This document shows positions 1 to 53,603 of a stretch of DNA of 53,603 bases, in pieces. Both the position numbers and the translations under genes were made by a program. Under the pieces are notes generated by a model that did not search any database, was not told where the DNA came from, and was given only the letters and a program-made list of their open reading frames with translations. The stretch lies in NCBI GenBank assembly GCA_049604715.1, contig JBMYTV010000003.1, positions 70,228 through 123,830 on the forward strand, written 5' to 3'. Within the stretch, counting starts at the first letter, position 1. Each line of letters begins with the position of its first letter. This stretch comes from Patescibacteria group bacterium. Lineage in GTDB: Bacteria > Patescibacteriota > Patescibacteriia > S139-126 > S139-133.

Positions 1-512
1 CATAGCCGTTCAGCACCTTCAAGCTTTTCACTGCCTGTTAGCCAGTATGTATCCATAGATTCTCGTGCGGGATGATCTGGTGCAAAATTTAAATAATCAA
101 AAGCATACTGCTCACTAGTAATCTCAGGGCCTTCATATACCTCAAACCCAAGAGATAAAAATGCGTCATTGAGCGCATAGATCATTTGCGTGTGTGGATG
201 CAACGTACCGCGTTTAGTAGAGGTACCTGGCAGCGTCATATCAAATGACGACCCACTTGTGCCTTCATTGCCCTCGAGTTTCAAACGTAAGTCATTAAAA
301 GTTTTCTCAGCATCATTCTTAAGCTCATTCGCAAGAGCACCAAGTTCTTTTCTCATATCTTCTGGAACATCCTTGATCTTTTTGAAGGTGTCGGCAATTT
401 TACCTTTACGTCCAAAAAAAGCCACTTCAACTTCGCGAAGTGCTTCGCTATTTGAAACTGATGACAATACATCTTCGATCTCTTTTTTTAATTTCTTGAG
501 TTCGTCTTTCAT
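1..512 (-). CDS. pheS: Phenylalanine--tRNA ligase alpha subunit (5' part, runs off the left edge)
   Basis: Not in the ORF track. Manual translation from ATG at 512: MKDELKKLK...FFGRKGKI...DMTLPG...GTLHPHT...GFEVYEGPEI...FDYLNFAPDHPARESMDTYW, all PheS hallmarks. Confidence 0.95.
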   Translation of the reverse strand, partial: MKDELKKLKKEIEDVLSSVSNSEALREVEVAFFGRKGKIADTFKKIKDVPEDMRKELGALANELKNDAEKTFNDLRLKLEGNEGTSGSSFDMTLPGTSTKRGTLHPHTQMIYALNDAFLSLGFEVYEGPEITSEQYAFDYLNFAPDHPARESMDTYWLTGSEKLEGAERL

Positions 513-518
513 CGTATA

Positions 519-908
519 CTACTCTCTAACGTCCTTTTTTGTCAGTGATAAAAAGAAAAATTCTACAACTGCAAGTACCACAATAAGTAATAGTAAATTC
601 CACACAGTCAACAGATCACGCGCTTGTAACCAAAGAGATATAACCACAAGGACACCAAACCAAAGTGCTTGCCTAAATGTCACTGCAACTTGTTTGAATG
701 CTACCTCGCCTTTCAAGAGCCTAGAGCGTAATATAAACCCGCAAACTGATAATGTTGCTACTGTAGCCAAAAACAACATGCCGTAGAAAAGCGCATAACC
801 CATTCCGCCAGCCTCGTCAGGATTTATGTTACTTACAACAAAGCCAAAACCAAACCAACAGATCAGAGCTATAATACTCATTAAAAAAAGGTACTTTTTT
901 AAAGTCAT
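519..908 (-). CDS. Hypothetical membrane protein (about 4 TM)
   Basis: 129 aa ORF with four hydrophobic segments, immediately upstream of pheS. Confidence 0.75.
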   Translation of the reverse strand: MTLKKYLFLMSIIALICWFGFGFVVSNINPDEAGGMGYALFYGMLFLATVATLSVCGFILRSRLLKGEVAFKQVAVTFRQALWFGVLVVISLWLQARDLLTVWNLLLLIVVLAVVEFFFLSLTKKDVRE

Positions 909-1023
909 GGGGCTAGGGGAAAATAAAAATAATGCTTTTTAAGCATCTTTAGTATACCATGAAAAACCAAATGATCACAAGCCTCAATATGGGGATATTT
1001 TAAGCTAATGTTAGCTTAAAATA

Positions 1024-1320
1024 CTATAATAAATACCTTAATCTATCTACTACAACACCGGTGTTTTGATTCTTCAAAAAGTCAAGTATTTCTTGTTCTT
1101 TTAGCTTCATTTCTTGTGCTAATGGTGAACTAGTCACAGCTACAGTAAGTGTATTATTCTTCACATATAGCGGCTTCATATCCTGCTCTACTTGGTTACC
1201 CCATAACTCCTTGGCCTTTTTCATAAATAATTCCAAAACAACAGTAGCCTCTAACTGCTCACCTGCTTTTGATTTCTTAATATGATCAGGAAGAATACTC
1301 CCAATTGACGTAAATGCCAT
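1024..1320 (-). CDS. DUF721/DciA-family protein (replicative helicase loader-like)
   Basis: 98 aa; motif NNTLTVAVTSSPLAQEMKLKEQEIL resembles the DUF721 core. Confidence 0.7.
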   Translation of the reverse strand: MAFTSIGSILPDHIKKSKAGEQLEATVVLELFMKKAKELWGNQVEQDMKPLYVKNNTLTVAVTSSPLAQEMKLKEQEILDFLKNQNTGVVVDRLRYLL

Positions 1321-1387
1321 GTAGTTATAGTATTATCTGTATTAAGTATAGCGCACATGTACAACAAAACAAGGAGTGTATAACGAA

Positions 1388-1783
1388 ATGTCATTTAAAG
1401 GAGATGAATTTCGCGTATTATTCTTTTTTTTGAATCACAATGACTTAAGCTATAAAATAAGCGATGACCTATCAAGTTTTCTGCTGAATGAACATATCAC
1501 ATACACATACGCTAGAGCAGATTCAGAAGTTGAAGCTAAGCGACTTTTAAAAAGATCGTATAATTTGTTCATCACAGATCGATACACTATACAGAAATGC
1601 GAAAGTGTCTTTGCCTTTATCAGATCCCGCAGCAGTAAAAAACTTATACTGTCATGTAGTCGATTCACAAATCGAAACAATCATATTAAAAGAAGATACA
1701 AGATTGTTGCCCCAAATCAAATAACACGCACCATTGCAATGCGGATAATTTGGTCACGCTATTTTAAACCCCAACAAAACTAA
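1388..1783 (+). CDS. Hypothetical protein, degenerate receiver (REC)-like
   Basis: AAGGAG at 1371-1376, ATG 1388; ADSEVEAKRLLKRSYNLFITD resembles REC alpha2-beta3; terminator at 3' end. Confidence 0.5.
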   Translation: MSFKGDEFRVLFFFLNHNDLSYKISDDLSSFLLNEHITYTYARADSEVEAKRLLKRSYNLFITDRYTIQKCESVFAFIRSRSSKKLILSCSRFTNRNNHIKRRYKIVAPNQITRTIAMRIIWSRYFKPQQN

Positions 1784-1796
1784 CTGTTGGGGTTTT
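1766..1796. terminator. Bidirectional intrinsic terminator
   Basis: AAACCCCAACA...TGTTGGGGTTT 11-bp inverted repeat between convergent genes. Confidence 0.75.
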
Positions 1797-1797
1797 A

Positions 1798-4767
1798 TCA
1801 TGCCTGAGAGTAGTCACATATTGCGTTGAAGTCACAATACGTACATGTAAACTTTGAGGGAGTTGGCTCAAAGTTGCCACTTAGAATCTTCTCTATGGTC
1901 TCTACAACATCTTTTTGTAATTTTTCTAGTTGTTTGTCAGAACCAACAAAACTTACTCTTTTACCATCATCAAGATAATAAAACGTCAAAGCCTTTACCT
2001 CCCCGTGCATTGCCTGCTGAGCAGCTAGTTGATAAATCAAAAGCTGCGTTTTTTTGACTTCCTTTTCTGATTTGGACCGCCCTGTTTTGTAATCTATAAT
2101 CTCAATACCATCTTCATGCTTATCAATCCTGTCCATCACTCCCTTGAGTACATAATCACCAATTTTTACATTAAACCCTTTTTCAAGTGCCTCAGGCACT
2201 ATTCTTTTTTCTGACCAATCTTTATAAAAAGCTTTGAGTGAATCTTTGCCTTTTTGCTTGTATTCATCATGCTGCTTTTTTGATTCATACCAATCATCAA
2301 GCCAATTCTCTTCATAAAGCCGGATTAAATCCTTTTCATTAGCCTTTATACCAGGAGTATTTTCAGCAGCTGTAGCAAATAGGTCACCTTGCCGGCTCCC
2401 TGCTTGCTCGCGTACAAGCGTAAAAAACTGCTGCAGCGTTGCGTGCATAGTTTTACCAAAACTAAAAGTGTGTTTACCTCTTACAGGAATCCTAAGTACA
2501 TGTGCATACTTATATTGCAGTGGACAATTCCGATATGCCTCAAGCTGGGTAAACGAGAACTTCTTCTTACCCACCTGTGCGTCTTTTGTGGCCTGTGTTT
2601 TTGTTGGTACTGGTTTTATTTCTGGCTTCTTTACATCTTTGATTTGCTTTTCTTCCTCTTCTGGAGCAAGGGATAACTCCTGTAAAAATTTACTTGGTTT
2701 TTTTGGCCTACTCCCACCATAGTCATATGCACCAGTAAGATATAAAGATTCCTTGGCACGCGTCATTGCAACATACATCAAACGCCTCTCCTCTTGTATA
2801 TGACTATCACCGACCGGAAGGATATCTTTCACTAGCTCGTCAGGTAGTATGATAGGATCTTTTCTACTAATAGTTGGGAACCTCTTATCAACAAGGTTTG
2901 GTATAAATACATGAGGGAACTCTAAGCCTTTCGCTCCGTGTATTGTCATAATACGCACCATATCAGGACCAGTTTCAATATCCCACTGCAAACTACCAGT
3001 ATCACCAGCAGCCAGCTCCATTTCAAACTCTATTAAGAAATCACTAACTGACGGGTTTTCTTGTGACTGCTCAAACTGCTTAACTCTATTTGCAAACTGA
3101 TTAAGCAAGCCGAACTGTTCCTTGGTTTTTTGCGGTGCCATATTCTCTAAATACTTGATATATCCAGTATCTTGCAGAAATGCCAATATGACTTTCCATA
3201 CTGACTGTGTTTGTACCAAGCTTGTATGCCTATCAATCCATGACACAAGTTTTTGTACCTCAAATACTGTTTGCTCTTCAACCTTTGGTATACTAGCAAT
3301 GTTCCTGAGTACTTCGAACAAAGACCATTGCTTTCGACCTGCCCAATATAATAAATTTGCAACTTGATACTGTTTTATATCCAAAACTGGTAAGTGTAGT
3401 ATGCGATACAGTGCCGGTGACTCACGGTAGTCATCAAGAAGTCTTAAATAATTCACAATATCCCGCACAACTGGTTTGCTATAAAGTCCTTTGGCTGCCA
3501 AAAACTGATGTGGAATTCCACGCTCCTCAAGTCCTTGCACAAACTGATCAGCCGCATCATTTGCCCTAACCAAGATGACATAATCACTCCATAATGGCTC
3601 AGGTGACTTTTCATAAAGCGACACAATTGTATCAAGCACATACTCGACTTCTCCATCAAGATCATGGGCAAAATGAGTAACTATATTTCCTTTTCTATCA
3701 GTATGTGCAAGCAGCTTTTTTGACAATGCATCTGAAGACAACTCTTGCAACTTCACCTCAAGACGATCTGGGTTGTTGAGTTTAATGAATTCGTAGGATG
3801 CGTCTAAAATGTTTTGCGGTGAACGATAATTGGTTTGTAAAAATATTTCTACTGATTCCGGATAGTCTTTTTTAAAATTCAAAATATTTGATACAGATGC
3901 ACCGCGAAATTTATAAATTGACTGATCATCATCACCAACCACCGTAATGTTCTTTTTCTCTCCAGCAAGAAGCTTAATAAGTTCATATTGAGCAAAGTTT
4001 GTATCTTGAAACTCATCAACCAAAATATACGCAAACTGTTCTTGATATGCCTTTAATATATGAGGGCGAGTCCTAAATAGCTTCAGTGTATATAAGATAA
4101 GATCACCAAAATCAAGCGCATCGTGCTCCAAAAGTAGTTGCTGGTATGTATGATACGCTGATGCCACTTCGCGGATGCGAGAAGCCTCCACAGCAGCACT
4201 CTCATCACTATGAGAAGCTTTGCCGCTACTTGACTCCATACCATCAAGATCTGAGATGAGGCCCTCTGCATGTGCAAGATAATCTTCTGGGTATACTTCT
4301 TCGTCTTTACACCTTGAAAAATGTGACAATAATGCATGGATAAACTTAGTTGGATTACCTAGAGGACGGTAATAATCAAGATCAAAACGATCTAAATTCT
4401 TCTTTATAAGAAGCCAACTTTCAGTTTGGTTTAGCAGAGAAAACTGATGTGGCAGACCAATATCAAGTGCATGTTCTTTTAAAAGACGTTCACAAAAGGC
4501 ATGAAACGTACTTACCCACAAATCAACATACCCGTATGGCAAAGCTGCATCTACCCTATCCTCCATTTCACCAGCCGCTTTTTCAGTAAATGTAAGGGCT
4601 AGTATTTGATCAGGTGAAAGATTTTTTTGTTGAATAAGCCAACTTATCCGTTCAGTAATCACTGTGGTTTTACCTGTACCAGCACCAGCTACGATCAAGA
4701 GAGGCCCTTTCTCATGTTGGACTGCTTGTGCTTGTTCTTTATTCAACTGAGGACTTTTTTCTTCCAT
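1798..4767 (-). CDS. UvrD/PcrA-family SF1 helicase with C-terminal PD-(D/E)XK nuclease (AdnB/AddA-like)
   Basis: AGAGTGKT, DEFQD, VGDDDQSIY, NYRS, TIHGAKGLEF, EERRLMYVAMTRA; C-terminal GVMDRID...IIDYKTG and Cys pattern C...CxxCxxxxxC. Confidence 0.93.
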   Translation of the reverse strand: MEEKSPQLNKEQAQAVQHEKGPLLIVAGAGTGKTTVITERISWLIQQKNLSPDQILALTFTEKAAGEMEDRVDAALPYGYVDLWVSTFHAFCERLLKEHALDIGLPHQFSLLNQTESWLLIKKNLDRFDLDYYRPLGNPTKFIHALLSHFSRCKDEEVYPEDYLAHAEGLISDLDGMESSSGKASHSDESAAVEASRIREVASAYHTYQQLLLEHDALDFGDLILYTLKLFRTRPHILKAYQEQFAYILVDEFQDTNFAQYELIKLLAGEKKNITVVGDDDQSIYKFRGASVSNILNFKKDYPESVEIFLQTNYRSPQNILDASYEFIKLNNPDRLEVKLQELSSDALSKKLLAHTDRKGNIVTHFAHDLDGEVEYVLDTIVSLYEKSPEPLWSDYVILVRANDAADQFVQGLEERGIPHQFLAAKGLYSKPVVRDIVNYLRLLDDYRESPALYRILHLPVLDIKQYQVANLLYWAGRKQWSLFEVLRNIASIPKVEEQTVFEVQKLVSWIDRHTSLVQTQSVWKVILAFLQDTGYIKYLENMAPQKTKEQFGLLNQFANRVKQFEQSQENPSVSDFLIEFEMELAAGDTGSLQWDIETGPDMVRIMTIHGAKGLEFPHVFIPNLVDKRFPTISRKDPIILPDELVKDILPVGDSHIQEERRLMYVAMTRAKESLYLTGAYDYGGSRPKKPSKFLQELSLAPEEEEKQIKDVKKPEIKPVPTKTQATKDAQVGKKKFSFTQLEAYRNCPLQYKYAHVLRIPVRGKHTFSFGKTMHATLQQFFTLVREQAGSRQGDLFATAAENTPGIKANEKDLIRLYEENWLDDWYESKKQHDEYKQKGKDSLKAFYKDWSEKRIVPEALEKGFNVKIGDYVLKGVMDRIDKHEDGIEIIDYKTGRSKSEKEVKKTQLLIYQLAAQQAMHGEVKALTFYYLDDGKRVSFVGSDKQLEKLQKDVVETIEKILSGNFEPTPSKFTCTYCDFNAICDYSQA

Positions 4768-4808
4768 AACTATAGTGTATCATGGCTTGGTATAAAGGCT
4801 AAGTAATC

Positions 4809-4837
4809 AAAAAACCAAGGACAATGCCCTTGGTTTT
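4809..4837 (-). terminator. Intrinsic terminator of the atp operon
   Basis: AAAACCAAGG-7nt-CCTTGGTTTT with T6 on the minus strand after atpC. Confidence 0.8.
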
Positions 4838-4854
4838 AGCTTTATAAAACAATA

Positions 4855-5271
4855 CTATAAGCGTTTGTACTTCTTTCCTACCTTTACGCGAGCAAGTTCT
4901 TTTTCAAGCTGTGCTTGCATACGAGCAAACGCAACGTCATCTAGGTTTTCTTTTTCTTTTAGCATTTCTTCAACCCGAGCTCGAGCTGCCTCAGCACGCT
5001 CAATATCAATCTCTTCAGCACGCTCAGCTGAATCAGCTAAAATGATTACCTCGCTATTTGGCCTTACTTCCAAAAATCCAGAAGACACTGACAATAACAA
5101 CTCTGCACCATCTTTACGTACCATCACCTGACCTGGTTCAATCATTGAAACCAAAGGTGTGTGGCGTGACAGCACTGTAATCTCACCATCTTTGGTGGGC
5201 AGAGTTACGCTATCTACCTCATCTTGGTAAACTGTTTTCTCAAGTGTAATTATTCTAAACTGAATTTTCAT
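4855..5271 (-). CDS. atpC: ATP synthase F1 epsilon
   Basis: LPTKDGEITVLSRHTPL, SGFLEV, ILADSAERAEEID; operon position. Confidence 0.96.
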   Translation of the reverse strand: MKIQFRIITLEKTVYQDEVDSVTLPTKDGEITVLSRHTPLVSMIEPGQVMVRKDGAELLLSVSSGFLEVRPNSEVIILADSAERAEEIDIERAEAARARVEEMLKEKENLDDVAFARMQAQLEKELARVKVGKKYKRL

Positions 5272-5275
5272 ATGC

Positions 5276-6670
<1,395 letters not shown>

Positions 6671-6674
6671 CTAA

Positions 6675-7574
6675 TTATTGTAAAGCTTCAGCGCCAGTTG
6701 CAATCTCAATAATCTCCTGTGTAATACTTGCTTGGCGTGCTTTGTTATATGTTAGTGTAAGTGAGTCAATCATGTCGCTAGCATTTTCTGATGCGCTCTT
6801 CATAGCAACCATACGTGAACTATGCTCTGATGCATTTGACTCAAGCAGTGACTGATAAATCTGTACCTCAGTTAAAATAGGTAATATGTATTCGAGTACA
6901 GCATCCTCACTTGGCTCAAATGTATACAGCTGCATTGAGTCTAACTTTGTTTCTTCTTGTGACTGCAAAGAACCAGTATCAGCAATAGACTGCAACAAGT
7001 GATCTTTGGTTACAGGCAATAAACCTCTAATTTCAACTTGGCTGCTCATAGCAGAAATAAAATTTGTAAATACACACCGTACGCGTCGGTACTCACTAGT
7101 TTCATACTCTTCGAGCACAAGACGTGTCAATCCTCGAATATCATCTGGTGTCACTGTGTCAGGAAACTCAATAAAACTACCCTTAACATGCAGGTTCATT
7201 TTGCGAGCAAAACGCTCTGCGTATTTACCAACTGTAATGGCATGAATCTCCTCATCATGATTGTCAATATATTGTTTTAGCTCTTTAAAAACGCTGACAT
7301 TGAAACTACCACAAAGACCTTTGTTTGATGCCATGATAATAAGCAATGTTTTTTGACCTTCTCCTTCTCGAAGCAACGGGTGCTGCAAAAGACGATCGCC
7401 AGCAATAGCAACAAGTAACTCAAGGGCACGTTTTGCAAACTCACGGCTTGCCAGCGAGCGTTCTACTGCTTTGCGCATTTTACTTGCAGCCACCATCTCC
7501 ATTGCCTTGGTGATCTTCTTGGTGTTGGCAACTGATTTTATACGTCCTTTAATTGCTTTTGTAGAAACAGGCAT
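6675..7574 (-). CDS. atpG: ATP synthase F1 gamma
   Basis: KITKAMEMVAASK, KGLCG, RQASITQEIIEI. Confidence 0.98.
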   Translation of the reverse strand: MPVSTKAIKGRIKSVANTKKITKAMEMVAASKMRKAVERSLASREFAKRALELLVAIAGDRLLQHPLLREGEGQKTLLIIMASNKGLCGSFNVSVFKELKQYIDNHDEEIHAITVGKYAERFARKMNLHVKGSFIEFPDTVTPDDIRGLTRLVLEEYETSEYRRVRCVFTNFISAMSSQVEIRGLLPVTKDHLLQSIADTGSLQSQEETKLDSMQLYTFEPSEDAVLEYILPILTEVQIYQSLLESNASEHSSRMVAMKSASENASDMIDSLTLTYNKARQASITQEIIEIATGAEALQ

Positions 7575-7579
7575 TATGT

Positions 7580-9067
7580 TTATGCGTAGTTAAAATCTGA
7601 TACTGCTTGATGTAGATCCTTTTCAATGGCCTCATCCCATCCAGTGACTAGTGTCTCAAGTACACTACCATGGGTGCTGGTCATGTATGTTGCGAACTTT
7701 TCTTCCCAATCAGTAATTTGCTCAACTGGAACTTGGTCCACAAATCCATTGGTAGCTGCATAAATTACTGCAACCTGTAATGACACTGGAAGCGGTGAAT
7801 ACTGTGGTTGTTTCAAAAGCTCTGCTAAACGTGCACCACGCTCGAGTTGTTGTTTGGTTGCTTCATCAAGATCAGATGCAAACTGAGCAAAAGCTTCGAG
7901 CTCACGGTACTGTGCTAGAGCAAGTTTTACTTTACCAGCGACCTTTTTCATAGATTTAATCTGCGCACTACCACCTACTCTAGATACTGAAAAACCAACG
8001 TTTACTGCCGGGCGAAAACCTTTGTTAAACAAGTCAGTTTCTAGGAAAATCTGTCCATCTGTAATCGAAATAACATTTGTTGGAATATATGCACTAATAT
8101 CACCAGCCTGTGTTTCAATAATAGGAAGCGCGGTAATAGATCCGCCGCCAGATTCTTTATTACGTCGACATGCGCGTTCAAGAAGACGTGAATGAAGATA
8201 AAACACATCACCTGGGTATGCCTCACGTCCTGGTGGGCGTCGAAGTAACAGTGACATCTCACGATATGCTGAAGCCTGCTTTGAAAGATCATCATAAATA
8301 ATCAAAACATCCTTACCCTTATCCATAAAGTACTCAGCAAGTGTTACGCCGGCGTATGGAGCAAGCCACAATAATGGTGCTGGATCAGATGCACCAGCTG
8401 CAACAACGGTGGTGTATTCCATAGCACCTGCCTCTTCAAGTTTATTTACAATACGAGCCACCTTAGCTTCCTTCTGACCAATAGCAACATACACACACAT
8501 CATATCTTGCCCTTTTTGGTTGATAATTGCATCGATAGCAATAGCAGTCTTACCGGTCTGACGATCACCAATAACAAGCTCACGCTGTCCTCGCCCAATT
8601 GGAATAAGTGCATCAATTGCCTTAATACCAGTTTGTACTGGTTGACTCACTGGTTCGCGGGTCATAACTCCTGGCGCAATCCGTTCAATAGGCATAGTCA
8701 AGTCTGACTTAATATCTCCCTTTCCATCAATACCTTGAGCTAGAGGGTTAATAACACGTCCCACAAAAGCGTCGCCAACTGGGATAGACAACACCTTACC
8801 GGTTCGTTTGACAGTGTCACCTTCTTTAATATGTTGAAAATCTCCAAGCAACACCGCACCAACAGTCTCTTCTTCTAAATTCAATGCCACCCCAATAGTG
8901 CCGCCAGGAAACTCAAGCATCTCTGATGCTTGGCACTGACCAAGGCCGGTCATACGAGCAATACCGTCACCCACTGCAGTCACAGTTCCTACTTCCCGGA
9001 TGTCGACCTCTGATTCGTATGCTTTGATACGATCTTGTAATTGTTTTAATACTGCATCAACACTCAT
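7580..9067 (-). CDS. atpA: ATP synthase F1 alpha
   Basis: [29 protein letters not shown]. Confidence 0.99.
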
Positions 9068-9081
9068 AACGTTTGTTTAAT

Positions 9082-9459
9082 TTAAGATAATAAAGATTTT
9101 TTAATGTGAGCTAAACTGTTTTTAACACTAGCATCATATACAGTGTTATTGTACAAAGCTATAAAACCACCCATGATACTATCGTCAACCTGCACATCTA
9201 CCTCTGCCTTCCCTGCCTCTACATATGACGAAATACTATCATATACGGTTTTTGCATGCTCCTGACTAACTGTTATAGATAGCATCTCTTTTTGCTTGTC
9301 TGCCTGCTGCAGAGCCTCAAAATGTTTTACAACATTTGGCAAAAGAGCGATCATGTTCTTTTCTTCCATAAACTGCAAAAAAGTACTAACAACCTTCTTG
9401 GTATCCCTTTCTTGTTTTACTAATATATGTAATGTTTTTGCAAGCTCAGCTGCCTTCAT
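9082..9459 (-). CDS. atpH: ATP synthase delta (short form)
   Basis: VDDSIMGGF...YDASV C-terminal motif; lies between atpF and atpA. Confidence 0.88.
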   Translation of the reverse strand: MKAAELAKTLHILVKQERDTKKVVSTFLQFMEEKNMIALLPNVVKHFEALQQADKQKEMLSITVSQEHAKTVYDSISSYVEAGKAEVDVQVDDSIMGGFIALYNNTVYDASVKNSLAHIKKSLLS

Positions 9460-9460
9460 A

Positions 9461-9955
9461 TTACTTTGTTAGTTCTTTGATAAGTGCGCTTTCTGTTTTT
9501 GGATCGAGCTTCTGCTTCAAAATCTTCCCAGCCACCTCAAGTGCGATATCAACAGTTTTTGCTTGAAGCTCTCGCTCCATACGTTCACGTTCTTGCTTAA
9601 TAGCGCTACGTGCGTCTGCGACAATTTTTTCTACTTTAGCTTCTGCTTCTTCGGTTGCAGTTTGCTTCATACTTTCTGCTTGCTCATGCGCTTTGGTTAC
9701 GATGCCTTGCGCTTCTGCTCTGGCTTCGTTCATTTTCTTTTCATAATTCTCTTTTGCCATGACTAGCTCAGTACGTGCCTTTTCTGCATCTTCAAGACCC
9801 TTGCCTACTTCTTCTTGTCTCTTATTTAAAGTTCGTTTGATTGGTGCAAATGCGTATCGTTTAAGCAACCAAAAAATAATCAAAAAGTTCACTAAATTAG
9901 CTAGCGCCATTCGCCAGTCAAAACCAATTTTTCCTAAAATTTCCATGATGTCCAT
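9461..9955 (-). CDS. atpF: ATP synthase Fo b
   Basis: N-terminal TM (VNFLIIFWLLKRYAFAPI) followed by a charged coiled coil. Confidence 0.95.
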   Translation of the reverse strand: MDIMEILGKIGFDWRMALANLVNFLIIFWLLKRYAFAPIKRTLNKRQEEVGKGLEDAEKARTELVMAKENYEKKMNEARAEAQGIVTKAHEQAESMKQTATEEAEAKVEKIVADARSAIKQERERMERELQAKTVDIALEVAGKILKQKLDPKTESALIKELTK

Positions 9956-10040
9956 ACTATATGGAATTCAATTATTAATTCATGCGTATACGTAAGTCAC
10001 AAACTGAAACTTACGAATACGCACGAGCGTATTCGAATAA

Positions 10041-10256
10041 CTAGATGATGAAAAATGCAACCAGTGCGTAAATAGCTGTTGACTCAGCCATAGCCACACC
10101 AATAAGCATCTTTGTAAATAGTGAACCTTCCATCTCTGGGTTACGACCCATAGCCTGCAAAGCTGCCGCAATCAAAATACCTTCACCAACACCTGAGAGT
10201 CCCATAGTGATGGTTGCAAGCCCCTTAGCAATAAGTCGTGCTGCTTCAATATCCAT
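10041..10256 (-). CDS. atpE: ATP synthase Fo c subunit, Na+-binding signature
   Basis: GVGEG...GRNPE...AESTAIY. Confidence 0.96.
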   Translation of the reverse strand: MDIEAARLIAKGLATITMGLSGVGEGILIAAALQAMGRNPEMEGSLFTKMLIGVAMAESTAIYALVAFFII

Positions 10257-10280
10257 AGATAAATGCTTAATTATAAATTA

Positions 10281-11063
10281 TTATTTAGATTCTTGTTTAA
10301 TAGCTGTACCATAGTACGCTGCCACCAGTGCTCCAAACACGAGTGCCTGAATAACACCAGTAAAAATATTCATACCAAGCCATACTGCTGGCAATCCATA
10401 GGCAAGACCGCCAAGGATAATAACCATCAAAATTTCTCCAGCATAAATATTTCCAAATAAACGAACACTAAGTGATACAACCTTTGCAATCTCTGAAATG
10501 ATATCAAGTAATCCAATCAGAAAATCAATAATAGCAATTGCTCCTGCACCAAATCCTTCTTTAAATCCTGTGATAATTTCTTTTACTTTAATAAATCTTC
10601 CTATATAACCAAAAATTCCCCAATCAATCAAGCTCTGTAGCTGCACTAAAATCATCATAGCAAGTGCTAAAGCAAATGTAGTGTTAAAGTCAGTTGTTGG
10701 TGTACGAAATAAAGGCATGTCACCAACAGTGATGCTTGTAAACCCAGGAATAAGTCCAATCAGATTACTAACTCCAACAAAAATGAACAATGTCGCAATC
10801 ATTGGGAATATTTTTTCTGAAACTTCTCGCTTGCCTGTAATCTGATCAATAAGATTTAAAATTCCTTCCAAAAAAATTTCAACAACAGCCTGCGCCTTAC
10901 CTGGCTTAATACTCAAGTTTCGGTTAAACCAAATCAAAAAAATAACCAAGACAACAGTCATGAGATTAATCATAAGCAATGCGTTGGTTACAGGGAAATT
11001 ACCGATCATAAATAATGTATCGGGTTGAATCTCTGGTATTGTTCCTGGAACTTGAAAAAACAT
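10281..11063 (-). CDS. atpB: ATP synthase Fo a
   Basis: RTPTTDFNTT, SLSVRLFGNIYAGE, IQALVF. Confidence 0.96.
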   Translation of the reverse strand: MFFQVPGTIPEIQPDTLFMIGNFPVTNALLMINLMTVVLVIFLIWFNRNLSIKPGKAQAVVEIFLEGILNLIDQITGKREVSEKIFPMIATLFIFVGVSNLIGLIPGFTSITVGDMPLFRTPTTDFNTTFALALAMMILVQLQSLIDWGIFGYIGRFIKVKEIITGFKEGFGAGAIAIIDFLIGLLDIISEIAKVVSLSVRLFGNIYAGEILMVIILGGLAYGLPAVWLGMNIFTGVIQALVFGALVAAYYGTAIKQESK

Positions 11064-11066
11064 AAA

Positions 11067-11378
11067 TTAGTTATCAGGCGTTTCTTGTTTTGCTTTGGCT
11101 TCACGCGCTTTCTGCTCGATCTCTTTGGATTCTTTATTGAGTCTGACGTACATTCTCGCTACCCACACCCACGAAAGAACAAATGCGCATCCAAGTAGTA
11201 TAAGCCGGTAAGTATTGCCTCCTGTTTCAAATCGAAGATCAAGTGCTCCGCCAATCCAAAAAGCAGCCACTGCTGGCACACCAAAAATGATTGCTATATA
11301 AAGCATCATGCGAAAAATTTTCGCTCTGTATTCCTCACGTAAATCGTGAATTTCTTGTGGAGTTTCTGTATTGTCCAT
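11067..11378 (-). CDS. AtpZ/AtpI-like membrane protein
   Basis: Two TM helices around GGALD; first gene of the atp operon. Confidence 0.7.
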   Translation of the reverse strand: MDNTETPQEIHDLREEYRAKIFRMMLYIAIIFGVPAVAAFWIGGALDLRFETGGNTYRLILLGCAFVLSWVWVARMYVRLNKESKEIEQKAREAKAKQETPDN

Positions 11379-11439
11379 ATTTTTTATCGAAAGAAAAAAG
11401 GCAATCCGAAAGGGAAAGCTTTTTATACATTCGCGGCTA

Positions 11440-11468
11440 ATTATACAGCAAAAACTTCAATCTATCAA
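11440..11468 (-). promoter_or_regulatory. sigma70 promoter of the atp operon
   Basis: TTGATA-17nt-TATAAT on the minus strand. Confidence 0.75.
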
Positions 11469-11631
11469 TAGCAATAAAACTTTTTGGCTAATATATGGGA
11501 AATTATAACATCTACAAATGAAACTTGTCATTTATAGTTACTGTATAACTGCCTATTTTTACACAGTTTTTAAAAAGAACACAAAATAAGCACCTGATCC
11601 ACACTTATAGTGTTATGGTATACTATAAAAT

Positions 11632-12093
11632 ATGTTACAGCAATTATCAGTCATTTTCATGTATGCGCTCACCCCAATAGGTGAGCTTCGTTTGGCTATC
11701 CCCTTGGGGCTTACTCAGTATGAACTTCCTGTTGCTCTTGTGTATATAGTAGCAGTGATTGGTAATATGATTCCACCAATCCTTATACTATACGGACTAC
11801 CACTAGTGGCAGACAACTTGCGTAGTCGCTCAAAACGAATTGATCACTTTTTGAATTGGCTGTTTGAGCGTACTCGTAGAAAAACAGAAAAACACATGAA
11901 AAAATATGGCCCACTTGGACTTATGCTTTTTGTCGCTATCCCCCTACCTAACACTGGTGCGTGGACTGGCAGTTTAGCTGCTTGGCTCTTTGGTGTCCCG
12001 AAAAAAACAGCGCTTATGTATACGCTGTTTGGGGTCATGATCGCCGGAATAGTCGTTACACTACTTACCTTTGGGGCACAAAATATTTTTTAA
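11632..12093 (+). CDS. Small multidrug export-like membrane protein (COG2426 type)
   Basis: PIGELRLAIP, FVAIPLPNTGAWTG; TGG-TATACT 7 nt before ATG suggests a leaderless mRNA. Confidence 0.85.
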   Translation: MLQQLSVIFMYALTPIGELRLAIPLGLTQYELPVALVYIVAVIGNMIPPILILYGLPLVADNLRSRSKRIDHFLNWLFERTRRKTEKHMKKYGPLGLMLFVAIPLPNTGAWTGSLAAWLFGVPKKTALMYTLFGVMIAGIVVTLLTFGAQNIF

Positions 12094-12130
12094 GATCCTA
12101 AAGCCTGCCGTAGGGTGAAACTAAAATAAA

Positions 12131-12160
12131 TAGCATGGTTCGACAAGCTCACCATGACTA
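12131..12160. repeat. REP-like palindromic element (GGTGAGCTTGTCGAACC type)
   Basis: TAG-CATGGT-TCGACAAGCTC-ACCATG-A-CTA hairpin between convergent genes; one copy noticed in this window. Confidence 0.55.
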
Positions 12161-12185
12161 TATATTCTTTATATTACATAAAAAT

Positions 12186-13238
12186 TTACTCAGTCTTTGG
12201 CTTCTCCAGTTCCATTACCTCTATCTCACTCTCAGCATCTGTTATCTTCATCACATCTTTGTCCATTTTCTTAAACTCTTTATAGCTCGTATTATAGGTA
12301 TTCACTACTGTACCAAGCTGAGTACCTAGTTTTTGTATATACGAATCATAGTTTGTCATATGCTTGTGCAGCTTTTCAACATTTTTACGTATCTCTTTAG
12401 CCGACTCTTCAATCTGAAGTGAACGAAGGCCTTGCAATACTGTTTGCAAATATGCCAAAAATGATGTTGGCGACACAATAATAACGTGTTTTTCTTTGAA
12501 AGCATACTCAATCAAATCCTGTGTGCTTACCTGTACGGCACCAACTTTATTAATCAGTAAATCATAGTAAATGGCCTCAGACGGAATAAACATAAATGCA
12601 AACTCCATAGTATTCTCGCTCGGACGAATATACTTACTGGTTTCATCAATACGTTTCTTCAAATCGTTCTTAAATTCTTTTTCAAGCTGCTGCCGCTCTG
12701 CATCATCACGTGCTGCTAAAATCCTTTCGTAATTTTCAAGTGAAAACTTACTATCAACAGGCACAATCTTATCCTGGACAAATACAGCTGCATCAACTAT
12801 TTCATTATTAGCAAAACTATATTGCATCTGATAACTACCTGGAGGCAACACGTTCTTGAGTACTGTCTCTAGATAATATTCACCAAGTACACCTCGCTGT
12901 TTGGGATTTTTCAAAATATCTTGCAGATTCTTCAGTTGATCAGCAAAATTCACAACTTGCTTATTGGTTTCATCAAGTTTTGTCAAACGCTCTGTTACAT
13001 CTTGAATGATCTTTGTTGACTGACCAAACTGATTACGAAGTGTTTCATGAATAGTCTTATTAGACTCACCAAGCTTTGTATCAAGTGTTTGCGCAATCTG
13101 GTTAATCTGTTGCTGCAACATCAAAAGAGATTTATCCTGCGTCTGATCAACAGCCTGCTTATCTTGTTGTGTTTTTAGATACCAAAAAATACCAGCAAAA
13201 CCGGCTATTACTAACACTATGAGCACATATACTTCCAT
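12186..13238 (-). CDS. rmuC: DNA recombination protein RmuC
   Basis: N-terminal TM, coiled coil, NPKQRGVLGE, VDSKFS, MFIPSEAIY, IVSPTS. Confidence 0.93.
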   Translation of the reverse strand: MEVYVLIVLVIAGFAGIFWYLKTQQDKQAVDQTQDKSLLMLQQQINQIAQTLDTKLGESNKTIHETLRNQFGQSTKIIQDVTERLTKLDETNKQVVNFADQLKNLQDILKNPKQRGVLGEYYLETVLKNVLPPGSYQMQYSFANNEIVDAAVFVQDKIVPVDSKFSLENYERILAARDDAERQQLEKEFKNDLKKRIDETSKYIRPSENTMEFAFMFIPSEAIYYDLLINKVGAVQVSTQDLIEYAFKEKHVIIVSPTSFLAYLQTVLQGLRSLQIEESAKEIRKNVEKLHKHMTNYDSYIQKLGTQLGTVVNTYNTSYKEFKKMDKDVMKITDAESEIEVMELEKPKTE

Positions 13239-13250
13239 ACAATTAGGTAG

Positions 13251-13727
13251 TTAGTCTTCTTTGGGATATAAAGTAAAAATCTCATACTCTCCCCCGTCTG
13301 CTGTATATGATAACACATATATGTAATCAAAAGGATGCTGAGGTGGGATGTGTATACCAAGCACACATGAAGCAATTGAAACCTCATCACTTGCGGGGTC
13401 TTTTGCTTCTATACACAGAGCTGTCTTATCCACATTCTCATACGATCTGTCAGCTTTGGCTATGACTCTTTTGGCAATAAGTTCACACATTTTTGCATCA
13501 AGCATATCTAGATTCAGCGTTAGCTCTCTAGCATCTTCCCAGTATGCTGTAGTTACTTCTACACCTAGCAACGAGTTATTAGTATTTTTAAAAATCACAT
13601 CAGGCTCACCTTGATCATTTCCAAAACGTTCATATGCATACTCTGGAAAATGCAGCGTTGTAAGCTTTTCTGCAATAAGGCGCTCGTGCGCCCTCTTTTG
13701 TTGCATTGATGTAAATTCTTCCTTCAT
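13251..13727 (-). CDS. Hypothetical protein, possible restriction-endonuclease-like fold
   Basis: HER...EPDVIF...GVEVT pattern; in operon. Confidence 0.6.
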   Translation of the reverse strand: MKEEFTSMQQKRAHERLIAEKLTTLHFPEYAYERFGNDQGEPDVIFKNTNNSLLGVEVTTAYWEDARELTLNLDMLDAKMCELIAKRVIAKADRSYENVDKTALCIEAKDPASDEVSIASCVLGIHIPPQHPFDYIYVLSYTADGGEYEIFTLYPKED

Positions 13728-13730
13728 AGC

Positions 13731-14573
13731 TTATTTTAATGCAAAGAATTCTTTAGCCACAGCGGTTGTGGTCTCAGCTACCTCCTCAAAATGCACTCCT
13801 TTAAGATCTGCGACTTTTTCAGCTATAAAACGTACATACTGAGGCTCGTTGCGCGTACCTCGATGTGGCTCTGGCGCCAAAAAGGGCGCGTCAGTTTCTA
13901 CCATCAAACGATCCAGTGGAACATCTTTGATAAGAGCTTGTATGTCTTTTGCATTTTTGAACGTCACAATACCAGTGACTGACAACAAACACCCTAGATC
14001 CAAAAGCGTATGCGCTTGTTCTACGCTTCCACCAAAACAATGGATAACTGCTTTTGTATAACCACTATCTGCAATTGTTCTGATCACATCATCATACGCA
14101 TCATACGTTCCCTTACTAGGTCTGGTATGGACTGTTACAGGCAAACCTAACTCTTGTGCAAGCTCTAGCCCCTGCAAGAACGTCTGCTTTTGCTCATGTA
14201 TGACCTCTTCTCTTACGCGATCCTTGGGCATATGGAAATAATCAATACCCATCTCGCCTATACCAACCACTTTTTCATGTTTTGCCATCTCACGATATGC
14301 ATCAACCTGAAATCCTTCGCCCTTAGCATGAAATGCAAGCGATTGTTCTGGCTCATCAATATCCTGCTCGTGAATATGAATAGGGTGAAGGCCTATAATT
14401 GCATACACACCTTTTTTATATTGCTCAGCGATCTCTATTGCTCGGCGTGAGGTAGTGGCTTTTGTGCCAACATTTATAACCCACGTATCATCAGCAAGAC
14501 TCCGATCAAGCGCTTCTTTCCAATCATCTTTGTAGTCATGAAAATTCAAATGACAATGGGTATCAATCAACAT
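13731..14573 (-). CDS. tatD: TatD-family DNase
   Basis: IDTHCHL, GLHP, GEMGIDY, HCF, ETDAPFLAP. Confidence 0.95.
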   Translation of the reverse strand: MLIDTHCHLNFHDYKDDWKEALDRSLADDTWVINVGTKATTSRRAIEIAEQYKKGVYAIIGLHPIHIHEQDIDEPEQSLAFHAKGEGFQVDAYREMAKHEKVVGIGEMGIDYFHMPKDRVREEVIHEQKQTFLQGLELAQELGLPVTVHTRPSKGTYDAYDDVIRTIADSGYTKAVIHCFGGSVEQAHTLLDLGCLLSVTGIVTFKNAKDIQALIKDVPLDRLMVETDAPFLAPEPHRGTRNEPQYVRFIAEKVADLKGVHFEEVAETTTAVAKEFFALK

Positions 14574-14574
14574 A

Positions 14575-15096
14575 TTATTTAAAAATTTCTACCAAAGGTA
14601 AGTTACGAAATGCCTCAGCTAAAAATGGCTGAATAACAAAATTCATCCCCAAGAGCACATCTGCAACAACAGATGTATTCATGCTTTGAATAAGGTCGCT
14701 TGATACTGGATATTTTGTTAGTAAAAATAATACTAAACCAAGCACCAACACACCTTCAAGCAACCCCAATACCCCGCCAAGTACACGGTTGATTGTTGTA
14801 AGAAATGGGAAGAACCTTATAAAATCAAATATCTTATCTAAAATCCAGAAAACCAAACCCAGACCACGACTCACTACTATAAATATAATTATAAATAAGG
14901 CAATTTCAGTCAGGGTCGTATTGTCAAAAAACACCCACTCCCATTCAGGAGCAAGGACGATGTAGTATCGCGATGCTAGTGCTGCTCCTAAGAATAATCC
15001 CAAAAAACGTCCAAGACTTGTAATAAACCCGGACCAGAAACCAACCCAAGTAAATATGGCTAAAATACCGAGTAATATATAATCTAAATTTTGCAT
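14575..15096 (-). CDS. cvpA: CvpA (colicin V production) family membrane protein
   Basis: LDYILL...GFWSGF...INRVLGGVLGLLEG. Confidence 0.85.
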   Translation of the reverse strand: MQNLDYILLGILAIFTWVGFWSGFITSLGRFLGLFLGAALASRYYIVLAPEWEWVFFDNTTLTEIALFIIIFIVVSRGLGLVFWILDKIFDFIRFFPFLTTINRVLGGVLGLLEGVLVLGLVLFLLTKYPVSSDLIQSMNTSVVADVLLGMNFVIQPFLAEAFRNLPLVEIFK

Positions 15097-15111
15097 AGGG
15101 TATATAAACTT

Positions 15112-16563
15112 TTAATCCTCTAAACGCGGAAATAACGCCTCAGACTTTTCAATGCGATTAGCTGACAGCGCCTTTGTAATTGCTGCACCAGTTGTAGGTA
15201 AGAATGGCTCAAGCTTTGTACCAATGTCGCTGAGGCCCGCAACACTCTTGGTTAGTACTTCTGATAACTTTTCAGCGTCAGTTGCTTGTTCTGACTTTGC
15301 AAGTTGCCATGGTTTTGCATCATCAATAAGTTTATTTAATTCTCGAACATATGACATAATTTCAGCCATTGCCCGATCAAACTGCAGAGTATCTACATAA
15401 CTATCACATACACTCCAATCATGACCGCTATTAACTTTCTCAACTTCTCCATCCATATACTGTGCGACCATATTTGTAACGCGAGAACATAAATTACCAA
15501 TACCATTTGCAAGATCTGACATATACACTTCCCGGAAACGACTCTCAGAGTAATCACCATCTCCATATGCAGGCACTTCACTTAAAAGGTAATACCGAAC
15601 CGGGTCACTACCAAATTGCTCGACAAGATCAAATGGATCAATGATATTACCTGTTGATTTTGATAGCTTTTTACCGTCTTTACTAATAAATCCATGTATG
15701 AAAATTCTATTAGGAAGCGGTACCCCAGCTGAAAGAAGCATAGCCGGCCAAATCAATGTATGAAAACGCGCAATGTCTTTACCAATAACCTGCGTGACAT
15801 CCCCCTCTTCCCAAAACTTTTTATAAAGCTTTCCTTCTGATTCATATCCAAGGGCAGATATATAGTTGGTTAACGCATCACACCATACATACATAACATG
15901 TTCATCATCTCCTGGTACTGGTATACCCCAATTCAGTTTACTTTTCGGGCGGGAAAAACTCACATACTGCTCTTTTGCTTTTAAAATATTTAACACTTCA
16001 CGTTTCCTTGTTTCTGGAATAATTTCAAATTCTCCTGATTCAATTTTTTCAATGATCTGATCTGTATATTTTCCAATATTAAAAAAGTAGTTTTCTTCTT
16101 TTAGCTTTACGGGTTCTTTTTCATGAATAACACACTTACCATCAACAAGCTCGCTTTCTGTGAGAAACTTTTCGCAGCCCACACAATAAAGCCCCTCGTA
16201 CTCATCTTTATGAAGATCTCCATTTGCTTCGAGTTGTCGCCACATTTTTTGTACTGAAGGCCAGTGCTTTGTTTTGTCAGTTGTACGAATGAAATCATTA
16301 TACTCAACCTGCAGCACCTCATCCATCTTTTCGAATACATCAGCGTTGTCATCAACCATATCCTGAACATCCTTCCCAAGCTCAGCAGCTTTTTCAAAAA
16401 TCTTCTGACCATGCTCATCAGTACCTGTTAAAAAATATGTATCATGACCCTGAATACGGTAAAACCGCGCCAAGGCGTCGGCCTGCACTTTTTCAACAGC
16501 ATGTCCAATGTGTGGCGTACCGTTTACATAATCAATTGCTGTGGTGATATATTTTGATTTCAT
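15112..16563 (-). CDS. metG: Methionine--tRNA ligase
   Basis: YVNGTPHIGH, TGTDEHG, YVWCDAL, KLSKS. Confidence 0.97.
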   Translation of the reverse strand: MKSKYITTAIDYVNGTPHIGHAVEKVQADALARFYRIQGHDTYFLTGTDEHGQKIFEKAAELGKDVQDMVDDNADVFEKMDEVLQVEYNDFIRTTDKTKHWPSVQKMWRQLEANGDLHKDEYEGLYCVGCEKFLTESELVDGKCVIHEKEPVKLKEENYFFNIGKYTDQIIEKIESGEFEIIPETRKREVLNILKAKEQYVSFSRPKSKLNWGIPVPGDDEHVMYVWCDALTNYISALGYESEGKLYKKFWEEGDVTQVIGKDIARFHTLIWPAMLLSAGVPLPNRIFIHGFISKDGKKLSKSTGNIIDPFDLVEQFGSDPVRYYLLSEVPAYGDGDYSESRFREVYMSDLANGIGNLCSRVTNMVAQYMDGEVEKVNSGHDWSVCDSYVDTLQFDRAMAEIMSYVRELNKLIDDAKPWQLAKSEQATDAEKLSEVLTKSVAGLSDIGTKLEPFLPTTGAAITKALSANRIEKSEALFPRLED

Positions 16564-16582
16564 ACAGAAAATTTATTAATTA

Positions 16583-17143
16583 CTACATATTTACTCCTAG
16601 GCGATCATTGCGAAACTCTACCTCTACCAAATCATAAAAAACTGTTTTGAAAAAAGTAGAACCTTCTTCAAATGTTTTCATTTTATCAATAGGCACCTTT
16701 TTGTCTTTACACTCAAACACAAAATCATCAAAATCTCTAACATATAATGCGATATGATCTATACCGGGCTTGAGATGTGGTAAATCTGCACCTGGCTTTG
16801 GCTCAAATATTTCAATACGCGGCATTTGTACCCCGTGTGCCTCAAGTGGTACCTTAAACTCATAAACGCGGTTTCGCCTCTCATGAATTACTGAATCTTT
16901 AATCAATGTACTATACTCCTTTAAAATCTCATCACATGCCTCAAACTCCGCAGCTGAATGTACTTGAAAACCCAAATGATCACCCTCAAACCTACTGTCT
17001 GCTATGTCAATACCGTAAGCCCCTAAGTAGTGCTTAATTAGTGGGATATACAATTCAAAATACTGTTGCAACTTATCGTTGCTTCTAATTGTATAATACT
17101 CAGTCAAAAGCTCCTTATCTCTTTTGAAGGTTTCCACGCTCAT
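16583..17143 (-). CDS. VOC/YecM-like protein
   Basis: GDHLGF, IHERR, IEIFEPK, GIDHIA, VEF metal-ligand pattern. Confidence 0.7.
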   Translation of the reverse strand: MSVETFKRDKELLTEYYTIRSNDKLQQYFELYIPLIKHYLGAYGIDIADSRFEGDHLGFQVHSAAEFEACDEILKEYSTLIKDSVIHERRNRVYEFKVPLEAHGVQMPRIEIFEPKPGADLPHLKPGIDHIALYVRDFDDFVFECKDKKVPIDKMKTFEEGSTFFKTVFYDLVEVEFRNDRLGVNM

Positions 17144-17811
17144 ATACTCTTTACTACAATAACAAATTCTCCTTTTATGCTATCTGACTGCAACTTCTCT
17201 AGCACCTCACCTGCGTTACCTCGATATAAACTCTCAAATTGCTTTGTTAACTCCCGAGCCACCATCAACTCCCTTTCTGGCATAATTTCTTTGATTTGTT
17301 CAAGTAACTTCTCGATGCGGTGTACTGACTCGTAAAATACAACCACCTCACTGGTATTTGCTATTTCCTGTAAATATTTGAGCCGTTTATTTTTGTGTGG
17401 AATAAATCCCTTAAACAAAAAATTATCTGTAGGAAATCCACTCACTGACAACGCTGAAATCACAGCTGATGCCCCTGGGATTGGCGTTATAGTAACTTCT
17501 GGTGATTGCTTTGTTACTATTTCAACAAGCTTGTTACCTGGATCAGAAATACCCGGCGTACCTGCATCGCTAACATATGCAATATCTTTCCCTGATTGCA
17601 GATCTTCTACAATCTTATCTGCAACCTTGTCATCAGAATGATGGTGATATGTTGCAAGCTTCACATCTATATCATATCGTTTAAGCAACTTCTGAGTTAC
17701 GCGTGTGTCCTCACAAACTACTAAATCCACCTCTTGTAATACCTCTACTGCTCGGTAGGTAATATCAGATAAGTTTCCGATTGGTGTTGCTACTACAAAT
17801 AAAGTTCCCAT
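17140..17811 (-). CDS. rsmI: 16S rRNA C1402 2'-O-methyltransferase
   Basis: VATPIGNL, CEDTR, SDAGTPGISDPG, ARELTKQFE. Confidence 0.96.
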   Translation of the reverse strand: MGTLFVVATPIGNLSDITYRAVEVLQEVDLVVCEDTRVTQKLLKRYDIDVKLATYHHHSDDKVADKIVEDLQSGKDIAYVSDAGTPGISDPGNKLVEIVTKQSPEVTITPIPGASAVISALSVSGFPTDNFLFKGFIPHKNKRLKYLQEIANTSEVVVFYESVHRIEKLLEQIKEIMPERELMVARELTKQFESLYRGNAGEVLEKLQSDSIKGEFVIVVKSI

Positions 17812-17814
17812 ACC

Positions 17815-18129
17815 CTAATAAATTACTTTGATTACTTGCACAAATGAAGGCGGATTACACTCTGTGAAATAGTCACCATACCCTCTCTTTTTCTGACCAA
17901 TAACAGTGACAAACTCACCTTCAGTCAAATTCACACCCTCCCCTCGAAGAAGCACCTGACCTTCCTCATGACGATCTATATTCCATAAATTACACTCTTC
18001 ACTATGCGCTGCACTTCCTCGAATGATAGTAATTCCTTTGTTTTCTACAGCATAGTAGATAACCAAACCCACTAATAAAAAGATAATAAATAATACAACT
18101 AATAACTTTTTTATATCTTTACCGTACAT
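17815..18129 (-). CDS. Hypothetical membrane-anchored protein
   Basis: 104 aa, N-terminal TM, two Cys; tightly packed in operon. Confidence 0.6.
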   Translation of the reverse strand: MYGKDIKKLLVVLFIIFLLVGLVIYYAVENKGITIIRGSAAHSEECNLWNIDRHEEGQVLLRGEGVNLTEGEFVTVIGQKKRGYGDYFTECNPPSFVQVIKVIY

Positions 18130-18134
18130 AAAAT

Positions 18135-19157
18135 TTATTCAGGCAATCGCTCTAAGTGTTTGATAAACGTTTGGATTATAAGTGCAGTTGGTACTGCCAA
18201 AAGTGCGCCCAATACACCAGCAATTTTTGCACCAACTAAAATCGCAACAATCACAACCAGTGGCGAAAGTCCAACAACTTTTGACATAAGCTTTGGTGTA
18301 ATGATGTTATTTTCAAGTTGCTGCACTGCCAAATAAATAACTATTGCTGCCAAACCAAATATTGGTGCTTGTATAAATGCAATCAACACACCAGGCACAG
18401 CACCAATCCATGGACCAATAAATGGTATAAGCTCGGTGATCGCAGACAGTATACCTAAGACAAGTGCGTATTCAACACCAAGGATACTAAGAGTTATATA
18501 TACAAGCAAACCTACAATAATGCCAATCATAACTTGCCCGCGAAGCCAAAGACCAAGTTTTTTAGAAACATCAGTAATAGTATTCACTGCAAAATCATGA
18601 TACTTCTTTGGGCTAATAAGCTTCACAAGTTTTTCTATATTATTTTCTTGCACAAGCATATAAAAGGTCATTACCATCATGGCGAAAACTCCAAAAATAC
18701 CACCAAAAATGCTTCCAATTGCTGAAAATACACTTGTTACAGTATCACCAGACTGCAGCCTCGTTGTAAGATCATTAATACCTGACTGCACACTATCCTG
18801 GACTGTAGTACCATGCAGTGACCCAAGCGCGCTATTAAACTGTTCAACAAGTTGCGGAAATGCGTTGTACAAGCCAGTAAGCTGTTCAATAAGTGGCGGG
18901 ATCATCAAGATAACAGCCGTGGTAAATACGCCAATAATAATGGCATAAATGAACAGAATTCCAAATGCTCTTGCTATACCCTTTTTCTGCAGAGCATCCA
19001 CCCATGGATCAAATGCTGCAGCAAGCACCATTGATACAAAGATTAGCAGCAGCACATCTCTTATTGCCCCTAGCAAAGCAAGTACAAGGATTACTGCAAA
19101 TATTTTTATAATAGCCAGCGGTGACACAGTCACGCGCATTGGTTTTTGAGCAGGCAT
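18135..19157 (-). CDS. AI-2E family transporter
   Basis: WLRGQ, ELIPFIGP, QQLENNIITP, GALLAVP. Confidence 0.92.
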   Translation of the reverse strand: MPAQKPMRVTVSPLAIIKIFAVILVLALLGAIRDVLLLIFVSMVLAAAFDPWVDALQKKGIARAFGILFIYAIIIGVFTTAVILMIPPLIEQLTGLYNAFPQLVEQFNSALGSLHGTTVQDSVQSGINDLTTRLQSGDTVTSVFSAIGSIFGGIFGVFAMMVMTFYMLVQENNIEKLVKLISPKKYHDFAVNTITDVSKKLGLWLRGQVMIGIIVGLLVYITLSILGVEYALVLGILSAITELIPFIGPWIGAVPGVLIAFIQAPIFGLAAIVIYLAVQQLENNIITPKLMSKVVGLSPLVVIVAILVGAKIAGVLGALLAVPTALIIQTFIKHLERLPE

Positions 19158-19168
19158 GTGGTTTTAGA

Positions 19169-20425
19169 TTATAAAAATTTTTCAAATACTTTTGTGTCCT
19201 CAAATGGACCAACAAGTGTCAAACGTAGTTTGTTCGCGGTTACGTGTTTTTTTAACCACGAGTTTATATCTTCTCGTTTTAATTTATCAATTCCATTTAG
19301 CACTTCCTCTGGGCTTTTTAGCTTACTATCGAACAATGCTTGTTTGGCGTACCAAATTGCAACAGCTGCACTGTCTTCAAACTGTAGTGCTAACTTCCCT
19401 CTATAATATTCTTTTGCCTGTTTGAACTCTGCAACTGAAATACCACGCGTGAGCTTATCCCATTCTTTTTTCACAAGCTTGAGTGCTAGTGGCAATCTCT
19501 CAGTATCAACACCTGCCCTAACCTGCCAATTAGCAACATCCTCATATAAGTTCACGCCCGAGTTTACATAATACCCAAGCCCATTTCTCTCGCGTACTGT
19601 AGTAAACAGACGAGAGCTCATAGTACCACCAAAAGCAATATTTGCGATCTTGGCTTTTGTAAAGTTCCTGTGTCCATATGAAAGAGGCACTGGAAGCCCC
19701 ATAACTAGATGCGCTTGTTCTGTTTTCTTATACTGAATATCAATTGCTTTTTTCGGAGGTAGTGACTTAACTTGTTGCGGTTTATTGCTTTTGTTCTTTC
19801 GCTTTTTCGAAAACAACTTTTTTATTTGTTTGTCTGTATCTTCTGGAACAGCCCCAGCAATAGAAAGGACTAGATTGTCTGGTGAGTAATACTTTTTGTG
19901 AAATGCAACAATATCACTTCTAGTAATGCCCATAACTGACTTTTTGCTACCAATAATAAACCGACCAAGTGGATGGGTGCCATAAAGTTGCTGTTCAAAG
20001 TACTCATCCGTCATGTACATTGGCGTGTCTTCGTACATGTTTATTTCACCAATGATTACACCCTTTTCTCGCTCTATCTCCTCTGCCGGATAAAGAGGCG
20101 CAAATGTCATATCAGCCAGTAGATCAAGGGCAAGTGAAAGATGCGCAGCATCAACCTTGATCCAGTATCCTGTATAATCTTTACTTGTCATTGCATTATA
20201 TTCTGCGCCAACACCATCAAGCACCTTTGCAATTGCTTGTGTGCTAGGGTATTTCTTTGTTCCCTTAAAAGCCAAATGCTCAACAAAGTGCGCTATACCA
20301 GCAACACGCTTTTGCTCATTACGTGACCCTGTTTTTGAAAAGATCATTGCTGTTACCGCTCTGGTGCTTTTTTGAGGTACTACCACCACACGCAAACCAT
20401 TGCTAAGTGTTTCTTGTTTATACAT
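19169..20425 (-). CDS. M16 (pitrilysin) zinc peptidase
   Basis: HFVEHLAFKGT (HxxEH), SSRLF..VRERNGLGY. Confidence 0.94.
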   Translation of the reverse strand: MYKQETLSNGLRVVVVPQKSTRAVTAMIFSKTGSRNEQKRVAGIAHFVEHLAFKGTKKYPSTQAIAKVLDGVGAEYNAMTSKDYTGYWIKVDAAHLSLALDLLADMTFAPLYPAEEIEREKGVIIGEINMYEDTPMYMTDEYFEQQLYGTHPLGRFIIGSKKSVMGITRSDIVAFHKKYYSPDNLVLSIAGAVPEDTDKQIKKLFSKKRKNKSNKPQQVKSLPPKKAIDIQYKKTEQAHLVMGLPVPLSYGHRNFTKAKIANIAFGGTMSSRLFTTVRERNGLGYYVNSGVNLYEDVANWQVRAGVDTERLPLALKLVKKEWDKLTRGISVAEFKQAKEYYRGKLALQFEDSAAVAIWYAKQALFDSKLKSPEEVLNGIDKLKREDINSWLKKHVTANKLRLTLVGPFEDTKVFEKFL

Positions 20426-20433
20426 ATCAAAAT

Positions 20434-21825
20434 TTACGCTAAAGAATCTAAAAGAAATGGCATGAGCTCATCTACAGACAATCGCGTCTGTTCCATTGTA
20501 TCGCGATCGCGAACCGTGACTTTGTTGTCCTCTAATGAATCAAAATCAACAGTCACGCAGTATGGCGTACCAATCTCATCTTGCCGACGGTACCGTTTTC
20601 CTATTGAACCTGTTTCATCGTACTGAACCATCCAATGTTTACGCAGCTCTGTAGCAATGCCTTTTGCTTTTTCTGCAAGTGGTTCTTTTTTAGAAAGTGG
20701 CAAAACTGCAACCTTGATTGGCGCTATGCGCTTATCAAAACGCATAACTACTTCTTTTTCTTTTATACTTTCTGTAGTTGTTGAACGACCACCCTCTATT
20801 TCATCATATGCTTCAATCAAAAATGTTAAAACATTACGATCAAGACCCATTGAGGTTTCGATAATATATGGAATATATTTTTCACCATTCGATGAATCAG
20901 TAAATTTTAAATCTTTACCTGAGTACTCTTCATGTTGAGCAAGATCAAAATCACCTCGATTATGGAGCCCCTCAGCCTCCTTCCATCCCCAAGGAAAATG
21001 ATACTCAATATCATATGCGCCTTTTGCATAATGAGCCAACTGAATGTGCTCAAAAAACCGCAGCCTATCTTTGCTAATTCCATATTCCTCCCACCATGCC
21101 ATGCGCCATTTCTTCCAGTCCTCATACCATGCGTCTGCATCTTTTGGATTTACGAAAAACTGCATTTCCATTTGTGAAAACTCACGTGTGCGGAATACAA
21201 ATTGCTTTGTTGTAATTTCATTACGAAATGCCTTACCTACCTGCGCTATACCAAATGGAATTTGCTTTCGGCTGCTTTGCTGTACATTTTTAAAATTGAC
21301 ATAAATACCCTGGGCCGTCTCAGGTCGCAAATAAATCTTTGCATCATCATCTTTTACTGGCCCTATATGAGTCTCAAGCATTAAATTAAAATCACGAGCT
21401 GGTGTTAATTCACCCTCACAATCTGGACAAACTACTTTATGTTCTTTAAGAAGTGAATTAATTTCATCAAGAGTCATCTTGTCATCTGCGGGCACATCCT
21501 TTGCTTCTAACAAATGGTCAGCACGGTGTCGGCGCTTACATGACTTGCAATCAACAAGTGGATCAGAAAAACTTGCCACATGACCGCTTGCTTCCCATAC
21601 TTTTTGGTGCATAAGAATTGCGCTGTCCAAACCCACTACATCATCTCTGTTTTGGATCATAGATTTCCACCACGCCTCTTGGATGTTGTTTTTGAGCAAA
21701 ATACCAAGTGGCCCATAGTCATATACAGCACCCAAACCACCATAAATTTCAGAAGATTGATAAATAAAACCGCGCTGCTTGGCAAGCGCCACAATCGTAT
21801 CCATACTTATATCTTTTGCTGACAT
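20434..21825 (-). CDS. glyQS: Glycine--tRNA ligase, homodimeric type
   Basis: LRPETAQG, GKAFRNEI, FRTREF, GSIGKRYRRQDEIGTP. Confidence 0.97.
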   Translation of the reverse strand: MSAKDISMDTIVALAKQRGFIYQSSEIYGGLGAVYDYGPLGILLKNNIQEAWWKSMIQNRDDVVGLDSAILMHQKVWEASGHVASFSDPLVDCKSCKRRHRADHLLEAKDVPADDKMTLDEINSLLKEHKVVCPDCEGELTPARDFNLMLETHIGPVKDDDAKIYLRPETAQGIYVNFKNVQQSSRKQIPFGIAQVGKAFRNEITTKQFVFRTREFSQMEMQFFVNPKDADAWYEDWKKWRMAWWEEYGISKDRLRFFEHIQLAHYAKGAYDIEYHFPWGWKEAEGLHNRGDFDLAQHEEYSGKDLKFTDSSNGEKYIPYIIETSMGLDRNVLTFLIEAYDEIEGGRSTTTESIKEKEVVMRFDKRIAPIKVAVLPLSKKEPLAEKAKGIATELRKHWMVQYDETGSIGKRYRRQDEIGTPYCVTVDFDSLEDNKVTVRDRDTMEQTRLSVDELMPFLLDSLA

Positions 21826-21859
21826 AAAAATCGTTTAAGTTAGCTTAAAATTCCTTGTA

Positions 21860-21888
21860 AGTATAGCTGAGATTAGCCATTTTTGCAA
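21860..21888 (-). promoter_or_regulatory. sigma70 promoter of glyQS
   Basis: TTGCAA-17nt-TATACT. Confidence 0.7.
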
Positions 21889-21890
21889 CT

Positions 21891-21916
21891 AAAAAACCAA
21901 TCATAAGACGATTGGT
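21891..21916 (-). terminator. Intrinsic terminator after the CAP gene
   Basis: ACCAATC-7nt-GATTGGT followed by a T run on the minus strand. Confidence 0.65.
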
Positions 21917-21939
21917 GAAACTACTGCCCCTTTTTGTAT

Positions 21940-31245: not shown

Positions 31246-33081
31246 TTATAATGAAATATGTTTATCAACTAACGAGACAATAGCTTCAGCATCAATCTCA
31301 GCGTACTTCAAAAGTTCCTCTGTACTGCCACTTCTTGGAAGCTTCTGTACTGATAGTGTTGATACTGGGGTTTCATGTTCTGCAAGTGCGTGAGTCACTG
31401 CTTCACCAAGCCCACCTTCTGGATAGTGATCTTCAACCACAACTACCCTATCAGTGTCTGCTGCTGCAGATATCAAGGTCTCAATATCAAGTGGCTTGAC
31501 TGAGTACATATCAATAACCCGTGCGCTTATGCCTTTCTTTTTTAAAATGTCATACGCCTTCATGCACTCATGTACGGTAATACCAGCTCCAATAAGAGTT
31601 ACATTATCATCATCACTTTTTTTCAGAGTACCAGATCCTCCAATCGTAAACTCCGTGTCTGTATCATAGTTAAGCTTAGTTGCTGCCCTTGTTGTACGTA
31701 TAAATACATTGCCTGTGTGCTTATAAGCAGCATGCACAAGCGCTCTAGTGCTGATCGCGTCACTTGGATAAAGCACAACAGAATCATGAATACTTCTAAA
31801 CAAACTCAAATCCTCAAGCGCCATTTGAGATGAACCATCGGCACCAATAGAAATACCAGCATGCGAACCTACAAACTTTACATTGCCACCAGAATACTGC
31901 GACATGCGTATTTGATCATGTGCCCTACTCCAAAACGCTGCAAATGTTGAAGTAAAAGCAACTTTGCCTCGACGTGAGAGCCCAAGAGCCACACCTGCCA
32001 TATTTTGCTCAGCAATATACATTTCAAAAAACCTATCATCGGCCACATCTCTACCCATTGCTGCAAAAGTAGAGTTGCTTGTCTCAGCATCAAGAACAAC
32101 TACGTTTGTTTGTTGTTGTAGGACCTCTTGCAAAGCATGCCCATATGCCTTGCGTGTTGCCATGGTTTCAATATCAGACCAAGCAATACTCGGAATGGTA
32201 TCTGGACTTTTTAGCGCTGATGGATCACGTCGTTCTGGCGATGCTACAGTGCCTGTTACTGTTAAGTCAACATCTCCAAACTCGGATAAAGCTTTTTTAC
32301 TCTCTTCTTCACTTAGAGCCTTGCCATGCCAATTGTCAGTATTTTCAATAAATGAAACTCCTTTTCCTTTTAGCGTTTTTGCAACAATCATAGTTGGCCT
32401 ATCTGACGACAAAGCTTTTTTGTATGCTTTTTGGATATCCTTCATACTATGACCGTCAATAACTATCACTTTCCAGCCAAATGCTTCGCATTTGTCTTTA
32501 TATACTTTTACGTTATGACCATGCATGGTCTCACCCCGCTGACCTAAACGATTAACATCCAAAATTCCTATGAGATTGCTGAGATTATACTGTGATGCTA
32601 GTGCCATTGCTTCCCAGTTTGAACCTTCTGAAAGCTCGCTATCTCCAAGCAAAACAAAGGTGTTATAAGGTAGCTTGTCTAAATACTTTGCATTCAGCGC
32701 CATACCAACACCAACTGACAATCCCTGCCCAAGAGAGCCTGTTGCTACCTCTGTATATGGGAACTCAAGTGTTGGATGACCTTCAAGTGGACTTTTAAAT
32801 GACCGGAGATTATGAAGTTCTTCATTAGTAACTTTCCCAGCTGCTGCATATGCTGCATACAGTAGAGGCGCGGCATGACCTTTTGAAAAAATAAGCCGGT
32901 CGTTATTATGGTAGTCTGGATTTTCAAGATCAAAACGATAAAACCCATCAAACATCAAAACAGTGATGAGGTCTGTAGCTGACAAAGATGAAGTTGGGTG
33001 ACCTGAACCAGCGGCTGTAGTTGCGCTAATAATTTGAGATCGTATACGCGCTGATAATTGTGTGAGTGTATCTGTTTTCAT
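31246..33081 (-). CDS. tkt: Transketolase
   Basis: SGHPTS, SKGH, TGSLGQG, GDSE..EG TPP motif, IAEQ, DGSSQMALED. Confidence 0.95.
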   Translation of the reverse strand: MKTDTLTQLSARIRSQIISATTAAGSGHPTSSLSATDLITVLMFDGFYRFDLENPDYHNNDRLIFSKGHAAPLLYAAYAAAGKVTNEELHNLRSFKSPLEGHPTLEFPYTEVATGSLGQGLSVGVGMALNAKYLDKLPYNTFVLLGDSELSEGSNWEAMALASQYNLSNLIGILDVNRLGQRGETMHGHNVKVYKDKCEAFGWKVIVIDGHSMKDIQKAYKKALSSDRPTMIVAKTLKGKGVSFIENTDNWHGKALSEEESKKALSEFGDVDLTVTGTVASPERRDPSALKSPDTIPSIAWSDIETMATRKAYGHALQEVLQQQTNVVVLDAETSNSTFAAMGRDVADDRFFEMYIAEQNMAGVALGLSRRGKVAFTSTFAAFWSRAHDQIRMSQYSGGNVKFVGSHAGISIGADGSSQMALEDLSLFRSIHDSVVLYPSDAISTRALVHAAYKHTGNVFIRTTRAATKLNYDTDTEFTIGGSGTLKKSDDDNVTLIGAGITVHECMKAYDILKKKGISARVIDMYSVKPLDIETLISAAADTDRVVVVEDHYPEGGLGEAVTHALAEHETPVSTLSVQKLPRSGSTEELLKYAEIDAEAIVSLVDKHISL

Positions 33082-33092
33082 AAACGTGATGG

Positions 33093-33989
33093 TTATTTCT
33101 TTTTGCGCACAGCATGACCGCCAAATTCTCTTCGGATAGCTGCTATAACTCTTTTTCCAAGTGTAAACTTCTTGGTTTTATCAAGCCTAATTTTACGAGC
33201 AACCTCAAAAGCAGGTGCATATGCCTTTACACTTCGAACTGTATCAGTCAACTCCTGAAGCGTTACACTACCAATATCCGTCTTAATCTTTTTAAAATCC
33301 TTTCTAGAAAATGCATCTACCATCCAATCAAGCAGAGCGCTTGATACAATACTTGCTGGCTGCCATACTTTAGCTGCCTTTTTATAATCAATTGGCTTTT
33401 CAAATCCATCAAGAAGCTCAACACCCTCTGCCAGCCCTTGCATGTATACGTACTCAACAATATTGTGAACACTTTTCACATAATGCCCGGCACCAACATC
33501 CCCGAAATAACCATAACCGTCTTTTGGTGCAAGCACTTTTGCAAAGGGCTCAATGTATTTGAACTGAGATTTTGGCCCACCAAACATAAGCGCATACCCA
33601 CGCTCAAGACCGTGAATGCCGCCAGATACGCCAGCATCAAACAAATGAATACCATACCTCTCAGTCAGCTTACTTTGTGCCTGAGCATTTTTATAAAAAG
33701 CATTTGCTCCATTTACAATGATATCACCACGTTTCAGATGCGGTATGAGCTCGCTAATCATATTGTCAGTAACTTTACCTGCAGGAAGCATCAACCATAC
33801 AATACGCTTTTTATTATCTAAGGTATCTATGAATTCTGCTAGTGTCTTTCCTCCCTTTGCTCCTTTGCGCATAAGAGACTGTGTCTTGCTATACGTACGA
33901 TTATACACTGACACAGACTTTTTATGCTGCAAAAGTCTCTCTGCCATATGATAACCCATGCGGCCGAGCCCGATAATTCCTATTGTCAT
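33093..33989 (-). CDS. gnd: 6-phosphogluconate dehydrogenase (short form)
   Basis: GLGRMG, WLMLPAG, DAGVSGG, GHYVKSVHN..EY, IRREFGGH. Confidence 0.88.
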   Translation of the reverse strand: MTIGIIGLGRMGYHMAERLLQHKKSVSVYNRTYSKTQSLMRKGAKGGKTLAEFIDTLDNKKRIVWLMLPAGKVTDNMISELIPHLKRGDIIVNGANAFYKNAQAQSKLTERYGIHLFDAGVSGGIHGLERGYALMFGGPKSQFKYIEPFAKVLAPKDGYGYFGDVGAGHYVKSVHNIVEYVYMQGLAEGVELLDGFEKPIDYKKAAKVWQPASIVSSALLDWMVDAFSRKDFKKIKTDIGSVTLQELTDTVRSVKAYAPAFEVARKIRLDKTKKFTLGKRVIAAIRREFGGHAVRKKK

Positions 33990-35416
33990 AATGGTTTTTT
34001 ATTAACAATACTTGCGGGGTCAGTCTCCTGATCATACACAACCAAAGGATACTGCTCCCACTTTTGCACAACACGTTGAATAAACCTCCACGAACAATGC
34101 TCTTCCAAAGGCGTGCGAAATAACATTTGGTCTCCTTGCAAAGCTTTTGCAATAACATACTCATATGCACCAGGTAGCATTGTCTTTCGCATATCATCCG
34201 AATAGCGGTACTGCAATACATTTTCCTCCATCTCAGCACCAAACCCTGGCGCACGCGTCCAAAAGCTAATTCTCACTGCTTCATCAGGTTGAATCTCAAA
34301 GGTAAGTTTGTTTTGTAGCACACAGTCCATGCCACCCTCACACAGTGGATTGCTTGCGGGTTTAAAATATATTGAAATAGTTGCCTTTTTCTTAGACAAT
34401 CTTTTACCACTTTCCAAAATAAACTGCGTTCCTTTCCATCGCTTGTTATGAATTTTTGCTGATACACGGAAAAACGTTTCAGTCTGCGAGTTAGGATCAA
34501 TACCTTCTTCGCTGGTGTATCCCTTGTACTGCCCACGAACTGTAGGAATAGAGTCATCAAAACGAACCTTTTTGAGCACTTGCTCGCGCGCGTGCCTCAC
34601 CTGAGTAGCATGCAATTCACCAGGATGCTCCATAGTAATCAGTGAAAGCATTTGTAAAATGTGACTTTGTCCAACATCACGGAGCGCCCCTACACCATCA
34701 TAAAATGTCACACGACCCTCAAGCCCAAGCTGCTCATGTAGCTTAATCTCAACCCTTTCAATAAAACCACTATTCCAAAGGGGTTCAAATATGGCATTTG
34801 AAAATCGGAATAGCAAAATATTTTGAATTGTTTCTTTTGCTAAATAATGATCTATCAAAAATATCTGCTCTTTTTCAAATAACTTGTTAAGCTCCGTCTC
34901 CAAATGCATAGCAGAAGCCCTGTCTTTACCAAAAGGCTTTTCTATAAGCACTCGACTCCAACCTTCTTTGTCACTACACACTGATGCTGCACCTGAGTCT
35001 GATAAATTCCTCGCAATGACTTCATAAAACTTTGGAGGAGTTGCAAAGTAAAAAAATCTATTTACGCATGTTCCAAAATCTTGTGCCCTAGACTCGATCA
35101 AATCCACCAATTGCTTGAATGCACTAACATCATCAAATGTACCCTTGCTATATGATATATTTTGTAAAAAATTATCTATCACACTCGGTTCATGGTTATG
35201 GCCTTTTTCATCAAATATCCCCCGAACATAGTTTTGAAAATCTTCATCACCCCAATCACGCCGAGAAAACCCAATAATGTGAAATTGGTCAGGTAATATT
35301 TGTTTTGTGTGCAAATCCAGCAGAGCTGGAAATAATTTTTTCTTAGCAAGATCTCCAGTGGCACCAAAGATTACAAAAATAGTTGGCTGAATGGGACGAT
35401 CTGTATACTGTGGCAT
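33986..35416 (-). CDS. zwf: Glucose-6-phosphate 1-dehydrogenase
   Basis: GATGDLAKKK, EKPFG, IDHYLAKE, GALRDV. Confidence 0.95.
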   Translation of the reverse strand: MPQYTDRPIQPTIFVIFGATGDLAKKKLFPALLDLHTKQILPDQFHIIGFSRRDWGDEDFQNYVRGIFDEKGHNHEPSVIDNFLQNISYSKGTFDDVSAFKQLVDLIESRAQDFGTCVNRFFYFATPPKFYEVIARNLSDSGAASVCSDKEGWSRVLIEKPFGKDRASAMHLETELNKLFEKEQIFLIDHYLAKETIQNILLFRFSNAIFEPLWNSGFIERVEIKLHEQLGLEGRVTFYDGVGALRDVGQSHILQMLSLITMEHPGELHATQVRHAREQVLKKVRFDDSIPTVRGQYKGYTSEEGIDPNSQTETFFRVSAKIHNKRWKGTQFILESGKRLSKKKATISIYFKPASNPLCEGGMDCVLQNKLTFEIQPDEAVRISFWTRAPGFGAEMEENVLQYRYSDDMRKTMLPGAYEYVIAKALQGDQMLFRTPLEEHCSWRFIQRVVQKWEQYPLVVYDQETDPASIVNKKPL

Positions 35417-35482
35417 AGGCTATGTATTTATGTGTGTATTGTACCAAAAGCTGTTGTTTTAGGCGAATATAAATAAAAAGGG

Positions 35483-35511
35483 AAAATCCTGCGATTTGCA
35501 GGATTTTTTTT
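35483..35511. terminator. Intrinsic terminator after the small basic ORF
   Basis: AAAATCCTGC-5nt-GCAGGATTTT. Confidence 0.75.
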
Positions 35512-35542
35512 GGATTCCGGAGTGACTTACAGGTTGTTGCTA

Positions 35543-35728
35543 CTAAGGCTTGGTTCTTTTTAGCTTGGTAGTCTTTTTTCTACTTTGCTTTCTTCTTTCT
35601 TTTCTTTGGTTGTTGTCCTTTCTCTTAAAATACTCAATTTTCTTAATGCCTTCATCATTAGTAGTGATGCCAATACCTTTTACTGTTGTTACGCGACCGA
35701 TCAAAAATCGGCTGTTTTCATTTTTCAT
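35543..35728 (-). CDS. Small Lys/Arg-rich orphan protein (61 aa)
   Basis: SD GAGGAG 5 nt before ATG, own terminator, long structured leader. Confidence 0.65.
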   Translation of the reverse strand: MKNENSRFLIGRVTTVKGIGITTNDEGIKKIEYFKRKDNNQRKERRKQSRKKTTKLKRTKP

Positions 35729-35812
35729 AAAAACTCCTCATGAGTGGCTAATAGGTTTTCCTTAAAACACTCCGGATTGTGTTTATTTGTTTATTAAAGT
35801 GCTGCTAAGAGC

Positions 35813-35959
35813 AAATAAAAACTGCCCATCTCTGGCCAGCTTGTATCTGTTCTCTGCTCTAGACTTCTAACTGATACGCTGGCCATTTTTCACATGCAAG
35901 ATGCCGTATACAAACATACGATTCTTAATCAATGAAATTGTTGGCCAGTGATTTAACAT
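35813..35959 (-). promoter_or_regulatory. Putative leader-peptide attenuator (30-aa uORF 35959-35867 plus alternative stems and terminator)
   Basis: uORF MLNHWPTISLIKNRMFVYGILHVKNGQRIS; three TGGCCA-core segments; GAGA-loop hairpin followed by TTTTATTT. Confidence 0.6.
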
Positions 35960-35978
35960 ATTTATAAAATCCTTAGGT

Positions 35979-36020
35979 AGGATACACAAATGCACGTTTT
36001 TGGTCAAGGACTTATCCACA
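35979..36020 (-). promoter_or_regulatory. sigma70 promoter with adjacent perfect DnaA box
   Basis: TTGACC-17nt-TATCCT (TGn extended); TTATCCACA at 36012-36020. Confidence 0.65.
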
Positions 36021-36022
36021 AA

Positions 36023-37072
36023 CTAAATTGTCTGCATTACAACCCACACTAAATAAGCGACATAAAGCGCCACTAAGAATACCCCGGTTCGCCTACCTAT
36101 TTCCCAACGACGCATCAATAACAAGAACAAGATAACCAGCACAGTTGCAAATAACAAAAATATAGAGCTCAATAAGTTAGTTCTATCAATTTGCAAAATA
36201 TCTCCTCCAGAAAAGGCAAGCAAAATCAACCATGGCAACCCTAGGCCGATCAAGATATCAAAAATGTTTGACCCAATTGCATTACTTATAGCCATTCCCC
36301 CTCGACCTCGCCGCGCAGCAGCGACTGAAGAAAGTAAATCAGATATGGATGTGCCAATAGCAATAACAGTAAGCGCGATAATAACTTCGGGTATATCTAA
36401 GATATGCGCAATTTCAATGGCTGCCTCAACCAGCATCCAGCTCAAAAGCGCAATAAACACTATTGCTATAAAAAAATTTGTATAGTGATAAGTTTTTGAA
36501 AGAAAAACCCTATCAGCAACAGCATCGATCTGCTTATACACACGATCTACAAAATGATTCCCTTCTTCCTTACTAGACTCAACTTCGGTTACCTTATCTT
36601 CGTACCCAAATAACCGCTGCCAATGCAGAACGGCTATTACATAAACTATATAAACAAGTACATACCCAACGGCCTCAACGAGTGTAATCACTCCGTCTTG
36701 AAATGTAAACAACAAAATACCTACTGCAGCAATATAAAAAAATGAATCACGTATAACAGGCTGCCAACTGACCACTGCTCGCTGCACCATGGCAGAAATA
36801 CCTATGATCACTAAAATATTAAAAAGCGCTGAACCAACAATAGCACCGACACCTATGGCCTCGTGATCACCGGGCTTGAGTATTGCAATCAAAGCCACAA
36901 ACAACTCAGGTGCTGATGAGCCCATTGCCATCAGTGTAGCTCCAGCTGCTTCATATGATAATTTCCACTTTTCTGCTATTGCCTCTAAAGCCGGCACAAA
37001 ATAACCGTCAACAACACGGCTCATAACAACAAGGGTAGCTACAATCACTACTATAAGTGCGATGAGGGTCAT
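36023..37072 (-). CDS. Calcium/sodium antiporter (CaCA family)
   Basis: alpha repeats GATLMAMGSSAPEL...GSALFN and GTSISDL...GSNIFD. Confidence 0.93.
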   Translation of the reverse strand: MTLIALIVVIVATLVVMSRVVDGYFVPALEAIAEKWKLSYEAAGATLMAMGSSAPELFVALIAILKPGDHEAIGVGAIVGSALFNILVIIGISAMVQRAVVSWQPVIRDSFFYIAAVGILLFTFQDGVITLVEAVGYVLVYIVYVIAVLHWQRLFGYEDKVTEVESSKEEGNHFVDRVYKQIDAVADRVFLSKTYHYTNFFIAIVFIALLSWMLVEAAIEIAHILDIPEVIIALTVIAIGTSISDLLSSVAAARRGRGGMAISNAIGSNIFDILIGLGLPWLILLAFSGGDILQIDRTNLLSSIFLLFATVLVILFLLLMRRWEIGRRTGVFLVALYVAYLVWVVMQTI

Positions 37073-37080
37073 ATATAGTC

Positions 37081-37908
37081 TTAGATATCCTTATATATAC
37101 TTTTTATAAGGTCAGTATCTTTACCCGACCCCTCTAGTACAGCAAGGTTTTTATGAATAATTGATTTGATCATATCATGCGCCTCTTCATCTGCATGCTT
37201 CTCAACTAGCTCACGAAATGCTTCCATGTCTTTTGCAAAACAATTTCCAGCAGCGCCACGACCTCCCTGGTGAACAACCTGCAGGTGCGATGTGCCAATA
37301 CGTGAGTCATGCACCATGATATCTGCCACATCGTCATACGAAATACCAAGATCCTCAGAAATATCATACAAAATATTTGCGAACACTACTTTCATATACA
37401 AGAAGCAATTACTCGCATACTTAATGAGTTCAGCAGTTTCTGCAGTAGTTATTTTATTAAATGGTGCCTTAGGAAAAATATTTATTACCTTTTCTGCAAT
37501 ACTTTCTTGAGATTCGTCAGTAATACCAACCACATTACGCTCTGGATTAGCCACATCATCTGCAGCACTTGCTTCACGTAAAAACTCTGGACTAAACAGC
37601 ACAGTAATATTTGGATGCTTCTTTTGCATCTTACTAGTAGTACCTGGAAGAATAGTTGATTTAATAACAGCCGTGTTGCCATCTCCAATTAGAGACAAAA
37701 CAGAATCAACAATGCTATCATCAAAGCCATTATCATTCGTAGGAGTTGGCACGCAAACAAACACTACTTCGCAATCTTTGATTGCATCTTTGTTTTCTGC
37801 GTATGTATCAATGTCATACCGGACAATATCATACAGTCCAGTTTTCTCAAACCAGTCAGCGTAGTGTTTACCAACCCATCCCTGACCAATAAAACCTACC
37901 TTTTGCAT
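37081..37908 (-). CDS. UDP-glucose/GDP-mannose dehydrogenase family (no C-terminal domain)
   Basis: GQGWVG, CVPTP, IKST, SPEFLRE, AELIKY, DSRIG, GNCFAKD. Confidence 0.88.
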   Translation of the reverse strand: MQKVGFIGQGWVGKHYADWFEKTGLYDIVRYDIDTYAENKDAIKDCEVVFVCVPTPTNDNGFDDSIVDSVLSLIGDGNTAVIKSTILPGTTSKMQKKHPNITVLFSPEFLREASAADDVANPERNVVGITDESQESIAEKVINIFPKAPFNKITTAETAELIKYASNCFLYMKVVFANILYDISEDLGISYDDVADIMVHDSRIGTSHLQVVHQGGRGAAGNCFAKDMEAFRELVEKHADEEAHDMIKSIIHKNLAVLEGSGKDTDLIKSIYKDI

Positions 37909-38017
37909 ACATAACTTTTAAGTATTAAGTAGATAATTTATTGTAGCAAAAAGATCAGATTTCGTCATCGACAAAGGCACTTCTGCATGCTACGCTATGA
38001 GTGAAATACACAAATTT

Positions 38018-38887
38018 ATGTCTACCATTTTAGTGACTGGAGGGGCTGGATTTATTGGCTCACACCTATGTGAAGCACTTATCGGACAAGGCCATGCAGT
38101 GATATCACTTGATAACTACTTTACTGGGACCAAAGCCAACCATATCAAAGGACCTGACTACCGCGAAGGCCATACTAAAGATATTAGTAAGCTAGTCTCA
38201 GAAACACCAGATATAGTCTATCATTTGGGCGAGTACTCTCGCACAGCTGTCGCTATTGAAGAACCAGACGTGGTACTAGACCTTAATATAACTGGCACGG
38301 CTGCAGTGCTTGAATTTTGTAGAACAAAAAAATGCAAACTCATATATGCGGGCTCATCTACCAAATTTTCAACTACAAGACCCGATGGCACTACTGGCCC
38401 TGGCCTATCACCATACACTTGGTCAAAAGCAGTTAACACAGATTTGATAAGTAAATATGCAGACTGGTATGGCATTGAATACGCAACAGTGTATTTTAAC
38501 AACGTCTATGGCCCCCGAGAGCTCTCTGGCAAGTATGGCACCGCCATTGCAATATTCAAAGAAAAGTATCTACAAGGCAAGCCACTTCCTGTTAATAAAC
38601 CTGGCACACAAAAAAGACGATATACACATGTAGCTGACACCATAAGCGCACTTTTGCTTGTAGGAGAAAAAGGATCTGGAGATGGATATAGCATTGCAAG
38701 TGACGACGACTACTCAACTCGAGATATGGCTGAGCTTTTTGAAACAGATATCGAAATGAAGCCAGAGAGAAAAACTAGTAGACCAAGTGCTGATGTAGAT
38801 ACAAGCAAAATCAAAAACCTTGGCTGGGAACAAAAACACAACCTAAAAAGTCATATCAAAGAATTTTTATCAGATAATTCACGCTAA
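38018..38887 (+). CDS. NAD-dependent epimerase/dehydratase
   Basis: TGGAGFIGSHL, YTWSK, NVYGP; ATG 38018 preferred over 37997. Confidence 0.92.
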   Translation: MSTILVTGGAGFIGSHLCEALIGQGHAVISLDNYFTGTKANHIKGPDYREGHTKDISKLVSETPDIVYHLGEYSRTAVAIEEPDVVLDLNITGTAAVLEFCRTKKCKLIYAGSSTKFSTTRPDGTTGPGLSPYTWSKAVNTDLISKYADWYGIEYATVYFNNVYGPRELSGKYGTAIAIFKEKYLQGKPLPVNKPGTQKRRYTHVADTISALLLVGEKGSGDGYSIASDDDYSTRDMAELFETDIEMKPERKTSRPSADVDTSKIKNLGWEQKHNLKSHIKEFLSDNSR

Positions 38888-38888
38888 T

Positions 38889-40097
38889 ATGAAGAAGGTT
38901 CTTATTTTTTCTTTCAACTATTACCCTCAGTTTGTGGGTGGTGCTGAAGTTGCTATCAAAGAAATTACCGATCGCATAGCTCCAGATGACATTGAATTTC
39001 ATATGGTCACACTGCGTTTTGACAAAAATCTCCCTGAAGTTGAAAAGATTGGTAATGTACTTGTTCATCGCATTGGCTTTACAAAACCTGACGCCAGTAT
39101 TGAAGACTTGAGTCAGTCACCACTTAAGTACAACAAATACCTGTATCAATTTGCAGCAGCTTTCAAAGCTTTGCGACTTCATGCTGAGCATAGGTACAGT
39201 GGTATTTGGGCAATGATGGCGATCTCATGTGCAGTACCAGCTGCAATTTTTAAACTTTTTAACCCAAAAGTTCCTTATGTTCTTACTTTGCAAGAGGGTG
39301 ATCCGGTTGAAAATTTAGAAAGAAAAGCAAAACCACTTTGGCTACTATTCACTCGAGGCTTCACCTCGGCTGATATCATTCAACCTATTTCTCAGTATCT
39401 AGCTGACTGGGCGAAAAAACGAAGCCCCAAAACACCGATTGAGACTATCTACAATGGCAGCAATCCGCGGGATTTCAATCCTACATTTACAGAGAAGGAT
39501 TTGGAAAATTATAAACAAAAACTTGGCAAAACAGATAACGACATTTATCTTGTCACTACCTCGCGGTGTGTGCATAAGAACGGTGTAGATGATGTGATCC
39601 GCGCACTCCCGCTACTCCCGGATAATGTGTCATTTATTATTGTTGGCGGCGGTGCTGAAGAAGAAAGCTATAAAAAACTTGCCAAAGAGCTAGGAGTAGA
39701 AAAAAGAGCTCGCTTTATAGGGCAAGTTGATAGAACAGAAACGCCAATTTATCGTGCTATTTCAGACATTTTCGTAAGACCAAGCCGCAGTGAAGGCTTT
39801 GGCATTTCATTTGCATCTGCTATGGCTGCGCGTTTACCCATCATCGCTACGCAAGAAGGTGGCATTGCGGAGTTTTTATTTGATGAAAAACGTAATCCGA
39901 ACAAACCAACAACAGGCTGGGCAGTAGACAAAGACAGTCCAGATCAGATTGCCCAGGCAGTTAAAGATATTTTAACTCATCCTGATAAAGTCAAAATTGT
40001 CACTGACAATGCGTATACACTAGCGCATGAAAAATACAATTGGGATTCTATTGCAAAAGATATGAAAGATAAAATCTTTACTCGTATATTGAAGTAA
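38889..40097 (+). CDS. Glycosyltransferase family 4
   Basis: GGAE, SRCVHKNG, PSRSEGFG. Confidence 0.92.
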   Translation: MKKVLIFSFNYYPQFVGGAEVAIKEITDRIAPDDIEFHMVTLRFDKNLPEVEKIGNVLVHRIGFTKPDASIEDLSQSPLKYNKYLYQFAAAFKALRLHAEHRYSGIWAMMAISCAVPAAIFKLFNPKVPYVLTLQEGDPVENLERKAKPLWLLFTRGFTSADIIQPISQYLADWAKKRSPKTPIETIYNGSNPRDFNPTFTEKDLENYKQKLGKTDNDIYLVTTSRCVHKNGVDDVIRALPLLPDNVSFIIVGGGAEEESYKKLAKELGVEKRARFIGQVDRTETPIYRAISDIFVRPSRSEGFGISFASAMAARLPIIATQEGGIAEFLFDEKRNPNKPTTGWAVDKDSPDQIAQAVKDILTHPDKVKIVTDNAYTLAHEKYNWDSIAKDMKDKIFTRILK

Positions 40098-40099
40098 TT

Positions 40100-40888
40100 A
40101 TGGATATAAAAAAACTGCATAACTTTATAACAAACACTGTCCTTGAAGCAGGCGATTTGCTTATAAAAAAACGAGCAGAGGGTTTTACACATGACATCAA
40201 AAACAATGATCCTAAAAATGTGGTGACAAGTCTTGATTATGAGATCAATGATTTTTTAACTAAAAAAATTGAAGGCTTATTTCCTGAACACACAATCGTT
40301 TCTGAAGAAGCAGACACCATACAGCATGGCTCTGAGTATACCTGGGTAATCGACCCAATTGATGGAACCAACAACTTCATGCGCGGTATTCCGCACTTCG
40401 CAGTAGTACTCGGTGTACTAAAAGGAGAAGAAACAATCACAAGTGCTGTATATAATCCAGCAACCAAAGAATTGTTTCACTTTACCAAAGGCAGCGGCGC
40501 TTTCCTACATGACAAACCAATAAAAGTTTCAAATACTAAAGAACTTACAGATGCACATGTGTTTTTACATACAGGTAGAAAAAAAGAACTCCGCGACTGG
40601 GGCGGTAAAAGCTACACAAAACTTCTAAACAAAGTTCACAAAACCAGCAACCTTGCAAGTAGTGCACTTGATACTTGTTTTGTAGCAGCTGGCAGAGTCG
40701 ATGCATCTGTGTATGGCACCATGATGACGCTTGATAGCGCACCAGCACTTGGTATTCTCATAGAAGCTGGTGGTGTATACTCAGACGCTGCAGGCAACAA
40801 ACCAACGCTTTCAAATGTTATCCAAAAATTATACCTGGCGAATAACCAGACAATGCTTGAAGAAATACGACAGATATTAGAGACCTAG
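40100..40888 (+). CDS. Inositol monophosphatase family protein
   Basis: SEE, WVIDPIDGTNNF, VAAGRVD, EAGG. Confidence 0.92.
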   Translation: MDIKKLHNFITNTVLEAGDLLIKKRAEGFTHDIKNNDPKNVVTSLDYEINDFLTKKIEGLFPEHTIVSEEADTIQHGSEYTWVIDPIDGTNNFMRGIPHFAVVLGVLKGEETITSAVYNPATKELFHFTKGSGAFLHDKPIKVSNTKELTDAHVFLHTGRKKELRDWGGKSYTKLLNKVHKTSNLASSALDTCFVAAGRVDASVYGTMMTLDSAPALGILIEAGGVYSDAAGNKPTLSNVIQKLYLANNQTMLEEIRQILET

Positions 40889-40975
40889 GCATTGACTTTT
40901 CCTTAAAAACATGCTTTAAACAGATCACCTGACAAAAAGTCAGAACCCCATCACTAACGCACTGAGGAGTTTCAC

Positions 40976-41188
40976 GTGAACATGAACCCGATCATCCGGT
41001 TTATCGCCCAAGGAGGGAAATTGCATTCTCCCGAAGGGATCAAACTTTTGAAACGGGTTGACGACTTCACGATCAGCACCGCGGTTGAAACAAATCGCAC
41101 AGCTGCGGTTGCAATGACGTCGCTTATTAATGCAACACAGGATGTGTATCTACGCAGGAAAATCCTGCGAGCACTAGGCGGGTCATAA
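40976..41188 (+). CDS. Small orphan protein (70 aa)
   Basis: SD GAGGAG 6 nt before GTG; strong terminator right after. Confidence 0.6.
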   Translation: MNMNPIIRFIAQGGKLHSPEGIKLLKRVDDFTISTAVETNRTAAVAMTSLINATQDVYLRRKILRALGGS

Positions 41189-41203
41189 TACATAGAACAC
41201 AAT

Positions 41204-41231
41204 ATCCACCGAAACTTTCGGTGGATTTTTT
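41204..41231 (+). terminator. Intrinsic terminator
   Basis: ATCCACCGAAA-C-TTTCGGTGGAT followed by a T run. Confidence 0.8.
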
Positions 41232-41247
41232 CCGGCAATAACAGTTA

Positions 41248-41604
41248 TTAATCCAAGAACTTCTTAACATCAGCCTTAAAGTAACTTGGTCCCTTTACCA
41301 TTTTGTATTCATGGTAATCCTTGCTCATATTTGAGTTATGGACCTCCTCAAATATTGCTTCGATCCTATCTTGCAAACCATGTTCTAAAATAGTTCCATA
41401 TACTGCATAAAGAATATCAGCTAATTCTTTAGCAACATTTTCAATATCACTGTTTTGAACTCCTGCGAGATATTCTTCAACTTCGTCTTTCATAAGACGG
41501 TATCTATTGTCGGATCTATCCTTAGGAATCAGTGAAGGCTTATCAGAGACAAGTGCCCTAAATTTTTTATGAAACTCACTCACTAAATCAATTTGCTTTT
41601 TCAT
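41248..41604 (-). CDS. MazG-like/PRA-PH nucleotide pyrophosphohydrolase
   Basis: VSEFH, LMKDEVEEY, KELADILY, EVHNSNMSK, KGPSY. Confidence 0.88.
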   Translation of the reverse strand: MKKQIDLVSEFHKKFRALVSDKPSLIPKDRSDNRYRLMKDEVEEYLAGVQNSDIENVAKELADILYAVYGTILEHGLQDRIEAIFEEVHNSNMSKDYHEYKMVKGPSYFKADVKKFLD

Positions 41605-41673
41605 ATAAAAATTAATCTTTCAATAATATCTCTAATCCTTTATAAAATCGTGCGCAGTATTAATAGTCACTCA

Positions 41674-42762
41674 TCACAACTGCCCCAGTTCTTTCTGACG
41701 CTCTATCTCCTCTTCACTACGCAATCTATCGCGTAGTTTTTTATGCTCAATTATCCGCGCCGGGTCATACTGGGTATCAGCTAATACATTTGCAGCAATA
41801 TAAGACCAAAGCCGAATACGCGCACGAGTTAACTCCTGATGATCACCTGTAGTCACTTTTTCTGCGCGACTATAGTATGCTAGTAAATAAGCAATCTTAT
41901 AAAGCCGCATTAGCTTGAGAGTCTTATATTCACTCTTGGCTCTATTTTTTTCTACAAACTCCAGCAGATACTTCTCTAACTCTGGATTAAACAAAACCAT
42001 ATAGTTAATAAGTCTCGCCCATGACTCGTATTTGTTACCAAAAGTGAGTGCAGTGTGGTCAAGCAAGTACATACGTCCATCTGAAACCCGTATATTATGC
42101 GGTACAAAATCATCATGAGTCAAAAACTCCCCATATACATGTAGCAAATCCTGTGAAGACTCAAATAGCGTATGTATATTATCAATAATACTAGCTATCT
42201 CCCCATCACAATCCTGCTTAAACTTTTCTATATTTTCTATATATTGACTAGGTTTAGTAAAACCAAAAACTTTTTGCACAAACTTTCTATGTTCATGTGT
42301 TGTTGCATGCGCACCTTCTTGAGCCTCAAGTCCCTGCATACTTAAGAAAAATTGCTCTTTTGAATCAAGGTGTAAAAATGCCTTATCCTGAGAAATATAT
42401 TCTGTAACAACAACTAACAAATCATGTTTTTCTATGCTAGCGATCTCTTTTGGTGAATAAAATCTATTATATGCAAAAGGCAATGCGTCTAATGACTTCC
42501 GTGTTTTTTGTTCGCGCTTTATTTCTTTTTTAGCCTCAGGATCACTACTCACCTTTACTACCACACGCCTACCATCAGATGCTTTACCAATAAGTACTAA
42601 TTTTTTGCGCGAGTCTGCTCCATCCATCAAAAGCAAGCATCGCTCTCCTTGAATATGTACTTGAATATCATCCAGCTCAATACCAAGCTCATCAAGCAGT
42701 GGCTGCGTACGCTTGAGCTCTGAGGATACATATTCCTTCCATGTGGAGTTTGTGTTGGTCAT
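41674..42762 (-). CDS. APH/kinase-like phosphotransferase
   Basis: VVVKVS..E, THDDFVPHNI, YLLD. Confidence 0.7.
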   Translation of the reverse strand: MTNTNSTWKEYVSSELKRTQPLLDELGIELDDIQVHIQGERCLLLMDGADSRKKLVLIGKASDGRRVVVKVSSDPEAKKEIKREQKTRKSLDALPFAYNRFYSPKEIASIEKHDLLVVVTEYISQDKAFLHLDSKEQFFLSMQGLEAQEGAHATTHEHRKFVQKVFGFTKPSQYIENIEKFKQDCDGEIASIIDNIHTLFESSQDLLHVYGEFLTHDDFVPHNIRVSDGRMYLLDHTALTFGNKYESWARLINYMVLFNPELEKYLLEFVEKNRAKSEYKTLKLMRLYKIAYLLAYYSRAEKVTTGDHQELTRARIRLWSYIAANVLADTQYDPARIIEHKKLRDRLRSEEEIERQKELGQL

Positions 42763-43694
42763 AAACCTTTTGAAAGTAATTCTTGTATATGATAATCCCA
42801 GGACAAATTTTCTTGAACAAATTTATCAACTGCTCCTGATTGCTCACCCCTGCCAGAGATAATATCCTGAACCACATGTGACAAATCATCAACTGATGAA
42901 ACATATGTGACGACCCCTGATGGCAAAAGTGATTCATATTCTGACAAAACAACAACCGGTGTACCAGTCTGCAAGCTCACATATACATCCAAAAGAGACC
43001 TATATGAATCATCAAGCACTATATGTACTTTTGCGCTTTGTACAAGATACTGACGCTCAGCAAGTGACTTGTCTTCAAGTATGAGGGTATCATACTGACT
43101 ACCTATTACTTGTACTACTTCATTATCATTCTCGCTGATAACGCAGTCGATGCTGCTTAGATTAAATGGCAACTTAAGCACAGTTACCTGCGGATCATAT
43201 ACTAGTCGCACTTTATCTACAGACAATGCATAAATCTGCTCTAGGTCCTTTTTAAGCGCTGGAGAATTTACTATCACTTGAACAGCATTTTTGAGCACAT
43301 ACTTAGTTATTCTTTTTTGCCACTTTGATACGCTTCCTGACCGCTTCCTCATCGCAATCTCATCAAATGGCACATGAATGTACAAGTCCTTCCCTAAAAT
43401 TTTTGCAGCGATCACGGCCGGCAAGCCTACAGCAAGTATTTCATGTACAATAACCATATCATACCCAAGCATAAGACGAAGTAGCTTTATAAACATGACA
43501 ACCAATCGCACAGCAGTAGGCAACGACTTCTTCACTGCTTGCACAGCAAAAGCATCATCTTGAATATAGTGGTTTGCAAGACAGGCTACAGTGACTGTAT
43601 GCTCTTTTGATGCCATGTGGGCAAAACGCCGACTATAAATAGCGCTAGCGCTTGTTTCTGGTGGGTATACTGGAGTAACAAATAATACCTTCAT
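42759..43694 (-). CDS. Divergent glycosyltransferase (GT4-like)
   Basis: MKVLFVTPVYPPE N-terminus, VIVNS, GTPVV, FVQENLSWD; shortened C-domain. Confidence 0.7.
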   Translation of the reverse strand: MKVLFVTPVYPPETSASAIYSRRFAHMASKEHTVTVACLANHYIQDDAFAVQAVKKSLPTAVRLVVMFIKLLRLMLGYDMVIVHEILAVGLPAVIAAKILGKDLYIHVPFDEIAMRKRSGSVSKWQKRITKYVLKNAVQVIVNSPALKKDLEQIYALSVDKVRLVYDPQVTVLKLPFNLSSIDCVISENDNEVVQVIGSQYDTLILEDKSLAERQYLVQSAKVHIVLDDSYRSLLDVYVSLQTGTPVVVLSEYESLLPSGVVTYVSSVDDLSHVVQDIISGRGEQSGAVDKFVQENLSWDYHIQELLSKGL

Positions 43695-43736
43695 ATGACT
43701 ATATCCTACCTTGAGTGGTTAGCTTTAGCAATATTA

Positions 43737-43762
43737 AAAGCCGCTACACTTATTTGTAGCGG
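43737..43762 (-). terminator. Intrinsic terminator
   Basis: CCGCTACA-6nt-TGTAGCGG followed by CTTTT on the minus strand. Confidence 0.6.
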
Positions 43763-43776
43763 ACTTGAAACAATGA

Positions 43777-44070
43777 TCATGTGATGAGCTTTGCTTTTTT
43801 CCGCCTTCTATTCTTTTTCTTCTTGTGCTTGACCGTTTTTTCACGGGGCTGTTCTCCAAATTTAATTTGTCTATACTTCGTAGGCGTCATCACCCAAACA
43901 CCGTACGGCCAATCATGATACCAATAGTGGTACTTTTCAGCTGCCTGCTTCTTTTGTCTTTCAAGATCATGTGGATCATTTGTGTTCACAGAAGTGAAAA
44001 GGTCATACGACGTTCCATTGAATTTGTCTTTATTTCGACCACGAACAACAATTACACATTCTGTACTCAT
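43777..44070 (-). CDS. Orphan protein with basic C-terminal tail (97 aa)
   Basis: SD AGGAG 7 nt before ATG 44070 (MSTECVIVV...); ends KHKKKKNRRRKKAKLIT. Confidence 0.6.
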   Translation of the reverse strand: MSTECVIVVRGRNKDKFNGTSYDLFTSVNTNDPHDLERQKKQAAEKYHYWYHDWPYGVWVMTPTKYRQIKFGEQPREKTVKHKKKKNRRRKKAKLIT

Positions 44071-44157
44071 GGCCATGCTCCTTTTTGTTAAAATGCAACT
44101 CAAGTAATTTAAGGAAGTAATATACCACAGACCATTCAAAATAGCCATGGTTTAGCA

Positions 44158-44299
44158 TTGACTTTCTTGTGTAACTCATGTATTGTTGCAGCGTAAGTCT
44201 CTCACATATGTTTCTCTTTTCGCGCCTGGTTATCAGGTCGACTGTAAGAAAATTTGAGAATAGTCGGTCTTACGTTTAAAAATAACCAGGATTCATTCT
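44158..44299 (+). promoter_or_regulatory. Promoter and structured ~108-nt 5' leader of the RRM gene
   Basis: TTGACT-17nt-TATTGT; several long complementary segments in the leader. Confidence 0.7.
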
Positions 44300-44572
44300 A
44301 TGGATAATGCAAAATTGTACGTAGGTAACCTTGAATATGGTGTTACTGATGCTTCACTTGGCGAACACTTCGCACAAGCTGGCACAGTTTCATCAGCTAG
44401 TGTTATCACTGATCGTGCAACAGGTCGTTCAAAAGGATTTGGTTTTGTTGAAATGTCTTCTGCAGAAGAAGCACAAGCAGCAATCGAAAGCCTTGATGGA
44501 AGCGAAATCAATGGACGCCCTATCAAAGTAAGCGAAGCTCGCCCACAGCAGCCTCGTGAACGTAACTTCTAA
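44300..44572 (+). CDS. Single-RRM RNA-binding protein
   Basis: RNP2 LYVGNL, RNP1 KGFGFVEM, VSEARP. Confidence 0.96.
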   Translation: MDNAKLYVGNLEYGVTDASLGEHFAQAGTVSSASVITDRATGRSKGFGFVEMSSAEEAQAAIESLDGSEINGRPIKVSEARPQQPRERNF

Positions 44573-44584
44573 GATTCTTAGAAG

Positions 44585-44615
44585 AAAAACCCCCCGCCAA
44601 ATGGCGGGGGTTTTT
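44585..44615. terminator. Bidirectional intrinsic terminator
   Basis: AAAAAC-CCCCCGCCA-A-ATGGCGGGGG-TTTTT. Confidence 0.88.
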
Positions 44616-44616
44616 G

Positions 44617-45015
44617 TTATTTGGTTAATTCCCGGAATGTCATCTCATCTCCGTATTCCATAAACTCATCTTGATATTGCTCAGGAAAGTACCCTTCACG
44701 ACTTGAATGCTTAATAGCGCACCAATACTGCTCAGTCACATTTGCGATCTTTGCACCATACCGAAACCATCCATTTACATAACCACAATAAACGCAGTTC
44801 ATTTTATCAAACCATCCTAAGTATTCTAGTTTATGACGATCAATCGCAATATACTTTTTACGGCTAATATATTCTAAGCCATATAATGGAAAACAAATAC
44901 GATGATAAAGCTCTATTACAATATCCGCAAGTATAATTGGCACAATATTTACCCAAATAAATGGGGTAGATAAAATATGCCTTAACCTCCTGTCCTGTTG
45001 TTTCTTATAATCCAT
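44617..45015 (-). CDS. Hypothetical protein with Cys motifs
   Basis: One TM; IDRHKL, NCVYCGY, EQYWCAIKH. Confidence 0.75.
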   Translation of the reverse strand: MDYKKQQDRRLRHILSTPFIWVNIVPIILADIVIELYHRICFPLYGLEYISRKKYIAIDRHKLEYLGWFDKMNCVYCGYVNGWFRYGAKIANVTEQYWCAIKHSSREGYFPEQYQDEFMEYGDEMTFRELTK

Positions 45016-45159
45016 ACAAAATGTTTTAGATTTTATCGTAGCAGAAAAATAGTTTTATTACCAGTTAATACTTGACAGTTCTTAAGTATTAAATTATAGC
45101 TATACTGTCAGTATCAAATAATAAGGGACTTTACCAATCTATAAACCAAAGGAGGCATT

Positions 45160-45588
45160 ATGACAAAAAAGTCTGATGCAGAAAAAAGCTTTACCGCAAA
45201 GGACGGGATCATCTTTTTCATCAAAGGATGGTTCATCACAATTGTATTCACAATAATCTTTGCATCATTCGAATGGATTACTGTACAAGAAACATCTCTT
45301 CCTTTAGCGCATATTACCGTGCCAATATTTGTAGCAACAATTATCTGGGTTATTATCCGGGTGACATATGTACTCATATTCACGTTTGTTGTGATAATGA
45401 CTTCATTTCTCTGGCTGTTTGGCACTGGTATGGTTTTCGCATTTGTCGGATGGGCCGTATTTAAAGTTGTAGGATATGTATTCACCGGAGTGATACTACC
45501 AACTGAAGATCAAATGCTACTTGCGTTTATGGGTTTCTTCTATTCATGCACTATTCTTATTGACGAAGAAGTGCGGCAATCGCTGTAA
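45160..45588 (+). CDS. Orphan multi-TM membrane protein
   Basis: TTGACA promoter at 45072, SD AAGGAGG, hydrophobic 142 aa, terminator. Confidence 0.7.
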   Translation: MTKKSDAEKSFTAKDGIIFFIKGWFITIVFTIIFASFEWITVQETSLPLAHITVPIFVATIIWVIIRVTYVLIFTFVVIMTSFLWLFGTGMVFAFVGWAVFKVVGYVFTGVILPTEDQMLLAFMGFFYSCTILIDEEVRQSL

Positions 45589-45597
45589 CAAAAAATT

Positions 45598-45622
45598 AAA
45601 CTGACCAAATTGGTCAGTTTTT
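45598..45622. terminator. Bidirectional intrinsic terminator
   Basis: AAACTGACCA-AAT-TGGTCAGTTT-TT. Confidence 0.75.
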
Positions 45623-45641
45623 AAAATACTGAATTACTGGA

Positions 45642-46436
45642 TTACCAATTCCCTACTACAATCATCACCTTTCTCTGCTCTACTATAGGCACATGATACC
45701 CTGTCTCATAGTCCCGAATAGCATTAAAAAGAACATCACTAGTGTATCTAAAGTCTTTTCCAAACTTCGTCCCTGGATCATTTGTTATAAACTCATTTGT
45801 ATCATTATCATACCCTATAACAACTAACATATGCCTCTCAGGGCCACCATCTGTAAAATGCGGATTATATAACGCTCGCCCATCAGCAGGGATTATAACA
45901 AGACCCTCTTGTAAGGATGTGATAATGTTATCAACGCTCTCTACTTTTTTTAAACTTACATTTTCATACGCATAGTAACCATTAAAAATATAATCAATTA
46001 CATCAGATGCGCTTGTATCAAGGTGTGCTCCATACTGTTCATTTTCATAAGCATCTATCTCAAGTAATCTTTCCTTTACCTTCTCAGTATCAGGCAACTG
46101 TTCTCCTTGTACCCAAGCCATTGCCATCAACACTGACGCCTCTTCGCATGCATTTTGTTGCCGTATATCCTCCCACTCACCTGTTGGCGATTGGGACGTG
46201 AATGGCACATCATACAATACACTTTTTTCCTCTATGCCCTCTTCATGCACTACAACATCTTCTTGCTCAACAACCCCTTGCTCAGGTTCTTGTAGATATA
46301 ACTCATTCGCTGGAGCAGTTACCAAAAAACGTGAATGCGACAATGGCGCATCAAGACTTCCTACCCACAACAAAACAGCAACCAAGCTTACGCTTGGCAT
46401 CATACTTATAAAATAAATAACATACTTTATGCGCAT
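45642..46436 (-). CDS. C39-like peptidase, membrane anchored
   Basis: DVPFTSQSP, NACEEAS (Cys), HMLVVIGYD (His), ITNDPGT (Asp); start moved to ATG 46436. Confidence 0.85.
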   Translation of the reverse strand: MRIKYVIYFISMMPSVSLVAVLLWVGSLDAPLSHSRFLVTAPANELYLQEPEQGVVEQEDVVVHEEGIEEKSVLYDVPFTSQSPTGEWEDIRQQNACEEASVLMAMAWVQGEQLPDTEKVKERLLEIDAYENEQYGAHLDTSASDVIDYIFNGYYAYENVSLKKVESVDNIITSLQEGLVIIPADGRALYNPHFTDGGPERHMLVVIGYDNDTNEFITNDPGTKFGKDFRYTSDVLFNAIRDYETGYHVPIVEQRKVMIVVGNW

Positions 46437-46440
46437 ATTG

Positions 46441-47082
46441 TTACCAGACAAGATAAGTCTTATATAGCAACACAAGCAGAATCACGTATGTCGTCACATT
46501 TGCCCATTTACTACCACTATATAGCTTGAGCGCCGTACCAAGCATTTTATTGGACCTAAATGGCGTACCATTAAAATTAATACCAGCATACAGTTCATCA
46601 AGCACGAGATGGGCAACATACCCCAAGGCAAAACCAATACCAAACCATAAAGCAAGATTCATATCACCGCTAAAGTACATCACCGATTGAAAACCAACTA
46701 ACCCTGCAATTAATGCGGCTGGAATTGAGTGAAACATACCACGGTGCTTAGTTAACTTCATAAATATCAAACGAAGAACAAACCACACCACTACAAAAGA
46801 TACGCTTACTGCTATCACTAGCTGTTTTGCATCCCATCCATACTGCAGATACACCCAATAAACAACAATACCAAGGACTATAGATGTGAATAATGAGTAA
46901 ATTATGGAAAACACAATACTTGCATCACTATCAAGGTCAGGCATAAACGAGCCAATCACAATGGCTAAAAACAGTGCGCTGGGCACTGCAAAACCAGTTA
47001 CAATAGAGTTAATAACAAAAGCACCGGTTACAAATACTGCAACAAGTAATCCAAAACCAATATGTCCGCGAAATGATGCCAT
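46441..47082 (-). CDS. Membrane metal-dependent hydrolase (YdjM-like)
   Basis: GH, PDLD, HRGMFHS, HLVLDE. Confidence 0.88.
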   Translation of the reverse strand: MASFRGHIGFGLLVAVFVTGAFVINSIVTGFAVPSALFLAIVIGSFMPDLDSDASIVFSIIYSLFTSIVLGIVVYWVYLQYGWDAKQLVIAVSVSFVVVWFVLRLIFMKLTKHRGMFHSIPAALIAGLVGFQSVMYFSGDMNLALWFGIGFALGYVAHLVLDELYAGINFNGTPFRSNKMLGTALKLYSGSKWANVTTYVILLVLLYKTYLVW

Positions 47083-47139
47083 ATTTTATTACTTTTTCCA
47101 GTTACTTAATTTAAAAACTATCAAACTATTACTATGAGT

Positions 47140-48168
47140 CTATGTAGAGGTCAAAAAGTCCTTATCAACAAACTCATTTCCAGCTATATAAGACTCAAAA
47201 TCTGTACTAAAAGGATCTCGTGGATTTGTGATAGCATAAAAAGCTATATATTCTTCGCTGCTGGCATCCTCATAGTCACCCAGCGGCAACTTTAACTTCA
47301 CTGCACCGAGGTTTTGAGCAAACTCTCTTTCCTTTGTATCAGGACTTTTTACAAGACCCTTTTTGTGCAGCTTGCCTTGTGTTCCAACATGCATAAAAAG
47401 CGTTTGTCCAAAATTATACAGCTTGCTAAATGGCTGCTTGGGGTCTTGTATCATACGAGCCAAAACCCTATACAGCAACTTCGGGTTTGAACGAACTAAG
47501 GCAACAGTTTTCTCAAAATCGCTCTGACTATCACCATTGCCGTCCTTGAAAAAATCTCTACTATCAACCTGCGTCGACTCAAGAACGGTATTATCCCCAG
47601 CAACATCGTCAATTACCTCTTGATTTGATGCAAATGGACGTGAGCCATCTTGTTCACCAAAAGCATCCTTTCCATACCCACAAATAACATCCTGCAATGA
47701 ATAACTAAATCTGTTGTTACGCGCGTTGTTCATGCGATTGTAGGCAACATATCCAATCAATGCAGCCACCACGGGATGTTTACTATCCTCGGAAAACATC
47801 ATCCGCGCCATTAGATTGGTATCACTTCGCGGGTCAGTATCCTCTACTACCTCCGATACTATATTCTTAGCTGAATCAGGGTGCATAAATGCGTTTTCTC
47901 TAATATATGCCTCTACTTTTGGCCACATTACACCTTCCGTTAAAAGCTCGGCCTTCTCAACAGTATCCTCATACTCACTTGGAACAGGGCCACTTTCACC
48001 CACTTCAACATAGCCCTTTCGCGTATGCTCTGGGTTACTATCCTTGAACAAATCAGAAGGCATCATAGCAGCGCCAGCCAAACCAAATCCTAGTTTCTTT
48101 AAAAATTTACGACGACTTTCGTCGTAAGAGTCGTCTTTTTTTTCTGGTGATCTTCTCCTTCTTTCCAT
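47140..48168 (-). CDS. Twin-arginine-motif protein with SleB/CwlJ-like (Hydrolase_2) segment
   Basis: SRRKFLKKLGFGLAGAAM; LMARMMFSE...ALIGYVAYNRM...SLQDVI. Confidence 0.6.
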   Translation of the reverse strand: MERRRRSPEKKDDSYDESRRKFLKKLGFGLAGAAMMPSDLFKDSNPEHTRKGYVEVGESGPVPSEYEDTVEKAELLTEGVMWPKVEAYIRENAFMHPDSAKNIVSEVVEDTDPRSDTNLMARMMFSEDSKHPVVAALIGYVAYNRMNNARNNRFSYSLQDVICGYGKDAFGEQDGSRPFASNQEVIDDVAGDNTVLESTQVDSRDFFKDGNGDSQSDFEKTVALVRSNPKLLYRVLARMIQDPKQPFSKLYNFGQTLFMHVGTQGKLHKKGLVKSPDTKEREFAQNLGAVKLKLPLGDYEDASSEEYIAFYAITNPRDPFSTDFESYIAGNEFVDKDFLTST

Positions 48169-48252
48169 ATAAAAAATGGAATTAATCTATTTATAACTTC
48201 TTAAGTATATCATTATTAAAACTAAAATTGGATAATAAAGCGCATAAAACAG

Positions 48253-48280
48253 AAAAACACGCTATCACTAGCGTGCTTTT
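48253..48280 (-). terminator. Terminator after tRNA-Lys
   Basis: CACGCTA-GTGA-TAGCGTG-TTTTT on the minus strand. Confidence 0.75.
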
Positions 48281-48282
48281 CA

Positions 48283-48357
48283 TGGTGGGCCGTATAGGGA
48301 TCGAACCTATGACGCCCAGGTTAAAAGCCTGGCGCTCTACCACTGAGCTAACGGCCC
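48283..48357 (-). tRNA. tRNA-Lys(TTT)
   Basis: GGGCCGT/ACGGCCC acceptor stem, CCAGG-CTTTTAA-CCTGG anticodon arm, GTTCGAT T loop, encoded CCA; 75 nt. Confidence 0.97.
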
Positions 48358-48400
48358 ACGTATACTGAAAAATAGCTACAGAAAGTCTATAGCTTCGCCT

Positions 48401-48429
48401 ACTATAACACATATTCTTGATCCTGACAA
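48401..48429 (-). promoter_or_regulatory. sigma70 promoter of tRNA-Lys
   Basis: TTGTCA-17nt-TATAGT with TGn extension. Confidence 0.75.
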
Positions 48430-48440
48430 TACGAAGCAAA

Positions 48441-48520
48441 CTATACACAGGTGTGTAAAACTATAGTGGATGAAACCTGTATGAGAAAGGTTGCAGAATC
48501 ACCACTCACTCTCGTACAAT
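48441..48520 (+). promoter_or_regulatory. dnaB promoter with upstream DnaA-box-like sites
   Basis: CTATACACA 48441, TGTGTAAAA 48452, AGTGGATGA 48465; TTGCAG-18nt-TACAAT. Confidence 0.55.
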
Positions 48521-48542
48521 ACATGTAGTAACCTCCTCCCCT

Positions 48543-49934
48543 ATGGACCTATCGCAAAAATTACCACCACAAAACATTGAAGCTGAAAACTCTGTTCTTG
48601 GCTCTATTCTGATTGACAGTGAGGCGCTGATCAAAATTGCTGATGAGCTGAAGTCTGATGATTTTTATTTAGAAGCAAACAAAATCATTTATGAAGCTAT
48701 TGTAGACCTCTTTAATGATAGGCAAAATATTGACCTAGTCAGTGTCTCAAATAAGCTACAAGAGAAAAGTCAGTTAGATCAAATCGGGGGTAAAGCAAAT
48801 CTGGCAAACCTCACTAACGCTGTTGTTACAGCATCAAATATTGAGAGTTATGCGGATATTGTCAAAAAGAAGTCTGCGCTACGTAAGCTCATCCGTGCTG
48901 CAGGTAACATTCTGACACTTGGTTATGATGAATCCAAAAAAGTTGAGGACATCTTAGACAAATCAGAGCAAGAGCTATTTTCTGTTTCGCAACAACATCT
49001 AAAACAAAACTTTGAAAGCATCAAATCAGTATTATCAGATGCATTTGAAAGAATCGATGAGCTCCACAAACATGAAGGTGGACTACGTGGTGTCCCAACT
49101 GGATTTGGTGATCTTGATAGCAAACTTGCAGGACTACAAAAATCAGACTTGATCATCTTAGCTGCACGCCCATCAGTTGGTAAGACATCATTTGCGCTTG
49201 ATATTGCACGAAACGTGGCAGTAAATGAAAAGGTTCCTGTTGGGCTTTTTTCTCTAGAGATGAGCAAAGACCAGTTAGTAGACCGTATGCTATGTAGTGA
49301 AGCTGGAATTGACCTTTGGAAAATGCGTACTGGCAACCTCTCCACCTCACCTGACTCTGATGATTTTCCTCGTCTTGGCCAAGCAATGGCAAAACTATCT
49401 GAAGCGCCTGTATTTATTGATGACACAGCATCAGTTAACATTATGTCTATCCGCACCAAAGCTCGCAGACTCAAAATGGAGCACAATGTTGGGCTTATAG
49501 TTGTTGACTACCTACAGCTCATGGAAGGTCGTTCATCAAACAGTAGCGATAACCGTGTGCAAGAGATTGCTGAAATATCTCGCGCGCTCAAGGGACTCGC
49601 CCGAGAACTCAACGTTCCTGTCCTTGCATTATCCCAGCTTTCTCGTGCTGTAGAACAAAGTAAACCAGCCATCCCAAAACTTTCTCATTTGCGCGAGTCA
49701 GGGTCTATTGAGCAAGATGCTGATGTGGTGATGTTTATTTATAGAAAAAGCCGAGACGGCAACTACCGCCCAGAGGACGTACCGCCGGATGAAAAGAACC
49801 TAGCCGAAGTTATCATCGCAAAGCATCGTAATGGTCCAACCGGAGTCATCAAAATGTTCTTTGATGAACAATATGCTAGCTTTAGAAGCCTTGAAAGCAA
49901 GATGACAGTTAGTGATATTGTTTCCGAATTCTAG
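48543..49934 (+). CDS. dnaB: Replicative DNA helicase
   Basis: PPQNIEAE, AARPSVGKT, VDYLQLM, LSQLSR, RESGSIEQDAD, KHRNGP; no intein. Confidence 0.98.
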   Translation: MDLSQKLPPQNIEAENSVLGSILIDSEALIKIADELKSDDFYLEANKIIYEAIVDLFNDRQNIDLVSVSNKLQEKSQLDQIGGKANLANLTNAVVTASNIESYADIVKKKSALRKLIRAAGNILTLGYDESKKVEDILDKSEQELFSVSQQHLKQNFESIKSVLSDAFERIDELHKHEGGLRGVPTGFGDLDSKLAGLQKSDLIILAARPSVGKTSFALDIARNVAVNEKVPVGLFSLEMSKDQLVDRMLCSEAGIDLWKMRTGNLSTSPDSDDFPRLGQAMAKLSEAPVFIDDTASVNIMSIRTKARRLKMEHNVGLIVVDYLQLMEGRSSNSSDNRVQEIAEISRALKGLARELNVPVLALSQLSRAVEQSKPAIPKLSHLRESGSIEQDADVVMFIYRKSRDGNYRPEDVPPDEKNLAEVIIAKHRNGPTGVIKMFFDEQYASFRSLESKMTVSDIVSEF

Positions 49935-49996
49935 GCCTTACCAAGGATCGGAAACTGTACTATACTATCTATACTAAAATTAAAATACCAATTTTT

Positions 49997-50290
49997 ATGT
50001 TTAATAAGCTAAAAGAAGTAAAAGATCTTCGCGATCAGGCTAAAAGTCTTCAAAATAAACTTGCAGAAGAGACAGTGTCTGTTGAGCACAAAGGTTGTAG
50101 CCTAAAGATGGATGGCAATCAAAAGATTCTTAGCCTCACAATTGCAGATAATTTGCTTAGCAAAGACAACAAAAGCAAACTTGAAAGTATTCTTATTGAA
50201 CTTCATGCACAAGCACTTAAGAAAGTGCAAAAAGTTATGATGCAAAAGATGCGCGAACAAGGTGACTTTAACTTACCAGGACTTTCTTAA
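49997..50290 (+). CDS. YbaB/EbfC nucleoid-associated protein
   Basis: QAKSLQNKLAEETV..MDGNQ; canonical position before recR. Confidence 0.85.
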   Translation: MFNKLKEVKDLRDQAKSLQNKLAEETVSVEHKGCSLKMDGNQKILSLTIADNLLSKDNKSKLESILIELHAQALKKVQKVMMQKMREQGDFNLPGLS

Positions 50291-50297
50291 ATCCTTC

Positions 50298-50903
50298 ATG
50301 CACCACTACCCTCCTGTTATACAAAATCTTATACAACGGCTATCATACTTGCCTACAATAGGTCCAAAAACAGCAGAAAGGATTGTTTTTGCTTTGCTTA
50401 AAAAAGATAGGCAGCTTATAAGAAAACTAGGAAACGAAATAACAGAGTTGAGCAACCAAATCGTCCAGTGCGAGACATGCTACACATTTTCCGAAACAAA
50501 CCCTTGCGACATCTGCAATAATACACAAAGAGACAAAACTCTACTATGTGTAGTCACAGAACCGCAAGACATTGCGGCTATAGAACGGACGGGCCACTTT
50601 CATGGACTATACTTTGTAATTGGAGGCACTATTTCTACATATCACGGAACATCACCCAAAGATCTGCGTATGCCAGAATTACTCAAACGCATTAAAGAGA
50701 CACCGACTCTAACAGAGGTTATTCTTGCTATTGATCCAACAGCAGAAGGTGAAACAACAACCTTGTATGTGAGTGAACAGTTAAAAAATTTGGGCAAAAA
50801 AATAACGCGCCTTGCGCGCGGTCTTCCTGTTGGTGCTGATGTTGAGTATGCTGACGAAGTAACGCTATCAGCCGCAATAGATGATAGAAAACAAATCAAC
50901 TAG
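50298..50903 (+). CDS. recR: Recombination mediator RecR
   Basis: LPTIGPKTAER, C4 zinc finger, EGETT, RLARGLPVG..EYADEVTL; ATG 50298. Confidence 0.96.
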   Translation: MHHYPPVIQNLIQRLSYLPTIGPKTAERIVFALLKKDRQLIRKLGNEITELSNQIVQCETCYTFSETNPCDICNNTQRDKTLLCVVTEPQDIAAIERTGHFHGLYFVIGGTISTYHGTSPKDLRMPELLKRIKETPTLTEVILAIDPTAEGETTTLYVSEQLKNLGKKITRLARGLPVGADVEYADEVTLSAAIDDRKQIN

Positions 50904-51424
50904 CCCCTAACTCTCCACAATACAATAATAGTCAAAATCACAAGTATGCCGACAAGTATCCAGCTCATTGTCGGTTTTGTGTTATCAAAAAAATAAGTTT
51001 CATTATCTTCACAATCACAACCCTCCTCCAAATCAACAACATCTAAATCGGCAGTAATTCTTTCTAAATCAAGAACTCCCATCTCCTCATCTAAAGTCAA
51101 TATAATATCAAATGCCCCATCTGCATCAGTGTCTATAATTTCCCTTCGAATCATTTCATCGTCACCATATACAAACCATACATCAGCTACACTATCCCCG
51201 CTCATATCATAGGTCCTGAGCACAACATCATCACCTAAATAATAAACTAAACTATCAAGTAGGCCATTGTTATCTATATCAGACTCGACTAGCGCTGTAT
51301 ACTCGATACTTTCACCATCTACCAAAATAGTACTTGTGACAAATTCTGCACTAGCTAAAAATGGTAATGACGCGCTCATTACCATAACACCTGCTATTAT
51401 AATTAAACGAATATACAAAAACAT
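50900..51424 (-). CDS. Acidic exported protein with DxDxDG-type repeats and C-terminal anchor
   Basis: Signal peptide; DIDNNGLLD, DMSGDSVAD, DTDADGAFD; C-terminal TM followed by RVR. Confidence 0.7.
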   Translation of the reverse strand: MFLYIRLIIIAGVMVMSASLPFLASAEFVTSTILVDGESIEYTALVESDIDNNGLLDSLVYYLGDDVVLRTYDMSGDSVADVWFVYGDDEMIRREIIDTDADGAFDIILTLDEEMGVLDLERITADLDVVDLEEGCDCEDNETYFFDNTKPTMSWILVGILVILTIIVLWRVRG

Positions 51425-51434
51425 TTCGCACTTC

Positions 51435-51833
51435 CTATACCTTTTCTTCCGATAACAATGATTCAATATCTCCTATTATTTCATCAAGTCGATGCTCCAT
51501 TTTTAGATAGTACTTTTCAGCACCTAGTGCCATGTACGATTTTACACTTTTATCACTAGCTGTATTTGATACTACAAAAACCGGTAAATCGCGATATTTG
51601 CTATCTGGCCCCTTTAAATAAGTAAGGATGTCTAATCCGTTTTCCTTACCAAGTAAGTAATGATCAAGCCACACTACATCAATACCCTCAACATCCTCCA
51701 GGTATCCATATGCTTGTTCAGCTGATCTAGCAGTTAGCACCATATACCCTGCTGCCTCGAGCCTTTTACTAATTGCATTAAGTAGTGGTCGTTCATCTTC
51801 CACTACAAGTATGTTATGTTCAGTTTTTTTCAT
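51435..51833 (-). CDS. Single-domain response regulator
   Basis: ILVVEDE, VWLD, NGLD, VVSN, YYLK. Confidence 0.92.
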   Translation of the reverse strand: MKKTEHNILVVEDERPLLNAISKRLEAAGYMVLTARSAEQAYGYLEDVEGIDVVWLDHYLLGKENGLDILTYLKGPDSKYRDLPVFVVSNTASDKSVKSYMALGAEKYYLKMEHRLDEIIGDIESLLSEEKV

Positions 51834-51841
51834 ATATTTTA

Positions 51842-53603
51842 CTACTGTAAACGTCTCGTACCCTCCTTGTTCTTCATACCGCTCACTGGAATTGTTATTG
51901 TAAATGTCGTACCCTTACCTTCTTTTGAGGTAAAGGAAATAGATCCATTTATATGATCCAAAATTGACTTGGTTGTGTATAATCCTAGACCAGTCCCTTG
52001 TGTATCGGTTTCTTTTACATTATCAGCTCTATAAAGTTTTGTGAATACGTGACGTTGCTCAGCCTTTGGTATGCCCATACCCGTGTCTGCAACCTCTAGT
52101 ACCAACTGATCATTCTTTACAGAAATCGAAACAGTGATCGTTCCTTTTTCAGGGGTGTATTTCACAGAATTTGTAATAAGATTTTGTATCATAATACGAG
52201 TCAAACTTACATCCAAGTCAACCATTGGGATATCGTCTTGATATTGCTTCTTTATAATAAGATTTTTAAGCAATACGTCTTTTTCTGATTCATTGATAAC
52301 TTCGTCTACTAATACACGTAGATCAGCTGACTCAGGGTCGACTATGAATGTACCAAGCTCAATACGCGATACATTCAAAAGCGCATTTACAAGTTGCACC
52401 ATTCGTTGACTTCCTGTATAAATCTCTTCCATATACGACCTTTGATTTGTATTTAGGTCGCCCGAGTCTTCTGAAAGCATCAACTCAGAATACCAATTAA
52501 TAGCTGACAATGGTGTGCGAAGTTGGTGTGATGCAAGTGATACAAACTCAGTCTTTGCCATATCAATCTCTTTTTCTGCGCTAATGTCCCGCTCAATACC
52601 AACAAAGTAAAGGAGTTCGTGATTTTCATCAACCACAGGACTAATACTAACATGAGCATAATAGAACTCGCCATTTTTTCGTCTATTTTTTATCTCTCCA
52701 GCAAAAACCTGCTTTTTCTTTTTAATAGTGGACCAAAGCTGACTATAAAACTTCTTATCCATATGGCCGCCCCAAAGTTCCTTTGATCCCGCTTTCTTAC
52801 CTATAATCTCATCCAAATCAAATCCTGTTATCCTTTCAACTGAACTATTTGCATAAATAATTGTGCCTTCAGGATCAGTAATAATAATATGATCATTAGT
52901 CGCATCCACTGCCTTTTTATATTTTAGAGTTTCGATAACTTGTGTTTGAAGCTTGTCCTTCTCATCAGCAAAGTCCTCCAAAATATTTAGTGTTGCTTTT
53001 TTTGTTTTCTCAGATTGATCAATAAGCTTTTCTGACTTTACATGATCTTCCATTGCACTACTAACCGTTTCTTTTAGCTTATCATTACTTGTCTGTAATT
53101 TTTCCAAAAGAAAATTGATAGATCTTTTAATCTCCAGAAACTCAGTTGTATCATCCTCAGATAAACGAACACCAAATTTTCCACGTCTTACTTTTTTAAG
53201 CTTCTCGATTAGACCCTCTATATTACTGAATAACAAATCGTTGATTCTAATACTAAACAATAAGATCAACAAAAAATACATAGCTACCAAAAACAAAATT
53301 TCTATACGTTTATTTGAAGCAACTGCTGATGACTCAGATAGTGACTCATTAAAGCCTGCAGCTGTTACTATTAGCAGTTGGTTAAAGTCATTATGTATAT
53401 TATTTCCTATTGCTGCTTTATCTACTAATGTATTGGTGTACATGGTAGAGTCAGAAAATACTACTACCTGATCGCGTATATCTTGATGATACACAGCAAA
53501 TGTCTCAACAAATCGGGTATTAAAAATATCAGGATACTGAGCTGACACCTCTAATACCAATTCTGAGGCTTCGGTATGTTTTTGTTGCCATGCATTATAT
53601 GTC
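51842..53603 (-). CDS. Membrane sensor histidine kinase (HAMP-like, PAS, HisKA, HATPase); 5' end outside the window
   Basis: SHQLRTPL, NLITNSVKY, DTGMGI, GTGLGL; frame is open to the window edge. Confidence 0.95.
   Translation of the reverse strand, partial: TYNAWQQKHTEASELVLEVSAQYPDIFNTRFVETFAVYHQDIRDQVVVFSDSTMYTNTLVDKAAIGNNIHNDFNQLLIVTAAGFNESLSESSAVASNKRIEILFLVAMYFLLILLFSIRINDLLFSNIEGLIEKLKKVRRGKFGVRLSEDDTTEFLEIKRSINFLLEKLQTSNDKLKETVSSAMEDHVKSEKLIDQSEKTKKATLNILEDFADEKDKLQTQVIETLKYKKAVDATNDHIIITDPEGTIIYANSSVERITGFDLDEIIGKKAGSKELWGGHMDKKFYSQLWSTIKKKKQVFAGEIKNRRKNGEFYYAHVSISPVVDENHELLYFVGIERDISAEKEIDMAKTEFVSLASHQLRTPLSAINWYSELMLSEDSGDLNTNQRSYMEEIYTGSQRMVQLVNALLNVSRIELGTFIVDPESADLRVLVDEVINESEKDVLLKNLIIKKQYQDDIPMVDLDVSLTRIMIQNLITNSVKYTPEKGTITVSISVKNDQLVLEVADTGMGIPKAEQRHVFTKLYRADNVKETDTQGTGLGLYTTKSILDHINGSISFTSKEGKGTTFTITIPVSGMKNKEGTRRLQ

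Follow-up and report, generated by a model that had tools for sequence, protein, structure and literature searches.

A possible ribosome-read, bistable transcription attenuator between an exchanger gene and a small orphan open reading frame in a marine Patescibacteria genome

Between a Na+/Ca2+ exchanger (CaCA) gene and a 61-aa orphan open reading frame (ORF), the minus strand of an uncultivated, ultra-small, marine bacterium encodes an RNA element whose helices compete with one another at two levels, and our best explanation, which we hold tentatively and with somewhat less than even confidence, is that the element is a bistable transcription attenuator read by the ribosome. The host is Patescibacteria group bacterium (assembly GCA_049604715.1; GTDB lineage Patescibacteriota; Patescibacteriia; S139-126; S139-133), which has a genome of 1.05 Mb, and all coordinates are positions within the window, by which we mean the whole 53,603-nt stretch of DNA analyzed (contig JBMYTV010000003.1, positions 70,228 to 123,830 of the forward strand). 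As an attenuator, the RNA would adopt one of two exclusive states, either a long rod (helix 1:2) together with an intrinsic terminator, T1 (helix 3:4), or an apical hairpin together with an antiterminator (helix 2:3). The main alternative is a simpler arrangement, which we consider somewhat less probable: T1 could be the terminator of the CaCA gene, the rod a stabilizing hairpin in its 3' UTR, and helix 2:3 a by-product of an octamer, CUGGCCAG, that the stems share, in which case the small ORF would be expressed from an unrecognized promoter or would be no gene. The folding core of the region is beyond chance, and the accessory features, namely the promoter, the single DnaA box, and the placement of an upstream ORF (uORF), are at chance level.

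A sequence-only reading of this DNA had described the three segments, a terminator-like stem, the uORF, a promoter-like site, and a DnaA box, and we found every one of these on the minus or plus strand exactly where it had been placed. Segment 1 (CUGGCCA, 35948-35942), which lies over the His-Trp-Pro codons of the uORF, pairs with segment 2 (UGGCCAG, 35885-35879), and this pairing forms the core of the rod, a 112-nt anti-antiterminator hairpin on the minus strand (35861..35972; −26.9 kcal/mol as a whole, −22.6 kcal/mol for the core) that encloses the Shine-Dalgarno (SD)-like sequence, the AUG, and the stop codon of the uORF. In the antiterminator (35833..35885, minus strand; −21.2 kcal/mol), UGGCCAGCGUAUC (35885-35873) pairs instead with GAUAC-AA-GCUGGCCA (35846-35833), the last element of which is segment 3 (GCUGGCCA, 35840-35833), giving 13 pairs with a 2-nt bulge. 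Segment 3 also contributes the 5' arm of T1, a predicted intrinsic terminator placed at 35804..35857 on the minus strand by our own terminator finder and by the pair list. The T1 core stem (35842-35819) reads GCUGGCCA-GAGA-UGGGCAGU, with nine pairs, one G·G mismatch, and a GAGA loop, and is followed by UUUUAUUU; the U-tract UUUUUAUUU occupies 35821-35813, and in the extended stem an upstream A-rich run pairs with this U-tract. As isolated helices, the core and extended stems have energies of −11.0 and −21.8 kcal/mol, respectively. A consensus terminator scan did not list T1 because of the G·G mismatch.

Folded as a unit, positions 35975-35805 reach a minimum free energy of −49.0 kcal/mol, compared with −33.8 ± 3.6 kcal/mol for shuffled sequences (z = −4.21), and none of 200 shuffles folded as well. 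Judged by the fold and by the helix energies, the three-helix attenuator topology that had been proposed is real and energetically competent. Direct inspection shows that the octamer CUGGCCAG is its own reverse complement, and any pair of stems built on it will thus cross-pair; this is how a gene-end arrangement would account for helix 2:3. Two observations argue against so simple an origin. The complementarity extends beyond the palindrome, through GUAUC/GAUAC, to its full length and energy, and three copies of TGGCCA inside 120 nt (they span 116 nt) are found at this sole place in the 1.05-Mb genome.

The competition itself is rare within the genome. We expressed it as an antiterminator ΔΔG, the energy lost when the 5' arm of a terminator is barred from upstream pairing, and ranked by it 1511 terminator-like hairpins genome-wide, 404 of which are intergenic. 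T1 scored 14.0 kcal/mol, which placed it 20th of the 1511 and which only five of the 404 intergenic hairpins reached; when an anti-antiterminator criterion was added (the rod gives a second-level ΔΔG of 11.7), two hairpins of the 1511 qualified. Relaxing the cut-offs to an antiterminator ΔΔG of ≥10 and an anti-antiterminator ΔΔG of ≥8 likewise left two of the 404 intergenic hairpins, T1 and one belonging to a T-box-like leader (an RF00230 match of 26.3 bits, under the gathering score) ahead of an aminoacyl-tRNA-synthetase-like ORF. That only a T-box-like leader matched the two-level competition at T1 under these relaxed cut-offs is unexpected for an ordinary gene end. The statistic recovered one of the three T-box-like leaders of the genome, the other two scoring 2.4 and 0.0, and is therefore a rough instrument; a genome-wide RF00230 search returned T-box-like matches at C6:44068-44237 and C3:48339-48527 only, the third, at C7, coming from a smaller search. 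A further high-ranking "terminator", near position 23159 of the window, was discarded because it falls within a coding sequence. The approach of ordering a genome's terminator-like hairpins according to the energy of rival pairings upstream may be reusable elsewhere, having picked out here a T-box-like leader along with the T1 locus.

We examined how the choice between the two states depends on the position of a ribosome. The sequence-only reading had held that early stalling would favor helix 2:3 and that full translation would favor termination, and constrained folding bore out both: masking segment 1 (35975-35930) produced helix 2:3 instead of the terminator, and masking 35885-35855, as by a ribosome at the stop codon, restored the terminator. 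When a ribosome footprint was moved through 32 positions, namely the 31 codons of the uORF with its stop and one triplet beyond, helix 2:3 formed at nine of the 11 earliest positions, and each of the remaining 21 gave the terminator. The further claim that an untranslated leader would terminate is doubtful. At equilibrium, ribosome-free nascent RNA was 92-99% in helix 2:3 when its 3' end lay at 35833-35821, close to 50:50 at 35817-35813, and never in helix 2:3 at 35808. The two states thus differ little in energy at the very point where the polymerase would either stop or continue, a balance that a hairpin serving merely as a gene end would not call for.

In the attenuator that we propose, transcripts would come from a weak promoter at 36007-35979, from the CaCA gene, or from both. 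A ribosome keeping pace with the polymerase, at about codon 22 or at the stop codon, would cover segment 2 with its footprint, allowing T1 to form and the transcript to end near 35815. A ribosome that was slow or stalled in the first ~21 codons, or absent, would leave segment 2 free to capture segment 3; T1 would be blocked, and polymerase would read into the small ORF and stop at a second terminator, T2. The early codons of the uORF (M L N H W P T I S L I K N R M F V Y G I L) include His, Trp, and Pro once each, and its translation shows no run of any amino acid; the switch would accordingly respond to the overall speed of translation or to charging in general and not to a single amino acid.

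The leader-peptide part of the proposal fares less well than its helix topology. The 30-codon uORF, MLNHWPTISLIKNRMFVYGILHVKNGQRIS (35867..35959, minus strand, stop included), does sit as an attenuator peptide should, overlapping segment 1 and ending (stop codon 35869-35867) 10 nt past segment 2, but a uORF was so placed in 2137 of 20,000 shuffles (10.7%), or in 22.3% when GTG and TTG starts were allowed. Its codon score of 2.57 is ambiguous, real 30-codon chunks scoring 7.7 ± 4.7 and spurious ORFs −5.5 ± 5.3. The SD-like AAGGA (35974-35970) stands 10 nt upstream of the AUG, an atypical spacing seen for none of the 46 AAGGA sequences upstream of long ORFs, where the mode is 6-7 nt, and both the SD-like sequence and the AUG are paired inside the rod. 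We would accordingly speak of the uORF as putatively translated.

The promoter-like site, TTGACC-17-TATCCT (35979..36007, minus strand; nine of 12 consensus matches), is present as had been read, but sites of this kind occur at chance level, with three in 1.6 kb compared with 5.5 ± 2.6 in shuffles. Transcription is expected to start about 7 nt downstream of a −10 element. Such a start would fall at ~35972, the base at which pairing in the rod begins, and the transcript would then begin within the AAGGA or immediately past it. The DnaA box near this site is similarly a perfect match to the 9-mer (TTATCCACA, 36012..36020, plus strand) but an isolated one, in a genome with 21 perfect boxes where 11.9 are expected, and the other near-matches within ~500 nt, at 35886 and 36534, are relaxed ones only; we conclude that it is probably incidental. 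The chance-level promoter and the one-in-ten placement of the uORF are both what the gene-end arrangement would lead one to expect.

The setting upstream also favors that arrangement. The CaCA gene encodes a 349-aa membrane protein of the Na+/Ca2+ exchanger family (36023..37072, minus strand; Pfam PF01699, E = 9.1e-52), and between its stop codon (36023) and T1 our terminator finder placed no other terminator. CaCA transcripts should therefore enter the element, and T1 must serve the CaCA gene in any case. The T1 hairpin starts 181 nt past this stop, which is the nearest upstream ORF end, and the distance is weak evidence for a switch: among 561 hairpins 3' of ORF ends, 188 lie at 0-49 nt, and 34% are as distant from the stop as T1.

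The setting downstream is less easily explained as a gene end. The orphan ORF (35543..35728, minus strand) has GAGGAG (35739-35734) 5 nt ahead of its ATG, which fits the genome mode for AGGAG (a gap of 5-6 nt in 24 of 44 cases), and it is followed by its own strong terminator, T2 (35483..35507, minus strand; a perfect 10-bp stem and then a U-rich tail, from the terminator scan), which marks the end of its transcription unit. On the minus strand, the promoter scan listed nothing promoter-like in the interval from T1 to the ORF, and read-through of T1 would be expected to express the ORF. Its codon score (6.84) is nearer to that of real genes (15.6 ± 8.4) than to that of spurious ORFs (−11.2 ± 9.6). 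The predicted product is strongly basic (21 K+R, 6 D+E, pI 11.1, net charge about +15), with 15 of its K+R residues within the last 28.

Searches gave this product no relatives. Pfam, PHROGs, and NCBIfam yielded no credible family (PHROGs gave nothing, and NCBIfam one match at 0.11), a 5.8-billion word search returned only the ORF itself, and the viral contigs held nothing. Against 401 genomes of the class, the best nonself match had an E value of 0.0059, and the matches were to the Lys/Arg-rich tail, many of them containing stop codons. HMMER against 1.84 billion representatives gave a sole nonself match, to a 2635-aa repeat protein, which we judged spurious. The structure model is poor (pLDDT 0.44), and the Atlas gave no usable feature match. 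The idea that the protein replaces a missing hibernation factor was ruled out, since the genome has a PF02482 homologue. With neither relatives nor a confident structure model, the 61-aa ORF may not be a gene.

Neither the element nor the uORF has relatives, either. A homology search for the leader in related genomes had been suggested, and it came back empty for the element, the uORF, and the 61-aa ORF alike in all genomes and metagenomes searched. No DNA relatives of the element were found among 40 other related genomes, and blastn-short against its own genome returned only itself and 12-17-nt chance words. At 80 metagenome loci beside CaCA homologues (43-57% identity), there was no small ORF, uORF, zwf, or element (best blastn E = 0.11). 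A single-sequence covariance model run against about 150 genomes of the class and five of the family or order gave only chance matches, with per-genome E values of 0.03 and 0.13, the former aligning to the terminator part alone. Viral contigs contained neither of two 21-mers searched as exact probes, and the sequencing runs listed as containing the element included no RNA run, the sole one being a DNA run, which may represent the source sample. The triple-palindrome pattern did recur in genome contigs, in at least 120 stretches with a median GC of 0.69; none of those listed resembles the element, and we attribute them to chance in GC-rich genomes. That element, uORF, and small ORF are all unconserved is, again, in keeping with a gene end that only happens to fold in two ways.

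Known RNA families were likewise absent. At the gathering score, Rfam found two tRNAs in the whole window and nothing else. At E ≤ 10 over 35400-36200, the element itself drew a single match, to OppA_thermometer (E = 1.4; 11.8 bits against a cut-off of 290), which is at chance level, and RF00230 (T-box) had no match in this range. Matches to Phe_leader (25.2 bits, cut-off 55), OrzO-P (23.4 bits, cut-off 60), and ncr1575 were set aside as terminator look-alikes at T2 on the plus strand.

The equilibrium folding of ribosome-free RNA raised the alternative that the switch is read by a protein. Naked RNA would default to helix 2:3, and the basic 61-aa product, or another RNA-binding protein, would stabilize the rod and so favor T1, shutting off its own synthesis. 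We regard this as improbable. It would dispense with the weakly supported uORF, a stabilizer of the rod would be an effective off-switch for RNA that is overwhelmingly in helix 2:3, and the charge of the product, concentrated near its C terminus, would suit RNA binding; there is also precedent in Bacillus subtilis, for which PMC4538822 describes protein-promoted termination in the rplJL leader by L10(L12)4. Like that system, the present locus has a structured leader and a terminator ahead of the gene for a basic and, here, putatively RNA-binding protein, with a fold that the product might stabilize; unlike it, the product here is no recognizable ribosomal protein and its binding is hypothetical. 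Against a protein-read switch also stand the missing family match and poor structure model of the putative binder, the lack of any Rfam ribosomal-protein leader match, and the order of folding, in which we infer that the rod comes first during transcription, so that the default may be termination.

The same transcript could instead be an independent sRNA of ~160 nt, running from a start near 35972 to T1, composed of the rod and the terminator, possibly encoding the 30-aa peptide, and acting in trans. We think this quite improbable, and it overlaps with the attenuator reading because terminated leader transcripts can also be sRNAs. PMC7298713 reports an attenuator-derived sRNA and the peptide peTrpL in Sinorhizobium. 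A predicted start on the first paired base of the rod and a shape of two strong hairpins with a U-tract, which is usual for sRNAs, both suit it. A promoter at chance level and the absence of Rfam families and of homologues do not, and the strong 2:3 alternative would be left unexplained.

Two further readings fare worse. The TGGCCA palindromes could act at the level of DNA as operator sites, possibly together with the DnaA box; a cluster of three identical 6-bp palindromes unique in the genome, with the box nearby, invites this, but their centre-to-centre spacings of 63 and ~46 bp, calculated from the coordinates, share no helical phase, long imperfect hairpins with many extra pairs fit RNA better than operators, and the box is at chance level, which makes the idea very improbable. 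A type I toxin-antitoxin locus, in which the uORF peptide would be a toxin whose mRNA fold hides the SD, is hardly credible even though a long 5'-3' helix buries both the SD and the AUG and promoter-like sites occur on the opposite strand at 35941-35970, given that the peptide does not look like a membrane peptide (its GRAVY is 0.01, and no hydrophobic stretch exceeds seven residues), that the antisense promoter matches are at chance level, and that Rfam shows no toxin or antitoxin RNA within 35729-36020.

We therefore return to the ribosome-read attenuator and to how it compares with known systems. The trpL, hisL, and pheL attenuators combine the 1:2, 2:3, 3:4 topology with a run of cognate codons in the leader and a biosynthetic operon as the target. 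The present element has the same topology, a uORF over segment 1, a stop codon from which a ribosome would mask segment 2, and a terminator with a U-tract, and differs in its single His, Trp, and Pro codons without a run and in a target that is not a biosynthetic operon. For want of such a run, an antibiotic had been suggested as a possible signal, and K-N-R at uORF codons 12-14 presumably resembles the +x+ macrolide arrest motif. The target gives this no support: unlike the genes behind the antibiotic-responsive leaders of erm, bmrB, vmlR, and msrD, it is an orphan that by Pfam, PHROGs, and NCBIfam matches no resistance determinant (methyltransferase, ABC-F, or efflux pump).

Leaders that sense translation more generally offer a nearer parallel. 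In the bmrB-bmrCD system of B. subtilis, as summarized in PMC4191407, a leader ORF and three alternative stem-loops respond to impaired translation, induction depends on translation of the leader, and no single amino acid is named as the signal. Our element resembles it in having a small leader ORF without an amino-acid run and three stem-loops that replace one another, an intrinsic terminator among them. It differs in that the B. subtilis leader ORF contains the terminator and controls a multidrug ABC transporter, whereas our uORF stops short of segment 3 and precedes the 61-aa orphan; the two share no sequence similarity, and the present case is known from sequence alone. The toiL uORF upstream of topAI-yjhQ in Escherichia coli is, according to PMC12121999, a site where ribosomes stalled at various positions under general translation stress remodel the downstream RNA, and it would share with our proposal a multipurpose sensory uORF coupled to downstream RNA remodeling.

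A real switch would give Patescibacteria a further example of ribosome-coupled attenuation of the textbook kind and would tie the expression of a young, lineage-specific small basic protein to translation status; our literature search found no report of such attenuation in the Candidate Phyla Radiation/Patescibacteria. Its value is limited by its being a singleton of a well-known mechanism class in an uncultivated organism, testable only heterologously. A more ambitious version, which we consider a long shot, would make the element a general translation-speed sensor that, whenever ribosomes lag behind the polymerase, induces the extremely basic 61-aa product as a new, lineage-specific stress factor of an ultra-small symbiotic bacterium, binding ribosomes or nucleic acids, with possible feedback through rod binding and with a ~160-nt leader sRNA. 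Were that version true, sensor, effector, and feedback would form a self-contained de novo module built from sequence present in no other genome searched.

Beyond T2, the next gene is zwf. The synteny search found zwf in two of nine genomes of the order, and in one of them, G002, the contig stops ~130 nt upstream of the gene. An extended −10 element, TGGTACAAT, precedes zwf here, and a similar one, TGTTACAAT, precedes it in G002.

The candidate switch lies on the minus strand, in the 294 nt that separate a Na+/Ca2+ exchanger gene of the CaCA type (37072-36023; Pfam match PF01699, E 9.1e-52) from a 61-codon ORF (35728-35543). Every sequence element that the sequence-only reading had placed here (promoter, AAGGA, 30-codon uORF at 35959-35867, pairing segments, terminator stem and DnaA box) was found in its proposed position. 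At minimum energy, 35975-35800 folds into a rod hairpin of 112 nt (35972-35861), with the CUGGCCA/UGGCCAG helix between segments 1 (35948-35942) and 2 (35885-35879) as its core, and the terminator hairpin T1 (35857-35804), which consists of a nine-pair core with one G.G mismatch, a GAGA loop and the tail UUUUUAUUU. Pairs at the base of the rod also take in the GGA, AUG and UAG of the uORF. The fold energy was -49.0 kcal/mol versus -33.8 ± 3.6 kcal/mol in shuffles (z -4.21; none of 200 as good). The alternative helix between segments 2 and 3 (2:3, 35885-35833) has 13 pairs and an AA bulge at -21.2 kcal/mol; the terminator has -11.0 kcal/mol for its core and -21.8 kcal/mol when extended.

We compared this arrangement with the rest of the source genome (1.05 Mb, 24 contigs, GC 39.8%), in which the window spans G000:C3:70228-123830 and whose DNA is contained in a run labeled seawater metagenome, the sole run listed. 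Hairpins of -8 kcal/mol or lower abutting a T-rich run numbered 1514, 1511 of them scorable. For each we calculated the energy cost of forbidding upstream pairing to the 5' arm of the terminator (antiterminator ddG) and applied the same calculation to the upstream partner (anti-antiterminator ddG). The locus scored 14.0 and 11.7, respectively; the antiterminator value ranks 20th of 1511 (median 4.0, 95th percentile 10.8, 99th 15.0), and only two of the 1511 reach both values, by what is a rough statistic of two-level competition. Outside long ORFs, 5 of 404 hairpins reach an antiterminator ddG of 14.0, and cut-offs relaxed to at least 10 and at least 8 leave two of the 404, this locus and C7:1954-1998. 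The latter hairpin serves as terminator to a leader resembling a T-box (RF00230 at 26.3 bits and E 0.0026, short of the gathering score of 93). Two further T-box-like leaders occur in the genome and score only 2.4 and 0.0. The C7 leader (G000:C7:1833-1995; L232:334-496), outside the window, stands immediately 5' of an ORF that, from its translation, reads like an aminoacyl-tRNA synthetase of class I. There are 177 copies of TGGCCA in the genome versus 148.7 expected, and only here do three fall within 120 nt; pooling all 32 GC-rich palindromic hexamers gives four such triple clusters. We conclude that the topology of an RNA switch is real here and, for this genome, unusual. As a separate observation, GACGTC, GGGCCC, CCTAGG, GTCGAC and GAATTC are depleted genome-wide (0.29-0.37 of expectation) and CAGCTG is enriched 3.0 times, a skew that hints at restriction-modification site avoidance.

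The accessory features, namely the promoter-like site, the DnaA box and the placement of the uORF, are no more than chance would give. The proposed promoter is present but at chance level (one of three promoter-like sites in 1.6 kb, versus 5.5 ± 2.6 in shuffles), and the DnaA box, although perfect, is isolated and one of 21 in the genome, where 11.9 are expected. Outside the window, the boxes are densest at G000:C2:7476 and 7880, separated by 404 nt, and a third stands at 14353; this group possibly points to the replication origin. An ATG start before the end of segment 1 with a stop around segment 2 arose in 2137 of 20,000 dinucleotide shuffles. The codon score of the uORF is 2.57 (real 30-codon chunks, 7.7 ± 4.7; spurious ORFs, -5.5 ± 5.3), and its AAGGA-to-AUG gap of 10 nt was found for none of the 46 AAGGA motifs upstream of 771 long ORFs, where the mode is 6-7. 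Transcription is expected to begin some 7 nt downstream of a -10 element; by this rule the 5' end would be ∼35972, inside or just after the AAGGA and exactly where pairing in the rod begins.

Folding with ribosome footprints masked bore out the switching proposed for a translated uORF. With 35975-35930 masked (ribosome at the His-Trp-Pro codons), 2:3 formed and the terminator was lost, and masking 35885-35855 (ribosome at the stop codon) brought the terminator back. The footprint was also moved over 32 positions, namely the 31 codons of the uORF with its stop and the triplet after it: 9 of the first 11 positions gave 2:3, and every one of the remaining 21 gave the terminator. This model permits segments 1 and 2 to pair even with a ribosome lodged between them, although steric hindrance makes that unlikely; segment 2 would probably stay free with the ribosome anywhere up to about codon 21. 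The further proposal that no translation also gives termination looks doubtful. In growing transcripts folded without a ribosome, the rod was stable until segment 3 emerged, with 3' ends at 35833-35821 2:3 then had a probability of 0.92-0.99, the states were about equal at 35817-35813, and rod plus terminator prevailed only at 35808, once the extended stem was complete. In this folding model, absent translation may thus give read-through. Strand invasion of the rod looks feasible because only a weak helix of A-U and G-U pairs, past an 8-nt bulge, holds its GUAUC, where the GAUAC of segment 3 could nucleate. The modeled element looks like a true bistable switch, and our firm prediction is that a ribosome at the uORF end, in step with the polymerase, would promote termination.

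We put some conditional terminator at this locus at even odds or marginally better. Of the possible triggers, a ribosome that translates the uORF fits best, the geometry being that of the classical design, and we hold this reading tentatively, at somewhat under an even chance. The main rival, that T1 is the plain terminator of the CaCA gene and the rod a 3'-UTR hairpin, is somewhat less likely. T1 begins 181 nt beyond the stop codon, and of 561 downstream hairpins 188 are found at 0-49 nt; this distance counts only weakly against the rival because 34% lie as far or farther. An autogenous variant, in which a protein reads the switch, seems improbable.

The closest known systems are the bmrB-bmrCD leader (PMC4191407) and Escherichia coli toiL (PMC12121999), which read translation status without an amino-acid signature. 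The element falls outside the amino-acid-specific attenuators because its uORF lacks their defining codon run, and outside the antibiotic-resistance leaders because the small ORF is no resistance gene. No paper on attenuation in CPR bacteria was found in the literature collection searched. No DNA relatives of the element were found in 40 related genomes, and in 80 metagenome loci that hold CaCA homologs (43-57% identity), element, uORF, small ORF and zwf were all absent. A single-sequence covariance model gave no credible match in 151 class genomes and five family or order genomes, and a structural pattern scan of genome contigs gave, among the matches listed, chance ones in GC-rich genomes only. 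The candidate element would be new and, in the genomes searched, unconserved, of a mechanism type already known.

The ORF behind the candidate switch had been called a small basic orphan gene, and our searches found no relatives. Its predicted product has 21 K+R, 6 D+E and a pI of 11.1. Pfam, PHROGs and NCBIfam held no credible match, a word search returned only the ORF itself, and viral contigs gave no match. In 401 class genomes searched in six frames, only weak matches to the Lys/Arg-rich tail turned up (best non-self E 0.0059), and HMMER over 1.84 billion representatives returned the protein itself and one repeat protein, judged spurious. The Atlas structure model has a pLDDT of 0.44. GAGGAG stands 5 nt upstream of the ATG, the modal spacing of the genome (AGGAG gaps of 5-6 in 24 of 44), and the codon score is 6.84 (real chunks, 15.6 ± 8.4; spurious ORFs, -11.2 ± 9.6). 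From T1 to the start of the ORF, neither a scan nor inspection by eye found a promoter-like site on the coding strand. Antisense to this Lys-rich ORF runs a 71-codon, Leu/Phe-rich, very hydrophobic ORF (35550-35765, plus strand; codon score -7.25), most likely an artefact that mirrors AAA/AAG codons.

The small ORF is followed by its own terminator, T2, a perfect 10-bp hairpin (35507-35483, minus strand), and then by zwf and a 6-phosphogluconate-dehydrogenase-like gene on the same strand. T2 and the extended -10 element TGGTACAAT before zwf put the small ORF and zwf in separate transcription units. The CaCA gene has one paralog in the genome (G000:C14:11432-12421; 28% mutual identity). Identity of the window copy is only ∼29% with its counterparts in the two same-family genomes, versus 43-57% with the 80 metagenome homologs, and this copy may have been acquired from elsewhere; given this low identity to family-level counterparts, the neighborhood as a whole is lineage-specific. 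Upstream of zwf in the related genome G002 (L231; G002:C56) stands TGTTACAAT, an extended -10 promoter of the same type as that in the window (35416-35483), with a terminator before each; their sequences suggest that sigma-70-like extended -10 promoters are in use in this family.
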